A DNA stretch of 64,000 bases from an uncultured Ponticaulis sp. (lineage in GTDB: Bacteria; Pseudomonadota; Alphaproteobacteria; Caulobacterales; Hyphomonadaceae), in NCBI GenBank assembly GCA_964009795.1, contig CAXGHQ010000007.1, forward strand, positions 81,553 to 145,552, written 5' to 3'. The notes beneath the pieces were generated by a model. That model searched no databases. It saw only the letters and a program-made list of their open reading frames with translations, and was not told the DNA's origin. Both the position numbers and the translations under genes were made by a program. Numbering within the stretch: position 1 is the first letter of the stretch; each line of letters opens with the position of its first letter. This document shows positions 1 to 64,000 of this stretch, piece by piece.

Positions 1-1
1 T

Positions 2-274
2 ACCAACCCGACCCATTATTCGATCGCGCTGCGCTATGATGATGAAACGCCCGCGCCGATCTGTATTGCCAAAGGGGTGGATGAGGTCGCGCTGCGGATC
101 CGGGAAGTCGCAGAAGCCCACGATATTCCCATGGTCGAGAACCCACCGCTGGCCCGCGCGCTTTATGCCAATATCGAGATCGATGAGGTCATCCCGCGCG
201 AGCATTATGAAGCCGTCGCCAAAATTATCAGCTTTGTCATGCGGACGAAGCGCAAGCCTGCGGGGAGAGCGTGA
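2..274 (+). CDS. flhB: Flagellar export protein FlhB, C-terminal part (truncated by window start)
   Basis: Frame from base 2 reads TNPTHYSIALRY...P...AKGVDEVALRIREVAEAHDIPMVENPPLARALY, the FlhB NPTH autocleavage motif and C-domain; lies upstream of cckA. Confidence 0.93.
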   Translation, partial: TNPTHYSIALRYDDETPAPICIAKGVDEVALRIREVAEAHDIPMVENPPLARALYANIEIDEVIPREHYEAVAKIISFVMRTKRKPAGRA

Positions 275-340
275 CATGATACTACGTCTCTTTGCGCGAA
301 TCGTGACACTTTGTGTAACTTATCGAGTGAGTAAACCGTC

Positions 341-2902
341 ATGACTGATGCATCTGACATCAAATCCGAAACGCCTGAAAAAGACGATGCCATGCCCCAA
401 TCGGGCGGTCTGGACGTGTTTCAGGCAATGTTCTGGCTCTCGCTGCTTATCGCCGTTGTCGCGGCGTGTATTGCGATTGTGAGGCCGGATGCGGTCGGTC
501 AGACCGGGCCGGTTCTCCTCATCGCGCTGGCATCCGGGGGAATGGTATTCCTCGTCTGGGTGCTGCGGGGCGCGGGTCGAAAGCTCGGCATGTTCCCGTC
601 GCGCGGCGCGGCAGAGGCGGCGGCTTCCGTGAAGAAACAACCCTTCTCATGGATCAATACGCTCGATGAAGCCGTGATCGTCACCGAAGCCGGCGGCGGC
701 GCGGTTGCGGCCAATAGCGCCTATTTCGAGCTGATGAAAGATTTTGGTGCGTCTTCAGAAGGTGAGCGGGCTCTGACGGTTGATCGACTGCTCGGTGCGA
801 ACCCGGGGCTCAGTGCGCCGATTTATCGTCTCTCCCGCTCAGCCAAAGCGGCAGAAACTCGTCATGAAGTTCTGCCAGCCATCGCACTTGGTGCGGAGAA
901 TATTCCGGTCCAGTTCGAAGCTGTTGTCTCGCCACTCGAGCAGGGACGTACGCTCTGGCGTCTGCGCCGTCTTGCTGGCATGACCCAGGCGCTTGGCGCG
1001 GCAGATGCACGGGCGCTGTTCGTGGAGGATGCGCCGCTCGGTTTCTATGTGGCCGGGGCGAATGGCCAGATCACTTATATGAATGGCTGGCTTCGTAATT
1101 TCCTTGGTCTGCCTGATGAGTTCGGCGATCTGAAGGTCGACGATATTCTGCGACCGGAATCCGTGAAGGTCTTCAAACGTGACCGACGCACGGCTGAGCC
1201 GCTCTGGCTTGATCTGCATTTCCGGGCGCGCGACGGTATGGAAACTCAGATGCAGACCGCCACCACCTGGACAGGGCGTGGCCCGGACTCGGTCTCCCGC
1301 TCCATTGTTCTAGCTCCTGCCACGGCCAAAATGAGCGCGCGCGATCGTCTCACTGCAGTCTCCTCATCACGGCCACCGAAAGGCGAATACGATCCGCTTT
1401 TCGAGGATGCCCCCATCGGTGTTGCGCGCCTTGAAGGTGACTCGCTGTCGGCGGCCTGCATCATCGACACCAACCGCACGCTTGTTGAAGTTACAGAGGG
1501 CGGCGCCATTCCGGGGGGGCGATTTGCCGATCTGTTCGTCTCGGCAAGCGATGACCGTGATGTGGCGCAATTGCTGACCTCTGCGGTGGACACACCCATA
1601 CTCCTCAAGACCAAAACCCAGCCGGAACGTTTTGTCAGCGTCTATATCACGCTTGATACCGGTGGACGTCCAATGGCCGCCTACGCCATCGATGTGTCTG
1701 AAGAATCCCAATTGAAGGACCGTCTGGTTCAGGCCGAGAAAATGCAGGCTGTGGGCACGCTTGCGGGCGGTGTCGCGCACGACTTCAACAATATGCTGAC
1801 TGCCGTAATGGGCTTTACCGACAATCTGCTCGCCCGCCACCCGGTTGGCGATCCGAGCTTTAATGATCTGCAGGAAATTTCCGAGACGCTGACCCGTTCG
1901 GCTGAGCTGGTAAAAATGCTGCTCGCCTTCTCGCGCCAGCAAACCTTCAAGCGCGAAATGCTGAACGTCTCAAACGTGCTTAGCGAGCTCAATTATCTTA
2001 TCCGCCCGCTGCTCGATGAGCGTGTGACCCTGAAACTGCGCCATGGCCGTGACCTGCCCATGATCCGCGCCGATAAAGGGCAGCTCGAAAACGCCATTAT
2101 CAATCTGTCCGTCAACGCACGTGATGCCATGGTGGAAAAAGGTGGCGGCGTTCTGACCATCTCGACCAGCCGCGCCACCGAAGAAGATGCGCGCAAACAT
2201 GGCTTCGAGTTTGTGGCGGAGGGCGAGTATCTGTGCATCGAAGTCGCCGATAACGGCACGGGCATGCCGCCTGAAGTCATGGAGAACATCTTCGAGCCCT
2301 TCTTCACAACGAAAGATCAGGGCAAGGGGACCGGACTTGGCCTGGCAACCGTTTATGGCATCGTCAAACAATCGGGCGGCTATATCTGCCCAGCCAGTAA
2401 AGTGGGTGAGGGCACCAGCTTCTTCATCTATCTGCCGGCTTTGACTGCCGAAGAAGTTGAAGAGGAGCTCGCCGCGCAGAAGCCGGAAGCCACGCCAGAG
2501 CCCGCCAATCGCGCGCCGCGTGACCTTGCCGGGCGCGGTCTTATTATGCTCGTTGAGGATGAAGACGGCGTTCGCAACATCGCCGTTCAGACGCTGAAAG
2601 CCCGCGGCTATGAGGTGATCTCCGCTGCTGATGGCGAAGAAGCGCTCGAGCTGATCCAGGAAAATCAGGGCAAGATCGATCTTCTGATCTCTGACGTCAT
2701 CCTGCCCGGCATTGATGGCCCGAACCTGCTCAAAAAGGCGCGAGAGTTCCTCGGTGATGCGCGCGTGATGTTCATCTCTGGCTATTCAGAAGGCGACCTC
2801 ACCAAAACGCTGGACGAAGAGCGCGCCATCTCCTTCCTCGCCAAGCCGTTCCGCATGGCAAACCTCGCAGAACGCGTAAAGGAAGAACTCGAAGCGGCTT
2901 GA
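341..2902 (+). CDS. cckA: Hybrid histidine kinase CckA (2 TM, PAS domains, HisKA, HATPase, REC)
   Basis: N-terminal TMs, H-box GGVAHDFNNML, G-boxes DNGTG and GKGTGLGL, C-terminal receiver LLISDVILPG; flhB-cckA-recA context. Confidence 0.9.
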   Translation: MTDASDIKSETPEKDDAMPQSGGLDVFQAMFWLSLLIAVVAACIAIVRPDAVGQTGPVLLIALASGGMVFLVWVLRGAGRKLGMFPSRGAAEAAASVKKQPFSWINTLDEAVIVTEAGGGAVAANSAYFELMKDFGASSEGERALTVDRLLGANPGLSAPIYRLSRSAKAAETRHEVLPAIALGAENIPVQFEAVVSPLEQGRTLWRLRRLAGMTQALGAADARALFVEDAPLGFYVAGANGQITYMNGWLRNFLGLPDEFGDLKVDDILRPESVKVFKRDRRTAEPLWLDLHFRARDGMETQMQTATTWTGRGPDSVSRSIVLAPATAKMSARDRLTAVSSSRPPKGEYDPLFEDAPIGVARLEGDSLSAACIIDTNRTLVEVTEGGAIPGGRFADLFVSASDDRDVAQLLTSAVDTPILLKTKTQPERFVSVYITLDTGGRPMAAYAIDVSEESQLKDRLVQAEKMQAVGTLAGGVAHDFNNMLTAVMGFTDNLLARHPVGDPSFNDLQEISETLTRSAELVKMLLAFSRQQTFKREMLNVSNVLSELNYLIRPLLDERVTLKLRHGRDLPMIRADKGQLENAIINLSVNARDAMVEKGGGVLTISTSRATEEDARKHGFEFVAEGEYLCIEVADNGTGMPPEVMENIFEPFFTTKDQGKGTGLGLATVYGIVKQSGGYICPASKVGEGTSFFIYLPALTAEEVEEELAAQKPEATPEPANRAPRDLAGRGLIMLVEDEDGVRNIAVQTLKARGYEVISAADGEEALELIQENQGKIDLLISDVILPGIDGPNLLKKAREFLGDARVMFISGYSEGDLTKTLDEERAISFLAKPFRMANLAERVKEELEAA

Positions 2903-2921
2903 TCTAGCGGGAAAAGAAAGC

Positions 2922-2958
2922 GCCCGACCCTATATATTGTGGGGTCGGGCTTTTCTTT
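2922..2958 (+). terminator. Rho-independent terminator after cckA
   Basis: Stem gcccgaccc/gggtcgggc followed by ttttcttt. Confidence 0.75.
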
Positions 2959-2993
2959 GTTTTCCGTTTGTTCTTTTGGAACAAAAGTGGTAC
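2959..2993. promoter_or_regulatory. Two oppositely oriented alphaproteobacterial LexA (SOS) boxes upstream of recA
   Basis: GTTT-N7-GTTC at 2959-2973 and GAAC-N7-GTAC at 2979-2993; consensus GTTC-N7-GTTC / GAAC-N7-GAAC. Confidence 0.8.
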
Positions 2994-3062
2994 AAATCTC
3001 TCCCAATGGAGGGTTTTCGGGCTGGTGATGGCTCAGAGACTCACGTACAGTAGGAGAGAATT

Positions 3063-4145
3063 ATGGGACAACCGGCATTACGTGTCGTAGAAGGTAACGG
3101 CGTGGATAAGCAGAAAGCACTCCAGACTGCCCTCGGGCAAATTGAACGCAATTTTGGCAAGGGCTCGGTCATGCGACTGGGCGATAATCAGGCCATGGAT
3201 ATTGAAGCGGTTTCGACCGGTTCTCTTGGTCTCGATATCGCTCTGGGCATTGGCGGTCTGCCAAAAGGCCGAATTATTGAGGTCTATGGACCTGAAAGTT
3301 CGGGTAAAACCACCCTGGCCCTCCATGTGGTCGCCGAAGCTCAGAAAAATGGCGGCGTCTGTGCCTTCATCGACGCTGAGCACGCGCTCGACCCTGTTTA
3401 TGCGGGCAAGCTGGGTGTTGATCTCGACGATCTGCTTGTCTCTCAGCCCGATACGGGCGAGCAGGCGCTCGAAATCACGGACACGCTCGTTCGTTCCGGC
3501 GCGATTGACGTTCTCGTCGTCGACTCTGTTGCGGCACTCACGCCTCGCGCCGAACTTGAAGGCGAGATGGGCGATTCCCTGCCGGGTCTGCAGGCTCGTC
3601 TGATGAGCCAGGCGCTCCGTAAGCTGACCGGCTCCATCTCAAAATCCCATTGTATGGTGATTTTCATCAACCAGATCCGGATGAAGATCGGCGTGATGTT
3701 TGGAAGCCCGGAGACAACATCAGGCGGTAATGCGCTGAAATTCTATGCGTCTGTGCGGCTTGATATCCGCCGGATCGGTTCCATCAAGGATCGTGACGAA
3801 GTGGTGGGCAACCAGACGCGCGTGAAGGTCGTCAAGAACAAGACTGCGCCCCCGTTCCGGACTGTTGATTTCGACATCATCTATGGCGAAGGCGTCTCCA
3901 AAATGGGTGAGTTGCTCGACCTTGGCGTGAAAGCCGACGTGGTGGAGAAATCTGGCTCATGGTTCTCTTATGGCGGTGATCGGCTCGGTCAGGGGCGCGA
4001 GAATTCCAAGAAATTCCTGCGTGATAATCCGGCGATTGCTCATGAGATTGAAGACAAGATCCGGGCTCATGCCGGTCTTATTGCCGATGCCATGCTGACC
4101 GGCGAAGACGAGTCCGATGACGATGATGTTGCCGTAAACGAATAA
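3063..4145 (+). CDS. recA: Recombinase RecA
   Basis: GPESSGKTT Walker [37 protein letters not shown]. Confidence 0.99.
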
Positions 4146-4266
4146 GTGTCAGGAAAGCCAGCCGCGAAGCGGTTGGCGAATGGCGTCCTCATCTATATAT
4201 CCGGTGATTGGTTCTGCGCCCTGATGAAGGGCGCAGATGCATTTTTGGCCTCCAGGACCCAGCAAG

Positions 4267-6918
4267 ATGACAAGTGTTTCGGATATTCGTTCAGGTTTTC
4301 TGTCTTTCTTTGAAGAACGCGGACACACCGTCAAACCATCGGCGCCATTGGTGCCGGAGAACGACCCGTCACTTCTGTTTGTCAATGCGGGCATGGTGCC
4401 CTTCAAGAATATCTTTACGGGCGCAGAGAAGGCCTTTGCTCCGCGCGCAACCACGTCTCAGAAATGTGTCCGCGCTGGCGGTAAACATAATGATCTCGAC
4501 AATGTCGGCTATACTGCCCGACATCACACCTTCTTCGAAATGCTCGGTAATTTCTCCTTCGGTGACTATTTCAAAGAAGAAGCCATTAAGCACGCCTGGG
4601 ATCTGGTAACAGGCGAGTTTGGTCTACCGAAAGAGAAACTTCTCGTCACCATCTATTCCGAAGACGACGAAGCTTTTGATCTCTGGAAGAAAATTGCGGG
4701 ATTTTCAGATGACAAGATCATCCGGATTTCGACCTCAGACAATTTTTGGTCCATGGGGGATACCGGTCCTTGCGGCCCGTGTTCGGAGATTTTTTATGAT
4801 CATGGTCCGGACATCTGGGGTGGCCCTCCGGGTAGTCCTGAAGAGGATGGTGATCGCTTTATCGAAATCTGGAATCTCGTCTTCATGCAGTTCAACCAGC
4901 TTGCCGGTGGCGAGCGGGAAAATCTGCCTAAGCCAAGTATCGATACCGGCATGGGGCTCGAACGGATTTCGACCATTCTGCAGGGCGTGCACAATAATTA
5001 CGACATTGACCTGTTCCAGTCGCTGATCCGTGCGGAGGAAGACGTCTATAAACGCAAAGCATCGGGCGATGATCTGGCGAGTTTCCGTGTCATTGCAGAC
5101 CATCTTCGGTCGTCTGCATTTTTGCTCGCCGACGGCGTCATGCCATCCAATGAGGGCCGCGGATATGTGCTGCGTCGGATCATGCGTCGCGCCATGCGTC
5201 ACTCCCACCTTTTGGGCGCAGACGAGCCCAAAATGCACGAACTGACGGGCGCGCTCGTTACCGAAATGGGCGAAGCCTTCCCGGAGCTGAAACGCGCCGA
5301 ACCGATGATCACCGCACAGCTTGAACAGGAAGAAGCCCGCTTCCAGCGCACGCTGGGGCGCGGTCTGGCGTTGCTTGACGATGCAACGGAAGGCCTGAAA
5401 GACGGCGCAGCGCTGCCTGGCGAAACCGCCTTCAAACTCTATGACACTTATGGCTTCCCGCTCGACCTCACACAGGATGTGTTGCGTGGTCGTGGCCTCA
5501 CGGTTGATACAGATGGTTTTGACGCCGCAATGGCCGAACAAAAAGCCTCAGGTAAAGCCAATTGGAAAGGCTCGGGCGATTCTGCGACCGAAGAAGTCTG
5601 GTCCGAGCTGTTCTCGCGATTGGGGCCAACCCTGTTCACCGGCTATTCTGACACCGAAGGCAAGGGCGAACTCCTCGCCATCGTGCAGGGCGGCGGATTG
5701 GTAGATAGCGCCGGAGATGGCGATGTCGAACTCGTCTTCGATCAGACGCCATTCTATGCCGAGAGCGGTGGTCAGTCAGGCGATCACGGCGTGATCCGCT
5801 TTGCGTCCGGCGCCGAGTTCGAAGTCACAGACACCCAAAAACGAGGTGGCGGTATTTTCAGCCATCAGGGAAAGCTGACCAGCGGCAAGCTTTCTGTCGG
5901 TGATCGCGCTGATCTTGCCATCGACACGGAACGTCGTCTGGCCATCAAAGCGAACCATTCAGCAACCCACCTTCTGCACGCGGCGCTTCGAAATGTCCTC
6001 GGCTCACATGTGACGCAGAAAGGCTCGCTTGTGGAAGCCGACCGTCTAAGGTTTGACTTCAGCCATGGCCAGCCCGTGTCCAAAGACGAGCTTAAAGCCA
6101 TTGAAGACGAGGTGAATGCCGTTATTCGCCAGAATACGCCGGTATCCACGGCCGAAATGGCGCCTGAAAAGGCGATTGAAAACGGCGCGCTGGCGCTGTT
6201 CGGCGAGAAATATGGCGACATTGTCCGCGTGCTCACCATGGGCGACCACCTCACGGAAGACAGCCATTATTCCATGGAATTCTGTGGCGGTACGCATGTC
6301 AGCCGCACGGGTGATATTGCGATCTTCACCATTCTCTCTGAGGGAGGCGTCTCGTCTGGCATTCGCCGGATCGAAGCCACCACGGCCAAGCATGGCTTTG
6401 AACATCTCCGCGCGCAGGCAGAGCTCGCGCAATCTGCGGCAGACCGCCTGAAAACACCGCTGAACACGCTCGGTGACCGGATCGCCGCGCTTCAGGATCA
6501 GCGCAAGGAAATGGAGCGCGAACTTTCTGAAACCAAGCGTCAGCTTGCCATGGCTGGCCCGTCACAAGGTCCGGCTCAGGGGCCGGAAGAGATCAATGGC
6601 ATCAAACTGATGGCGCGGGTTCTTGATGGCGTGCCTGCCAAAGATCTCCGTTCACTGATGGATGAGGCAAAGCAAAGTCTAGGCTCGGGCGTCGCGGTGT
6701 TCGTGGCGGTCAATGAGGGCAAGGCGGCCGTAGCAACCGGGGTCACCAAGGATTTGATGGACAAGATCTCTGCCGTTGACCTCGTTAAGGCCGCGTCCGC
6801 GGCTGTCGGCGGCAAGGGTGGCGGTGGTCGGCCAGACATGGCCCAGGCCGGTGGCCCGGATGGCGACAAGGCCGATGCGGCGCTCGAGGCGGTGCGCGAT
6901 CTGCTAAAGTCCAGCTGA
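4267..6918 (+). CDS. alaS: Alanine--tRNA ligase
   Basis: [37 protein letters not shown]-terminal [16 protein letters not shown]; start placed at ATG 4267 (MTSVSDIR). Confidence 0.98.
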
Positions 6919-6936
6919 TCGGGCGATTGCACCCTC

Positions 6937-7425
6937 ATGTTCATCCGGCCTTACCAGACAGGCGATTTTGATCGTCTTTACGACATTAATTACCTGTCAA
7001 CGCCCGGGGTGAGTGACGAAACCCGTGAGGCGTTTGAGGGCATTGTCGGGCTGTCGATCTGCATCGTCATCGGGCAGGAGACAATGCCGGACGGCTTCAT
7101 CAATCTGATCGAGCCTGGCACCATGGCCTATAAAAGCCCTAATCTGCGCTGGTTCGAAGCCTGGCAGGCCGAACAAGGCGGCAAACTCCTCTATGTCGAC
7201 CGGATCGCCTTCCACCCAGATGCGCGGGGGCAGGGGTTGGGACGCGAACTCTATGCTTATGTCACGGAATATATTTCCGGCGATTACGCCCTGGGTGCGG
7301 AGGTGAATACCCTCCCGAATAATCCGGGCAGCCATCGCTTCCATCAGAGCCTTGGCTTTGAAAAAGTGGGTGAACAGGCCTTCTCGCCAGAGAAAGCCGT
7401 TGCCTATTATTTGCGCCGTCCCTAA
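6937..7425 (+). CDS. GNAT-family N-acetyltransferase
   Basis: [21 protein letters not shown] acetyl-CoA motif; [13 protein letters not shown]. Confidence 0.85.
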
Positions 7426-8123
7426 CCGGCGATCTCAGGCAGGTTTGCGGGCACCAGCGGCCCGAATTCAGCTTCAAATGCCTGCTTCATGGAAATGTCG
7501 ACATCTGCCATCGAAACCGGCAGACCAAGATCCACGAGGCTGGTCACGCCATAGCGTGGGTCGGCCACGCCGCACGGAGTGATGCCGCCGAAATGCGAAA
7601 GGTCCGGCTCCACATTCAGGCTAATCCCGTGAAAACTCACCCATTTCTTCAGGCGAATTCCCAGGGCTGAAATCTTGTCTTCACGCTCCGGTCCGCCGCT
7701 CACTGTCCGGTCAACCCAGACGCCAATCCGCGGCTGGTCGCGGCGTTCGCCTTTCACATTGAAGTCGGCCAGTGTCTGGATCACCACATCTTCGAGGGCG
7801 TGAATGAATTTACGTACATCCTGCTGGCGCTTGCGCAGATCCAGCATGACATAGGCAATGCGCTGGCCCGGCCCATGATAGGTGAATTGCCCGCCGCGAC
7901 CGGCCTCATAGACCGGAAACCGGTCGGCATCGAGCAGGTCAGACATGTTCGCGCTCGTCCCAGAGGTGTAGAGCGGCGGATGCTGCAGAAACCAGATCAG
8001 CTCCGGGGCCTCGCCCGCAATAATGGCCGCAACACGCGCTTCCATCAGGCGCATGGCCTCAGGATAGGGCACCAGTTCGTCTGACACGACCCAGTCAATT
8101 GGAAAATCAGCCTTCAGACTCAC
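7422..8123 (-). CDS. lipB: Octanoyltransferase LipB
   Basis: [44 protein letters not shown]; GTG start. Confidence 0.96.
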
Positions 8124-8188
8124 CGCTTATTAACTCCGCAGTTACCAGCACCGACGACAATCAGGTGTCAGACAAATGGTGATTGGTC

Positions 8189-8440
8189 ATGTCGCGTCAA
8201 CTTGATGCCGTCAAAGTCGAAATTTCCGTCATTCTTGGCCGGACCCAGATTCCGATGCACCAATTGCTGCGCATGGGTCGTGGTGCGGTGATTCCGCTTG
8301 ATGTCCGCGAGACCGATCAGGTCTGGATCCTGGCGAATGATTTTCCCATTGCCAAAGGCGATGTCGAAATTGAAGGCGAGCGCATGTCGGTCCGCGTGAA
8401 GGGGCCAGCCAACGCGCAGGACTATGCCGCGGCCAGCTAG
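8189..8440 (+). CDS. FliM/FliN (SpoA) family small protein
   Basis: VEISVILGRTQIPMHQLLRMGRGAVIPLD...ILAND..IAKGDV, a SpoA-domain pattern. Confidence 0.8.
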   Translation: MSRQLDAVKVEISVILGRTQIPMHQLLRMGRGAVIPLDVRETDQVWILANDFPIAKGDVEIEGERMSVRVKGPANAQDYAAAS

Positions 8441-8555
8441 ACCACACCGTGAACCGGTCTGGTTCATATAACTTTATCCCGACTGTGATTTTCTTGAAAA
8501 TTCCTCTTCACAAGCGGACGCGTTTCGGGTTATGAGCGCCGCTCTGTTTCGGCGT

Positions 8556-8640
8556 GCGGTCGTGGCGGAATTGGTAGACGCGCAGCGTTGAGGTCGCTGT
8601 GGGGCAACCCGTGGAAGTTCGAGTCTTCTCGACCGCACCA
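8556..8640 (+). tRNA. tRNA-Leu (GAG)
   Basis: GCGGTCG acceptor / CGACCGC-ACCA, D-loop GGAATTGGTAGAC, anticodon arm CAGCG-TT-GAG-GT-CGCTG, long variable arm, T-loop GTTCGAGTC, encoded CCA. Confidence 0.97.
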
Positions 8641-8667
8641 AACATTCCGATTTTGCTTCGCAAAAAC

Positions 8668-8690
8668 AATCGCGCCAGTGGCGCGATTTT
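8668..8690 (+). terminator. Hairpin/terminator after tRNA-Leu
   Basis: Perfect stem aatcgcgcc-agt-ggcgcgatt then TT, nested in an outer aacattcc/ggaatgtt pairing. Confidence 0.5.
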
Positions 8691-9068
8691 AGGAATGTTT
8701 TGTGTTTCAACGTTTTGATCGCCCGCACTGGCTGCGCCAGCGCGATGGATAGCGCTCAGGGCTGCAGCCCCATTTTGGCATTTCTCCGGCGGATCAAATG
8801 TAGGGAAAAATTGTATCTCATCTGCCTCACGCCGTGTGAACCAGCTCTGGCCAGGCGGGCAAAGCCCGGGCTGCAGGTCTGCTGCTGTATGGATATGATG
8901 CACAGCATTTTTTTTGTGCACTCACCGCGTCATGCAGCGGCGCTGAGATCACATAACACCACGCTGGTCAAAGACATTAAAAGGCACTCTGAAAACAGCG
9001 ATGAAATGATTGCTGTACGACGGCGCGCAGCCTAGACTGTCGGTCAGATAATGTCGGGGAGGACTTAT

Positions 9069-10148
9069 ATGAAACGCCGTCTGTTCCACAGGCTCATTCT
9101 GCCTGTGCTTAGCCTTTTTCTTCTCGCGGCTTGCACTACCAACAAGGTTGAAGGGGAGGAACCTGCCATGAACATCAAAGGTGTAGAACTGACAGAGAAA
9201 TCAGTGAACGGCATCACCTTACGCGTCGCGGAAGCCGGACCTGAAGATGGCCCGCTCGTCATCCTTGTGCATGGCTGGCCCGAGCTCTGGTATTCCTGGC
9301 GCTATCAGATCCCGGCACTGGCCGAGGCCGGATATCGCGTCATCGTGCCGGATATGCGCGGTTATGGCGGGTCTGACGCGCCCGAGGCGATCGAGGCGTA
9401 CGACATTCACAAGCTCACGAGCGATGTTGTCGGCCTGATTGACGCCTATGGGCGCGAGGATGCCAATCTGGTCGGCCATGACTGGGGTGCTGCCGTGGCC
9501 TGGTATTCGGTGCTGCTGCATCCTGACCGGTTCAATTCGCTGGTGACGATGAGCGTGCCCTTCCCGCAGCGCGGCAATCGTCCGCCGACCGAAAGCCTGA
9601 ACCACGCGTTTGGCGATAACTTCTATTACATGCTCTATTTTCAGGAGCCAGGCGTCGCTGAAGCGGAGTTCGAAGCCGACCCTGAGCGGATTCTGAAACG
9701 GCTCTATGCCTCGCCGTCGACACCGCGTGTGCCGCCTGAGATCACCGACCCGAAGGCCGCAGCAGGTGGGTTTGCAGGACGTCTCGGTGCGCCAACAGAA
9801 CACCCTGAATGGATGAGCCCGTCTGATCTCGACTATTATGTTGAGAACTTCGAGGGCTCCGGTTTTCACGGCGGTATCAATTATTATCGCAATCTCGACC
9901 GCAATTGGGAAACCACGCCAGAGCTTGCTGAGGCGACAATCGACATTCCGACGCTGTTCATTGCCGGCGAAAAGGATGTGGTGATTGGCGGCGCAACCGC
10001 TGATCAGCTTAAGGCCAGTATGTCACCGCGCGTGACACAGCTTGAAGACATCACGCTCTATCCGAACACCGGGCATTGGGTGCAACAGGAAGAAGCCGAC
10101 CGCGTGAATGCCGACCTGCTGGCATTCTTGGGCAAAGTTGCAGACTGA
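9069..10148 (+). CDS. Epoxide-hydrolase-like alpha/beta hydrolase, predicted lipoprotein
   Basis: HGWP, DMRGYG, GHDWG nucleophile, YYR, GHWVQQE; signal ending LLAAC. Confidence 0.85.
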   Translation: MKRRLFHRLILPVLSLFLLAACTTNKVEGEEPAMNIKGVELTEKSVNGITLRVAEAGPEDGPLVILVHGWPELWYSWRYQIPALAEAGYRVIVPDMRGYGGSDAPEAIEAYDIHKLTSDVVGLIDAYGREDANLVGHDWGAAVAWYSVLLHPDRFNSLVTMSVPFPQRGNRPPTESLNHAFGDNFYYMLYFQEPGVAEAEFEADPERILKRLYASPSTPRVPPEITDPKAAAGGFAGRLGAPTEHPEWMSPSDLDYYVENFEGSGFHGGINYYRNLDRNWETTPELAEATIDIPTLFIAGEKDVVIGGATADQLKASMSPRVTQLEDITLYPNTGHWVQQEEADRVNADLLAFLGKVAD

Positions 10149-10204
10149 TCTCACGCGCGCATTTGGCGCTTGCGCGGGGCTGAGCAATGTCAGATGGGTA
10201 ATCC

Positions 10205-10633
10205 ATGACTGACCGCTCTCCCCGCACACCGGATGACCAGGCTGACCTGTTTCAGACCTATCTCGATCTTCCCTCGCATCGCCTGTTTGGCCTGAGACTG
10301 CTCTCCGCCAAAGAGGGCGTGTCTCAGCTTACCTTTGAGACCTCGAATGCTGCGCTCGTGCCGGGCGGTTATGTCCATGGTGGCGTCAGCTCGCTCCTGA
10401 TGGAGCCTGCGGCCATGATTGCGCTAGTGACTGTCTTGGCCGCCGACCGCTGGACGGTCACCTCCACCAGCGAATATCGCATGCTTCGGGCGGTGCCCCA
10501 GGGTTCTGATGTGCTGTTGGAAGGGCGCGTCGCGCGTGTTGGTCGTCATCTCGCTCATGTCGATGTCGCACTCACCATAGACGGTGTGCCGCATGTTGAA
10601 GGCCGCTTTGTAAAATCCATCATCCCGGCCTGA
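10205..10633 (+). CDS. PaaI-family (hotdog) thioesterase
   Basis: VHGGVSSLLME motif, hotdog-fold size. Confidence 0.8.
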   Translation: MTDRSPRTPDDQADLFQTYLDLPSHRLFGLRLLSAKEGVSQLTFETSNAALVPGGYVHGGVSSLLMEPAAMIALVTVLAADRWTVTSTSEYRMLRAVPQGSDVLLEGRVARVGRHLAHVDVALTIDGVPHVEGRFVKSIIPA

Positions 10634-10716
10634 CGCGACGCAATTTCGATTGACCAGTGCGGCGCACTCTGCGACGACATGGCTTCGCCTTTAAACCTTG
10701 CTTTGCGGAGTCTGAC

Positions 10717-12108
10717 ATGGATCGGGACCCGGAATCTGAACTCGCTGCAGAGCCTGAACTCACGGAAGATGAGATCGAGGCGGAGCAAGTCGCAGAACTT
10801 GAGGACGCAATTGACTCCGGCCGCCCTCAGGAAGTGCTGGATGTGCTGGAACAGCATCACCCGGCCGATGCGGCTGACCTTCTCGAAATCCTGCCGCGTA
10901 GCGCGATCACTGAAACGGCTGAATTGCTCGGTGACCGGTTCCCGACACCCGTCCTGCTGGAAATGCGGGACGAGTATCGTGAGCTGGTGGTCGAAAGCCT
11001 GCCGGATGAACACCTCGCCGAGGCCATCCACAATCTCGATTCTGATGACGCGGCGCTGCTGCTCGATGATCTGGAAGACGATCGTCAGGCCGTCATCCTT
11101 GAGAGCTTCAAGAAGGGCGAACGTGAAGAGCTTGAGCGCGTCATGGCGTTTGATGAGGAGTCCGCCGGACGCCTCATGCAGCGCGAATTTGTGGCTGCGC
11201 CGGAATTCTGGACGGTGGGCGAGGCCGTCGACCATGCCCGCGAACATGCCGAGGCTCTGCCGGACGTATTTTTCGAGATTTATGTGATTGATCCCGCTTT
11301 CCGCCTACTCGGCGCGGTCTCTCTTCACACCATTCTGCGAAACCAGCGCTCTGCGCCCCTGGGCGAAATCATGCAGCCTGTGCGGGCCGAGATCAGCCCG
11401 GATATGGACCAGGAGGATGTGGCCTATATCTTCCAGAAATACGACCTCACCTCGGCGCCGGTGGTCGATGAATCCGGGCGACTAACGGGTATGGTCACCA
11501 TCGATGACGTCGTCGACGTCATCCAGGAAGAGAACCGCGAAGACCTTTTCGCCTTGAGCGGGGTCTCCTCGGCGGATGCCTTCGATACTGTTCTGTCGAC
11601 CTTCCGGTCGCGTGCGCCATGGCTGGCGGTGAATGTGCTGACGGCTTTCGTGGCCTCTATTGTGATTTCCTTCTTTGCACAGACGATCGATCAGATCGTT
11701 GCTCTGGCAATTCTGATGCCTGTGGTGGTGGCGCTTGGCGGAAATGCCGGATCGCAAACACTGGCAGTCTCTGTGCGGGCTCTTGCTGAACGCGAACTCT
11801 CAGGCTCGACAACGCGCCGCGCGATTTTCCGCGAAGGCATGTCGGCGCTGCTCAATGGACTGGTGTTTTCGATTGCTGTCTCATTGATCGCTTATTTCTG
11901 GTTTCGTGATGTGAAACTGTCCGTCGTGATTGCAATTGCAATGTTGGCGACATTTCTTTGGGCAGGATTGTCCGGAATCATCATACCACTGACCCTGAAA
12001 CGCTTGGGGGCCGACCCCGCTGTCGCCAGCTCTGTTTTTCTGCTGACAACTGTGGATATTATCGGCTTTCTCAGTTTTCTCGGTCTGGCGACTGTTTTTC
12101 TACTCTGA
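10717..12108 (+). CDS. mgtE: Magnesium transporter MgtE
   Basis: MgtE_N, CBS pair (SAGRLM, APVVD..GRLTGMVTIDD), TM domain GGNAGSQT and DPAVASS; start placed at 10717. Confidence 0.95.
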   Translation: MDRDPESELAAEPELTEDEIEAEQVAELEDAIDSGRPQEVLDVLEQHHPADAADLLEILPRSAITETAELLGDRFPTPVLLEMRDEYRELVVESLPDEHLAEAIHNLDSDDAALLLDDLEDDRQAVILESFKKGEREELERVMAFDEESAGRLMQREFVAAPEFWTVGEAVDHAREHAEALPDVFFEIYVIDPAFRLLGAVSLHTILRNQRSAPLGEIMQPVRAEISPDMDQEDVAYIFQKYDLTSAPVVDESGRLTGMVTIDDVVDVIQEENREDLFALSGVSSADAFDTVLSTFRSRAPWLAVNVLTAFVASIVISFFAQTIDQIVALAILMPVVVALGGNAGSQTLAVSVRALAERELSGSTTRRAIFREGMSALLNGLVFSIAVSLIAYFWFRDVKLSVVIAIAMLATFLWAGLSGIIIPLTLKRLGADPAVASSVFLLTTVDIIGFLSFLGLATVFLL

Positions 12109-12126
12109 AGACAGTGCCAGCTCTGC

Positions 12127-12143
12127 AAGGTGCTCAACTTGCA
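12127..12143 (+). promoter_or_regulatory. Candidate sigma-54 (-24/-12) promoter of spmX
   Basis: AAGGTGCTCAACTTGCA has GG-N10-GC with TTGCA at -12, about 47 nt upstream of the start; Caulobacter spmX is sigma54/TacA dependent. Confidence 0.6.
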
Positions 12144-12189
12144 TGTCAGGCAACAGAATGTGCCGAAGTGTGCCAGAAAGAAGCAGGAT

Positions 12190-13932
12190 ATGGGTCATTA
12201 TAACCGTATTTCTAAAACCGGCCTGAACCTCATCAAGGGTTTTGAAGGTCTGCGTCGACGCTCCGAAGCACTCGCTGGCGGGGGGTGGATTGTTGGTTAT
12301 GGTCACACGCGTTCGGCGCGTGAGGGCGTCGAAGTCAGCGAACGGGAAGCCGAATATCTGCTGCGTTATGACCTCCAGGATGTCGAGAAAATGGTCTCTG
12401 AAGCGGTTCATGCTCCGCTGAACCAGAATGAGTTCGATGCCCTTGTCTCCTTCGCCTGGAATGTCGGGCGCCAGAATTTTCATGCCAGCGATGTTCTGAA
12501 ATATGTCAATGCCGGTGAAATGCTGGCCGCAGCTGAGAGCTTTAACGCCTGGCGCAAAGCGCGTGTGGATGGTCGTCTGATCGTCGTTGATGCTTTGGTG
12601 CGTCGCCGGGCGGCCGAGAAGCATATGTTTTTGTCACACCCGTCTGGCGCGCCAAGCGCACCCAGCCAGATTGTCCGACCGGAGCTGGATGTGGCGGCCT
12701 CAGTTTTGGCACTGTCGGATGGGGCTTTGTCGATTGAGACGAAGATCAACGAAGATGGAACGGTTCACAAAACCATTCGCGAAGAGGCGCGAGACGCCTC
12801 TGAGGCCAATGATGAATTCCTGAAAGCGGCGAACAGCAATGAGGGCCGGACCGTGGCGCTTAGCACCACGCATGATGAAGTTCTGACAGAGGAATTGGTC
12901 GAGCAGGAAGCAGATTTTTTTGTCGCGTCGGAAGACCCCGAAGAAGAACCATCTGAAACTGAAGGCCTGTCGGTCTGGGATGCCAGCGACGCCGACGATT
13001 ATGACGATCTTGACGAGGCTGAACTCGACGAAGATGAGGATGAAGACGAGCTGGACGATGGCCTTCTCGCTGCGGCAATTGCTGCATCCAATCTGTCGCG
13101 CGTCGACGACGAAGCGACGGACGCTGAAGATGATGGCTCCGACGACCTGACGCCTGCGGACACCGAAGACGCGGTGTCCGAAGACGTGCCTCATGACGTG
13201 TCCGAGGACGACGATGCGGTCGAAGAAGAGACTGCTGAAGACGAAGCCGTCGCTGAAGTCTTTCAGTCTGATGAAAGCGACGAAGATGAAAACCTGACAG
13301 ACATCGTCGAAACTGACGACGAAGACGATGAACTGGTTTCGGACTTTGCTGACCCTGAGAATGGCTTCCACGACGTCGTTGATGACGAAGACGACAACAC
13401 AGAAACGCTCCTTGACGCGTATGATGACGAAGCGAAATCTGCCGAAATCAGCGGGTTGACCATCGACACCACACCAGACGTTTCTGAAGACGACACCAAC
13501 GATGACACCGAAGACGATGTCGGCGAAATCTGGAAGGAAGACGCTGAAGAGACTTTGGTTGTTGTCGAGAGCGAAGATGCGCCGGCTCGCCCGAAGCCAA
13601 TCTGTATTGTCGATCCGTCTGTCGCGGACAGCTTTCCTGACGAGATGACAGATCAGTACGCAGACGAGCAGGAGACATTTAATCCGGTCGCTGGCGGGCG
13701 TCGCGGCGTGGGTGAATTGCTCATTGGTCTTTTGCCATTCCTGATCCTTGCCGTGCTCGGCGCTGCCATGTGTGTTTTCGGCATTATGGATTGGTGGTCG
13801 GTCGTGAAATCTGAAACACCGGTCGAGCAGAGCGAATTCTATGCCGGCCCGTTCTTCACGCTGATTGGCGGTCTTGGCTTTGCGTTTGGTGGATATTTCT
13901 TCCTGCGCAAACTGGTCGGCGTTGAAGACTGA
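12190..13932 (+). CDS. spmX: Polar landmark SpmX (phage-type GH24 muramidase domain, very long acidic linker, 2 C-terminal TMs)
   Basis: LIKGFEGLR...GYGHT...LLRYDL...PLNQNEFDALVSFAWNVG...LVRRRAAE, D/E-rich middle, two hydrophobic helices at the C-end. Confidence 0.88.
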   Translation: MGHYNRISKTGLNLIKGFEGLRRRSEALAGGGWIVGYGHTRSAREGVEVSEREAEYLLRYDLQDVEKMVSEAVHAPLNQNEFDALVSFAWNVGRQNFHASDVLKYVNAGEMLAAAESFNAWRKARVDGRLIVVDALVRRRAAEKHMFLSHPSGAPSAPSQIVRPELDVAASVLALSDGALSIETKINEDGTVHKTIREEARDASEANDEFLKAANSNEGRTVALSTTHDEVLTEELVEQEADFFVASEDPEEEPSETEGLSVWDASDADDYDDLDEAELDEDEDEDELDDGLLAAAIAASNLSRVDDEATDAEDDGSDDLTPADTEDAVSEDVPHDVSEDDDAVEEETAEDEAVAEVFQSDESDEDENLTDIVETDDEDDELVSDFADPENGFHDVVDDEDDNTETLLDAYDDEAKSAEISGLTIDTTPDVSEDDTNDDTEDDVGEIWKEDAEETLVVVESEDAPARPKPICIVDPSVADSFPDEMTDQYADEQETFNPVAGGRRGVGELLIGLLPFLILAVLGAAMCVFGIMDWWSVVKSETPVEQSEFYAGPFFTLIGGLGFAFGGYFFLRKLVGVED

Positions 13933-14041
13933 TCGCCCCTCCCGGCCGATAAGTCCTTTCGGCCGGACGCTCTCCCAAAAGCTTGTCACATCACAGATAC
14001 TGAGCTCTGATAGCCTTCACCAGGCGCATATGGGAGGCAAA

Positions 14042-14710
14042 ATGAAACATCAGACCATCATTCTGGCAGTACTGATGATGGCCGCCTGCTCACAGGATGC
14101 GCCGCCCGCTCAGGAACTGCCTACACCTGAAGCCAGCGCCACTTCCACTGCCCGGCCCGACATGATTCCAGACGCCCTTGTCGACACCGATCTGACAGCC
14201 CCGCAATCTGACTTTTCGGCCGACTTGCAACCCATGACCATGCAGGTCTTCCGGTCTGGCGAACTGCCGCAGGAAACAATCCAGGCGATGAATGATTGCA
14301 TAGAGGCGACACGAACATCAGGCGACACCGAAAAGATCTGCGTCGGGTTGATTATGGACACCTGTCCGGAAGACGCCTTCACCACGGCCGATATGGTTGC
14401 CTGTGTCGGCTATGAGTTCGACTATTGGACCGATCGCCTGGAGACGGCCGTGGACCGTTTGTCCGAACTCTATTCTGAAGATGATGACGAATTCGGAGAG
14501 GAGGGGGCCATTTCGGTTTCACTGACCGGCATGTTCACCGCCGCGCAGGAAGACTGGCATGAATTTCGTCGGTCAACTTGCCAGCTTGAAAGTATGCGCT
14601 TCCGAGGCGGAACCATGGGGCGGGTAACAGGCTCGACCTGCATGGTCGAGCTCACCGCGCATCAGGTGATCCATCTCGAAGATCAGATCCTGCTGTTTGA
14701 GGATTATTAG
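14042..14710 (+). CDS. LprI/DUF1311-family lipoprotein (putative lysozyme inhibitor family)
   Basis: Signal ending MMAAC; C..T..M..C....W...L and AQEDWHEFRRSTC...GGTM....C pattern typical of DUF1311. Confidence 0.72.
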   Translation: MKHQTIILAVLMMAACSQDAPPAQELPTPEASATSTARPDMIPDALVDTDLTAPQSDFSADLQPMTMQVFRSGELPQETIQAMNDCIEATRTSGDTEKICVGLIMDTCPEDAFTTADMVACVGYEFDYWTDRLETAVDRLSELYSEDDDEFGEEGAISVSLTGMFTAAQEDWHEFRRSTCQLESMRFRGGTMGRVTGSTCMVELTAHQVIHLEDQILLFEDY

Positions 14711-14711
14711 A

Positions 14712-16058
14712 TCAGTCTGGCATGTTGAGGAGCTGTAAAGGTATCTGAAACGCGGCACACAATCCCCCATGCCCCGACCGCGACAGCAGAATGTCGCCGC
14801 CATGGCTCCGGGCCACATCCCGCGCCAGGGCCAGACCTAACCCAACTCCTGTCCGGTTCTGGCTTCGCGCTTCGTCCAGCCGGACAAAGGGTTTGAACGC
14901 GTCTTCGATCCGGTCCTCCTCAATGCCAGGACCATCATCTTCGACCAGTACTGTGACGGCATCATTGGTATTGCTGACTGTCACAAAGACATGATCACCA
15001 TGATCGGCGGCATTGTTGATCAGGTTGGACAGGGCGCGCTTCACCGCCAATGGCCGCACACGCAGGCGGATGCCGGGAAGAGAGTTCACCGAAACATCGG
15101 CCTTCTCCGCAAAACTCAGCGCCACATCATGGGCGAGGACGCCAATGTCGGTTTCTTCATAATTCTCACCTTCCTGGCCTTTGGCAAAGGCGAGATACTC
15201 ATCGAGCATGGCCGACATATCGTCGAGGTCATCCTTTGCGGCATCCTTGTCCGGCGAGTCCGGCAAGAGAGCGAGCTGCAGTTTGAGGCGTGTCAGTGGC
15301 GTTCGCAAATCATGGCTGACCCCGGCCAGCATGGCTGTGCGCTGGTCGGCATAAGCAATAATGCGTTCCCGCATCTGGGAAATGGCGCGGGCAGCCTTAC
15401 GAACTTCAGTCGCCCCGGAAGGACGCAACTGGCCGATATCTTCGCCGCGCCCCCAGGCCTCCGCAGCTGCTGCAAGCTTCAATACGGAACGCACCTGATT
15501 GCGTAGAAACCCGATCGAAACCGCGATCAGCAAGAGCGAGAACAACAAAACCCAGACGATGAAATTATGCCCGGTGGTCGCAAACACGCGTTTGCGGTCG
15601 ACCAGAAATCGCAATTGCGGCGCGGCGGGGTGACCCGTCAGAACCCTGACCTCAACCTGATCGGGATTGGCGTCGGTATCGAACCAATAGTCTGTGCCCA
15701 TCAGGCTTGCGGCGAGTTCGTGATCAAGCACCCGGCTCCTCGAGGTCCGCCACCATCCGGGCGGCTCCTGAACCGGCATCTCGTCGGTCTCCAGGACTTC
15801 GACTTCCAGCCGCAGTGTCGTCGAGATCGCCGCGATCTGTTCTGGGGTCGGTGCCTCCATTGCCGGATCCTGAAACTTGCGGGCCACTTCGGCCACTTCG
15901 CCAGCCACCGATTGCGACAGTTTCCGATTGATCTCCGCGATGTGGGAGTCAAAGAAAAACCAGGTCATGGCGATCAGCAGCAGTACGAGCGGCAAGAGCA
16001 CGATCAGCAGGATGCGCGCGTAAAAGCCTCTTGGCGTGATGTCGCGAAACCTCAGCAT
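14712..16058 (-). CDS. EnvZ-like membrane sensor histidine kinase
   Basis: 2 TMs, HAMP, GVSHDLRTPL, NLINNA, DDGPG, GVGLGLA. Confidence 0.92.
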   Translation of the reverse strand: MLRFRDITPRGFYARILLIVLLPLVLLLIAMTWFFFDSHIAEINRKLSQSVAGEVAEVARKFQDPAMEAPTPEQIAAISTTLRLEVEVLETDEMPVQEPPGWWRTSRSRVLDHELAASLMGTDYWFDTDANPDQVEVRVLTGHPAAPQLRFLVDRKRVFATTGHNFIVWVLLFSLLLIAVSIGFLRNQVRSVLKLAAAAEAWGRGEDIGQLRPSGATEVRKAARAISQMRERIIAYADQRTAMLAGVSHDLRTPLTRLKLQLALLPDSPDKDAAKDDLDDMSAMLDEYLAFAKGQEGENYEETDIGVLAHDVALSFAEKADVSVNSLPGIRLRVRPLAVKRALSNLINNAADHGDHVFVTVSNTNDAVTVLVEDDGPGIEEDRIEDAFKPFVRLDEARSQNRTGVGLGLALARDVARSHGGDILLSRSGHGGLCAAFQIPLQLLNMPD

Positions 16059-16060
16059 GA

Positions 16061-16744
16061 TCAGGCGTCCGGCATCAGCCTGTATCCAATCCCGCGAACG
16101 GTCTGGATATGGATGGGCTCTTTCGGGTCTGGCTCAATCTTCCGTCTCAGACGCGTAATCTGAACGTCCACGGATCGGTCAGCCACGGCGGTACTGGCCG
16201 TGGCCAGCGCTTCTCGGCTGACAGGTTCGCCGGCATTCTGCGCGAGCAGTTTGAGCAATTGCGTTTCGCCATCGGTCAGCCGGACATGCCGGTCGCCATC
16301 CTTCAGCTCCTCGCGGGCGATATTGAAGATCAGGCCGGACATTTCGACCTCTTCGAGCGGCTCTTCCACAACGACCCGCCGTAAGATCGCGTCGATCCGC
16401 AGTGCGAGTTCCTCTGGCTCGAAGGGTTTGGGCACATAATCATCCGCGCCGAGTTTCAATCCTTCTATCCGGTCTGAGCTTTCTCCTCGGGCGGTCAGCA
16501 GAATGACCGGCGTTACACGGTCGGTTTTGCGCAAATCTTCAAGAAGTTCAAAGCCAGTCAGGCCCGGCATCATGACATCCAGAATGATCAGGTCGAATGC
16601 CAGCTGATCCAGCAGTTTCCTGGCGGCCAAGCCGTCAACAGCCACGGTCACGTGATAGCCGAGCCCGGACAGATAACGACGCGTCAGGTCGCGAATGCGA
16701 TCATCATCGTCAACAACAAGCAAATGGTTCGGTGCGCGGGTCAT
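16061..16744 (-). CDS. OmpR-family response regulator (PetR-like)
   Basis: REC DLIILDVMMPG; winged helix RSVDVQITRLRRKIE..IQTVRGIGY. Confidence 0.93.
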   Translation of the reverse strand: MTRAPNHLLVVDDDDRIRDLTRRYLSGLGYHVTVAVDGLAARKLLDQLAFDLIILDVMMPGLTGFELLEDLRKTDRVTPVILLTARGESSDRIEGLKLGADDYVPKPFEPEELALRIDAILRRVVVEEPLEEVEMSGLIFNIAREELKDGDRHVRLTDGETQLLKLLAQNAGEPVSREALATASTAVADRSVDVQITRLRRKIEPDPKEPIHIQTVRGIGYRLMPDA

Positions 16745-17241
16745 GAGGATTCGATATCTGCACTGAGTTCACTGACACCGCCAAGCAATTCCATGGCGCC
16801 CGTCACCGACGGCTCACCTGCCTGACGATAAATATGAGTCATATCCTTACGGATTGTCGCCAGCATTCCATCAACAAAATTTATTCCACTTTCTGACAGC
16901 CGCAGCGCTTTGCGGCGTCCGTCGCGTTCCGCCTTTGGACGCACAATCCAGCCATCCTTTTCCAGTTTGGCCAGAAGGCGCGCAATTGTCGGTGTGGTGC
17001 CGCCAACGCGTTGACGCAATTGTGCGACGTCCAGACCCGGATCATGCGCAATTTCCATCAGAATATCGAATTCAAGCGCGGAGAGTTCAGTTTCTCCTGC
17101 AGCATGTCGCAGCAGCACAGACACACGTTTGGCTGCTGCCAAAAGGGTCAGCGTTCCCCGGTCCAGATTTTCCTCGGTCAGGAATAACCTGCCGTCCGGG
17201 CGCTCAGCTCGTGATTTTCCGGGTGGGGAATTCATACTCAT
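16741..17241 (-). CDS. MarR-family regulator (PetP-like)
   Basis: IARLLAKLEKDGWIVR..ERDGRRKALRLS winged helix; overlaps the downstream regulator start. Confidence 0.85.
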   Translation of the reverse strand: MSMNSPPGKSRAERPDGRLFLTEENLDRGTLTLLAAAKRVSVLLRHAAGETELSALEFDILMEIAHDPGLDVAQLRQRVGGTTPTIARLLAKLEKDGWIVRPKAERDGRRKALRLSESGINFVDGMLATIRKDMTHIYRQAGEPSVTGAMELLGGVSELSADIESS

Positions 17242-17375
17242 GCTGCCAGTTTGACACGAATTTGTTGTGCCCTGCCAGCTTGAAATCCATTGCCAAGCGG
17301 TCTTGAAACGCTATCAACAATGTTCGAACACTTTCGAACACATCGAATTTACCCAGACTTTATGAAAGCAGACCC

Positions 17376-18260
17376 ATGGCAACGCCAATCGTTCCTTTTG
17401 ATGACCGTGACGGATTTATCTGGATGGATGGCGAGTTCGTGCCCTGGCGGGAGACGAAAGTTCACCTGCTGACGCATGCACTCCACTATGGCTCTGCCGT
17501 ATTTGAGGGTGAGCGCAGCTATGACGGCAATGTGTTCGAATCCCTGCGTCACACACAGCGCCTGCACAAATCGGCGCAGATTCTCGATTTCGATATCCCG
17601 TTCAGTGTTGAGCAGATCGAAGATGCGAAAGCCGAGGCGCTGGCAAAATCAGGTCTTGAGAGCGCCTATGTGCGTCCGATCGCATGGCGCGGCTCCGAGA
17701 TGATGGGCGTGTCAGCGCAGAGCAACACCATTCACCTCGCCATCGCGGTCTGGTCCTGGGGTGATTACTTCCAGGACAAGATGAAGGGCATCAAGATGAC
17801 CCATGCGAAATGGCGTCGTCCTGATCCGGCAACCGCACCGTGCGAAGCCAAAGCGGCTGGCCTCTACATGATCTGCACCATGTCCAAACATGCAGCAGAG
17901 AAAGAAGGCTATGCCGACGCCCTGATGCTCGACTGGCGCGGGCAGGTGGCAGAGGCCACAGGCGCGAACATCTTTTTCATTCGTGATGGCGCGATCCACA
18001 CGCCAACGCCGGATTGCTTCCTGAATGGCATCACCCGCCAGACGGCGATCAAGCTTGCGAAATCCCGCCAGATTGAAGTGGTTGAGCGCGCCATCTTCCC
18101 GGATGAGCTGGGCACGTTCTCAGAATGCTTCATCACGGGCACGGCCGCCGAGATCACACCGGTCGCGGAGATCGGCGATGTGAAATACACACCGGGTGAA
18201 ATCACTGGCAATCTGGTCGACGATTATGACAAGCTCGTCCGTGGGAAGCTGACGCTTTAA
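17376..18260 (+). CDS. ilvE: Branched-chain amino acid aminotransferase
   Basis: ALHYGSAVFEG, AKAAGLY (PLP Lys), EATGANIF, LNGITR, GTAAEITPV. Confidence 0.93.
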   Translation: MATPIVPFDDRDGFIWMDGEFVPWRETKVHLLTHALHYGSAVFEGERSYDGNVFESLRHTQRLHKSAQILDFDIPFSVEQIEDAKAEALAKSGLESAYVRPIAWRGSEMMGVSAQSNTIHLAIAVWSWGDYFQDKMKGIKMTHAKWRRPDPATAPCEAKAAGLYMICTMSKHAAEKEGYADALMLDWRGQVAEATGANIFFIRDGAIHTPTPDCFLNGITRQTAIKLAKSRQIEVVERAIFPDELGTFSECFITGTAAEITPVAEIGDVKYTPGEITGNLVDDYDKLVRGKLTL

Positions 18261-18293
18261 AGTTAGCTCCAAGAGGCTTCCAGCTTTCACAAT

Positions 18294-18360
18294 TGTCATC
18301 CCCGACTTGATCGTGGACCCAGAAAACAGCTTTAGATTTCAGTATCGTTGGATCCCGGAT
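18294..18360. repeat. REP/RPE-like palindromic element with truncated right arm
   Basis: tgtcatccccgacttgatcgtggaccca ... tggatcccggat resembles the alphaproteobacterial GTCATCCCGGACTTGATCCGGGATC element; the right arm breaks off at ccggat. Confidence 0.6.
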
Positions 18361-18412
18361 ATGGCCCATCCTTAAACACCCGGCCATGATAGCCTTTGAC
18401 ATCAACAGCGCG
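18355..18412. repeat. Relic copy of the 3' end of the downstream epimerase gene
   Basis: 55/58 identical to 20461-20518. Confidence 0.92.
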
Positions 18413-18415
18413 GAC

Positions 18416-18475
18416 GAAATCACTGGCAATCTGGTCGACGATTACGACAAGCTCGTCCGTGGGAAGCTCACGCTT
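18416..18475 (+). repeat. Relic copy of the last 60 nt of ilvE
   Basis: 58/60 identical to 18198-18257; both differences are synonymous (TAT/TAC, CTG/CTC). Confidence 0.93.
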
Positions 18476-18632
18476 GATAGGCTGCTCATTTCTAATCTGA
18501 CGCTCGATTATATCGAATACGGCATCAGAAAGTTATTGTGATAGTTTATTCGATATAGTATCGTCGGCATTTGCAATTTATTGATATCTTATTATATACC
18601 ATAGTCAAAATTAATATCTAAAAAGACATCAA

Positions 18633-19208
18633 ATGAGTTATGAAGTCAGCGAAATCACAGCAGCGCTAAAACTGGAACGAGAAGCGCGCGGGTTCACGCA
18701 GCGTGAGCTGAGTGAAAGGTCGGGCGTGCCGCAGGCGCAGATTTCCAAATTGGAAAACGGGCAAGCCGATATTCGTATCAGTACGCTTGTATCGCTCTCG
18801 CGGGCGCTTGGGCTGGAGATTGAACTCGTTCCGCGTAAGCATGTGCCTGCTGTTCAAGCGATTACTCGATCTAACAGGCCAGCTGCGGGCCAGAGGCGAT
18901 ATTCACGGAAGAGCGAAGAATTGGCCGCAGCCGTTCAAGCGAGCCAATTTGCGCATACGACAAGTGCAGCGGAAGCGGCGATAGACAGCCGGTCAGAATT
19001 GGCAAGAAGCGCACTGGAAGCGGCGGCGGGTGCGGCCAGCATTTCGGCATTGGAGACCAGCGCACTGGAAGCGGCGGCGGGTGCGGCCAGCATTTCGGCA
19101 TTGGAGACCAGCGCACTGGAAGCGGCGGCGGGTGCGGCCAGCATTTCGGCATTGGAATACGTTCCTACGAAACCTGCTTATGCCCTGACGGATGATGACG
19201 ATGAGTGA
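18633..19208 (+). CDS. hipB: HipB-like XRE antitoxin with repeat-expanded C-terminal tail
   Basis: HTH LKLEREARGFTQRELSERSGVPQAQISKLENG; ends PAYALTDDDDE; stop overlaps the hipA start. Confidence 0.8.
   Translation: MSYEVSEITAALKLEREARGFTQRELSERSGVPQAQISKLENGQADIRISTLVSLSRALGLEIELVPRKHVPAVQAITRSNRPAAGQRRYSRKSEELAAAVQASQFAHTTSAAEAAIDSRSELARSALEAAAGAASISALETSALEAAAGAASISALETSALEAAAGAASISALEYVPTKPAYALTDDDDE
19008..19156 (+). repeat. In-frame tandem repeat, 3 x 51 bp (SALEAAAGAASISALET)
   Basis: Identical units start at 19008, 19059 and 19110 (third one 47 nt). Confidence 0.97.
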
Positions 19209-20424
19209 TCTGACGACGCTCGAGATTTTCCTGCACGATCAGAGGATTGGTACGCTCACGCGGCTCCCGAATGAAAAAGTTTTGCTCGCATGGAGCCGGG
19301 ACTATCTCATCAATGAAAATCGCAACACGCTCAGCCTGTCCTTCAAGGATCAGATGGGCGACCTCATCTCTGACTTCAAACCTGTTGGCCCGGCATTGCC
19401 GCCGTATTTTTCCAACATGCTGCCCGAAGGTCGGTTGCGAGACTATCTTGCGGCTCGCGCCAACGTAAAATCAGAACGAGAGTTTTTCCTGCTCTGGGCT
19501 CTTGGTAAAGATTTGCCGGGAGCGATCGACGTTCGCCCGGCTGAAGGCGAGCCATCACCCATGTGGAGAGATGCAGTTGTCCCCCAAATTCCTGATCCGG
19601 ATGGCCCACTAAGGTTTTCCCTTGCCGGTGTGCAGTTGAAGTTTTCTGCCCTTTCAGCCGCTCGCGGCGGGCTGACCATTCCCGCGCAGGGAATGGGAGG
19701 CGATTGGATCGTCAAACTTCCCTCGTTGGAGTTCGAAGGCGTTTCAGAGAACGAATTCTCCATGATGATGCTGGCAGGATGGCTTGGAATGCAAGTTCCG
19801 GAAGTTCGCCTGATAGAAACGCGTGAGATTGAAAACCTCCCAAACGGACTGCCGAACTTTCGTGGGCAAGCCTACGCAATCATGCGATATGATCGAAAGC
19901 CTGACGGCCAGAAGCTGCATCAGGAAGATTTTGCTCAGATTTTTGGTCTACGCCCCTCCCGGAAATATGATCTGGCGAGTTATCGGCGGATCGCACATGT
20001 TCTGGCAATTGAAGGCGATGATGACGACATTCGGGAGTTTGTCCGTAGATTAGTCTTCAATACGCTAATTGGTAACGCCGATATGCATTCTAAAAACTGG
20101 TCAGTTATTTATCCTGACCGGAGAAATGCATCTATTGCTCCAGCGTATGATTTTGTCTCAACAATAGAGTATCTACCTGAAGACAAATTGGCACTGAAGG
20201 TCAGCCGTTCAGCCCGGTTTGATGAATTCAATCTGGATGAGCTGGCGCATATGGCAGCTAAAGCCCTTCTACCCGAGAAGTTGGTATTGGATGTTGCCCG
20301 AGAAACGGTTCAGCGCTTTCATGAAGTCTGGCATGCTGAGAAAATGCATCTGCCTATGATGGCAGATGTTCGAGAGGGAATTGATCGTCATCTCGCCCGA
20401 GTGCCAATTTTTCATGAAGTCTGA
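19201..20424 (+). CDS. hipA: HipA-family Ser/Thr kinase toxin
   Basis: HipA N-terminal domain (PPYFSNMLPEG), FSLAGVQLK loop, GNADMHSKNWS and APAYDFVS catalytic motifs. Confidence 0.93.
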   Translation: MSDLTTLEIFLHDQRIGTLTRLPNEKVLLAWSRDYLINENRNTLSLSFKDQMGDLISDFKPVGPALPPYFSNMLPEGRLRDYLAARANVKSEREFFLLWALGKDLPGAIDVRPAEGEPSPMWRDAVVPQIPDPDGPLRFSLAGVQLKFSALSAARGGLTIPAQGMGGDWIVKLPSLEFEGVSENEFSMMMLAGWLGMQVPEVRLIETREIENLPNGLPNFRGQAYAIMRYDRKPDGQKLHQEDFAQIFGLRPSRKYDLASYRRIAHVLAIEGDDDDIREFVRRLVFNTLIGNADMHSKNWSVIYPDRRNASIAPAYDFVSTIEYLPEDKLALKVSRSARFDEFNLDELAHMAAKALLPEKLVLDVARETVQRFHEVWHAEKMHLPMMADVREGIDRHLARVPIFHEV

Positions 20425-20443
20425 AAGTCAGCCAGCTAGTTTA

Positions 20444-21436
20444 TCAACACGCCTCTCCGACCGGATAAGGCCCATCCTTAAACACCCGGTCATGATAGCC
20501 TTTGACACCAACAGCGCGAGCTAGGTCTGAGAGCACTTGCTCGCCAGAGGCAACGCGTTTCAGCACATCTTCGAAATTGTGCTTTGGTTGCCAGCCAAGT
20601 TCTGCGCGCGCTTTGGCGTTCACATAAACCCGGTCCATTTCCGGCTGCATCCGCCAGCCGCGCTCTTGATAGACGGTATCAAAATCGATCTTGCGCCGCC
20701 GCAGAACATCACCCGGCGCATTGCGTAGCTCCGCGAGATCATCCTGCATAAAGGGCGTTGTGGCGGTGATGATATATTTAGAGAATCCAATCTCCGGCGC
20801 TTTCTCAGCGGCCAGAAGGTGCGCTGAGACAACGTCTTCAATGTCCACGCGCCGGTTCAGAAACTCATTGGCCTGAGCATTTTCGCGCGGAAAAGCATCG
20901 CGCGTCGCTTTGTCATCCTGATCTTCCGGGAAGAAACGCGACGTCCGCAGCACCAGAACAGGCAAGCCATCTTTCCGATGCGCCAGCAAGCAGAGATCTT
21001 CAGCGGCCAGTTTCGTCGCGCCATAAATGTTCTTCACCTGCGGGACCACATCTTCTGTAATCCACGCGGCAGGCTCGCCCGGTGGTGGCTTCAAAGCATC
21101 GCCGAATGTGCTGGTGGTGGAGGTGAAGACACAACTCCTCACGCCTTCCCGAATGGCCGCATCCAGCAGGGTCTGCGTGCCGGAGATGTTGGTGTCGATG
21201 AAGTCCTGTCGGGTGTGGGTTTCCACATGCGGCTTATGAAGTGTTGCGGCGTGAAGCACATGGCGAACGCCCGGCATCAAACGCCCGATCAAAGCAGCGT
21301 TATTCACGCTGCCAACATGATCGGTGAATCGCCCGGGTTTCACATCCACACTGGTCACCTGCGCGCCCTGATCGCGCAGCACCCGCACAAGCGCCTCTCC
21401 AAGATGGCCAGAACTGCCGGTCACGAGATAAGTCAT
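20444..21436 (-). CDS. NAD-dependent epimerase/dehydratase (extended SDR)
   Basis: TGSSGHLG Rossmann motif, FTSTT, YGATK; start placed at MTYLVTG. Confidence 0.88.
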   Translation of the reverse strand: MTYLVTGSSGHLGEALVRVLRDQGAQVTSVDVKPGRFTDHVGSVNNAALIGRLMPGVRHVLHAATLHKPHVETHTRQDFIDTNISGTQTLLDAAIREGVRSCVFTSTTSTFGDALKPPPGEPAAWITEDVVPQVKNIYGATKLAAEDLCLLAHRKDGLPVLVLRTSRFFPEDQDDKATRDAFPRENAQANEFLNRRVDIEDVVSAHLLAAEKAPEIGFSKYIITATTPFMQDDLAELRNAPGDVLRRRKIDFDTVYQERGWRMQPEMDRVYVNAKARAELGWQPKHNFEDVLKRVASGEQVLSDLARAVGVKGYHDRVFKDGPYPVGEAC

Positions 21437-21568
21437 GATCACTCTGTTAGTGAGATAGCCCGCACGACTCAATCATCAGGCGATATTTTTTCGCCCGTCA
21501 TATTGCCACTTCCCCATCGCCTGCGCCATTAATGCGAAAGGGACGAGATTTCAGGGTAGGGTCCAGCT

Positions 21569-22657
21569 ATGGCGGATATTTTCATTTCCTATTCCCAGCG
21601 GGACAGGGCGCGCGTGAAGCCTATGGCGGACGCGCTGGAGGGCAGAGGCCTTGATGTCTTCTGGGACCCGGAAATTCCACCCGGCGAGACCTGGGACAAT
21701 GTGATTGCGCGTAATTTGAAAGCCTCGCGCTGCGTCATTGTGGTCTGGTCTGAAAATTCACAGGATTCAGACTGGGTGAAAGAAGAGGCTGAGTTCGGCA
21801 AGCAAAAGCGCACGCTTGTGCCGGTTCAGATCGACAATGCCGGTCCGCCGCTCGGCTTCACGCGCATTCAGACGGCTGATTTGTCGAACTGGCAAGGCGA
21901 GCCCAACCACCCGGAATGGCTGAAAGTGCTGGGGCGGGTCACACATCACGGCGCTGACGGTCAGCATGAAGAACGCGATCTCGACCCGCGCGAAACCCGC
22001 GAAGCCGGCGGGCTGCGACAGGCGCTCTATGAGGAGCCGGGACACACGCCTTCGCCACCACCTCAGCCGCAACCTGTCTATTCTCCACCACCGCCGCCGC
22101 CACCGGCCCCACCCGCTCCGCAGCCCCAAATGCGCGCGGTCTTTTCAGAACCGCAAACTCAAAGCCAGCCAAAATCGCGATCCGCACAGCCTCCCAAACC
22201 TGCGTCTTCGGTCAATTGGGGCAGCGTGTTCTTCAATCCACAGGGGCGTATCGGTAAGGGCACCTTCTGGCGGGCTTTTGGCTTGCTGCTTGCGGCCAAT
22301 ATTGCCCTGAGCGTGTTCACATCGGCCACACCTGAACTCGCTCTGATTGTCATGATTGCCAATCTGGCGATCATCTATCCGAATGTCTGCGTCTACGGAA
22401 AACGTCTGCACGATATGGGAAAATCGGCCTGGCTCTACCTTGTGGCGTTTCTGGCGTCCATGGTCGCTGCTTTTCTGATGGCGTATTTCGCGGCCGAAGG
22501 CGGCGGCTATGATGATGAAATCCTCGGAGCCGCCTTTGTCGGCATGGGACTTGTGATGATAGGGTTCACCTTTTGGGTGGGGTTCGGAAAGCCCGACCCG
22601 CAGGTCAACAAACATGGCTATCCGCTCGATGGCGGAGATGTCGCGGACACTTTCTGA
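21569..22657 (+). CDS. TIR domain, proline-rich linker, DUF805 membrane domain fusion
   Basis: IFISYS..D, WVKEE (catalytic Glu position), PPPPPPP linker, GRIGKGTFW / KRLHDMGKSAW / NKHG DUF805 motifs. Confidence 0.82.
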   Translation: MADIFISYSQRDRARVKPMADALEGRGLDVFWDPEIPPGETWDNVIARNLKASRCVIVVWSENSQDSDWVKEEAEFGKQKRTLVPVQIDNAGPPLGFTRIQTADLSNWQGEPNHPEWLKVLGRVTHHGADGQHEERDLDPRETREAGGLRQALYEEPGHTPSPPPQPQPVYSPPPPPPPAPPAPQPQMRAVFSEPQTQSQPKSRSAQPPKPASSVNWGSVFFNPQGRIGKGTFWRAFGLLLAANIALSVFTSATPELALIVMIANLAIIYPNVCVYGKRLHDMGKSAWLYLVAFLASMVAAFLMAYFAAEGGGYDDEILGAAFVGMGLVMIGFTFWVGFGKPDPQVNKHGYPLDGGDVADTF

Positions 22658-22691
22658 TCCTGCGACATTCACGCCTTTCGTGCTGTAAGGC

Positions 22692-22719
22692 CTTGTGTGG
22701 CAAATATGACACACCATCT
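22692..22719 (+). promoter_or_regulatory. Candidate sigma-32 (RpoH) promoter of clpB
   Basis: CTTG-N16-CACCATCT, close to the heat-shock CTTG...CCCCATNT consensus. Confidence 0.5.
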
Positions 22720-22775
22720 TTGACAGGTGATTGAATGCAAATGCATTCCAACCCCAGTTCGAGAGTTAGAAGCCA

Positions 22776-25397
22776 ATGAATCCAGAGAGTTTTACTGAGC
22801 GCGCTCGGGCCGTCATTCAGGCGGGCCAATCTGCTGCGCTCGCCGCCCGACACCAGCAATTTGCGCCCGAACATCTTTTAAAAGCCATGTTGGAAGACAA
22901 AGACCAGCTGGCCGCCAATCTGATCAATGCATCAGGTGGCCGGGCCGATCTTGTGCGCTCCGGCGTTGATGAGGCGCTGGCTAAAATTCCGTCCGTCTCG
23001 GGCGGCGATGGCCAGCTCTATATGGGCCAGGAAAACGCCCAGATCTTTCAGGAAGCTGAAAAGAAAGCCAAAACGGCAGGTGATAGTTACGTCACCGTTG
23101 AGCGTCTTCTTCAGGCGATTGCCGAACATCCGACCAGCAAGGCCGCAGGTATACTCAAGTCTGCGGGCGTGACACCAAAGGCGCTGGAGGACGCCATCTC
23201 TAAGCTCCGACAGGGCCGTACGGCGGATTCTGAAAACGCCGAGGAAGGCTATGAAGCGCTGAAGAAATATGCGCGTGACCTCACAGCCGATGCGCGGTCC
23301 GGCAAGCTCGATCCGGTGATTGGTCGTGACGAGGAAATCCGCCGCACCATTCAGGTGCTCTCCCGCCGGACCAAGAACAACCCTGTTCTGATTGGTGAGC
23401 CGGGTGTGGGTAAAACGGCCATCGCCGAAGGCCTCGCGCTCCGCATTATCGATGGCGACGTGCCTGAAAGCCTGCAGGAAAAACGCCTGCTCGCGCTCGA
23501 TATGGGCGCGTTGATTGCCGGTGCAAAATTCCGCGGCGAATTTGAAGAACGCCTGAAATCCGTCCTCAATGAGGTGCAAACCTCCGAGGGCGAAATCGTG
23601 CTCTTCGTTGATGAAATGCACACCCTGGTCGGCGCTGGCAAGTCCGATGGTGCGATGGATGCGTCCAACCTTTTAAAGCCAGCCCTCGCGCGTGGTGAGC
23701 TGCATTGTGTCGGTGCGACCACACTCGATGAATACCGAAAATACGTCGAAAAAGACGCCGCGCTTGCCCGTCGTTTCCAGCCGGTCTTTGTGGAAGAGCC
23801 GACCGTGGAAGACACAATCTCTATCCTGCGTGGCCTGAAAGAACGCTATGAAGTGCATCATGGTGTGCGCATTTCCGATGGGGCGATTGTCGCCGCAGCG
23901 ACGCTCTCTAACCGATATATCACCGATCGCTTCCTGCCAGATAAAGCCATCGATCTGATGGATGAGGCCGCCTCGCGTCTGCGCATGCAGGTCGATTCAA
24001 AGCCCGAAGAACTCGACGAAATTGATCGTCGCCTCATGCAGCTGAAGATCGAAGCTGAAGCGCTCAAAAAAGAGAGCGATGACGCCTCTAAGGATCGTCT
24101 CGAAAAACTGTCGGGCGAAATTTCAGAGCTGCAGACCAAGTCAGACGAACTCAATGTCGCCTGGAAAGCGGAAAAGCAGAAACTCGCCGGCGCGACCGAA
24201 GCCAAGAAACAGCTCGACCAGAAGCGCGCCGAGCTTGCGGAGGCTGAACGCGCCCAGGATTGGGGCCGGGCGTCTGCGCTGAAATATGGCGATATCCCAG
24301 CCCTTGAAGAACAGGTGAAAGCCGCCGAAGCCCGCGATGGTGACGGCGTCGAAGAAGGCCTTGTGTCCGAGGTCGTGCGCTCTGAAAACATCGCGCAGGT
24401 TGTGTCGAAATGGACCGGCGTACCTGTCGACAAGATGATGGAAGGCGAGCGCGAGAAACTCCTCCGCATGGAGGATGAACTTCGCAAGCGCGTCGTGGGT
24501 CAGGAAGAAGCTCTCAGCGCCGTTTCGAACGCTGTGCGCCGTTCGCGTGCCGGCCTTCAGGACCCGAACCGCCCGATTGGCTCTTTCCTCTTCGTCGGCC
24601 CAACCGGTGTCGGTAAGACCGAGCTCACCAAGGCGCTCGCAGGCTTCCTCTTTGATGACGAACAGGCTGTGCTCCGGCTCGACATGTCAGAATATATGGA
24701 GAAACACGCGGTTTCCCGACTCATCGGTGCGCCTCCGGGCTATGTCGGTTATGATCAGGGCGGTGCCCTCACCGAGGCCGTGCGGCGTCGACCATATCAG
24801 GTCGTCCTGTTTGACGAAGTGGAAAAAGCCCACCCGGATCTCTTCAACGTGCTCCTTCAGGTGCTTGATGATGGACGTCTGACAGACGGGCAGGGCAAGA
24901 CGGTGGATTTCAAGAACACGCTTATCATCATGACGTCGAACCTCGGCGCCGATGCCTTGGCGAATGATGATAGTGGCGAGATCTCCGAAGGGGCTCGCCA
25001 GTCGGTTGAGGCCGCTATCCGTGCGCATTTCCGCCCGGAATTCCTGAACCGGATTGACGAGACCGTCTTCTTCAAACGGCTTGGCCGGGCTGAGATTGAC
25101 CGCATTGTCGACATCCAGGTGGATCGTCTGTCGCGGCTGCTTGCAGACCGTCAGATCATCATCGACCTTGATGGTGAAGCGAAGAAATGGCTCGCCGCCC
25201 GCGGCTATGACCCGATCTATGGCGCTCGTCCGCTGAAAAGGCTCATCCAGCGTGAGCTGCAGGACCCGCTCGCCCGTCTCATCCTTGAAGGCAAGGTGAA
25301 GGATGGCGAAACGGTGAAGGTCTCCGCTGAGGACGGCATGCTCGAAATCGGCGGCATGCCCACCGCCATGGTCAAGGGTGAGAGGGCGGTATCATAA
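22776..25397 (+). CDS. clpB: ATP-dependent disaggregase ClpB
   Basis: Two AAA+ domains ([16 protein letters not shown]), coiled-coil M domain, GYVGY pore loop. Confidence 0.98.
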
Positions 25398-25406
25398 TCT
25401 AAAAGT

Positions 25407-25575
25407 CCCTCTCCTTGAGGAGAGGGGTGGGGGTGAAGTGATCGATCCCGATCATCAAGTCATTACTCGATTACAGCTCCGTTCTGCACTCGGGCAGTCT
25501 GCGCCAGAGCTTGTCCCGGACCCTGAGCCGGGACAGCAATCGAATACCCCACGTCGGTTAGTGTTGCTCACCCCC
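25407..25575. repeat. Composite palindromic intergenic element
   Basis: ccctctcc-ttga-ggagaggg followed by gggggtga, which pairs with tcaccccc (25568-25575); inner hairpin tgtcccgg/ccgggaca at 25512-25535. Confidence 0.5.
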
Positions 25576-25624
25576 GAATACATTTCGGCGAGTAACCCAC
25601 CAGAATAAACGGACATGATGGTCG

Positions 25625-26353
25625 TTAGACTGCACTTGTCTGAATGTGCAGGGCGACAAAGCTGATTGTATTTACGATGCCGTGGGCGAAAATCAGCGGC
25701 AGGATATTGCGACGGCCCAACAGATAGAAAATGCCAAACACTAAGCCGATACTACCCGTGAGCAGAATACCGGACAGCCCCTGATAAGCGTGCAGCATTC
25801 CAAAAATCACTGCATGCGCAATCAGGGCGATGCCCCATCCAATACGGCCCAGTCCAATTGTCTGGGAAAGCCGGGTCATCAGAAACCCGCGAAAGAGCAA
25901 TTCCTCGCCGATCGCTGCTGTGGACCAGGCGATTGCCAGAAGGGTAAAAAGTCGGCCCAGCGTTGAAACATCGGGATATTCCGGCGCGGCTGCTACTCCA
26001 AATATTCTCTGCGTGACGAACGGCATCAATCCGCCGACCAGAAACACCACCAGTAGAACAGCAAACGTAAATCCTGCAGCCTTCAGAAATCCCCCGATTG
26101 AGCGTGGCCAGTTCAGTCCCAAAGTCTTCCAGCTTTCACCACGAAGGCGGAGCAAGCCCCACACGATCATGCTGCACACAGCAATCGCTATCGGACCAGG
26201 GAGGGGATTTCCGGGGATGACTGTAACTCCGCAGTAAACAACTGCCACAATCAGAATTTCGATCCATGCGGGCAAACCCGCGGATCGCCGGTCTTTTCGT
26301 CCATTCTGCATTGAATGAGTGGAGGTGAGAGGTGGGGAGGCTGCACTTGTCAT
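25625..26353 (-). CDS. CPBP (CAAX/Abi) intramembrane metalloprotease
   Basis: GEELLFRG, FGMLH, AHGIVN motifs; multiple TMs; RBS ggaaagga. Confidence 0.88.
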   Translation of the reverse strand: MTSAASPPLTSTHSMQNGRKDRRSAGLPAWIEILIVAVVYCGVTVIPGNPLPGPIAIAVCSMIVWGLLRLRGESWKTLGLNWPRSIGGFLKAAGFTFAVLLVVFLVGGLMPFVTQRIFGVAAAPEYPDVSTLGRLFTLLAIAWSTAAIGEELLFRGFLMTRLSQTIGLGRIGWGIALIAHAVIFGMLHAYQGLSGILLTGSIGLVFGIFYLLGRRNILPLIFAHGIVNTISFVALHIQTSAV

Positions 26354-26390
26354 AACTTATCCTTTCCAAAATAGATGATGCATATATAAA

Positions 26391-26430
26391 TGAATATGAA
26401 TTCAAATTCAATATCTAATCTGATATTGAA
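26391..26430. promoter_or_regulatory. Two overlapping palindromes, likely TetR operators between the divergent genes
   Basis: tgaatatgaattcaaattca (18/20 self-complementary) and ttcaatatc-N6-gatattgaa. Confidence 0.6.
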
Positions 26431-26459
26431 GAATCACGCGAAGTGAGAGATTGAAAGGC

Positions 26460-27113
26460 ATGAAAAAAGTCCAGCAAAAACGGGCAATTGCCACACGTGA
26501 GAGCATTCTGGATGCGCTCGAAAAACTGCTGGCTGACTCAGAGTTTGAAACCTTGTCGATTTCAGACATTGCGCGTGAAGCTGATGTCGCGGTTGGTTCG
26601 GTCTATAGTCATTTCAAAGACAAGAACGCTTTGCTGCCGGGTCTGCTAGACAGGCATCTGACGCGTACAAAGGAGCGAATCGAGGAAGCGAAAGCCACTG
26701 GGCGGATACTCGGTTACCAGCTTGATAAGGCGAATGCGCCGCTTTTGAGGGATATGATCGAGCGCGCGGTGCGTGCGGCGTTGGCTCAGGTAACGCAGGG
26801 GCGTGGCATCAGGCGCGCCCTTCTCACTTACCGGCGGCTTCATCCGGATGCTGATTTGCCGCTGGCGACCGAAATGGCCAATGAAGCATTTGAGATTTTT
26901 CTGGCCCAACTCTCGCTTTACGCGGACGAGATTTCACGCTCCGATATGCGCGGGGTCGCTAAATTGATCAATTACTTCGTCAATGTGATGTTTCTGGATC
27001 AGGTCATGTTTTCAAAGCCTGTTATGCCGGAGGATCTTAGGCCTTCTGACGAAGAACTGATCCTGGCCTATTCAGAGATGATTTATCGGTATCTGACGTC
27101 CGCAGCTGAATAG
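26460..27113 (+). CDS. TetR-family transcriptional regulator
   Basis: SISDIAREADVAVGSVYSHFKDK HTH. Confidence 0.92.
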   Translation: MKKVQQKRAIATRESILDALEKLLADSEFETLSISDIAREADVAVGSVYSHFKDKNALLPGLLDRHLTRTKERIEEAKATGRILGYQLDKANAPLLRDMIERAVRAALAQVTQGRGIRRALLTYRRLHPDADLPLATEMANEAFEIFLAQLSLYADEISRSDMRGVAKLINYFVNVMFLDQVMFSKPVMPEDLRPSDEELILAYSEMIYRYLTSAAE

Positions 27114-27238
27114 CGCTCAGGATGGTCGGCTCATGAAAATGCTCCGTTCTCTTGCGCCGCTTGCAGAACTGACGCAACGGTAACCTCAAAACGCGAAACG
27201 CTCTGACAGGTTCAGGGGAGACATGTCAGGCCGCACAG

Positions 27239-27835
27239 ATGAAATTCGACAACCCGCATGTCAGCCCCAGCTCGCCGCGAAAAGGTAACGCCGTCACGCG
27301 ATGGATCGGGGATGCCGGTCTGAAGCTCATGGGCTGGAAAGTTGCCGGGCGAATGCCCGATATTCCGAAAGTCGTCCTCATCGGCGCGCCGCATACCTCG
27401 AACTGGGATGCGCTGGCCGCCACCTTTTCCATGCTGGCTGTGGGCCTGCACTATACCATCCTCGTCAAGAAGGAATGGTTCTTCTGGCCCATGGGACCGA
27501 TCTTCCGTGCCGTGGGCGGCTATCCGGTCGACCGGGGCAAGGGCGGTCAGGCGCTGGTAGACCAGCTCACCGAGTTGGTGAATTTGCGGGAGCAGGTTGT
27601 ACTGGGCTTCCCGCCAGAGGGGACGCGGTCGAAGGTCGAAAAATACAAGACCGGCTATCTGCGCGTGGCCTATGCCACGGGTGTGCCGGTATTTCTCGCC
27701 GCATTTGACGGCCCGGGAAAGCGTGTGGTGCTCGACCGATTATTCGAGCTGACCGGCGACATGGCAATGGATAACGCGGCCATCAAAGCTTATGTCGACG
27801 CGACATGGACAGGCATTAACCCCGAGAAGCAGTAA
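27239..27835 (+). CDS. 1-acyl-sn-glycerol-3-phosphate acyltransferase (PlsC-like) family
   Basis: PHTSNWD (HX4D), PVDR, PEGTR motifs. Confidence 0.88.
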   Translation: MKFDNPHVSPSSPRKGNAVTRWIGDAGLKLMGWKVAGRMPDIPKVVLIGAPHTSNWDALAATFSMLAVGLHYTILVKKEWFFWPMGPIFRAVGGYPVDRGKGGQALVDQLTELVNLREQVVLGFPPEGTRSKVEKYKTGYLRVAYATGVPVFLAAFDGPGKRVVLDRLFELTGDMAMDNAAIKAYVDATWTGINPEKQ

Positions 27836-27852
27836 TCGGCTTAGAATACAGG

Positions 27853-29424
27853 CTATTGTCCTGCTGTTGCGACTTCATTTGGGGTCGGAATGCGCAAGAC
27901 GATTGAGTTATCGACCTCCAACACGTTCGTGCAAAAGCCGCGATAGATCGACCCACAATTCCAGTTTTCCATCGCATCGCGATCAGACAAAAGTGTTGAA
28001 CACACTCTATTTGGTCTGTTGTCTTTGAAGCAGATCAGGTCTTGCTGAGTTCTATAATTCAAAAACGCTTTGGACCAGCGGTAGGAGCTATTGCTCAGCC
28101 CCTCATCATGCGCTTGATGGGCCATGCTGAATGGCGTGCGTGCATCAATGTCCCAGACGCCAGAGCGTTGATATCCATAAAAGACAATCTGATCGTAGTC
28201 CGCAAATTTGACGCTATTGGTCTCTTCCAACTGCGCCTTAATGTCTTCTGCAAGCATGTCTGCCACGCGAAACTGCAGCATGGTGTGTCTGACCTGTATG
28301 GCACCATTGAACCCGACACAGACAATCAGGATCGCGGTGAGAGCCATTCCGGCACCACCCGTAATTTCGCGCGCAGATGAATATCGCACTATTGTGCCTG
28401 TCAATAAAAGTACGCCTAACAACATGATCCAGCTGGTGCGGTAGGCCACATAAATGCCGAGTGCGACGGCTTGCAAATGGCACGCAAAGAAGATGCAGAC
28501 ACCCCAGAAGCAGGATTTCAATATGGCTTCAGAAGTGGATTTAGCGTGCTCGTCCGTTTTGGTTTTGGAGACCAACATTGCGGCTAAAGCGGCGACGAAT
28601 GCGAGCAGCCAGATCGGTGTTTGGGGAAGAAGCGCGCTTATATGCGTTTGGAAAATGCCGGAAAAATACTTAAGGTTTTGAATATAATCCGAAAAATTTT
28701 CCGGATCATTATAGATACGCCATCTGGCGATGTGCATTGGGATGTCAGTTATGGCTTCTGAGATGGTGACAGCGCAAAACGCACCCAGCCCGAAAACCGC
28801 AAGCCAGAAAACCAGAAGGCCAGCATTCCTTAACAGGCTCCATTCTCTGATCTGGCGTGCCCAGAAGAGTGGAAAGAGAAAAACTGCCGAGCTGAGGCTT
28901 CCGAAGAGGAGTATGGCCCCGACAATGTAAACACTGAATCGGAACCGATCGCGTGTCAGGGCGAAAATGGTGAGCAAAATGTATGGCACAAACAACATGG
29001 TGGAGGGCCAGAATGACTGCGCAAGCAGGCCACTGTTAAGCCCGATTGCAAGTCCGGCCAGCGCACCAAACGCTTTGCTCCGGCTGATATCTGCAAACAA
29101 AAGGCCACCAAGAACAGTCCAGGCGGTCGTCACCAGATACCATGATAGCAAGGGCGGCAGTGCCTTCAGAAAATCGAAGGCATAATAGTTCAACCACCGG
29201 CCCTCAGTTCTGAGCTTGACGAAATAATCTTGCAGATAAATCAGTTCATCATGTCGCCAGAATGGCTGTCCGCTTATGGCAAAATAGAGAATGAGGATCA
29301 GTGGGAGCAGCAACACTGCTCCGGTCAGAAAAATCCAGTTTTTTGGATCGCCGTGCAAGTCGAAGGGAAGCCGTTGAGTGGTCTCAGCGGCTGTTAAGGG
29401 GGCAGTCATCTGGCCGTCCATCAT
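27853..29424 (-). CDS. Polytopic GT-C-fold glycosyltransferase (GtrII/GtrC-like)
   Basis: About 11 TMs; RHDE...EGRW after the first TM, as in Gtr glucosyltransferases; soluble Cys-containing C-tail. Confidence 0.6.
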   Translation of the reverse strand: MMDGQMTAPLTAAETTQRLPFDLHGDPKNWIFLTGAVLLLPLILILYFAISGQPFWRHDELIYLQDYFVKLRTEGRWLNYYAFDFLKALPPLLSWYLVTTAWTVLGGLLFADISRSKAFGALAGLAIGLNSGLLAQSFWPSTMLFVPYILLTIFALTRDRFRFSVYIVGAILLFGSLSSAVFLFPLFWARQIREWSLLRNAGLLVFWLAVFGLGAFCAVTISEAITDIPMHIARWRIYNDPENFSDYIQNLKYFSGIFQTHISALLPQTPIWLLAFVAALAAMLVSKTKTDEHAKSTSEAILKSCFWGVCIFFACHLQAVALGIYVAYRTSWIMLLGVLLLTGTIVRYSSAREITGGAGMALTAILIVCVGFNGAIQVRHTMLQFRVADMLAEDIKAQLEETNSVKFADYDQIVFYGYQRSGVWDIDARTPFSMAHQAHDEGLSNSSYRWSKAFLNYRTQQDLICFKDNRPNRVCSTLLSDRDAMENWNCGSIYRGFCTNVLEVDNSIVLRIPTPNEVATAGQ

Positions 29425-29813
29425 TATGCGTCTGTCTGGTTCAAGTGTTTGGACGTCGTATGTGAACTGGTTGAATCTGATATCCCCACCCCCGCCAGCG
29501 CCTCAACATGGTAACGCGGACGGCGTTTGGGGCGCGCCGCTCGGTGCATGTGGCAGATGATACGACCGAAACTTGCAGCAAGTCCTGGCGGGTAACGTCT
29601 GCCAAACATGGTAAATCCGTTCCGGTGTCTGGCATCTGTTGCTGTGGCATGTCGACTCCCTGTTCGTTCAATTGACTTATCGTCACGACTGGACCGTTCG
29701 CAAGGGATTGTTGAGAAGTACACCTTGCCTTGAGACCTGAGCTGACGCAACGCTAAGTCGTGCGCCGTCGGGATCGTTTCGCGGGTTTAGCGGACAAGTC
29801 TCAGGTATACCCA

Positions 29814-30039
29814 ATGAAGTTTGATAATTCACATGTCAGCCCCAGCTCGCCGCGTAAGGGGAATGCCATGACACGCTGGATTGGTGATGCCGGTCTTCCT
29901 CGCTGCCTTTGATGATCTCGGCAAGCGTGTTGTGCTGGATCGCCTGTTTGAGCTAACTGGCGATATGGAAGCCGATAACGCCGCTATCAAAGCCTATGTC
30001 GATACCAAATGGACCGGCATTCACCCTGAAAAGCAATAA
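29814..30039 (+). pseudogene. Internally deleted, frameshifted copy of the 27239-27835 acyltransferase
   Basis: 5' end (MKFDNSHVSPSSPRKGN...) and 3' end (FLAAFD...GIHPEKQ*) are fused at the tgccggt microhomology; 226 nt = 597 - 371. Confidence 0.9.
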
Positions 30040-30263
30040 TCAGAGAGCATTCAGTGCCGTTCTAACGGTGGGCCAAGCGTGTTTCCGCTGTGGTCTGGAA
30101 GCGCATGAACAACGTGCCATTGCGATCCATGACATTCGTGCAGAAGCCGTGTTGAACACCTTGCTGCTTGCAAGCCTGTCGCCATTGATCGCGCAGATCG
30201 GCGCAATGGCGACTTATTCCGTGATTTTTTATCTGTGTAACCGGTTTCTGGTCTTCAGATAGA

Positions 30264-30692
30264 TCAGCCGATCGAAACCAGTTCGATATCAAAGTTGAGA
30301 TCCTGGCCCGCAAGACGGTGGTTTGCGTCCAGAACGACCGCTTCGTCGGTCACTTCAGCGACCGTGACAATCATGGTTTGACCTTCCGGCGTGCTGACTT
30401 GCAGCTGATTGCCCAGTTCAAGCGGAATTTCGTCAGGGATTTCGGCGCGCGGCACAGTCTGCATTCCGCGTGGGTCATGCTGGCCATAGGCTTCGTCAGC
30501 CGGAACATTGACGGTCTTCTTATCGCCGACTGTCATGCCCGGAATAGCCGAATCCAGCCCCGGGATGATCTGACCTGAGCCGACCGTGAATTCGAGCGGA
30601 TCGCGCCCTTCACTTGAGTCGAATTTGGTCCCGTCATTGAGCGTTCCGACATAGTGAATGCGTACGGTATCACCGCTTTTGACTTCGGTCAT
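30264..30692 (-). CDS. FKBP-type peptidyl-prolyl isomerase (SlyD-like, no His-rich tail)
   Basis: VRIHYVGTL.DGTKFDSS, GQIIPGLD, DANHRLAGQDLNF. Confidence 0.93.
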   Translation of the reverse strand: MTEVKSGDTVRIHYVGTLNDGTKFDSSEGRDPLEFTVGSGQIIPGLDSAIPGMTVGDKKTVNVPADEAYGQHDPRGMQTVPRAEIPDEIPLELGNQLQVSTPEGQTMIVTVAEVTDEAVVLDANHRLAGQDLNFDIELVSIG

Positions 30693-30827
30693 GAATAATC
30701 CTGTATATTGGGAGAGTGAATTTATGAGGCTACGCGTTCGCGTAGGTTCTCAAAACGAGGCTCTTACCTAAACCAGAGCGCCCTGGGACGCAAATCTCGC
30801 GGCATTGTTTAGCTGCGCAATTACGGG

Positions 30828-30977
30828 CTAGACCTGATCTGCTCCAGGCGCAGGAAGCAGATAGATAGAGGTAGAGCGCGTCAGGCCTGCATGTTTTGCT
30901 CGGCAGAACAAAGATGACACAGCGCTCGCTGCCCAGACGACAAGCCAAAGCAAAACGTCTACGAAATGTCTCAGCAT
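30828..30977 (-). CDS. Possible 49-aa membrane peptide
   Basis: ATG preceded by GAGGA; hydrophobic stretch VLLWLVVWAASAVSSLF; no family recognised. Confidence 0.35.
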   Translation of the reverse strand: MLRHFVDVLLWLVVWAASAVSSLFCRAKHAGLTRSTSIYLLPAPGADQV

Positions 30978-31038
30978 AGTCTTTTCATCCTCTTTGTTCC
31001 CGCGCTTGATCGACGCGCGACAGGGCAAAGAGTTCCAC

Positions 31039-31070
31039 AAAAAAGCCCGGCGATTTTGCGGCGCCGGGCT
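31039..31070 (-). terminator. Rho-independent terminator of the M23 gene
   Basis: Stem agcccggcg/cgccgggct with a T-tract on the minus strand. Confidence 0.75.
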
Positions 31071-31095
31071 GTTATTTCGGTGGTTGGTTCGAGCC

Positions 31096-32559
31096 CTATT
31101 CAGTTGAACTCGGTTCAGTTTGTGTCGAAAGCGCAAACAATGTGGTGGTTTCTTCAATCCCTCTCAAAGAGTCGATTTCCGAGCGGACGATCTGGAATTC
31201 TTTGAGATGCTCGCCGGTCAGTTCGCGACCTGTTGGCAGCTTCAGAGACATGGCGTTCTGGTGTTTGCCATTGTGAATGACTTCATAATGCAGGTGTGGG
31301 CCCGTGGAGGCGCCTGTACTGCCCACATATCCGACAATATCGCCCTGTTTGACACGGACGCCAGATTTGATGCCCGGTCCGTATCTCGACATGTGCGCAT
31401 AGGCCGTCTGATAGCCATTGGCGTGGCGCAGGCGAACATAATTGCCATAGCCGCCATAGCGGGACGAGCGTTCAACAACGCCATTGCCGGCGGCATAGAT
31501 CGGCGTGCCGGTCGGCGCAGCGAAATCCGTCCCTTTATGAAGTTTCGAATAGCCTGAAATCGGGTGCTTCCGGTAACCGAAATTGGAGGAGAGGCGCGCC
31601 CCATTGATCGGTGTTTTCATCAGAAATTTACGCGCGCTTTTACCTTCCGCGTCGAAGTAATCCGTGATGCCGTCATCGGAGGGAGTAAACCGGTAAAAAT
31701 CGCGATCCGTTGCATACCCATTCAGTGACGCGAACAGAATGTCGCCGCTGCGAACATATTGGCCGCGCTCATCGACATATTCTTCGAACACGATCTCGAA
31801 CGTGTCTCCCATCCGCATTTCGCGCTGGAAGTCGACATCATAGGCGAAAATCTGAGCGTAATCAAAAACCTGGGCGTCATGCGCGCCGGCTTCCAGTGCC
31901 GCTTCATAAAGACTGGTCGCAACTTCACCCTTCACGCGGCGGGTGACCGGCTCAACCCGTGTGTGCAGTTCCGAAGCTGAAAAGGAATCGTCAAAACCGC
32001 GAGACACGACGAGCGACGAGTTCCGGTCATGCTTCACGCTCAGACCAATCAGGCTCACGGCATCCGGATCTTCGAAACTTGAGTTGGAATCCATATAGGC
32101 CGTAATTTTGAGGCCAGGTCGAACCTTGCGCGGGTCGATAAGTTCGCGATCGTAGAGCGCATAAAGGGCTGAATTGGCTTCGGACCGGCTTACGCCCATA
32201 CGGTCCATCAGATCGGTCAGTGTTTCGCCCGATTGAAGCGTTTCAGTCCGCTCGATCGTTTTTCGGAACGGTTCGAGCTCCTGAAAACTCGTCAGAAGGA
32301 CCGGCGCTTCGGTGCTCAACGCGGTATCCGTCAAGGGGCCAGCTTTGGCGACGGTGGTTTCAGCTGTCGGGGGTGGAGAGGCTCCGAAGGATTGGATCAG
32401 GGATTTGCCAGCGAGACCGACGCCTCCTGCAACAAGCAATAACGCGCCAACCGAAACAACTGAGCGGACGAGTTTTCGTCCGGATTTTGCTTCCGTCTTT
32501 GGATCAAAAACACCGACCACCAGGAAACCTCCAATTCTGTGTAAAGAAAACACACACAC
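31096..32559 (-). CDS. M23-family peptidoglycan endopeptidase (start uncertain)
   Basis: HKGTD, AYAH, TGPHLHYE zinc motifs; N-terminal TM. Confidence 0.9.
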   Translation of the reverse strand: MCVFSLHRIGGFLVVGVFDPKTEAKSGRKLVRSVVSVGALLLVAGGVGLAGKSLIQSFGASPPPTAETTVAKAGPLTDTALSTEAPVLLTSFQELEPFRKTIERTETLQSGETLTDLMDRMGVSRSEANSALYALYDRELIDPRKVRPGLKITAYMDSNSSFEDPDAVSLIGLSVKHDRNSSLVVSRGFDDSFSASELHTRVEPVTRRVKGEVATSLYEAALEAGAHDAQVFDYAQIFAYDVDFQREMRMGDTFEIVFEEYVDERGQYVRSGDILFASLNGYATDRDFYRFTPSDDGITDYFDAEGKSARKFLMKTPINGARLSSNFGYRKHPISGYSKLHKGTDFAAPTGTPIYAAGNGVVERSSRYGGYGNYVRLRHANGYQTAYAHMSRYGPGIKSGVRVKQGDIVGYVGSTGASTGPHLHYEVIHNGKHQNAMSLKLPTGRELTGEHLKEFQIVRSEIDSLRGIEETTTLFALSTQTEPSSTE

Positions 32560-32681
32560 AGAGAAAATTCACTCGAAACGTTAACAACGAGACAATACTT
32601 TCACGAATTATGCCAATAGTATTGTATCAATATTAATCGAACTTAGCCCCGCCTGTTATGAAGTCGACGGATGATTCTGAA

Positions 32682-35600
32682 ATGCGCAAAACGATGCGTC
32701 GATACTGGCCGTGGGGCGCAGCCGGGCTCACCGTTTTCGCTATTCCAGTCACATTATGGCTCTTCCGTATTCCCATTGCAGAAATGGCCGTGCGTCAAGT
32801 CTGTGATGGAAGGAATGTCAGTTGTTCGGTAAATATTGAGGCGTTAACTCTTAATTCTATTCACGCAAGCGGCGTTAAGGTTGAAGCGGAGGGCGAAGAT
32901 CCGGCCACGGTTGAATCGCTCGAATTGTCCGTAAGCTGGCCGGCATTTCTGAAGCCGCAGATTTCTTTTGTTCGTGCTGATACGCCCTCGCTTACGGTGG
33001 ATGCCCGCAATGGCGGGGTCAGGATCGGCCTGCTTGAACAGCTTCAGACCGGTTCATCCGGTGATGGAGGAGGCGAAATTCCTCCATTTTCGATCACCGA
33101 TGGGAAGCTGATCATTCTCACCGATGCCGGGCGGGTCAAAGGCGTTGTCAGCTCCTCGGGATCGATCCAGCGCGAAATCCAGTCTCAGATTGTTCTCGAA
33201 CCTGCGAATTTACAGCTGGAGGGGTATGAGCTGGATCTGGCGGCAGCAAATGCACAGATAGTTCTGGCAGACGGACGCATGTCTGGCGATGCCACTCTGG
33301 ATGTGACCCGTGCAGAGCTTGAAAACCTTACCATAGATGCGCTCGGACTTGAGCTGAAACTCGAACCGGTCAGCGATCAGGACTATAAGCTCAATTGGTC
33401 CTTTGGTGCGACACAGTTCGAGCTGGGCGATTTTCGTTTGTCCGCCGCAGACTCCCTCGGCGATGTGACGCTTCGGACCGATCCAGACAGGCTCAGTGTG
33501 GACACGACGGAAATTCTGTCCATTGAAGGCACGCTCAACGCTGGCGCACTTCGCAATGGTGGGCAGTCGCTGACAGATCCAAAGCTCACTTTGGCTTTGA
33601 CCCCGAACAAACACGGATTGTCCGGCCCGGTGGGATTCGAGGCCGGTGTGATGGCAGACGGTCTGGCGCGGTTTGAGCGCGCACTTTTAACAGGTGACCT
33701 GTCTCTCGACAGTCGGAAACCGGTTTTGTCGTCCGGACAATTCTCAGGGGCGTTAGGGCTGCGGGGCGGATCGCTGGATCCTGGATTTCTGGATGCTCAG
33801 CTTTCGGTGCTTTCGCTTCCGGATCCGGTATCTGATCATGGTGCTCTCATCCGGGAGAGCCTTCGCAAACTGTTCTTCGGGTTTTCGACCGGAGCGGAAT
33901 TCGAAGCTCAGTTTGCGCCGGATGCGCCAAGCTTCGCCGTCACGGCAATTCGACCGGTGTCTGTGCAGAGCCTTGCCTCTGAACAGACCCTTTCGCTTCG
34001 GCCCGTAGGTGACACGAATTGGTTGGCGTTTGACGGCAACCAATTGCGGGTCAGCGGGGCGCTTCAGTATAACAATCCGGCAACTCAGCTCGGTCTGTCG
34101 GCTGCGCGATTGAATGTGGACGGCAATCTCGATCAGAACACCTATTCGATCCTGGCGTCAGACCTTCGTTTAAATGACGTAAAAACAGCCGGACGCACAC
34201 TCGGTGTGGATCTGAAATCATTAGACTATCGGTCTGTGCCGTCTCAGAAATCGCTGACGCTCTCCGGCATGGCGCGGTTTTCCGGTCCTGCCTTCGGGAT
34301 GGACCTTGAGGCGTTGCAGCTTCAGACTCGATTGACCGGACGGGATGTCGGTGAGGGCTGGTCGATCAATCTCGCTCAGAATGAATGCCTCAATCTGTCC
34401 TTCATCTCGGCCGACCTTCCCGCCGTACAGCTCGGGCCAGCGAACACCATGCTCTGTGCGTCGCCGAATGTCGGGCTGTATTCACCAACATCTGGCGGTT
34501 TTCGGGGCCAGGCGCGCGCGGACGCGCTCAGCCTGCCTTTCGAAACCAGTTTTGCTGAAGGGCGTCTTCAGGCAACTGGGCTTCGATATAGCTGGGCGAT
34601 GCGAGATCAATTCAGTCTCAGCCTGAGTGGCGGCGGGCTCGACATTCCATTCACGGTTTCCGCCGACGAACCGGCCAATGAAAAAACTGCCAATCTTGTG
34701 GCCAAGGCCTTCAGTTCAGGTCTCTCCACTCAATCCTCTGGTATCGCGGTCGAGTTTGGTCTTGAGGATGGCGATTTCAGCCTTGAGGCGCTTCCTGTCG
34801 ATCTTGCTCTCGCCGAAGTCAACGGGCAGGGAGAGGTCGCGGACGACGGACCTCAAATCGACTATTCAATTCTCGGTGCGGTGATCACGGATGCGTTGAA
34901 CCCTCCTGAAAACGCGTTTTTCTCGCCGCTTTTGTTCTCAGGAACCGGTCAGCTGACAGGCATGGAGGTCGGTCTGGAAGGTCGGCTCAGGTTGGCTGAC
35001 CAGAATGCGTTTCTGGGCGATTTGTCTGCACGGCATGTCTTCGAATCCAATTCCGGCACGGCAAGGCTTGCCAATGGCAATCTGACGTTCAGCCCCAACG
35101 GACTGCAATTGCATGACCTGACCGAACGCATGCGGGGCCTTGCTGTCCGTGCGGAAGGCGATGTCAGCCCATCTGCTGATGTCAGCTGGCAGGACGGCGT
35201 CATGGCATCCGAAGGCATGATCGACATACGTGATCTGTCTTTCTCAACCTTCCGGCTCGGCGATGTTTATCGATTATCTGGGCAACTCGCCTTCTCGGAT
35301 CTTCTTGGTGCGCAAACCTATGCCAGCCAGAAGCTTCAGGTCGAAGAGTTACGCTTTACGCCTACCATTGTGCTTCGCGATGGCGAGCTGACCATGTCCT
35401 TGCTTGGGCCCGACGCATTCTATCTGGAATCAGCCGCCTGGCCCTTTGTCGGTGGCGAGGTTGCGATCGAGCCGACCGTCTGGCGGTTCGACAGTCAGCA
35501 GCAACGCGTCACCGTGACGGCAAAAGAGTGGGAGTTAAGTCGGCTGCTTGGCTTGTTTCAGGTGCCCGATCTTGACGTCAGAGGCCGGGTTTCAGGTGAG

Positions 35601-36011
35601 TTTCCAATCGAGATTATCGATGCAAACGCCTATTTCCGGAATGCCCGTCTGCGCGGTGTTGAGGACGGACTCATCAGATATGACAGCAAGATTGCACGCA
35701 CAGCAGGACAGGCGGATGATTACGCCAAAATGGCTTTCGACGCGCTCAAGAACTTCGAATACAAGGTCTTGTCCGTCGGAGCGAACGGAAACCTGACAGG
35801 TGACATCGTGCTTGAGCTTTCGCTTTCGGGTAACAATCCGGATGTTCTTGATGGGCAGGTGTTTAATCTGAACATCAATCTTGATTCACGGCTTGCCGAT
35901 CTCGTTCATGCTGGGTCAATCTCGACTTCGGTACAGTCCGCGCAGGATCTGGTGGTAGATCTGGTGAAAAAGCGTCGGGAAGAAGAAAACCAGGTCGATC
36001 AGAGCGATTGA
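32682..36011 (+). CDS. ydbH: YdbH-family intermembrane (AsmA-like) protein
   Basis: N-terminal TM, long beta-rich body, C-terminal LKNFEYKVL..G..P....FNLNINL; followed by ynbE/ydbL homologues. Confidence 0.75.
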   Translation: MRKTMRRYWPWGAAGLTVFAIPVTLWLFRIPIAEMAVRQVCDGRNVSCSVNIEALTLNSIHASGVKVEAEGEDPATVESLELSVSWPAFLKPQISFVRADTPSLTVDARNGGVRIGLLEQLQTGSSGDGGGEIPPFSITDGKLIILTDAGRVKGVVSSSGSIQREIQSQIVLEPANLQLEGYELDLAAANAQIVLADGRMSGDATLDVTRAELENLTIDALGLELKLEPVSDQDYKLNWSFGATQFELGDFRLSAADSLGDVTLRTDPDRLSVDTTEILSIEGTLNAGALRNGGQSLTDPKLTLALTPNKHGLSGPVGFEAGVMADGLARFERALLTGDLSLDSRKPVLSSGQFSGALGLRGGSLDPGFLDAQLSVLSLPDPVSDHGALIRESLRKLFFGFSTGAEFEAQFAPDAPSFAVTAIRPVSVQSLASEQTLSLRPVGDTNWLAFDGNQLRVSGALQYNNPATQLGLSAARLNVDGNLDQNTYSILASDLRLNDVKTAGRTLGVDLKSLDYRSVPSQKSLTLSGMARFSGPAFGMDLEALQLQTRLTGRDVGEGWSINLAQNECLNLSFISADLPAVQLGPANTMLCASPNVGLYSPTSGGFRGQARADALSLPFETSFAEGRLQATGLRYSWAMRDQFSLSLSGGGLDIPFTVSADEPANEKTANLVAKAFSSGLSTQSSGIAVEFGLEDGDFSLEALPVDLALAEVNGQGEVADDGPQIDYSILGAVITDALNPPENAFFSPLLFSGTGQLTGMEVGLEGRLRLADQNAFLGDLSARHVFESNSGTARLANGNLTFSPNGLQLHDLTERMRGLAVRAEGDVSPSADVSWQDGVMASEGMIDIRDLSFSTFRLGDVYRLSGQLAFSDLLGAQTYASQKLQVEELRFTPTIVLRDGELTMSLLGPDAFYLESAAWPFVGGEVAIEPTVWRFDSQQQRVTVTAKEWELSRLLGLFQVPDLDVRGRVSGEFPIEIIDANAYFRNARLRGVEDGLIRYDSKIARTAGQADDYAKMAFDALKNFEYKVLSVGANGNLTGDIVLELSLSGNNPDVLDGQVFNLNINLDSRLADLVHAGSISTSVQSAQDLVVDLVKKRREEENQVDQSD

Positions 36012-36064
36012 CCTGGCCTCAGCAAACGGAGAATGTCGTTTGCGAAAGACAGGAGACTCTATAC

Positions 36065-36244
36065 GTGAAAGTGCTATATGGACTGCTTCCCCTGATGGTC
36101 TGTGCCTGCACGCCAACCGTACGCGTTGCGGCACCAACCGAGCCGATCACAATCAACCTTAACGTCAAGATCGATCAGGAAGTCCGCGTCAAGCTGGACA
36201 AGGAAGTTGACGATCTGATCGCCAATAATCCGGACCTGTTCTGA
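36065..36244 (+). CDS. ynbE: YnbE-family lipoprotein
   Basis: Lipobox VCAC; PITINLNVKIDQEVRVKLDKEVDDLI...DLF. Confidence 0.88.
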   Translation: MKVLYGLLPLMVCACTPTVRVAAPTEPITINLNVKIDQEVRVKLDKEVDDLIANNPDLF

Positions 36245-36260
36245 TCGGGAGGATGGAAAC

Positions 36261-36617
36261 ATGAAATCTCTTAAAACGGCCTTTGCTGCATTCTTTGCTG
36301 GCGTCATGCTGATGTTCACCCCCTTGGTGGGCACCGCCATTGCTGGCGATCCGATTATTGATGCCGCCAAGGCGGAAGGCCTGGTTGGCGAGCGGATCGA
36401 CGGATATCTCGGGATTGTCTCTGATGTGGATCCGTCCATCAAACGTAAGGTCGACGAAGTGAATGCGGGTCGACGCAGCGTTTATTCAGACCTTGCAAGC
36501 CAGCAGGGTCAGTCGCTCGAAGATGTGGCGCGGGTCTCCGGACTGAAACTGGTCGAGCGCGCAGAATCTGGTGAATACGTCTATGACGATTCCAATCGCT
36601 GGGTCGCGAAGCCCTGA
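36261..36617 (+). CDS. ydbL: YdbL-family protein
   Basis: AKAEGLVGERIDGYLG...VNAGRR..Y..LA signature. Confidence 0.85.
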   Translation: MKSLKTAFAAFFAGVMLMFTPLVGTAIAGDPIIDAAKAEGLVGERIDGYLGIVSDVDPSIKRKVDEVNAGRRSVYSDLASQQGQSLEDVARVSGLKLVERAESGEYVYDDSNRWVAKP

Positions 36618-36880
36618 TGCTGAAACGCGGACTTATTCTCGTCGGAACGGGCTTCGGCTTCGTTCTGGCGGCCCTTGCCGTTATTCAATTCTCTGGTGTC
36701 ATTCCACCGGTTGAAATGTCGGGCCATGGCTGGTTTGCATTTCTTCTGGGCGCTGGTCTTTGTATCATACTGTCGGTTGGCCTGTTTGCGCTCGCCTTTT
36801 TCAGCAACCGCGCGGGCTATGACGAAATTTCTGATCCATCCACACAATCCGACGAACAAATCGATATACGAATCGGTTAG
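36617..36880 (+). CDS. Small membrane protein (2-3 TM)
   Basis: Translationally coupled to ydbL; MSGHGW...LFALAFFSNRAGYD. Confidence 0.65.
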   Translation: MLKRGLILVGTGFGFVLAALAVIQFSGVIPPVEMSGHGWFAFLLGAGLCIILSVGLFALAFFSNRAGYDEISDPSTQSDEQIDIRIG

Positions 36881-36987
36881 TGTCAGCCTTTGTTTAGGAA
36901 GTTTGAGCACGGTCCGTTTCCTGCTCCGAAGAGACGATCGTGCTTGTCAGCATCTGAAATGGTGCTCACCAACAAAGGATAATTTCA

Positions 36988-37614
36988 ATGCTGCTCGAAC
37001 CCAACCGGCTTGCGTCCTATCTGGCATCAAAAATCTGCCATGACCTGGTATCGCCAGTCGGTGCTGCGGCATCTGCCCTCGATTTCATGCAGGAAACCAC
37101 TGGTGAGATGCGCGACGAGGCAGAAAATCTACTCGAAACCAGCACCAACCGATCGCTCGCGCGACTTCAATTCCTGCGTTACGCCTTCGGATCCATGGGC
37201 CTGTCAAAAGGCGCAGCAGAACTTCACGAAGCGAAATCCATCGCAGAAGGCTATGTCGCGACCCACAAAGGCCGGATTGAATGGAATATCCTCGCTGAGA
37301 GCCTGTCCTTCGCGCAGGTTCGGGTGATGATGAATATGGTCATGCTGGGTATGGCCTGCCTCTCACGCGATGGCGTTGTCAAAGTCGACATTAATCAGTC
37401 AGACACGACCACAATCATTGTTGAAGCAACCGGTCTGAAGGCACGTCTGAGCCCGAGTGTGAAGACTGCGCTCAACCATGAGGAGCCAGAAGACGGATGG
37501 GATCCAATGACCATCCAGCCCTATTTTACGACGATGATTGTCGAGGAACTTGGCGGGCATTTTGCATTCCGTGAAGCGGAGGAACTCGTTGAGTTCACAG
37601 CCGAAGGCCTTTGA
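36988..37614 (+). CDS. chpT: Histidine phosphotransferase ChpT
   Basis: LASKICHDLVSPVGA, LQFLRYAFGS, degenerate CA domain, P....QPYF. Confidence 0.92.
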   Translation: MLLEPNRLASYLASKICHDLVSPVGAAASALDFMQETTGEMRDEAENLLETSTNRSLARLQFLRYAFGSMGLSKGAAELHEAKSIAEGYVATHKGRIEWNILAESLSFAQVRVMMNMVMLGMACLSRDGVVKVDINQSDTTTIIVEATGLKARLSPSVKTALNHEEPEDGWDPMTIQPYFTTMIVEELGGHFAFREAEELVEFTAEGL

Positions 37615-37775
37615 AAGAGTTGAAGAGCCAACAGAATAATCTTGTCTTTCTTGGTTAAAGAATGCGGCAATTTGTCAAATGAGAGCGTAAAATTACTGAA
37701 TGAAAGCAATTTTTTAACTCCAATGCGCGAAGGTCAGTCCAAATAAAAACCATTTTCCTTTTATCAGGTGGGCTT

Positions 37776-40553
37776 ATGGACGACCTATTAAGTGAATTCC
37801 TTACCGAGACTTCAGAATCTCTGGAAGTTATTGATTCAGAACTGGTGCGCTTTGAAGCGGAACCGAACGATCAGGGGATTCTGAATAACGTATTCCGCCT
37901 GGTTCACACGATCAAAGGAACCTGCGGCTTCCTCGGACTGCCACGCCTCGAGGCTGTGGCCCATGCTGGTGAAACCCTGCTTGGCAAGTTCCGGGACGGC
38001 ACGATTGAGGTCACGCCACCGGCTGTGACGCTGGTTCTGGAATCGATCGACCAGATCAAAGTCCTTCTTGGACATCTTGAATCTCACGAAACTGAGCCCG
38101 AAGGCGATGACGCTGATCTGATCAAGCGTCTGGAGCGCGCTGCGGACGGTGAGCTTGAGAGTGCACCGGCCAAAGCTGAGGCCAAGCCTGCGCCGGCGGA
38201 AACCAAAACAGAAAGCAAAGCTGACGTCTCCGACAAAAAGGCACGTCCTGACGATCTGCCTGCAGATGCGCGCTGGGATGAAGATCTCGGCCGCGAACTT
38301 CGTCCTGGTGAAGTATCGCTTGCTGAGCTCGAAGCCGCCTTTGCGTCTGTTGAAGTTGATGACTTCTCCAATCCACCAGATGCGTCCGAAGCGGACGCAG
38401 AACAGGCCGAAGAGGTTGCACCTGAGCCGGTCGCAATGGATATGGACCAACCGGCCGAGCCGGGTGACCTGGCCGCGCTTCTGGAAGCTGGCGCGTCTGG
38501 CGATGCCGGACAGAAGTCTGACGGTCCGCGCGCATCCCAAAGCATTCGCGTCAATGTTGATGTGCTTGAACACCTTATGAATATGGTGTCTGAGCTCGTC
38601 CTCACGCGGAACCAGCTGCTTCAGATGGTTCGCGCTATGGAGGATTCGGAGTTCAAAACGCCGCTCCAGCGCCTGTCCAATGTCACGGGCGAGCTGCAGG
38701 AGGCGGTGATGAAGACCCGTATGCAGCCAATCGGCAATGCCTGGAAGAAAATTCCACGGATTGTTCGCGATACATCGAATGATCTTGGCAAGCAGATCAA
38801 ACTGGTCATGGAAGGTGATCAGACCGAGCTTGACCGTCAGGTCCTCGAGCTGATCCGCGATCCGCTGACCCACATGGTCCGCAACTCCTGCGATCACGGC
38901 ATTGAATTGCCGTCTGATCGGATGGCGATCGGCAAGCCGGAAGCGGGCACGATTGTTCTGCGCGCTTATCATGAAGGCGGCCACATCCACATCGAACTGC
39001 GCGACGATGGCGCTGGCCTGAAAACCGCGCGTATTCGCCAGAATGCAATCGATAAGGGTGTTGTATCGGCTGAAGAAGCCGCGAACATGACCGATGCTCA
39101 AGTGCACCGTCTGATCTTCGCTCCGGGCTTCTCTACCGCTGAAAAGGTGACAAACCTGTCCGGCCGCGGCGTTGGCATGGACGTTGTGAAAACCAATATC
39201 GAGCTGATCGGTGGCGCAGTTGATCTGACTTCCCGCGAAGGCGAGGGCACGACTTTTGTCATCAAAATTCCGCTGACACTCGCCATTGTTTCTGCGCTTA
39301 TCGTGGGATCCGGCGGCCAACGCTTCGCTGTGCCTCAGCTGTCGGTTGTTGAGCTGGTTCGCACCGGGTCAAACAACGAAAACCGCATCGAGAACATCAA
39401 CGGGACAAAGGTTCTGCGTCTGCGTGATCGCTTGCTGCCTGTGCTTCCACTGAACTCTGCGCTCAAGCTCGACAATGGGGATGACGAGAAAGCCAACCGC
39501 TTCGTCATCGTCATGCAGGTTGCATCGCAGAAATTCGGTCTGGTCGTCGACGAAGTCTTCGACACAGAGGAAATCGTGGTCAAGCCGATCTCGAGCCTCT
39601 TGCGCGATGTCACCGAATATTCGGGTTCCACCATTCTTGGCGACGGGTCTGTCATCATGATCCTGGACCCGAACGGAATTGCGCGTCTCGCGGCGTTCGA
39701 TACGTCGAAAACCTCCAATCAGAACATTGTCGAGGAGACGAAGAAGTTGCGCGATCAGGGCGATCAGAAAACCAGCCTGCTGGTCTTCTCGGCTGGTACA
39801 AAAGAGCCAAAAGCCTGCCCATTGTCACTTGTGACGCGTCTCGAAGAGATCGAAGCCGACCGGTTCGAAATGACCAACCGTGGACCGGTTGTTCAGTATC
39901 GTGGCCAGCTCATGCCGGTCATCCAGATGTCGGGTGGTCTCAACATCAATGAGAATGGCCGTCAGCCCGTGCTTGTCGTGAATAATGGTGACAGTGTCGT
40001 TGGTATCGGTGTCGACCAGGTGCTCGATATCACTGAAGATGTGCTGAAGGTCTCAATCGGCGACGAAACACCGGGTATTCTCGGAACGGCCGTCATTGGC
40101 GGCAAGGCAACCGAAGTGATCGACATTGGTCACTTCCTGGCTCAGGCTGACTTTGACTGGGCATCTGCTGTTGCTGAGAAGCGCTCCGCGCCGAAATCGC
40201 TCCTGTTGTTCGAAAGCCACGCCTTCTTCCGCAACATGCTTGCGCCGATCCTTCAGGCCAGTGGCTATAAAGTCACCACCGTTGGATCTGTTGAAGAGGC
40301 CATCGCCGCAGACATCGACCCGACACATTACGATCTGGTTCTGTCTGACGTCGACAATGACGAAGAAGCTCGCCGCTTCCTCGATCAGCTCTCGACCGAC
40401 GACAAATGGCGAGATGTCCCGCGCATCGCGCTGTCCAACAGTGAAGATGCACTCATCACCCCAGACTTTGCCGGCTGTGTCCGCAAGTCTGACCGCCACG
40501 GCCTTCTCGCCGTTATCGACCAAACCGCAAGCCTTAAAGGACGTGCAGCATGA
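37776..40553 (+). CDS. cheA: Chemotaxis kinase CheA with two CheW domains and a C-terminal receiver
   Basis: Hpt VHTIKG, HMVRNSCDHG, GRGVGMDVV, tandem CheW domains, REC. Confidence 0.95.
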   Translation: MDDLLSEFLTETSESLEVIDSELVRFEAEPNDQGILNNVFRLVHTIKGTCGFLGLPRLEAVAHAGETLLGKFRDGTIEVTPPAVTLVLESIDQIKVLLGHLESHETEPEGDDADLIKRLERAADGELESAPAKAEAKPAPAETKTESKADVSDKKARPDDLPADARWDEDLGRELRPGEVSLAELEAAFASVEVDDFSNPPDASEADAEQAEEVAPEPVAMDMDQPAEPGDLAALLEAGASGDAGQKSDGPRASQSIRVNVDVLEHLMNMVSELVLTRNQLLQMVRAMEDSEFKTPLQRLSNVTGELQEAVMKTRMQPIGNAWKKIPRIVRDTSNDLGKQIKLVMEGDQTELDRQVLELIRDPLTHMVRNSCDHGIELPSDRMAIGKPEAGTIVLRAYHEGGHIHIELRDDGAGLKTARIRQNAIDKGVVSAEEAANMTDAQVHRLIFAPGFSTAEKVTNLSGRGVGMDVVKTNIELIGGAVDLTSREGEGTTFVIKIPLTLAIVSALIVGSGGQRFAVPQLSVVELVRTGSNNENRIENINGTKVLRLRDRLLPVLPLNSALKLDNGDDEKANRFVIVMQVASQKFGLVVDEVFDTEEIVVKPISSLLRDVTEYSGSTILGDGSVIMILDPNGIARLAAFDTSKTSNQNIVEETKKLRDQGDQKTSLLVFSAGTKEPKACPLSLVTRLEEIEADRFEMTNRGPVVQYRGQLMPVIQMSGGLNINENGRQPVLVVNNGDSVVGIGVDQVLDITEDVLKVSIGDETPGILGTAVIGGKATEVIDIGHFLAQADFDWASAVAEKRSAPKSLLLFESHAFFRNMLAPILQASGYKVTTVGSVEEAIAADIDPTHYDLVLSDVDNDEEARRFLDQLSTDDKWRDVPRIALSNSEDALITPDFAGCVRKSDRHGLLAVIDQTASLKGRAA

Positions 40554-41011
40554 GCAGCCAAGAATACATTACGCTCTGGATTGGTGGACAACTTTTCGGT
40601 GCTTCCGTCGCCCGTATCCACGACGTCTTCGCACCCACCTCAATCACGCCAGTTCCGCTGGCCCCGCGCGAAGTCGCTGGCCTTCTGAACCTTCGCGGCC
40701 GCATCGTCACGGCGATCGACGCCCGCTCACGCCTCGGCCTCGAGCCGCGTGATCCGGACGCCTCCATCATGGCGATCGGGATTGAGAAGGGGAATGAAAG
40801 CTTCGGTCTGATCATTGATGAAGTCGGCGAAGTTCTGTCGCTTCAGAGCGAAGACCGCGAAGATGTTCCGAACAATCTCGACCCGGTCTGGGGGCAGATT
40901 GCATCAGGTGTCTACCGTCTGGAGGATCGCCTGCTTGTCGTGATGGACATTGATAAAATCCTGACTTTTGAAGCTGAGACCGAAATCGATCGCAGCCCGA
41001 AAGCCGCCTGA
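40550..41011 (+). CDS. cheW: CheW
   Basis: GLLNLRGRIVTAID motif. Confidence 0.95.
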   Translation: MSSQEYITLWIGGQLFGASVARIHDVFAPTSITPVPLAPREVAGLLNLRGRIVTAIDARSRLGLEPRDPDASIMAIGIEKGNESFGLIIDEVGEVLSLQSEDREDVPNNLDPVWGQIASGVYRLEDRLLVVMDIDKILTFEAETEIDRSPKAA

Positions 41012-41034
41012 TCTCTTTTTGCTGGGAGAGGAAA

Positions 41035-41400
41035 ATGAAGCGCTGTCTGATTGTTGATGACTCTCGTGTGGTCCGTAAGGTCGCACGTCGGATCATCGAA
41101 GATCTTGAATTTTCGACTGATGAAGCTGCAGACGGGTCTGAAGCCCTGAATGCATGCCGGAACAATATGCCGGATGCTGTTCTGCTCGACTGGAATATGC
41201 CCGTCATGAACGGCATTGACTTCCTGCGGGCGCTGCGCCGCGAGCCAGGCGGTGAAGCCCCGATCGTGGTGTTCTGCACAACGGAAAACGACATGGACCA
41301 TATCGCCGAAGCGATCCGGTCGGGTGCCAATGAATACATCATGAAGCCTTTCGACTCTGAAATCATCCAGTCGAAATTCCAAGAAGTCGGCCTCGTCTGA
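41035..41400 (+). CDS. cheY: CheY-like single-domain response regulator
   Basis: VDDS, LLDWNMP, YIMKPF; position in the che operon. Confidence 0.9.
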   Translation: MKRCLIVDDSRVVRKVARRIIEDLEFSTDEAADGSEALNACRNNMPDAVLLDWNMPVMNGIDFLRALRREPGGEAPIVVFCTTENDMDHIAEAIRSGANEYIMKPFDSEIIQSKFQEVGLV

Positions 41401-41415
41401 TCTGAAAGTCCTGTT

Positions 41416-42558
41416 ATGTCAGTAGTTCAATCCCCTCGGGCGCAGAACCGCGCCGCAATCCGTGTACAGCTTATCGATGACAGCGCAGTTGTACGTGGTC
41501 TGACCCGCCGCTGGCTGACGGGATTGGATGATATCGAGCTGATCGTCGTCAGCGCCGATGGCATGCAGGGCGTTGCGGACGCGATCAAGCACAAGCCTGA
41601 CATCATTATCCTCGACGTGGAAATGCCACGGATGGATGGTCTGGAAGCGCTGCCGCATTTGCGGCGTGCGGCTCCCAAGGCCAAGATCATCATGGCCTCG
41701 ACCCTGACGCATAAGGGCGCGAACGTCACCATTCAGGCGCTGTCAAAAGGCGCGACTGACTATCTTCCCAAGCCTGATTCAAGCCAGCTCGGCGGCGCCG
41801 ATGCCTATCGCGACGCGCTGATCGGCAAGGTGCGTGTACTGGGACGCGCAGATGAGGCCGCACGGCCAAGCCCCGCGCCGATTCCGCTCCGCCCGCAATC
41901 CTTTCAGCCAAATCAGGCACCGCGTCCGGCCATTCAGATTCCGTCCAAGCCTGAGCTACGCAAGCCGCCGCTGCGCTGGACCCGTCCGAACGCAATCGTC
42001 GTCGCCAGCTCAACCGGCGGGCCACAGGCACTCCAGGCTCTGCTGCCTGAGCTCTGTCGCAAGACGGATCTGCCGATTCTCGTCGTGCAGCATATGCCGC
42101 CAACCTTTACCAGCATTCTGGCCGACCATCTGAACGCCACCTGCAGCCATACGGTGAAAGAGGGCGAAAAGAACGAGCCGGTTCAGAGCAAGCACATCTA
42201 TATCGCGCCGGGCGGGTTCCACATGACGGTGGACGGACAGGGCGCAAGCCGCAAGATTGGCCTCAATGAAGATCCGCAGGTGAATTTCTGTCGTCCGGCG
42301 GCAGATGTTCTCTTCAACTCGGCTGCGCGCACATACGGCGCTGCACTGACGGCAGTTGTATTGACCGGAATGGGTGCTGACGGCTGTCAGGGGGTCGCGA
42401 CCATTGTGGATCAGGGCGGGCGATCCTTCGTCCAGGATCAGGAAACCAGCGTTGTCTGGGGTATGCCAGGAGCGGTATTCAACTCAGGCCTCGCACATTC
42501 CATTCATCCGCTAAAAGAAATTGCTGAAGCCGTCGGCAAATCACTTCATGGAGTATAG
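41416..42558 (+). CDS. cheB: Chemotaxis methylesterase CheB
   Basis: REC domain plus ASSTGG, VQHM, TGMGADG catalytic triad. Confidence 0.95.
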   Translation: MSVVQSPRAQNRAAIRVQLIDDSAVVRGLTRRWLTGLDDIELIVVSADGMQGVADAIKHKPDIIILDVEMPRMDGLEALPHLRRAAPKAKIIMASTLTHKGANVTIQALSKGATDYLPKPDSSQLGGADAYRDALIGKVRVLGRADEAARPSPAPIPLRPQSFQPNQAPRPAIQIPSKPELRKPPLRWTRPNAIVVASSTGGPQALQALLPELCRKTDLPILVVQHMPPTFTSILADHLNATCSHTVKEGEKNEPVQSKHIYIAPGGFHMTVDGQGASRKIGLNEDPQVNFCRPAADVLFNSAARTYGAALTAVVLTGMGADGCQGVATIVDQGGRSFVQDQETSVVWGMPGAVFNSGLAHSIHPLKEIAEAVGKSLHGV

Positions 42559-42560
42559 TC

Positions 42561-43412
42561 ATGAACCAATCTGATTTTGACTTTGTGACATCTGAATTGA
42601 AGCGCCGCTCCGGTATCGTGATCGGCCCGGACAAAATGTATCTTCTGGAAAGCCGTCTGTCGCCAATCGCGCGGAAAGAAGGGCTGGACAGCATTGACGA
42701 GCTCATCGGCATGGTGCGCCGTCGTCGCGACGAAGCCATGATGAAGACCATTGTCGACGCGATGACGACCAATGAAACCTTTTTCTATCGCGACAAGACA
42801 CCGTTTGATCATCTCGAGCAGACCATCCTGCCTGCACTGAAGGACTCTCGCCCCGGGCAACGCCTGCGTATTCTCTGCGCGGCCTGTTCGACCGGTCAGG
42901 AGCCTTATTCCATCGCCATGATGCTCGACCAGCGTCCCGAACTCACTGGCGGCCTGCCGGTTGAGATCGTCGCGGTCGACATCTCCGATCGTGTGCTCGA
43001 AAAAGCGCGCGCAGGCGTTTACAGCCAGTTTGAAGTTCAGCGCGGTCTGCCGATCCGCCAGCTGATGACCTATTTCACGCAACAGGGTGATGTCTGGAAA
43101 TTGTCAGACACCATCCGCTCGCGCGTCGCCTTCCGCAATGTGAACTTGCTGGATCCTCTGACAGGCCTCGGCAAATTTGATGTTGTGTTCTGCCGTAACG
43201 TTCTGATCTATTTTGACCTAGAGACCAAGCGCGACATCCTCAAACGGGTTTCGGCTCAGATGAATGAGAAAAGTTTCCTGCTTCTGGGAGCTGCTGAAAC
43301 GGTTGTCGGCGTTGTCGATTGTTTCTCACCGAACAAATCGGCCCGTGGTCTTTACGAAAAGAGCTCTGGCCAGCGTCCAGGAACATCTGCGTCCGGCATC
43401 CGCGCGGCGTAA
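42561..43412 (+). CDS. cheR: Chemotaxis methyltransferase CheR
   Basis: TTNETFFYRD, ACSTGQEPYSIA, FCRNVLIYF. Confidence 0.96.
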   Translation: MNQSDFDFVTSELKRRSGIVIGPDKMYLLESRLSPIARKEGLDSIDELIGMVRRRRDEAMMKTIVDAMTTNETFFYRDKTPFDHLEQTILPALKDSRPGQRLRILCAACSTGQEPYSIAMMLDQRPELTGGLPVEIVAVDISDRVLEKARAGVYSQFEVQRGLPIRQLMTYFTQQGDVWKLSDTIRSRVAFRNVNLLDPLTGLGKFDVVFCRNVLIYFDLETKRDILKRVSAQMNEKSFLLLGAAETVVGVVDCFSPNKSARGLYEKSSGQRPGTSASGIRAA

Positions 43413-43535
43413 ACGTCTAGGCCACAGTAGAAGCTCGCGAACCTACTGTAAAGGATGGAGCGGAGCAGTGTCGCTCACTTTGAGGTCCTAGACTGCGTCG
43501 CGTGCGTAAAACTTCGCGAAAAAGCGGTGTGTACA

Positions 43536-43931
43536 CTAAGTAGTTTGTCGGAATACAAAAAATTTAGATCCCGCGAAATTAAAAAACATTCCGATTCCTG
43601 AGGCAAGGGCAAAGGCGATCAAAGAATTGGTTGGCGTATCAACCATGAAACTCAAAACGACAGCAAAACAAATAAAGTTCGCTGTTGCTCCGACGAGTTG
43701 AGAGGCCAGATATTTAAAAAACTGTTTGATAATGTTGGTACGTATTTCACTCTTGAAAGTCCATATTCTATTCAGAGTGAAAGTGGAAATTAGTGCTAAC
43801 GGGAACGAAAAAGAGCGCGCTAAGACCGGATCAAAACCTGCCGAAGTCAAACAATACAATAGTCCTCCATCAACAACGAAACCAACACCGCCGACAACGC
43901 TAAACCGAATAACCTGCGCAGCTATCTTCAT
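43536..43931 (-). CDS. GtrA-family flippase
   Basis: 4 TMs; RFSVVG, NRIWTF, NFAGSKFFVF pattern. Confidence 0.88.
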   Translation of the reverse strand: MKIAAQVIRFSVVGGVGFVVDGGLLYCLTSAGFDPVLARSFSFPLALISTFTLNRIWTFKSEIRTNIIKQFFKYLASQLVGATANFICFAVVLSFMVDTPTNSLIAFALASGIGMFFNFAGSKFFVFRQTT

Positions 43932-43932
43932 G

Positions 43933-44925
43933 TCAGCTAGGGGCCTTAAAGCTTAGATAAGCCAACTTTCTGACCTCATGCCGTCCTCGATGTATAAGGT
44001 CTAGAATTAGTCCGGTGAAACTGGCGAAAACCGCCAATAGTCCGATGAATCCGCTCAAGATAAATGTCGGTAGCCGTCTCACCAGGCCGGTCTCGAAATA
44101 TTCCAGAATGACGGGAACGGATAAAGCTACTGAAAGAACAAACAAACAAAGACCAATCATCGAAAAAAAGAAAAACGGACGTTCGCGACGGACAAGTTGC
44201 ACAATGGTCAAAAGAATTCGGAAGCCATCTCGAAACGTATTGAGTTTACTGACCGAATTCGGGGGGCGTTCTTTGTATTTTGTCTGAATTTCTGAAATCG
44301 GCATGCCGAGTTCCAGGGCGTGTACCATCAATTCAGTCTCGATTTCGAAGCCCGTGGAGGAGGCCGGAAATGATTTGATAAAACGCCGAGATAACGCCTT
44401 ATATCCCGAAAGCATATCGTCGACTTGGCGTCCGAAAATCCAAGCAACAACCCCGGTGAGCATTTTATTCCCGAACTCGTGTCCAGGTCTGTAAGCTTCC
44501 GTTGATTCATGGATGCGTGCGCCGTTTACATAGTCAAATGGCCCGTCCACACAACGTTGAATGAGCTCTGTGGCGGCGGAAGCGTCATACGTAGCATCGC
44601 CATCAACCATCAATATGATTTCGGCGTCTACATCTGCAAAAGCTCGCCGTATTGCGAAACCTTTTCCCTGCCGTCGCTCATGACGTACGATTGCACCGCA
44701 GTTTGACGCAATTTCGGATGTCCTGTCTGACGAATTGTTGTCGAACACATATATCTTCGCCTCTGGTAATACCTGTCGAAAGTCTTGGACAACACTTTCT
44801 ATCGTAAGTTCTTCATTATAGCATGGCACAATCACAGCAACGTTTGCGCCATTGGCAAAACGATTTCCTGCTTTTACGAGTTCGGAACTCTCTGGTTTGC
44901 TCTCTTGCAATGTCTCATAACTCAT
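43933..44925 (-). CDS. GtrB-like GT2 polyprenol-phosphate glycosyltransferase
   Basis: VIVPCYNEE, DNNSSD, DGDATYD, two C-terminal TMs; start placed at MSYET. Confidence 0.9.
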   Translation of the reverse strand: MSYETLQESKPESSELVKAGNRFANGANVAVIVPCYNEELTIESVVQDFRQVLPEAKIYVFDNNSSDRTSEIASNCGAIVRHERRQGKGFAIRRAFADVDAEIILMVDGDATYDASAATELIQRCVDGPFDYVNGARIHESTEAYRPGHEFGNKMLTGVVAWIFGRQVDDMLSGYKALSRRFIKSFPASSTGFEIETELMVHALELGMPISEIQTKYKERPPNSVSKLNTFRDGFRILLTIVQLVRRERPFFFFSMIGLCLFVLSVALSVPVILEYFETGLVRRLPTFILSGFIGLLAVFASFTGLILDLIHRGRHEVRKLAYLSFKAPS

Positions 44926-44960
44926 CGCTGTTGTGTCCCATAGTTTTTCCGAACGTCGCA

Positions 44961-46640
44961 CTAGTTTAGTTTCTGTTCGTCGATTGGTATATCATTATAC
45001 CCTAGATAGTTTGTTGTGTTGCAGTTTTGCTGAACCCCGCTGCCGGACGTGTGGATCCTTAGCAAGACGGGTTTAGTGACAACTTGCTTTGGACTAGTGC
45101 CCACATGCAATTTTGTTTCGAGAGCGGGCCATTGCTCGAGTGCGGATTCGATTGGAATTACTTCAGAGCTCAGTGTTCGTCCGTCGGCGAAAGTCAGGCC
45201 GTCTAATTGGCGTTCGTAATAGGCCTCTGGTTCTGACTGGAATTGTGTTGGATAGGAAAAAGCGAGCGCTGACCAAGCGGCGCGAGTGCTGCCGAAAAGT
45301 AATTGGCATCCATTATTTAGTGGCTCGGTAATCGACTGGTTGAAATAGGTATCCGCAGATCCGAGCCAATAAGGCTCGCTCACCCCTTGGCGAGTTGTAG
45401 GTATCAGAACGTTTCTGTAAGACCAGTGAGAAACAACTGAAATAACCAAAAGTGCTATCGTCAAAATACTGAGATATTCTTTTCGTTCACCAAATTTACG
45501 AAGTATAGATGGAAATTTTACATTGTTCGTTATTAGGCCGATCGCTCCGCCAATTACCAATATAGATATGGGCAGAAGTGGCCAGAGATAACGGTCATTC
45601 AGCGGTTGTCCAAGTACTAACGGAGATAGCGAAATGATAAAAAAAGTGTTCACTAATGCGAAGGACAGTCCAATATAGATACAAAATTCAATTGCCCTAA
45701 ATCGAGATTTTTCACTCTCGGAATATTCTGGCAACAAAGAGTTTACTTTGAAAATTTTTGACGAAAATAAAAGTAAAAAACTGCAAACAAAAAAGGCGAA
45801 GTAGGCAATTTTTGACAAATATTCAGTAAGATTTAAAAGCCACCATCTTCGAGCGATGTCAATATATTCGTAATTGTTATAGATGGTCTCCATTCCGGTA
45901 ATGTGTCCGCCTTGAACTATCGCTTGTGGTCTGCCGAACAGAATATGGGATGAAGATAAAATCGCATTCGTGGATATCGTTTCCACGGCAAAAAGAAAAA
46001 GTGTTCCGACGACAGCGATAGTCAATTCTTTCCATCTTTGCCTGAATAATTCTAACAACCCGAGACCAAAATAGAAAAATACGTTTGTTTCTTTTATGCC
46101 GTAGACCACGAATAGGCACAAAATCGCCGCAAAGTAGTAAGTTAAATTGGCGGTCATTTCGTATTTGCAGATTAGTGCAATGACGATAAGAAGCCCGAGG
46201 CAGGTATAAAGGGAAGGCATAAAGGCCGGTGCCATAAAATAGCTTGTTGGATTCAGAATCCAGAAAGCTGCAGCCAGAATGGAAATTGGTGCGCCTGACA
46301 CAAAGCGGGTTAGTACTGCTAACAAAGATCCCGACAGTGAGAAGACAAGATAATTTAAGACTAAATAAGACGCCGCTGACGAACCGAAAAGGAATACCCA
46401 GACCGTTGCCGGGAAGTTCATTCCCCATCTTAAATTGTGATGGTTCGCATCGAAGTCTGGCAACCGGAATTCTGCCCAGTACGATATTGGAATCCACTTA
46501 TGTTCGACATCGCCGTTTTCATTGATTGTTTCTGAGCCAACAACAGCTGCCAAGAAACACGCCAAGAAAACAAACGCAGCCAGAACAAGTCCGGAGCGAT
46601 CAAAAAGCTTCACCATGTTTTTGCTGACCACCCCACCCAT
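44961..46640 (-). CDS. GtrC-like polytopic GT-C glycosyltransferase
   Basis: About 12 TMs, acidic residues and HH.LR.G..FP in the first loop, AT-rich, directly upstream of gtrB/gtrA. Confidence 0.62.
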   Translation of the reverse strand: MGGVVSKNMVKLFDRSGLVLAAFVFLACFLAAVVGSETINENGDVEHKWIPISYWAEFRLPDFDANHHNLRWGMNFPATVWVFLFGSSAASYLVLNYLVFSLSGSLLAVLTRFVSGAPISILAAAFWILNPTSYFMAPAFMPSLYTCLGLLIVIALICKYEMTANLTYYFAAILCLFVVYGIKETNVFFYFGLGLLELFRQRWKELTIAVVGTLFLFAVETISTNAILSSSHILFGRPQAIVQGGHITGMETIYNNYEYIDIARRWWLLNLTEYLSKIAYFAFFVCSFLLLFSSKIFKVNSLLPEYSESEKSRFRAIEFCIYIGLSFALVNTFFIISLSPLVLGQPLNDRYLWPLLPISILVIGGAIGLITNNVKFPSILRKFGERKEYLSILTIALLVISVVSHWSYRNVLIPTTRQGVSEPYWLGSADTYFNQSITEPLNNGCQLLFGSTRAAWSALAFSYPTQFQSEPEAYYERQLDGLTFADGRTLSSEVIPIESALEQWPALETKLHVGTSPKQVVTKPVLLRIHTSGSGVQQNCNTTNYLGYNDIPIDEQKLN

Positions 46641-47010
46641 TGCAGCAATTAATCTAGCTCATAAATGAGTGCAAATTATATTTTTGCAACTTTGTCAAAC
46701 TCTAGCGAGAAAGCGCTAGCTGAAGGCAACAAACTGCGCGCTATCGAGGCGGGATTGATTTGTATTCGCGCTCAATTCAGGCGCTTGAATAGCTCGAAAC
46801 GCTTTATTATCAAAGCAGTTTCCAGCTAGCAGGCGACTATCCAGGCATTCGAAGCGACTTTGGAATGGATTCTGTGAAAGAGCCTGCTGGTTGACTTAAC
46901 TTCTCAGCAAGGTTGCTGAAGAGACAATGATTCTCATAACTGTCTCATCAATTAAAATTCCCGAAATCGGCGAGTGATGATACACTGCCGCCGGTTGTGG
47001 GAGGTGGTGT

Positions 47011-48939
47011 ATGTCGGCGGAGCAGGTCTCAAGCGTTTCGGATGCGCGCGTCTTTCTCTCCTATTGCCGGGAAGACCGCTATTTTGCCCGCCAGCTCGAA
47101 CTTGTCCTGAAGGATAAGGGCTATGATCCGCTGATCGACACCCAAGCCATTGTTCCGGGCGAACCCTGGGAAGACCGGCTGGCAGGCATGATCGCGCAAT
47201 GCGATACCGTCGTCTTCATCCTCACGGCAAAATATCTCGACTCCCATTATTGCAATTGGGAACTCACTCAGGCGCTGACCCAGGGCAAACGCATGGTGCC
47301 GGTGCTGCCACAGGCGCTGCCGCCCGGCACGCAGGTGCCAGAGGACCTCGCACGCCTGCAATACATCCAATTCTACTCTGACAGCGAGATCCCGGATTCG
47401 GGCTTTTATGTCGGCATGGGCAAGCTCGACGAAGCCCTGCGTCTCGATCTCGACTGGCTGCGCCAGAAACGTCGCTATGACGAGCGCGCCGTCGATTGGG
47501 GCAATTCGCAATCCAGTGAGCTTCTTCTCAGCGGCGTGCTGCTGGAGGAGGCCGAGACCTGGAGCAATAGTGTTCCCAAGGGAAATGAAATTCCGCCCGA
47601 AATCCAGTCCTTTATCGCGGCCAGTCGGGAGCGCGAAGATATCCGCATCCGCAATGCGAAACGCGCGCGGTCCGTCGCCTGGTCGGCTGTTTTCATCACA
47701 GCCGCACTCCTTGGTGCGACGGGCTATTTCTACTGGCAGCAACAACAGACACTCGGCGAACTGGAAGACAAGTCAGCCGAACTCATCACCGCCACCAATG
47801 ACAATCTGGCGCTGGCGCGCGCCGCCAATTTCTGGGCCGATTCCAAACGCCAGCTGGCGCTCAGCGAATTTGAACGCCTCACCCCGGAAGAGATTTTTGA
47901 TGAACAGCCGCTCGATCAGGCGCAGACCGGCATTCAATTCCTTCAGGACGAGATCAACAGCCTGAGCCCGGCGGCCAAGACGGCGCACCGCGACACCATC
48001 CGGTCCATGCGGCGTGACCTCGCAAAGATCTTCTTCTTCAAGGAAAACTCCGACGCCATCGCCACGATCAATGACCTCATCGCCGAACAGCAAGACGATA
48101 TGGCGGCCCTCAATGCTGAGGATCTGGTGCTTACCGGCGAGGCGCTCGAAATGGCGCGGACCGGACTGCGCGTCCAGCTAGGGCGCGATGTGCTCAGCCG
48201 GGCGGTCTATGCCTGCCTCGACAATGCCAGTGTCAGCGATATTCGCGCCGGGCTGGATGAGGTCTCGATTGAGGTCCTGGAAGACCCGCAAGTGCCTTCC
48301 GTCCTGCGATTTCTCGACAAGGCTCCCGACCGGTTTTGCGAGAATGCGCGCGCGGTCATTTGCGAGCAATACACACTCTCAGCCTGCGAGCTTGGCATGA
48401 CGGATGCGGTTCGCCAGCAGAGTATTTATGTCCAACAGCAAATGCCCGCGCCGCTCGCCCCGGCAACCGGCGGGGACAACACGGCTCAGCCTCCGCCGCC
48501 GCGTGCTCAGGTGCAGATGCCGATCAGACAAACCCCGGCTCTGAAAGATCGCTCCTATTCCTCTCAGGACAGGTTGGCCTATCAGATTTCTGATCTGGTC
48601 ATCCATGTCAGCACCCAGGAAAAGATGAAAGCCGCTGAATTGTTCGCCGCAAAACTACGTGAGCGCGGCTATACGGTCTCGCTCGAGCTCGTAAAGGGCG
48701 ATGCCACACGGTCTATCCGGTATTATTATGACATTCAGGAAGAGCAGGTGAAAACCGATCTGACTGAGGCCTGTATTGCAGCGGCCGAGGCCGCGCTGTC
48801 CGATCTGGATCGCTCCGGCGACGCGAACGCACAAACCGAGCAAATTCTAAAAAACTGGAGCAAGGGGTATGAGCGGTTTATCTCCCTTGAGGGCCGGTTC
48901 AAAGGCTTGCGCAAAAACCGCGTCGAAATCTGGTTTTAA
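47011..48939 (+). CDS. Membrane-anchored TIR protein (TIR, helical linker, TM, large extracytoplasmic region)
   Basis: VFLSYCRED, SHYCNWE, LLLSG..L.EAE.W linker, KRAR followed by a TM at ~47674-47736, Cys-containing C-region ending RVEIWF. Confidence 0.8.
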   Translation: MSAEQVSSVSDARVFLSYCREDRYFARQLELVLKDKGYDPLIDTQAIVPGEPWEDRLAGMIAQCDTVVFILTAKYLDSHYCNWELTQALTQGKRMVPVLPQALPPGTQVPEDLARLQYIQFYSDSEIPDSGFYVGMGKLDEALRLDLDWLRQKRRYDERAVDWGNSQSSELLLSGVLLEEAETWSNSVPKGNEIPPEIQSFIAASREREDIRIRNAKRARSVAWSAVFITAALLGATGYFYWQQQQTLGELEDKSAELITATNDNLALARAANFWADSKRQLALSEFERLTPEEIFDEQPLDQAQTGIQFLQDEINSLSPAAKTAHRDTIRSMRRDLAKIFFFKENSDAIATINDLIAEQQDDMAALNAEDLVLTGEALEMARTGLRVQLGRDVLSRAVYACLDNASVSDIRAGLDEVSIEVLEDPQVPSVLRFLDKAPDRFCENARAVICEQYTLSACELGMTDAVRQQSIYVQQQMPAPLAPATGGDNTAQPPPPRAQVQMPIRQTPALKDRSYSSQDRLAYQISDLVIHVSTQEKMKAAELFAAKLRERGYTVSLELVKGDATRSIRYYYDIQEEQVKTDLTEACIAAAEAALSDLDRSGDANAQTEQILKNWSKGYERFISLEGRFKGLRKNRVEIWF

Positions 48940-48947
48940 GAGGTTCT

Positions 48948-48974
48948 CGCTCATCCCCGCGCAGGCGGGGATCT
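48948..48974. repeat. REP-like hairpin, copy 1
   Basis: cgctcatccccgcgcaggcggggatct, identical to 51127-51153. Confidence 0.88.
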
Positions 48975-49084
48975 GGACAAAACAAACACACGCCCCACCA
49001 CCAACTCCGCCCACATCACGCAGGCGCTCACAGCGTTCATAAAACCCGGTTCACAACCGCATGAATTCTCCGTAAGGAAAAACC

Positions 49085-51046
49085 ATGGCGGACGTGTTTA
49101 TCTCTTACAAGGCGGAACGGAAAAATGCTGCGGAGCATCTGCGCCACATATTGGAGGCGCATGGCTTTTCCGTCTGGTATGATTATCAGCTGAAAACGGG
49201 CACGGATTTCGACCTCCAGATCATGCGCGAGCTGAATGCGGCCAAGGCCGTTGTAGTGCTCTGGGATTCCTTGTCAGCCAACAGCCCCTGGGTGAAGCTC
49301 GAAGCCATGACCGCCCGGTATAACGACACTTATGTGCCGGTGATGATCGAAGATTGCACGCTCGATACCGAGTTCGCCAAAGGCCAGTATGAAGATTTGC
49401 GCCGCTGGAGCGCCGAACCGGCAGCCTATCGACCAGAAAAGCTGATCGAAACGCTTGAAGAGAAACTGGGGCGTCACGCCACCGCTGATCGCACGACCCT
49501 GAAATCCCTCCATGAAGAATGGCGCAAATACGGCAAGCAAAGTCTCGCGAAATTTTCCCTGTCAGCCATTCCCGACAAGCGGGAAGCTGAAAAGCAGCCG
49601 CCTGTCGATCTGGAAGCTGCTGCAAAAGCCGCCTCCCGCATGGGTGAGGCCTCTGACACGGCCATAGTGACCGGTGACGCCGCAGCCGAATTCCGTGAGA
49701 TTCAGCACAGCCTGAACCCGGCGGATTATCGCTTGTTCCTGTCTCATGTGCCTGACGGGCCGATTGCGTTCCGGGCTGCGCGTCAGCTGAAACAGCTGGA
49801 AGAGTGGGACGATCTCGATCAGACGAATGCTGAGGCGATTGCGGATTTCCTCTCTCGCCATAATGGGGGCAAGGCGCTTTTTCCGAGGCTGCAAAAACAT
49901 GTGCGCAGCACGCAGAAGGGCATTCAGGGCAAGAGCCGGAAAGCTGGTACAGGTCGCTCAACGCCTGGCGGCAAACGATGGGGGTGGTTGGAAGCCCCAG
50001 CGGCGATTGTTTTGGCGCTTGTTGTCGCTTGGTTTTGTGTGTTCGGACTTCCGAAAATCTTAGACACATCGACAAATAAGCAGCCAATTCAAACCGGCAA
50101 ATCTTCATCGTCAGCGCCGCCCCCGCTGTCCGATTTTACTCCCGAAAAGCAAATTGCGGGAGTCCGCCTTGATAAAATTCTTTCGGGACATATTCTCTGG
50201 GTTTCTTCCGTGGCGTTCAGCCCGGATGGGCGGACCGTGCTTACGGGCGGTGGCAGGACAGTGCGGCTTTGGAGCGTGGAGACGGGAGAGCCCCTCCACA
50301 CGCTGACGGACCATGAGAGCAATGTCATGTCCGTGGCGTTCAGCCCGGACGGGCGGACCGTGCTCACGGGCTCCGAAGACAAAACTGCGCGGCTCTGGAG
50401 CGTGGAGACGGGGAAGACCCTCCACACGCTGACGGGCCTTGAGGACTATGTCTCCTCCGTGGCGTTCAGCCCGGATGGGCGGACAATGCTCACCGGCTCT
50501 GGTGACGGGACAGCGCGGCTGTGGAGCGTGGAGACCGGTGAGACGCTCCAAATGCTGACGGGCCATCTGGGACCGGTCTGGTCCGTGGCGTTCAGCCCGG
50601 ATGGACGGACCGTGCTCACGGGCTCTGATGACGGGACAGCGCGGCTCTGGAGCGTAGACACTGGGGAGACGCTCCACGCGCTGACGGGCCGTCGGGGTCC
50701 GGTCTGGTCCGTGGCGTTCAGCCCGGATGGGCGTACCGTGCTCACGGGCTCGTTTGACAGTGCAGCGCGGCTCTGGAGCGTGGAGACGGGGGAGACCCTC
50801 CACACGCTGACGAGCCATGAGGGCAGGGTCTCGTCCGTGGCGTTCAGCCCGGATGGACGGACCGTGCTCACGGGCTCTGATGACAAGACAGCGCGGCTCT
50901 GGAGCGTGGAAACCGGGGAAACCCTCCACACGCTGAGAGGCCATGAGGCCTATGTCAATTCCGTGGCGTTCAGCCCGGATGGGCGGACCGTGCTCACGGG
51001 CTCTTCTGACACGACAGCGTGGCTCTGGGATGTGATTTACGATTAA
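49085..51046 (+). CDS. TIR, TM, seven-repeat WD40 propeller protein
   Basis: VFISYK, SPWVKLE, TM at ~49991-50050, seven GH...SVAFSPDGRTVLTGS.D.TARLW repeats. Confidence 0.9.
   Translation: MADVFISYKAERKNAAEHLRHILEAHGFSVWYDYQLKTGTDFDLQIMRELNAAKAVVVLWDSLSANSPWVKLEAMTARYNDTYVPVMIEDCTLDTEFAKGQYEDLRRWSAEPAAYRPEKLIETLEEKLGRHATADRTTLKSLHEEWRKYGKQSLAKFSLSAIPDKREAEKQPPVDLEAAAKAASRMGEASDTAIVTGDAAAEFREIQHSLNPADYRLFLSHVPDGPIAFRAARQLKQLEEWDDLDQTNAEAIADFLSRHNGGKALFPRLQKHVRSTQKGIQGKSRKAGTGRSTPGGKRWGWLEAPAAIVLALVVAWFCVFGLPKILDTSTNKQPIQTGKSSSSAPPPLSDFTPEKQIAGVRLDKILSGHILWVSSVAFSPDGRTVLTGGGRTVRLWSVETGEPLHTLTDHESNVMSVAFSPDGRTVLTGSEDKTARLWSVETGKTLHTLTGLEDYVSSVAFSPDGRTMLTGSGDGTARLWSVETGETLQMLTGHLGPVWSVAFSPDGRTVLTGSDDGTARLWSVDTGETLHALTGRRGPVWSVAFSPDGRTVLTGSFDSAARLWSVETGETLHTLTSHEGRVSSVAFSPDGRTVLTGSDDKTARLWSVETGETLHTLRGHEAYVNSVAFSPDGRTVLTGSSDTTAWLWDVIYD
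50180..51040 (+). repeat. Seven highly similar 126-bp coding WD40 repeats
   Basis: Invariant 20-mer tccgtggcgttcagcccgga at 50207, 50330, 50456, 50582, 50708, 50834, 50960 (spacing 123, then 126). Confidence 0.97.
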
Positions 51047-51082
51047 GTGTCGTGAAAGTTTGTCACGAATTCTCTCAACAGC

Positions 51083-51196
51083 TGTCCCGGGCGAAAACCC
51101 GGGATCTGGATGAGGCAAGCCACACACGCTCATCCCCGCGCAGGCGGGGATCTCCACGAGAGCGCTACCAGACCCCGTCTTTCGACGGGGTGAGCG
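51083..51196. repeat. REP-like hairpins, including copy 2 with a partner arm
   Basis: tcccggg-cgaaaa-cccggga hairpin; 27-mer at 51127-51153; partner accccgtctttcgacggggtgagcg ending at 51196. Confidence 0.75.
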
Positions 51197-51217
51197 ATGT
51201 CTGCTCAACCGATGTGA

Positions 51218-52378
51218 TCACTCCACGATCGCGGGCTCGGTCAGCAAGAGCCGTGCAATCGCACTGAACGTCGCGCCGAACGCCTCTTCATCTGACTGGT
51301 TCATATGCATCACCATCACTGTATCGGTATCCGCGCGATAATAGGCGGCTGAGAAATAGCCGGTGATCCCGCCCGTATGGCCCTCGACCTGCGCACCGGC
51401 GCGGTTTTCCATGGTTCCAACGCCAAGACCTTCATAGCGGCGTTCGCGGCTCACAAACGGGTCTGCCGTCATCACCTCACCCACATCGGCCAATGCGCCA
51501 TCCGGAGCGAACAGCGCTCTGTAGAACGTGATCAGATCATCCGGCGTTGCCATGATGCCGCCATCCGGTCCGGTATTTTCCCGGCTCTCGAACATGTCCT
51601 CCCAGCCGTCAAAATCCTCGCCATAGCCGTGAATGACATCGCCCGGTGGGTGGAGAACATTATAGCTCGTGTCATCGAGGCCAAGCGGCTCGAAGATCCG
51701 GCTTTGCAGCAGCGCGCCCAGCGCTTCACCTGTCTCTTTCTCCAAAATGAGCGCCAGCAGATGATAATTCGTGTTGGAGTAGGCGTGATCCTCCCCCGGT
51801 GTGCCGGTGGCACTCTCGCCCTTAATCAGCGAGAGTGCCAATTCGGGCGTTAAAGGCGTATTCGGGTCATAGGTCGCATAGAATTGGGCGTTGTAATAAT
51901 CCGGAATGCCCGATGTGTGGTTCATAAGCTGTCTGATTGTCGGGTCGAGACCTTCCGGAATGCGGCTCAGCACATCCTCGCCGAGATAGGTCGAAATCGG
52001 CGCTTCAAGATCCACCACGCCCTCATTCGAGAGGATCACCGCCAGCGCCGCCATATAGGTTTTGCAGATACTCCCGAGCCGCATGGGCGCATCCGTCGGC
52101 ATGGGCAGGCCTGTTTCTGTGTTCGCCACCCCACGCGCCAGCGCGATCCGTTTCCCGGGCTTGTCGATCACAACAATGATGCCCGGTACAGTTTCAACGG
52201 GCACCTCATGGATGATGGCGCTGACCTCATCTCTGAGCGTCTGCTGATCGGACGCAGCACTGGTTTCGTTTGCCGCTGGTGCGGGCTCCTGCGCGGTCTG
52301 TGGGCTGCAGGCGGAAACCATAAGGCCGGTCGTCAGAATGGCAGGTGTCAGAATGTTGGTCAGCCTGGTTCTCAGCAT
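51218..52378 (-). CDS. Serine hydrolase (beta-lactamase/PBP family), predicted lipoprotein
   Basis: SICK (SxxK), YSN, GHTG; signal ending VSAC. Confidence 0.9.
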   Translation of the reverse strand: MLRTRLTNILTPAILTTGLMVSACSPQTAQEPAPAANETSAASDQQTLRDEVSAIIHEVPVETVPGIIVVIDKPGKRIALARGVANTETGLPMPTDAPMRLGSICKTYMAALAVILSNEGVVDLEAPISTYLGEDVLSRIPEGLDPTIRQLMNHTSGIPDYYNAQFYATYDPNTPLTPELALSLIKGESATGTPGEDHAYSNTNYHLLALILEKETGEALGALLQSRIFEPLGLDDTSYNVLHPPGDVIHGYGEDFDGWEDMFESRENTGPDGGIMATPDDLITFYRALFAPDGALADVGEVMTADPFVSRERRYEGLGVGTMENRAGAQVEGHTGGITGYFSAAYYRADTDTVMVMHMNQSDEEAFGATFSAIARLLLTEPAIVE

Positions 52379-52459
52379 GCGGCGTCTCCCATTGTGTCCG
52401 GCCCCCAACTTGGGGGCACATTATCGAACACTCTATGCCGCGCGCATTCAAATACCAAT

Positions 52460-54124
52460 CTATTCCGGCGTGATCGGCGCGCCGGGGGCGGCATCCTCAA
52501 CGACGTGTTCGGCTTTCTCCAAAGGCTTCTTCGCATCCGGTCCGCGACCACGCAGCTGAATGCGCGGAACGAAAAGAATGCTGATAAAGGCCAGCACCAC
52601 AATCACGATCGCGCCGGAAAAGATGAAGGTCATAGAATCCGCAAAGGCCGTCTTCAGGAAAGGCGGCAGGTCTGGCACAGCGCCGGGGTTCTCCGCCGAC
52701 ATGAATTGCGCCTGCAGCTTACCCAGATTGACGTCAGGCATATCCGGAAACACGGTTTGCAGTTTCTCAGTCAGCTTGGAGGTCATCAGTGCGCCGAAGA
52801 TCGCAACGCCGATCAGCGAGCCGGTCTGACGCAGAAACATGCCAGTCGAAGTGGCCACCCCCACCTGCTGAATAGGCGCGGCGCTTTGCGAGACCAGCGT
52901 GAACAGGCTTTGCGAGGGGCCAAGGCCCAGGCCAATAATAAACAGCCGCCAGACCACATCCCAGGCGCTGGAGTCTTCCGTCAGGAAGGTCATCAGATAA
53001 AGGCCGATTCCCTGCAGAACCGCGCCCGCCAGCATGAAGCCTTTATACTTTCCTGTGCGTGTCACCAGGCGGCCAGACAGGGCCGCGCTGAACATGAGAC
53101 CACCCATCAGCGGCAGCATGGAAAAGCCGGAATTCGTTGCCGGTATACCGATCACCAATTGCAGGTAAAGCGGCACATAGATAATCGTCCCCATAAACGC
53201 CATCGAGATGATGAAGGAAGAAATCATCGAGGTGGAAAAGGCTCTGGTGTTGAACAGAGTGAGCGGCAGAACCGGGTCGCGCACAATCTTTTCCGTCACC
53301 AGAAACCCAATGCCTGTGGCCAGCGACAGCGCAAACAGCGCCACCACGTTCAGTGCAAACCAGCCATCGGTGGGGCCAAAGGTCAGCGCCAGCATCAGTG
53401 CGCCGAGCGACACCACAATCAGCACGCCGCCCAGCCAGTCGATTTTGCCGCCCGTGCGGATGCCAAGATCGGGCATTTTCCGGCCAATCATATAGAGCGA
53501 AAGCAGGGATAGCGGCAAATTCACGTAAAACACCCAGCGCCAGCCTGCGATGTGAAGCCCCATAATCTCGACTGTGCCATGATCGGTGAAAAAGCCGCCA
53601 ATGACAGGGCCAAGCACACTGGCGAGGCCAAACACGGCGCCAAACAGGCCCGCATATTTCGCGCGCTCACGCGGCTCAAACAGATCCGCAATGGTCGCAA
53701 AGGCCGAGGTGAACAGCGCGCCGCCGCCAATGCCCTGCAGCCCGCGAAACACAATCAGCTGGATCATACCCGAGCCCAGCACGGGCAAATCGCCAAACTC
53801 GCCTGCCAGACCGCACAACCAGGACCCGACGACGAAGATACAGATGCCGATGATCAGCACCAGTTTCCGGCCATACATATCGCCGAGCTTACCCCAGATC
53901 GGCACCATGACCGTCGAGGTCAGCAGGTAAACCGTCGTCACCCAGGCATAGATTTCGAGGCCATGAAGGTCCGCCACAATGCGCGGCATGGCCGTCGAGA
54001 TGATGGTCATATCCAGCGCGCTCAGCAGGAAGACAATCATCAGGGCGATGAACGTAATACGCTTTTGCTGAGACGAGACAGCAGGGCGTTCATCGTCCAT
54101 GGGCAGTGCGGCTGTATCAGACAT
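52460..54124 (-). CDS. 14-TM MFS drug:H+ antiporter (DHA2)
   Basis: ALDMTIISTAMP, GKLGDMYGRK, RGLQGIGGG, WRWVFYVNLP. Confidence 0.92.
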   Translation of the reverse strand: MSDTAALPMDDERPAVSSQQKRITFIALMIVFLLSALDMTIISTAMPRIVADLHGLEIYAWVTTVYLLTSTVMVPIWGKLGDMYGRKLVLIIGICIFVVGSWLCGLAGEFGDLPVLGSGMIQLIVFRGLQGIGGGALFTSAFATIADLFEPRERAKYAGLFGAVFGLASVLGPVIGGFFTDHGTVEIMGLHIAGWRWVFYVNLPLSLLSLYMIGRKMPDLGIRTGGKIDWLGGVLIVVSLGALMLALTFGPTDGWFALNVVALFALSLATGIGFLVTEKIVRDPVLPLTLFNTRAFSTSMISSFIISMAFMGTIIYVPLYLQLVIGIPATNSGFSMLPLMGGLMFSAALSGRLVTRTGKYKGFMLAGAVLQGIGLYLMTFLTEDSSAWDVVWRLFIIGLGLGPSQSLFTLVSQSAAPIQQVGVATSTGMFLRQTGSLIGVAIFGALMTSKLTEKLQTVFPDMPDVNLGKLQAQFMSAENPGAVPDLPPFLKTAFADSMTFIFSGAIVIVVLAFISILFVPRIQLRGRGPDAKKPLEKAEHVVEDAAPGAPITPE

Positions 54125-54310
54125 AACGGATCCGTGATTATACGTTGTATAGCTCACGCTTACAGAAGTTGAATGTAGATTGCTATAGCCATCTTGTTTT
54201 TTTCCGGCCTTCACGCCGGATTAGCATTGTCCTCAAGCATGTAAGCGCTTACAAAATCCAATAAGTGTCGGGAAGGCCAACGCAGTCCATCGCGCGGCAA
54301 CAGGGAGGAA

Positions 54311-55213
54311 ATGATGTTGAAACGGATTGTCACATGTCTGCTGTCGGCCAGCACACTCTGTCTCGGAGCTGCCTCGGCGGAGGACGCCTGCGATCAGACC
54401 TGCAAATCCCGGCTGATCGATCAATATCTGCACGCGCTTGTCACCAGCGCGCCAGACGAGGCACCCCTGGCCGAAAGCTATCGCGCAACTGAGAACCAGC
54501 ATGAAATTGCGCCGGGCGAGGGGCTCTGGACTAGCGCAACAGGCTTTGGCCCGATGCAGCGCCGTTTCTTTGATGAGGCAACAGGCAATGCGGCCTTCTA
54601 TGGCCTTGTTTATGAGGCAGACGGGCCTGCGCTCCTCTCACTGCGCCTGAGCTTTGATGGCCAGGACATCACGGAATCTGAAGCCATTATCGCCCGGGAC
54701 TTTGAGCCTCTCTACAATCCGGTCGCGGCCATAAAAGAGGCTCCTGACTTTACAAATCCAGCAGATTTATCGGGCCTCACGCGCGAGATGATGACGACGA
54801 CGGCCGACAAATATTTCGATGGCCTCCGCGATAATACGGGAGAGGGCATTCCGAAAGTGGATGGCTGCAAGCGCATCGAGAACGGCACCCGCGTCACGAA
54901 CCGCCGCCCCGGCTCAGGCGATCATGCCGATGAAGTCCGCTCAGGCGATTGTACCTCTGGCTTTGAGAATTTCACCTCCATTGCGGAGATTGCACATCGC
55001 CGCTATCCGGTCGCTGACACAGAGGCGGGCGTGGTTATGGGTGTTGGGCTCTTCCAACGTCCGCCCGGCGCTGTCGGTCGGGATGGCAACCCACGCAAAC
55101 GCAATCTGATCCATGAATATTTTCGCACCGATGCCGAGGGACGCATCACCGAAATCTTCGCCGTCATGCGCTATATCGAGGCCGATGAACCGAATGCCAC
55201 GGGTTGGGAGTAA
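54311..55213 (+). CDS. Secreted hypothetical protein (two NTF2/SnoaL-like halves suggested)
   Basis: Signal peptide, several Cys, typical codon usage; fold is a guess. Confidence 0.6.
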   Translation: MMLKRIVTCLLSASTLCLGAASAEDACDQTCKSRLIDQYLHALVTSAPDEAPLAESYRATENQHEIAPGEGLWTSATGFGPMQRRFFDEATGNAAFYGLVYEADGPALLSLRLSFDGQDITESEAIIARDFEPLYNPVAAIKEAPDFTNPADLSGLTREMMTTTADKYFDGLRDNTGEGIPKVDGCKRIENGTRVTNRRPGSGDHADEVRSGDCTSGFENFTSIAEIAHRRYPVADTEAGVVMGVGLFQRPPGAVGRDGNPRKRNLIHEYFRTDAEGRITEIFAVMRYIEADEPNATGWE

Positions 55214-55391
55214 GTGTTGCTCTTCGGATAAACTGCCAGCCGAGATATTAGCCTAGAGCGTCACCGCGGACCACAATTCGACGGTCGATGATTTTTTATT
55301 TCTCAGAATATTGGTTCTGTTTCGATCAAGGGTAATGGATGTCCGATGAATCAAGTTATTTGTGAAGTGTTGCAAACTGCTGGTCCACTGA

Positions 55392-56210
55392 ATGAGCCAA
55401 AACAATGCTTTCAAGATCAGAAAGATTGATTGGATCGCCATCCTGGCGTTCTCAATTCCTTTAGCCTATTCGATATTTTCTAACATTCATACAACTGAGC
55501 AACTGGATGTTGCCGAAAGCAAACTCTCGGAATCATTGCGAAATACAGAACGGCTCAAGGCGGATCTGGCATCGGCCAATGACACCATCCAGGCCTTGAA
55601 TCTTGAGTTGGAATCGCGAGTCTCCAGATCGATCCTCGACTCAATTTCAAACGCCCCCACTCTCGATGACTTAATTGCATTTCAGGAATTCAAAACTCGA
55701 GCGACCCTTAGAAACTCGGATGTCGGTTATGTAGTGGTTCAGGCCGATTCAAGTGGCAGCTTCTTAACTACTGCAGGCGTTCTGGGCCTGGATTGCGAAG
55801 GTTCAGAGACTTGCAGCAACAAGATCTACGACTTCGGAGGCGGAGCGGTCCTGCGCATTTCCAGCTATGAGTGGAATCAGTATCGGGGCTTTTATGAAAC
55901 GACCGTCTATCGAACGATAAATGGGCAAACCACGACTTTGTATTCAGTAAGCTCGCTGTTCGGCCGCAATGATGAACTCACTCAATATCTTTCGATTAAG
56001 AGTGAAATCCCCGTCAATTCGCATATGGGTGGTGCATTTCTGAGATTCGCCGAGTGTGAGGTTTTTATAGCCCCCGAAACGCTGTCAATTGCGTCGGTGC
56101 AAACCAACAATCCTGAACTCACCTATTCAGATGGCCGTTCCGAGGATGATCAAGAGAATATGGGACCGATCGGCAGCCAATATTGCAGCGAGCTTATTCC
56201 GGGAGAATAG
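55392..56210 (+). CDS. Hypothetical membrane-anchored protein (TM, coiled coil, globular domain)
   Basis: N-terminal TM WIAILAFSIPLAYSIF, heptad region, AT-richer than flanks. Confidence 0.6.
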   Translation: MSQNNAFKIRKIDWIAILAFSIPLAYSIFSNIHTTEQLDVAESKLSESLRNTERLKADLASANDTIQALNLELESRVSRSILDSISNAPTLDDLIAFQEFKTRATLRNSDVGYVVVQADSSGSFLTTAGVLGLDCEGSETCSNKIYDFGGGAVLRISSYEWNQYRGFYETTVYRTINGQTTTLYSVSSLFGRNDELTQYLSIKSEIPVNSHMGGAFLRFAECEVFIAPETLSIASVQTNNPELTYSDGRSEDDQENMGPIGSQYCSELIPGE

Positions 56211-56226
56211 ACCCACCCCCAAACAC

Positions 56227-56259
56227 AAAAAAGCCGGTGCATTTTGCACCGGCCTTTTC
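56227..56259. terminator. Bidirectional terminator between the hypothetical gene and ctrA
   Basis: A-tract, gccggtgca/tgcaccggc stem, then cttttc. Confidence 0.78.
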
Positions 56260-56284
56260 ATTTGGTGTGTAAAAGGGGAGACGC

Positions 56285-56998
56285 TTAAGCGGCTTCTTCG
56301 TCGCGAAGCTGCTGAGCGTTTGGAGACGGATCGCGGAGCACATAGCCACGGCCCCAGACAGTCTCGATATAATGGTTGCCCTTGGTGGCCTGCTGCAGCT
56401 TCTTGCGGAGCTTGCAGATGAAAACGTCGATGATTTTGAGCTCTGGCTCGTCCATGCCGCCATAAAGGTGGTTGAGGAACATCTCTTTGGTGAGGGTCGT
56501 GCCCTTCCGCAGAGAGAGCAGCTCGAACATCTGATATTCTTTGCCGGTGAGGTGGACGCGATTACCGCCAACTTCCACCGTTTTCGCGTCGAGATTAACC
56601 AGAATGTCGCCGGTGCGGATGACGCTTTCGGCGTGGCCTTTCGAGCGACGAACAATGGCCGTGATGCGGGCGATCAGCTCGTCTTTGTTGAATGGCTTGG
56701 TGAGGTAGTCGTCAGCGCCGTAACCCAGCGTTTTGACTTTCGCCTCAATGTCCGGGTTACCGGAGAGGATCAGAACCGGCGTATTTACACGGCTCATACG
56801 AAGCTGTTTCAGAACTTCAAACCCTGAAATATCAGGCAGTGACAGGTCCAGGATGATGATGTCGTACTCGTAGACTTTGCCGAGGTCGACACCTTCTTCA
56901 CCAAGATCTGTCTGGTAAATATTGAAACCAGCGGCCTTGAGCATCAATTCGATGCTTCGTGCGACTGCATTGTCATCTTCAATTAGTAGTACGCGCAT
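56285..56998 (-). CDS. ctrA: Cell-cycle master regulator CtrA
   Basis: [61 protein letters not shown]. Confidence 0.98.
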
Positions 56999-57009
56999 CG
57001 AAGTCTCCC

Positions 57010-57205
57010 GAATCACAAAACAGTTTAACGCGTTAGCGGCATTCGACCATAGATAAACCGGCAGTTGGTAAGGAAATGGTTAACGGGGAATCGATTGCAC
57101 CCCTAAGATTTTAACGAAGATTGCTTTGTCGTCATTTAAATCTGTTAACGGCGTCTTAGCTCGACAGCCAGACAATCGCCTTCACGCATTGATTCAGGGC
57201 GATTC
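57010..57205. promoter_or_regulatory. Divergent ctrA/fliI control region with CtrA boxes and four GANTC sites
   Basis: TTAACCAT half-site (reverse of 57076-57083), TTAA-N7-TTAG at 57145-57159, GANTC at 57010, 57088, 57191 and 57201. Confidence 0.7.
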
Positions 57206-57210
57206 TCTTT

Positions 57211-58527
57211 ATGCTGCAAGACCTCATCAGAACTGTGAAATCCGTGCCCGTGACAGAGGCGCATGGCCGCGTGGTCGCGCTGGAAGGTTTGCGGCTGGAA
57301 GCCTCTGGCCCGCCTGGCGCTCTGCATATTGGCGCCATGGCTCAGATTGGTGGCAAGGATGGACGACTGGCCGAGATTGTCGGTTTCCGGGATGACCTCG
57401 CCATTCTTCTGTCCTGTGATGACAAGGGGAGTGTTTATCCCGGCGCTTCGGTCCGCTTTTTGAATGAACCCGCCCGGCTTTATCCGTCGGAGCACTGGCT
57501 TGGACGAATTCTCGATCCATTTGGAAATCCGATGGATGGCGGCCCGAATTTGCCGCGTGGATCAATCGGGCGCCCCATCGACGCGCCGCCGCCATCAGCC
57601 CATGCGCGTACGCGTATCTATGAGAAACTCCATCTCGGTGTTCGCGTCATGGATTTGTTCACGCCATGCGGTCGCGGACAGCGGCTGGGCCTGTTTGCCG
57701 GGTCCGGTGTCGGTAAATCCACGCTGATGGGCATGCTGGCCAAAGGCGCAGATGCAGACGTGATCGTGATTGGCCTGGTCGGTGAGCGGGGCAGGGAAGT
57801 GCGCGAATTCGTGGAAGACGCGTTGGGGCCGTCCGGTCTGGCCCGCTCTGTCGTTGTCACAGCCACCTCCGATGCGCCCGCTCCGGCGCGGAAACGTGCC
57901 GCCTTGTCGGCCATGACCGTCGCCGAGCACTTCCGGGATCAGGGCCTTCAGGTTCTGTGCCTGCTCGACAGCGTAACGCGGTTTGCCATGGCGCAGCGGG
58001 AAATTGGCCTTGCCGCAGGCGAGCCGCCCACAACGCGCGGCTACACGCCGTCCGTTTTCGCTGAATTGCCAAAACTGCTTGAGCGTGCCGGCCCCGGATC
58101 GAATGGCACAGGAGCAATCACGGGCCTGTTCACCGTTCTTGTAGATGGGGATGATCATAACGAACCGGTGGCGGATGCCGTGCGCGGTATTCTGGATGGC
58201 CATATTGTGATGTCCCGTCAGATTGCCGAGCGCGGGCGTTATCCGGCGGTGGATGTTCTGAAATCGCTTTCGCGCTTGTCCTCATTGTTGCAGGGGCCGG
58301 AAGAAAGCCAGCTGATCCGGGAAGTTCGACGGCTTGAGGCGACTTACACCGATATGGAAGAGCTGATCCGCATCGGCGCGTACAATTCGGGCGCGGATCC
58401 GCAAACCGACCGGGCCATCCGTCTGCATGATGGGCTGGCCGAGTTCCTCACGCAGAGCGAGTCCGACCCGACTGATCCGCAAGCCGTGCTCACCGCACTG
58501 ACCCAGATTTATGAGGCCAGCGCCTGA
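57211..58527 (+). CDS. fliI: Flagellar export ATPase FliI
   Basis: FAGSGVGKST, VGERGREV, DSVTRFA, GEPPTTRGY, LDGHIVMSR. Confidence 0.96.
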   Translation: MLQDLIRTVKSVPVTEAHGRVVALEGLRLEASGPPGALHIGAMAQIGGKDGRLAEIVGFRDDLAILLSCDDKGSVYPGASVRFLNEPARLYPSEHWLGRILDPFGNPMDGGPNLPRGSIGRPIDAPPPSAHARTRIYEKLHLGVRVMDLFTPCGRGQRLGLFAGSGVGKSTLMGMLAKGADADVIVIGLVGERGREVREFVEDALGPSGLARSVVVTATSDAPAPARKRAALSAMTVAEHFRDQGLQVLCLLDSVTRFAMAQREIGLAAGEPPTTRGYTPSVFAELPKLLERAGPGSNGTGAITGLFTVLVDGDDHNEPVADAVRGILDGHIVMSRQIAERGRYPAVDVLKSLSRLSSLLQGPEESQLIREVRRLEATYTDMEELIRIGAYNSGADPQTDRAIRLHDGLAEFLTQSESDPTDPQAVLTALTQIYEASA

Positions 58528-58943
58528 TGAGAACACTCGAAACCCTCATCAAACGGGTCAAGAAAGACATTGATGCCCTGTCCGTTGAAGCGGGCAGAGC
58601 CCAGGCGGCGAAGAATGACATCATAGCCGAACAGGCCATGCAGGCAGCGAGCCTTGAGGCCGAGGCTGGACAATTTGATGGTTCGCCCATGACGGCGCTT
58701 GGCATGGCGGCCTATTTCGATCGCCAGAAAGCGCGGCGGGCCCAACTCGCCACGGCGCTCGACTATGCCGAAAAAGCCTATGAGGAATGCCAGAAAGCCC
58801 TGACGTCGGCTTTTGCGGAGCTCAAACGGCTCGAGCATCTGGTCGCTCAGGAAAAACTTCGCGCGCGTCATGAAGCAGAAAAAGCCGAACAGGCAGCCTT
58901 TGATGAGCGAAGCGCTCAGCAAGCCGGCCGACGATCTTATTGA
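58527..58943 (+). CDS. fliJ: Flagellar export chaperone FliJ
   Basis: Coupled to fliI; coiled coil with AF.ELKRLE...EQA.FDE. Confidence 0.8.
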   Translation: MRTLETLIKRVKKDIDALSVEAGRAQAAKNDIIAEQAMQAASLEAEAGQFDGSPMTALGMAAYFDRQKARRAQLATALDYAEKAYEECQKALTSAFAELKRLEHLVAQEKLRARHEAEKAEQAAFDERSAQQAGRRSY

Positions 58944-58947
58944 TCGG

Positions 58948-59958
58948 CTAGATCAGCAGTTTGATAAAGAGATTGCCCTTGTGGATGTGGACATCCGCTT
59001 GTTCGGGCGAAATCGCCAACACGGTCAGCGCCAGCTGGATCGAGGCTTTTGAATCCGGTCCGAGGTGAGGCCCGGCCTGTGTCAGGTCGAACAGAGCGTC
59101 TTTTGATGGAATAATATCGCGGCTCACGAAAATGTTCAGGGCGATGCCGTTTTCATCGCGTTCGGACCGCACGGCCATCCGGTCACCTTTTTCACAGGCG
59201 CGCAACAGGCCAGCAATCATGTGCTGAATGCCCAGAGAGGCCAGCGGCTGAGAGCCCATCTGGGTAAACCAGGAGGCCTCTGTTTCGAGGATCAGGTCCA
59301 CGCCGCGTTTTTTGGCTGTGCGAGACATTCTTTCAGCCGTCTCGATCAGCAATTCATGGATCGGCGTCCGCGTTGATTTGCTGAGATCGTCCTGAGAATA
59401 GGCGCGAATAGCTTTTACGGTTTCCAGCAAATGCGCGACATATTCGGCCGTGTTGGTTCGTCCTGCATCTTCCATCACTTCGAGCAATGTCTGCAGGCTG
59501 AGTTCGACATAAGCAAACGGACCCGTCAGCGTCTCAATCGAGGTTTTCATCTCGCGGGACTGGATGCGATCTTCCGGAACTTCCTGGTTCATCCGGTGAC
59601 GAATAGAGGAATTGAGAAAGAGCTGACGCAGCAAATTCTTGTTGAGGTCGCCCTTATCAATCACGGCTTCCGCGCCACCAACAAAGGCTTCCCGGCGGAC
59701 ACCCTCAGCGTTTCCAGAGGTTACGAAGACAATCGGGGCGTCCGTGTAAGATCGGACGCGACGGATATCGTCTTCAATCGAAACCGCGTCCGGACGGCGG
59801 ACATCCAGCAAAACGAAATCAGTCTTGTCGTTCTTTGAAGACTTCAGGAAATCTTCCATGCGTTCGCTTATGTTGAGCTGAATATCACCGTCAGTACCGA
59901 CCATGTTTGTAAGCATGGCGGCATCACGTTCGTTATCTTCAACATAATGAATACGCAT
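58948..59958 (-). CDS. Receiver domain fused to a degenerate histidine-kinase-like core
   Basis: REC VEDN/LLDV/VTS/DK; H-box-like TSIETLTGPFAYV lacks His; no N/G boxes. Confidence 0.65.
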   Translation of the reverse strand: MRIHYVEDNERDAAMLTNMVGTDGDIQLNISERMEDFLKSSKNDKTDFVLLDVRRPDAVSIEDDIRRVRSYTDAPIVFVTSGNAEGVRREAFVGGAEAVIDKGDLNKNLLRQLFLNSSIRHRMNQEVPEDRIQSREMKTSIETLTGPFAYVELSLQTLLEVMEDAGRTNTAEYVAHLLETVKAIRAYSQDDLSKSTRTPIHELLIETAERMSRTAKKRGVDLILETEASWFTQMGSQPLASLGIQHMIAGLLRACEKGDRMAVRSERDENGIALNIFVSRDIIPSKDALFDLTQAGPHLGPDSKASIQLALTVLAISPEQADVHIHKGNLFIKLLI

Positions 59959-60264
59959 AATCAGGCCTGTTAAATCTCTGACAGAATAGATGTTTCTGTT
60001 TTGGATCGCAATATAGTGGAGTAATTTACTCCACAGAATTCAGAAACCAGGCCAAGTCTTGATCGGTTTTTAGTGAAGCTGAACCAGTATTATGTGTGAT
60101 ACATAACTTTGGCCGAACTAAAGCAGTTGCGATGCCGGGGCGACTCAGAATGTCCTGCAGTTATAGCGATTCTCTGCGATGTTCAGCTCGCTCTTAAATC
60201 ATGTATTAGCGCTGCTTCGGTAGTTTTCAGCATAATTTAATGTCTTTAGACTTTTGGTTCTTTC

Positions 60265-60999
60265 ATGGCTTCCGAGTTTCATTTTGACAAATCAGACAAA
60301 GCTGCCCTGTTAAGGCAGGTTGCGTCGTCTCTTTCGCATGACTTGCGGACCCCGCTCCGCCATTCCGGTCAGTTTCTTGAGCTCTACGAAAAGGATATGC
60401 TTGCCGGGAAATCGGTATCCGCTGCTTCGCATCTCGAAGTGGTCAAAGAGTCAATTGCCGAGACCTTTGACATGGTCACGGCGATCGTTGGCTATACGCG
60501 CCTTGGCATGACCCTGAATGCGCCGGTTCAGCTTGACCTCGCCGAGATAGCGAAGGCAGCGCGGGAGCGTGTCCAGCTGGAGAATTATCTCCTCAAATCG
60601 GACTTGCAGTTTGAGGGCGACCGTAAGCTGTTCGGTCATCCGCAATTGCTTGGAGACCTCTTTTTCGAACTGATTCAGAACGCGGCTCAATTTGCACCGG
60701 CCGGTCAGGATGTGAAGATATCGATTTCGGGAAAACAGTCAGATGATCAACTCGTGCTGCTGATCTCCGATAATGGCCAGGGCGTACCAATCGGATATGA
60801 AGAGCTGGTGTTTGACCTGTTCCAGAAAGTCGACTCAGACCGTCCTTCGAAAGGCGCTGGTATCGGACTGTCCACCGCGCGCAGGATCGCGGAAATTCAT
60901 GGCGGTTCGTTGCGGATTGTCCCAAAGGAAGATTGCCCCGACACGGAAGGTCTGACGCTGGAGCTCATTCTTCCGCTCCGGCCGTCGATAGCCGGCTGA
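60265..60999 (+). CDS. Sensor-less cytoplasmic histidine kinase (HisKA + HATPase only)
   Basis: SHDLRTPL about 24 aa from the N-terminus; QNAAQF, DNGQG, VFDLF, GAGIGL. Confidence 0.85.
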   Translation: MASEFHFDKSDKAALLRQVASSLSHDLRTPLRHSGQFLELYEKDMLAGKSVSAASHLEVVKESIAETFDMVTAIVGYTRLGMTLNAPVQLDLAEIAKAARERVQLENYLLKSDLQFEGDRKLFGHPQLLGDLFFELIQNAAQFAPAGQDVKISISGKQSDDQLVLLISDNGQGVPIGYEELVFDLFQKVDSDRPSKGAGIGLSTARRIAEIHGGSLRIVPKEDCPDTEGLTLELILPLRPSIAG

Positions 61000-61016
61000 C
61001 CGCTCAGCGCGGGGCG

Positions 61017-62057
61017 TCAGTCTCTTAGCTGATCACGAACGAGGATTGCGATGTCTTCGCAGGCCTTCGCGACCGCGGGAGAGGCGCCCATATACGATAC
61101 AAATCCGTGGGGCAGGGCGTTATAGCTCCGATACACGACATCGACACCGGCATCGTGAAGCCGGTTCGAATAGGCAAGGCCCTGATCGTGCAGCATGTCA
61201 AAACCGGCGGTCACAAGAATGGCTGGCGCGAGCCCTTCCATCTGGGTGCTGTGAAGTGGCGCCAGACGCGGATCCTCAGGGTCTGCGCCCGATGGAAGAT
61301 AGTGTCCGACAAACCAGTTCAACAGATCGGTCGTCAGCGGGAAGCTTTCTCCGAACAGGCGCATGCTCGGTGTGTCAGAATCCAGCTCGGTCGCAGGATA
61401 AATCAGCAGCTGTAATACCGGTTGAGGTTTGTGGTCTAGCTTCATTTCCTGCGCGATGATTGCACTGAAATTGGCCCCCATGGAATCCCCGCCGACGGAG
61501 GCCTGTCCGGGTGGCGCGCCGAACGTATCGGCTTCACGCAGCGCCCATTCATAGGCCGCAATGGCGTCCTCAAGGCCCGCTGGCCAGGGATGCTCCGGCG
61601 CCAGACGATAGTCGACCGAAATCACTGGGCCTTTGCAGATATAGGCCAGCAGGGCGCAGAACTCATGGGAGGAGTCCAGATCGCCAATCACGCCGCCGCC
61701 TGAATGAAAATACACCATGACCGGTATGTTCGGGTCTTGTCCGAACGGGCGGTATATCCGGATCGGCAGGGTGCGGTCTTTCAATTTGATCACGCTGTCT
61801 TCCGACCCAACGGAAGTCTCTGCCTCGCCGGCCAGAAGCGCCATGCCGGTGGAAACGGTTTTCCGGGCCGCTTCAACGGACAATTTATGAAGCGGAGGAG
61901 CCGAGCGACCGAGCCGCGAAATGAACTGCATATGCGGGTCGAGCACACGTCCAGCGATTGTGATGGGGGGTTTGCCGCTGAGACGGACCAGCAGGCCCGC
62001 CGGAAGCTTCAGAATCAAGCGCAGCGCAAATCGCAGAAATTTTTCACGCAATGTCAT
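61017..62057 (-). CDS. HSL-family esterase/lipase
   Basis: HSGGG, VDYRLAPEHPWPA, GDSMG, D..H catalytic (FDML, PHGF). Confidence 0.9.
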   Translation of the reverse strand: MTLREKFLRFALRLILKLPAGLLVRLSGKPPITIAGRVLDPHMQFISRLGRSAPPLHKLSVEAARKTVSTGMALLAGEAETSVGSEDSVIKLKDRTLPIRIYRPFGQDPNIPVMVYFHSGGGVIGDLDSSHEFCALLAYICKGPVISVDYRLAPEHPWPAGLEDAIAAYEWALREADTFGAPPGQASVGGDSMGANFSAIIAQEMKLDHKPQPVLQLLIYPATELDSDTPSMRLFGESFPLTTDLLNWFVGHYLPSGADPEDPRLAPLHSTQMEGLAPAILVTAGFDMLHDQGLAYSNRLHDAGVDVVYRSYNALPHGFVSYMGASPAVAKACEDIAILVRDQLRD

Positions 62058-62092
62058 GAAGAGTCCTTGAAGGTCGAAACGGAAACCCCGGT

Positions 62093-62752
62093 CTAACGAC
62101 CGATTTCGTCCGTCATATGGCGAATACCATTAAGAAGAAGGTCTGAAGCGAAATCTGTTGCATGACGGATCGGATCACCGGGACGCTTTTTCACCATTCT
62201 GTAGAGCATGCAATCGCCGATTTCGCGTGCAATGCCAATGGCTGAGGCCGTCAGATAATCAGAATCAATCACCTTATGGCCGTCGCGCGCCAGGAAGGAT
62301 TCAATATCTTTGCGGATTTCCTGGAAAATCGCCTTTACCTCAGGCGATTCAACCAGAACGGCAGTCTTTGAAATATAGGGGGCAGAGAGTTCCAGCACTT
62401 CTTCATGCTGTTGCGCCAGAAACTCGAAATAAGCGCCGAATGCGCAGGACAGATAATCCTCCAGCGACATGTCATCGCGTTTCCGCTTACGCAGCAACTC
62501 GCTGAAATCGAGAACGGTCTGGCGAACCAATGCATCATGGATTTCGTCTTTGGATTTGAAATAATTATAGAAAGTTCCGCTGGCGAGATCGGTGCGCCGA
62601 ATAATATCGCGCACAGTAGGCGCATCATACCCAATTTCGGCAAAGACAATCCGCGCCGCTTTCAGAATGGCCAGACGGTTCGCAGCTTTCGCGCGTTCGC
62701 GTTTGCCAGCCGGCTCTGAAATTGATTTTGAGTAGGTGTCTGAAAGGGTCAC
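62093..62752 (-). CDS. TetR-family regulator
   Basis: TVRDIIRRTDLASGTFYNYFKSK HTH. Confidence 0.9.
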   Translation of the reverse strand: MTLSDTYSKSISEPAGKRERAKAANRLAILKAARIVFAEIGYDAPTVRDIIRRTDLASGTFYNYFKSKDEIHDALVRQTVLDFSELLRKRKRDDMSLEDYLSCAFGAYFEFLAQQHEEVLELSAPYISKTAVLVESPEVKAIFQEIRKDIESFLARDGHKVIDSDYLTASAIGIAREIGDCMLYRMVKKRPGDPIRHATDFASDLLLNGIRHMTDEIGR

Positions 62753-62836
62753 AATATGGATCTATTCTTTAGGCCGAGATTGAAGCGGAGTGTTGCGCTG
62801 GTTGCCCGATCAATCAAGTCTGACGGATAAACGCAA

Positions 62837-63265
62837 TCACAACAGGTCATTCGCAGCCGATTTTTCCGTTTCCATACGGGCTCTTTGTGAAGAGGATGCT
62901 CGGTGGAGCTCGAACGAGCCCTGATAGGAGCGCGTGCCGAGATCGATTGTCCAGACGCCCGTAATTTTCGCTCCGTCTTCCGTGACATCGCCGCTATAGC
63001 CAATCGGGCTCGCTTCGAGGCCTGGCATGGCCTGATAAGTCTTGATGAAGGTCACCCAGTCGCGTCCCGCTTCTCCGGTCAGGTCCGCAAAGAGTTCCTG
63101 GGTATCGGTTCTGGCAAAGGTATTGGGTTCCGTCGTGGACCCGGACAAATGTCCGTCCGCCGAAACCTCCAGCCATGCGGTGAACGGAACAGCCGGAACG
63201 CGAATTTGGGCGTGATAGGCATACCAGCCGCTCCAATAGCCGGACAGATTAGCTGCGTCCGTCAT
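62837..63265 (-). CDS. Hypothetical beta-barrel-like protein
   Basis: LSGYWSGWY...F.K.Y...I.YSG......ITG.W pattern. Confidence 0.55.
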   Translation of the reverse strand: MTDAANLSGYWSGWYAYHAQIRVPAVPFTAWLEVSADGHLSGSTTEPNTFARTDTQELFADLTGEAGRDWVTFIKTYQAMPGLEASPIGYSGDVTEDGAKITGVWTIDLGTRSYQGSFELHRASSSQRARMETEKSAANDLL

Positions 63266-63310
63266 AACGCCTCTTTCCCATTCGAATAGCTACGACTATA
63301 GAGGGCTTTC

Positions 63311-63793
63311 ATGACAGATAATCCCGATTTTTTCGACCTCATTCGTCAATACGCGCCCAAAGTCATCAACACGGTGCCTTATGCCCGGACACTCGGGTTT
63401 GAACTGGTTGATCTCGAGCCCGGACGCGCGGTCGCCAAGGCGCCCTACAAGCCCGAAATGGTCGGCGATGTGGAGACCGGGATCATTCATGGCGGCGTAA
63501 TCACCGCGCTGCTCGACAATCTTTCCGGCGTCGCCGCCATCTCCGCGCTGACCGAGATGCGCTCAACCGCCACGCTCGACCTCCGGATCGATTACATGCG
63601 GCCCGCCGATGTCGGGCGGGATATCATGGCTGAGGCCGAATGCTATCACATGACCCGGACCGTCGCGTTCACGCGCGCCTGGGCCTATCATGACAGCAAG
63701 GACCGCGTGATCGCCACGGCCTCCGGCACATTCGCGTTGAACGATATCAAAGGCCGCAGACCACAAACGGATGGAGAGGATGAAGATGAGTAG
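63311..63793 (+). CDS. PaaI-family thioesterase
   Basis: IHGGVITALLD, ATLDLRIDYMRP. Confidence 0.88.
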   Translation: MTDNPDFFDLIRQYAPKVINTVPYARTLGFELVDLEPGRAVAKAPYKPEMVGDVETGIIHGGVITALLDNLSGVAAISALTEMRSTATLDLRIDYMRPADVGRDIMAEAECYHMTRTVAFTRAWAYHDSKDRVIATASGTFALNDIKGRRPQTDGEDEDE

Positions 63794-64000
63794 CGAACTC
63801 TCCGAACGTAAGGAAAACCTGAAAAATTACATCAACAGCACGCCTTTTGCGTCCTTTCTTGGTATGCGTTGCGAGGTCATGGGCGATGAGATGACAGCTG
63901 TTCTGCCCTTTGACGAAAAGCTCATCGGCAATGCCTCTATTCGCGCGCTGCATGGCGGCGCGACAGGGGCATTTCTCGAGCTGACAGCCATGGCGCAGCT
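63786..64000 (+). CDS. PaaI-family thioesterase (truncated by window end)
   Basis: PFASFLG...LIGN...ALHGGATGAFLE; overlaps the preceding stop. Confidence 0.8.
   Translation, partial: MSSELSERKENLKNYINSTPFASFLGMRCEVMGDEMTAVLPFDEKLIGNASIRALHGGATGAFLELTAMAQ

Follow-up and report, generated by a model that had tools for sequence, protein, structure and literature searches.

A predicted membrane-spanning TIR protein with a variable, highly repetitive WD40 propeller in an uncultured Ponticaulis sp.

In a 64,000-nucleotide stretch of contig CAXGHQ010000007.1 from an uncultured Ponticaulis sp. (the window) we found a gene whose product joins a TIR domain, through a helical module and a single hydrophobic helix, to a seven-bladed WD40 propeller whose repeats vary mainly on one face. 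The order TIR, TM, WD40 had been described in an earlier sequence-only reading of this DNA and agrees with the Pfam domains; as a whole, the interpretation offered by that reading is partly supported. A type-II receptor layout, repeat recombination and ligand-driven activation of a TIR NADase may jointly explain the protein, an account that we regard as having an even chance of being right. The coordinates of the features discussed below are collected in Table 1.

Table 1. Features of the gene and its flanks, numbered from the first nucleotide of the window
Feature	Position	Strand	Basis or detail
Whole gene, TIR - helical module - TM - 7xWD40	49085..51046	+	653 aa, stop codon in span
TIR domain and conserved C-terminal extension to ~aa 150	49094..49534	+	TIR_2 (PF13676), E 1.9e-20
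Predicted cytoplasmic helical module, ~aa 198-289	49676..49951	+	five helices, pLDDT ~90 (AF2)
Single hydrophobic helix, predicted signal-anchor, aa 304-326 APAAIVLALVVAWFCVFGLPKIL	49994..50062	+	Kyte-Doolittle 2.47
Seven-bladed WD40 propeller, aa 357-653	50153..51043	+	7 Pfam WD40 stretches, E 7.5e-84
Neighbouring TIR_2 protein gene, 642 aa	47011..48939	+	TIR_2 E 7.7e-26
27-bp REP-like hairpin repeat CTCATCCCCGCGCAGGCGGGGATCT, upstream copy	48949..48975	+	exact repeat
27-bp REP-like hairpin repeat CTCATCCCCGCGCAGGCGGGGATCT, downstream copy	51128..51154	+	exact repeat

Results

The gene and its N-terminal TIR domain

The open reading frame is uninterrupted and has AAGGA as ribosome-binding site, 8 nt upstream of its ATG. 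The protein is present in public annotation as an identical sequence of the same length (P0214), and the gene is transcribed, with contigs of a marine metatranscriptome from the same sample as the genome matching its sequence with 0 differences. A cluster look-up returned no allelic variants: all copies in the databases that share at least 90% identity are the same sequence, and no within-species allelic diversity is seen. The AF2 model of the whole protein has a mean pLDDT of 81.8 and, used as a Foldseek query, matches WD40 structures only.

The Pfam TIR_2 match covers residues 4-114 and scores 74 bits, the curated cut-off being 28, and the TIR region of the AF2 model has a pLDDT of ~85. NADase TIRs carry the motif S-x-W-C-x-x-E, in which the glutamate stands at W+4. 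Here the motif is S67-P-W69-V-K-L-E73, with its glutamate likewise at W+4, and E73 (codon 49301-49303) is the candidate catalytic residue, its position assigned from motif spacing rather than structural superposition. F5, I6, S7, Y8, W60, S67, W69, V70 and E73 are invariant across 13 homologues, which bears out the initial observation, made on the string WVKLE, that the glutamate of the NADase position is kept. By sequence, the closest solved TIRs are 7uxr, PdTIR (3h16) and AbTir (7uwg). The domain would be of the NADase-competent type, and it looks enzymatic rather than adaptor-recruiting.

The helical module that follows carries the motif EF..I..SL...DY.LFLSH.P.G..AFRAARQL. It is common to the homologues P0002, P0003, P0008 and P0016 and missing from P0004, and residues 198-289 have no Pfam match at E<=1. 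At the same threshold TIR_2 is the only Pfam match in residues 1-360, so that no NTPase domain is found between the TIR domain and the hydrophobic helix and this space holds a short helical module; the absence of a NACHT/STAND ATPase, already remarked on from the sequence, is upheld.

A patchy TIR family at a housekeeping locus

The genome is small and has 23 TIR hits, corresponding to about 22 TIR-X proteins. The TIR-TM-WD40 architecture is not unique, as it accounts for four of the 23 hits and recurs among relatives that number hundreds of database proteins, labelled only as ‘TIR domain-containing protein’; a further paralogue (L007) has the order TIR-nSTAND1-TM. No match to the N-terminal 360 residues was found in GTDB genomes with this single protein as query, and an alignment-based scan of the same genomes yielded 78 family loci, only two of which, L099 (which has no membrane helix) and L100, match the query over its full length. 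The protein is part of a large family of the Alphaproteobacteria whose members combine the same N-terminal TIR with interchangeable putative sensor modules. No orthologue of the gene was found in 30 related species. Against the 23 TIR hits here, nine congeners have 0-4, and as many as 34 occur in a different genus of the family. Such patchy copy number suggests a conflict-type distribution.

The genes nearest to this one code for a second TIR protein, a beta-lactamase-family protein and an MFS protein. The wider context is housekeeping, with the che operon on one side and the MFS transporter on the other, and is syntenic in a related scaffold. The neighbouring TIR protein is 74% identical to the product of the same-position gene in L021 and has a moderately hydrophobic helix at ~aa 222-243 followed by a 400-residue C-terminal region, for which the single-sequence AF2 model (pLDDT 44) is uninformative; the tandem of this gene and the WD40 gene also occurs in one related scaffold. 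We found no defence island or mobile element at the locus and no neighbour family that recurs across the 23 TIR loci. No effector gene of the Thoeris type was found next to the gene in a search that covered the neighbouring genes, SIR2_2 and STALD; the genome has no SIR2_2, and the STALD search matched neither this genome nor any of the control genomes. PADLOC returned weak, TIR-level matches only, to its ThsB and SAVED-TIR models. Exact copies of the 27-bp REP-like repeat occur nowhere in the genome but here, one on each side of this gene; we attribute to this repeat a metagenome joint from 48975 to 51131 (side 23) in which the entire gene is missing, and discount the joint as artefactual.

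The protein may instead belong to normal physiology, as a component of envelope signalling or scaffolding in which the TIR would be a homotypic interaction module or the source of a regulatory NAD-derived messenger and the propeller would bind a self component of the envelope. A syntenic, housekeeping neighbourhood free of mobile elements and the missing effector partner both fit such a role, and the peptidoglycan-binding, DnaJ_C, ParA-like and MFS-like modules found in the family suggest cell-biological functions. However, a self ligand would not favour fast change of the binding face, copy number among congeners is extremely patchy with the 30 relatives devoid of an orthologue, and the catalytic-position glutamate is retained in 20 of the 23 paralogues in the genome. 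We consider a purely physiological role unlikely, though one to be given appreciable weight, and infer that the protein may function in immunity.

A highly repetitive propeller that varies on its top face

The WD40 repeats measure 41 residues once, 42 residues five times and 39 residues once, and TRF detects the corresponding 126-nt array at 50200-51028 (6.6 copies, 83% matches, score 1063). Of the “exactly seven 42-aa WD40 repeats” first described, the number stands in Pfam and the uniform length does not, the first repeat having 41 residues; “near-identical in DNA” was an overstatement, as the mean nucleotide identity between repeats at scaffold codons is 0.857. A seven-bladed propeller is well supported by structure prediction: it is modelled with a pLDDT of ~97, its ring is closed by an N-terminal strand (357-367) and a C-terminal strand (644-652), and Foldseek gives TM scores of 0.97 to PkwA (5yzv) and 0.98 to WRAP-T (7big).

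Variation clusters at unit positions 1, 7, 8, 9, 11, 27 and 29. In the AF2 model DSSP assigns these positions to the d-a loop, the beginning of strand a and the b-c turn, on the top face, where the sequence-only reading had put the variation. The same unit columns vary in all four orthologues (this protein and three others); the positions are not fixed in the latter, in keeping with the idea that they are diversifying. As choosing and testing the variable columns in one protein would be circular, they were picked from the three other orthologues only, and pN was then measured in this protein, where it was 0.54 at the independently picked columns versus 0.11 elsewhere; none of 2000 random seven-column sets reached the observed pN. 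Across the four orthologues pN at the variable sites is 0.48-0.61, or 1.4-2.4 times the gene-wide pS, values that derive from only seven short repeats evolving under gene conversion, with some sites near saturation. Positive selection at these sites is suggested by the sequence comparison.

The repeats also bear signs of the homogenisation and reshuffling that had been postulated. Scaffold nucleotide identity is higher within a protein (0.86-0.89) than between proteins (0.58-0.79) in three of the four orthologues, and there is no positional orthology of repeats, same-index repeats being about as alike as different-index ones. In P0002 the first two repeats recur unchanged as repeats 5 and 6, and L100 has three identical repeats in succession. 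Identity to P0004 is 58% for the propeller and >90% for the TIR domain, and the propeller therefore evolves faster than the TIR. A diversity-generating retroelement was set aside as the source of variation on pattern alone: the variable codons have no adenine-specific pattern, and the variation lies between repeats, not between template and target.

Recent repeat amplification with relaxed constraint on the loops could also yield such a picture, hypervariability then being a by-product of concerted evolution and not the result of selection for new specificities. No part of a WD40 protein is under less constraint than its top-face loops, each gene offers seven repeats only and no allelic variants were found; moreover, gene conversion makes dS in the scaffold look lower than it is, which inflates the ratios. 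Relaxation does not readily account for a pN that, at independently chosen sites, exceeds the whole-repeat pS in four of four orthologues, for variable sites that remain different while the flanking codons have been homogenised, or for the enrichment of Trp, Arg and Tyr at the variable sites, as is seen at the binding hot spots of highly repetitive WD40 proteins (PMC5587647). We think it improbable that amplification and relaxation are the whole explanation.

A single helix and a predicted type-II topology

The only strongly hydrophobic segment of the protein is APAAIVLALVVAWFCVFGL (aa 304-322), with a Kyte-Doolittle mean of 2.47 over 19 residues; AF2 places a helix at 307-319, with low confidence over the segment, and there is no N-terminal signal peptide. 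Seven K/R residues occur in the 25 positions before the helix and three K in the 20 after it, consistent with the single TM and K/R-rich N-terminal flank seen at the outset. In the wider family the N-terminal flank is richer in K/R than the C-terminal flank in 33/40 and 54/54 helix-bearing members. The fused domains agree with this bias: the helix is present in all six homologues fused to a peptidoglycan-binding or solute-binding domain (OmpA in P0012/13, the muramidase-type PF11860 in P0017/20/21 and SBP_bac_3 in P0058), where the OmpA-like, muramidase-type and SBP_bac_3 domains are always C-terminal to it, and in none of six with cytoplasm-typical domains (DnaJ_C twice, ParA-like, bactofilin, cyclase and kinase).

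Among close relatives, the hydrophobic helix is conserved in P0004 and P0002. In P0003, whose N-terminus is 73% identical, a charged helix stands in its place, and L099 likewise has no membrane helix; both combine the same TIR and highly repetitive propeller. As P0003 has no membrane helix, the same sensor appears to be used in the cytoplasm too, and P0003 and L099 together indicate that the periplasm is not required for the sensor to work. The N-in/C-out orientation proposed earlier holds as the best-supported topology, that of a predicted type-II, single-pass protein, while the notion of an intrinsically periplasmic propeller does not. That the propeller of this protein lies in the periplasm is probable from the family-wide positive-inside bias and the peptidoglycan-binding domains found after the helix. 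More generally, we infer that the sensors of the family would be periplasmic where the helix is present and cytoplasmic where it is absent. That the segment is instead peripheral, re-entrant or buried, with TIR and propeller both in the cytoplasm, is very improbable: the helix-less orthologues P0003 and L099 and the low AF2 confidence speak for it, but isolated membrane helices usually receive low confidence, the 19-23 apolar residues are uninterrupted and strongly hydrophobic, the charge asymmetry is consistent over about 94 family members and helix presence correlates perfectly with periplasm-typical C-terminal domains.

Discussion

The closest precedents are in the supplement of Kaur, Iyer, Burroughs & Aravind (eLife 2021), where ‘TIR+TM+BetaPropeller’ is listed twice, as the neighbour of an nSTAND1 gene, ‘TM+BetaPropeller’ 280 times, and ‘nSTAND1+TM+BetaPropeller’ is also tabulated (PMC8195603). 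The first of these, confined to supplementary rows with the main text silent, has the identical order of TIR, one TM and beta-propeller (PMC8195603). Our protein differs from these architectures in having neither a STAND NTPase nor an nSTAND1 neighbour and in its highly repetitive repeats with defined variable sites. No account of a TIR receptor anchored in a bacterial membrane turned up in literature searches.

Conserved repeats with diversity at top-face hot spots are shared with the fungal HET-E/HET-D/HNWD NLRs and with bacterial highly repetitive WD40 proteins (Hu et al. 2017, PMC5587647), as are signs of repeat exchange. To structures of the bacterial proteins (PkwA, 5yzv; Nostoc WRAP, 2ymu) identity is 46-49% and TM 0.97-0.98. 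Unlike these fungal and bacterial proteins, ours lacks a NACHT/STAND NTPase as well as any HET or kinase domain; its effector is a TIR, and the predicted place of its propeller is outside the cytoplasm. With Thoeris ThsB and the TIR NADases AbTir and PdTIR it shares a TIR_2/ThsB-like fold and a glutamate at the catalytic position. In contrast to Thoeris, no adjacent effector gene was found and SIR2_2 is absent from the genome, and membrane anchorage and a repeat-built sensor are not features of ThsB. Standalone TIR proteins were explicitly left out of the systematic Thoeris survey of Yirmiya et al. 2025 (preprint, 10.64898/2025.12.03.692087).

The sequence-only reading had called the arrangement Toll-like, which is apt as analogy and not as homology. 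Animal Toll-like and IL-1 receptors are likewise single-pass proteins with a repeat-built extracytoplasmic sensor (here predicted) and a cytoplasmic TIR. However, the sensor is WD40 here and LRR or Ig there, the chain runs in reverse, with the TIR N-terminal rather than C-terminal as in the type I Toll-like receptors, and the TIR looks enzymatic where that of Toll-like receptors recruits adaptors. The likeness would be convergent, without evidence of common descent.

Our joint explanation can be set out as follows. The enzyme-type TIR and the helical module would lie in the cytoplasm as part of a type-II single-pass inner-membrane protein, one signal-anchor helix would cross the membrane and the WD40 propeller would occupy the periplasm. 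Recombination among the 126-nt repeats would keep the scaffold of the propeller uniform, and six or seven top-face, ligand-binding positions per blade would change fast. A periplasmic ligand, whether a phage or competitor protein or a product of envelope damage, would bind the top face, upon which receptors would cluster in the plane of the membrane and the TIR domains would meet. The active site of TIR NADases forms through self-association, and NAD+ would therefore be cleaved on clustering, resulting either in NAD+ depletion that halts growth or in an ADPR-derived signal. Ligand-driven clustering is the most likely means by which the TIR NADase would be switched on.

A broader reading, which we advance tentatively and think somewhat unlikely, is that outside-in TIR receptors form a germline repertoire in this bacterium and its relatives, with periplasmic propellers whose binding faces are reshuffled and diversify, a cytoplasmic TIR NADase set off with no STAND ATPase, and gain or loss of the one helix relocating the sensor between periplasm and cytoplasm. 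If so, invaders would be recognised at the envelope before they reach the cytoplasm, and candidate ligands would include phage tail and ejection proteins, toxins injected by competitors and periplasmic predators.

The bacterial TIR and NLR-like immune sensors known to us detect threats inside the cytoplasm. If the joint explanation is true, attack on the envelope would be sensed by simple means, a TIR enzyme coupled through one helix to a periplasmic propeller that diversifies, and the protein would be a convergent counterpart of the Toll-type receptors of animals. This small genome is a compact test bed, as it holds about 22 paralogues of the TIR-X kind and there are near orthologues that have the helix and others that lack it, and TIR-sensor coupling without an ATPase and the nature of periplasmic immune ligands would thereby become approachable.

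Results

The 653-codon open frame begins with an ATG that is preceded, 8 nt upstream, by an AAGGA ribosome-binding site. In one public annotation of the locus, P0001 (579 aa), the protein begins only at Met75, a choice that concerns window positions 49085-49307 and costs half of the TIR domain; another, P0214, has the full 653 aa. We favour the start at 49085 because the ribosome-binding site, the homologues and P0214 all back it. A metatranscriptome contig from the same sample as the genome spans the full-length start, and other such contigs partly cover the repeat region with zero differences. Given these matches the gene is very probably expressed in situ, with DNA carry-over in such libraries a possibility.

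The N-terminal TIR domain with a Glu at the NADase position, noted from the sequence alone, is borne out: Pfam TIR_2 covers residues 4-114 (74 bits, the cut-off being 28), and the motif S67-P-W69-V-K-L-E73 has its Glu at Trp+4. The catalytic Glu of NADase TIRs from plants and bacteria, in S-x-W-C-x-x-E, has equal spacing from its Trp. S67, W69 and E73 do not vary across 13 aligned homologues. Among solved TIRs, a bacterial one (7uxr), PdTIR (3h16) and AbTir (7uwg) come closest in sequence, all with weak E-values. An AlphaFold2 model of the 653-aa protein has a mean pLDDT of 81.8. A Pfam profile search found no NTPase domain in the protein, in line with the stated lack of a NACHT/STAND ATPase.

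Segments of the query protein and positions of the loci discussed (window coordinates unless another locus is named)
Feature	Position	Remarks
Query gene	49085-51046 (+)	
TIR	residues 1-150	AlphaFold2 pLDDT about 85
Disordered linker	residues 160-196	AlphaFold2 pLDDT below 50
Five-helix module	residues 198-289	AlphaFold2 pLDDT about 90; no Pfam match
Low-confidence stretch	residues 290-353	AlphaFold2 pLDDT below 50; includes helix 307-319
Seven-bladed propeller	residues 357-652	AlphaFold2 pLDDT about 97
Metatranscriptome contig	48966-49366	
Upstream TIR gene	47011-48939	
27-bp direct repeat with hairpin	48949-48975, 51128-51154	CTCATCCCCGCGCAGGCGGGGATCT
Low-GC block	43933-46640	GC 0.45; GT2 glycosyltransferase and 559-aa polytopic membrane protein
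Beta-lactamase-family gene	51218-52408	downstream of query gene
TIR paralogue L003	G000:C10:61638-62450	270 aa; same genome
Orthologue P0002	L024 6001-7947	
Family locus L100	L100 3931-4893	Hyphomonadaceae MAG

The sole hydrophobic segment, APAAIVLALVVAWFCVFGL (Kyte-Doolittle 2.47), has 7 K/R in the preceding 25 residues and 3 K in the following 20, and the protein has no N-terminal signal peptide. TIR enzymes require cytoplasmic NAD+; for these last two reasons the propeller would lie outside if the helix spans the membrane. Of 91 proteins homologous to the N-terminal region, 40 carry a clear helix directly behind the TIR, 33 of them with the N-flank richer in K/R, and a second TIR subfamily, reached via a paralogue, shows this bias in 54/54 clear cases. 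The helix is present in all six homologues with an OmpA-like, PF11860 muramidase-type or SBP_bac_3 domain, and in none of six fusions to DnaJ_C, a ParA-like ATPase, bactofilin, a nucleotide cyclase or a kinase. Flank asymmetry, family-wide bias and domain-helix correlation together make the N-in/C-out topology proposed by the sequence-only reading probable. The orthologue P0003, which is 73% identical to the query in its N-terminal part and 76% identical at scaffold codons of the propeller, has a charged helix where the query has its membrane helix, and the family locus L099 also lacks a membrane helix. Judged by these two, the TIR-propeller unit appears to be used on both sides of the membrane.

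By Foldseek the modelled propeller is closest to highly repetitive WD40 structures from bacteria, namely PkwA (5yzv; TM 0.97, 46% identity), WRAP-T (7big) and a Nostoc protein (2ymu). In DNA the repeat unit is 126 nt long, with 6.6 copies by TRF (83% matches, score 1063). There are seven repeats, as first described, but not all are of 42 residues, the first having 41. Column entropy within the protein peaks at unit positions 1, 7, 8, 9, 11, 27 and 29, and the residues there are mostly Trp, Arg, Tyr and Ser. Strand assignment of the model by DSSP places positions 7-9 in the d-a loop, 11 as the second residue of strand a, and 27 and 29 on either side of the b-c turn Asp; in established WD40 anatomy these positions make up the top face. 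The three closest orthologues (P0002, P0003 and P0004) vary at the same columns. When the variable columns for each protein were taken from the other three, a non-circular choice, pN was 0.48-0.61 at these columns versus 0.09-0.17 at the others and 1.4-2.4 times the whole-repeat pS, a pN reached by none of 2000 random seven-column sets. The pattern fits diversifying selection at the binding surface, seven short recombining repeats being too few for proof.

The sequence-only reading had proposed to compare repeat number and order among orthologues: all three orthologues have seven repeats, and between orthologues same-index repeats are no more similar than different-index ones. Scaffold-codon identity is 0.86-0.89 within three of the four proteins versus 0.58-0.79 between proteins. 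P0002 carries a two-repeat block twice (repeats 1 and 2 equal 5 and 6) and L100 has three consecutive identical repeats, two cases of very recent internal duplication. Taken together, within-protein likeness, index-free likeness and these copies show that intragenic duplication and conversion are ongoing in the orthologous arrays. Among the genome's TIR proteins, only the query has repeats that are repetitive at the DNA level.

The upstream neighbour is another TIR gene, and this TIR/TIR-WD40 tandem is kept in the related TARA scaffold L021, with a che operon on one side and an MFS transporter gene on the other; the P0002 and P0003 genes are solitary in housekeeping surroundings. The neighbour's product is 74% identical to its L021 counterpart; its hydrophobic helix is weaker (Kyte-Doolittle 1.57), and its C-terminal 400 aa contain five Cys but no domain that can be recognised. 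The query gene lies between two perfect copies of a 27-bp direct repeat, and the genome has no further exact copy; REP-like copies at up to 3 mismatches number 18 (the pair included, about 16 diverged). In L021 the single copy present is upstream and diverged. The low-GC block and the beta-lactamase-family gene are both missing from the otherwise syntenic L021 (che operon - TIR - TIR/WD40 - MFS), which suggests that they are local insertions. No recurrent neighbour family was found at the genome's TIR loci.

The 3.84-Mb genome has 23 TIR_2 matches, 22 of them above the cut-off, and 20/23 keep the catalytic-position Glu. They comprise four TIR-TM-WD40 proteins (query included), two TIR-WD40 without the helix, two TIR-DnaJ_C and one each of TIR-nSTAND1-TM, TIR-ParA-like, TIR-TM-MORN, TIR-polytopic and TIR-DUF805; the remainder have no recognised second domain. 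The modules joined to TIR_2 (e.g. at L001-L020) are very different and include an MFS-like 13-TM domain. The paralogue L003, 54% identical to the query TIR plus extension and devoid of a sensor domain, may be either a truncated copy or a TIR partner that acts in free form. SIR2_2 was absent in a search of the genome. Nine congeners have 0-4 TIR matches, and there are 34 in another genus of the family; no orthologue of the query gene was found in 30 related species, and the N-terminal TIR type spans Hyphomonadaceae, Parvularculaceae, Hyphomicrobiales, Caulobacterales and others.

Discussion

Kaur et al. 2021 list 'TIR+TM+BetaPropeller' twice and 'TM+BetaPropeller' 280 times in supplementary tables, the main text being silent (PMC8195603), and a systematic Thoeris survey dropped standalone TIR proteins (10.64898/2025.12.03.692087). 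Diverse hot-spot positions are known from bacterial highly repetitive WD40 proteins, with TIR and membrane topology unmentioned (PMC5587647). Our literature search found no description of membrane-anchored bacterial TIR receptors.

The initial observation is confirmed with small corrections, and its interpretation is partly supported. The architecture, the variable top face and the probable N-in/C-out topology hold; the likeness to Toll receptors stands as an analogy, with the chain orientation reversed. We infer that the protein may have an immune role, be activated by clustering and be under positive selection. It combines known kinds, TIR effectors and highly repetitive WD40 sensors, and is not a categorically new system.
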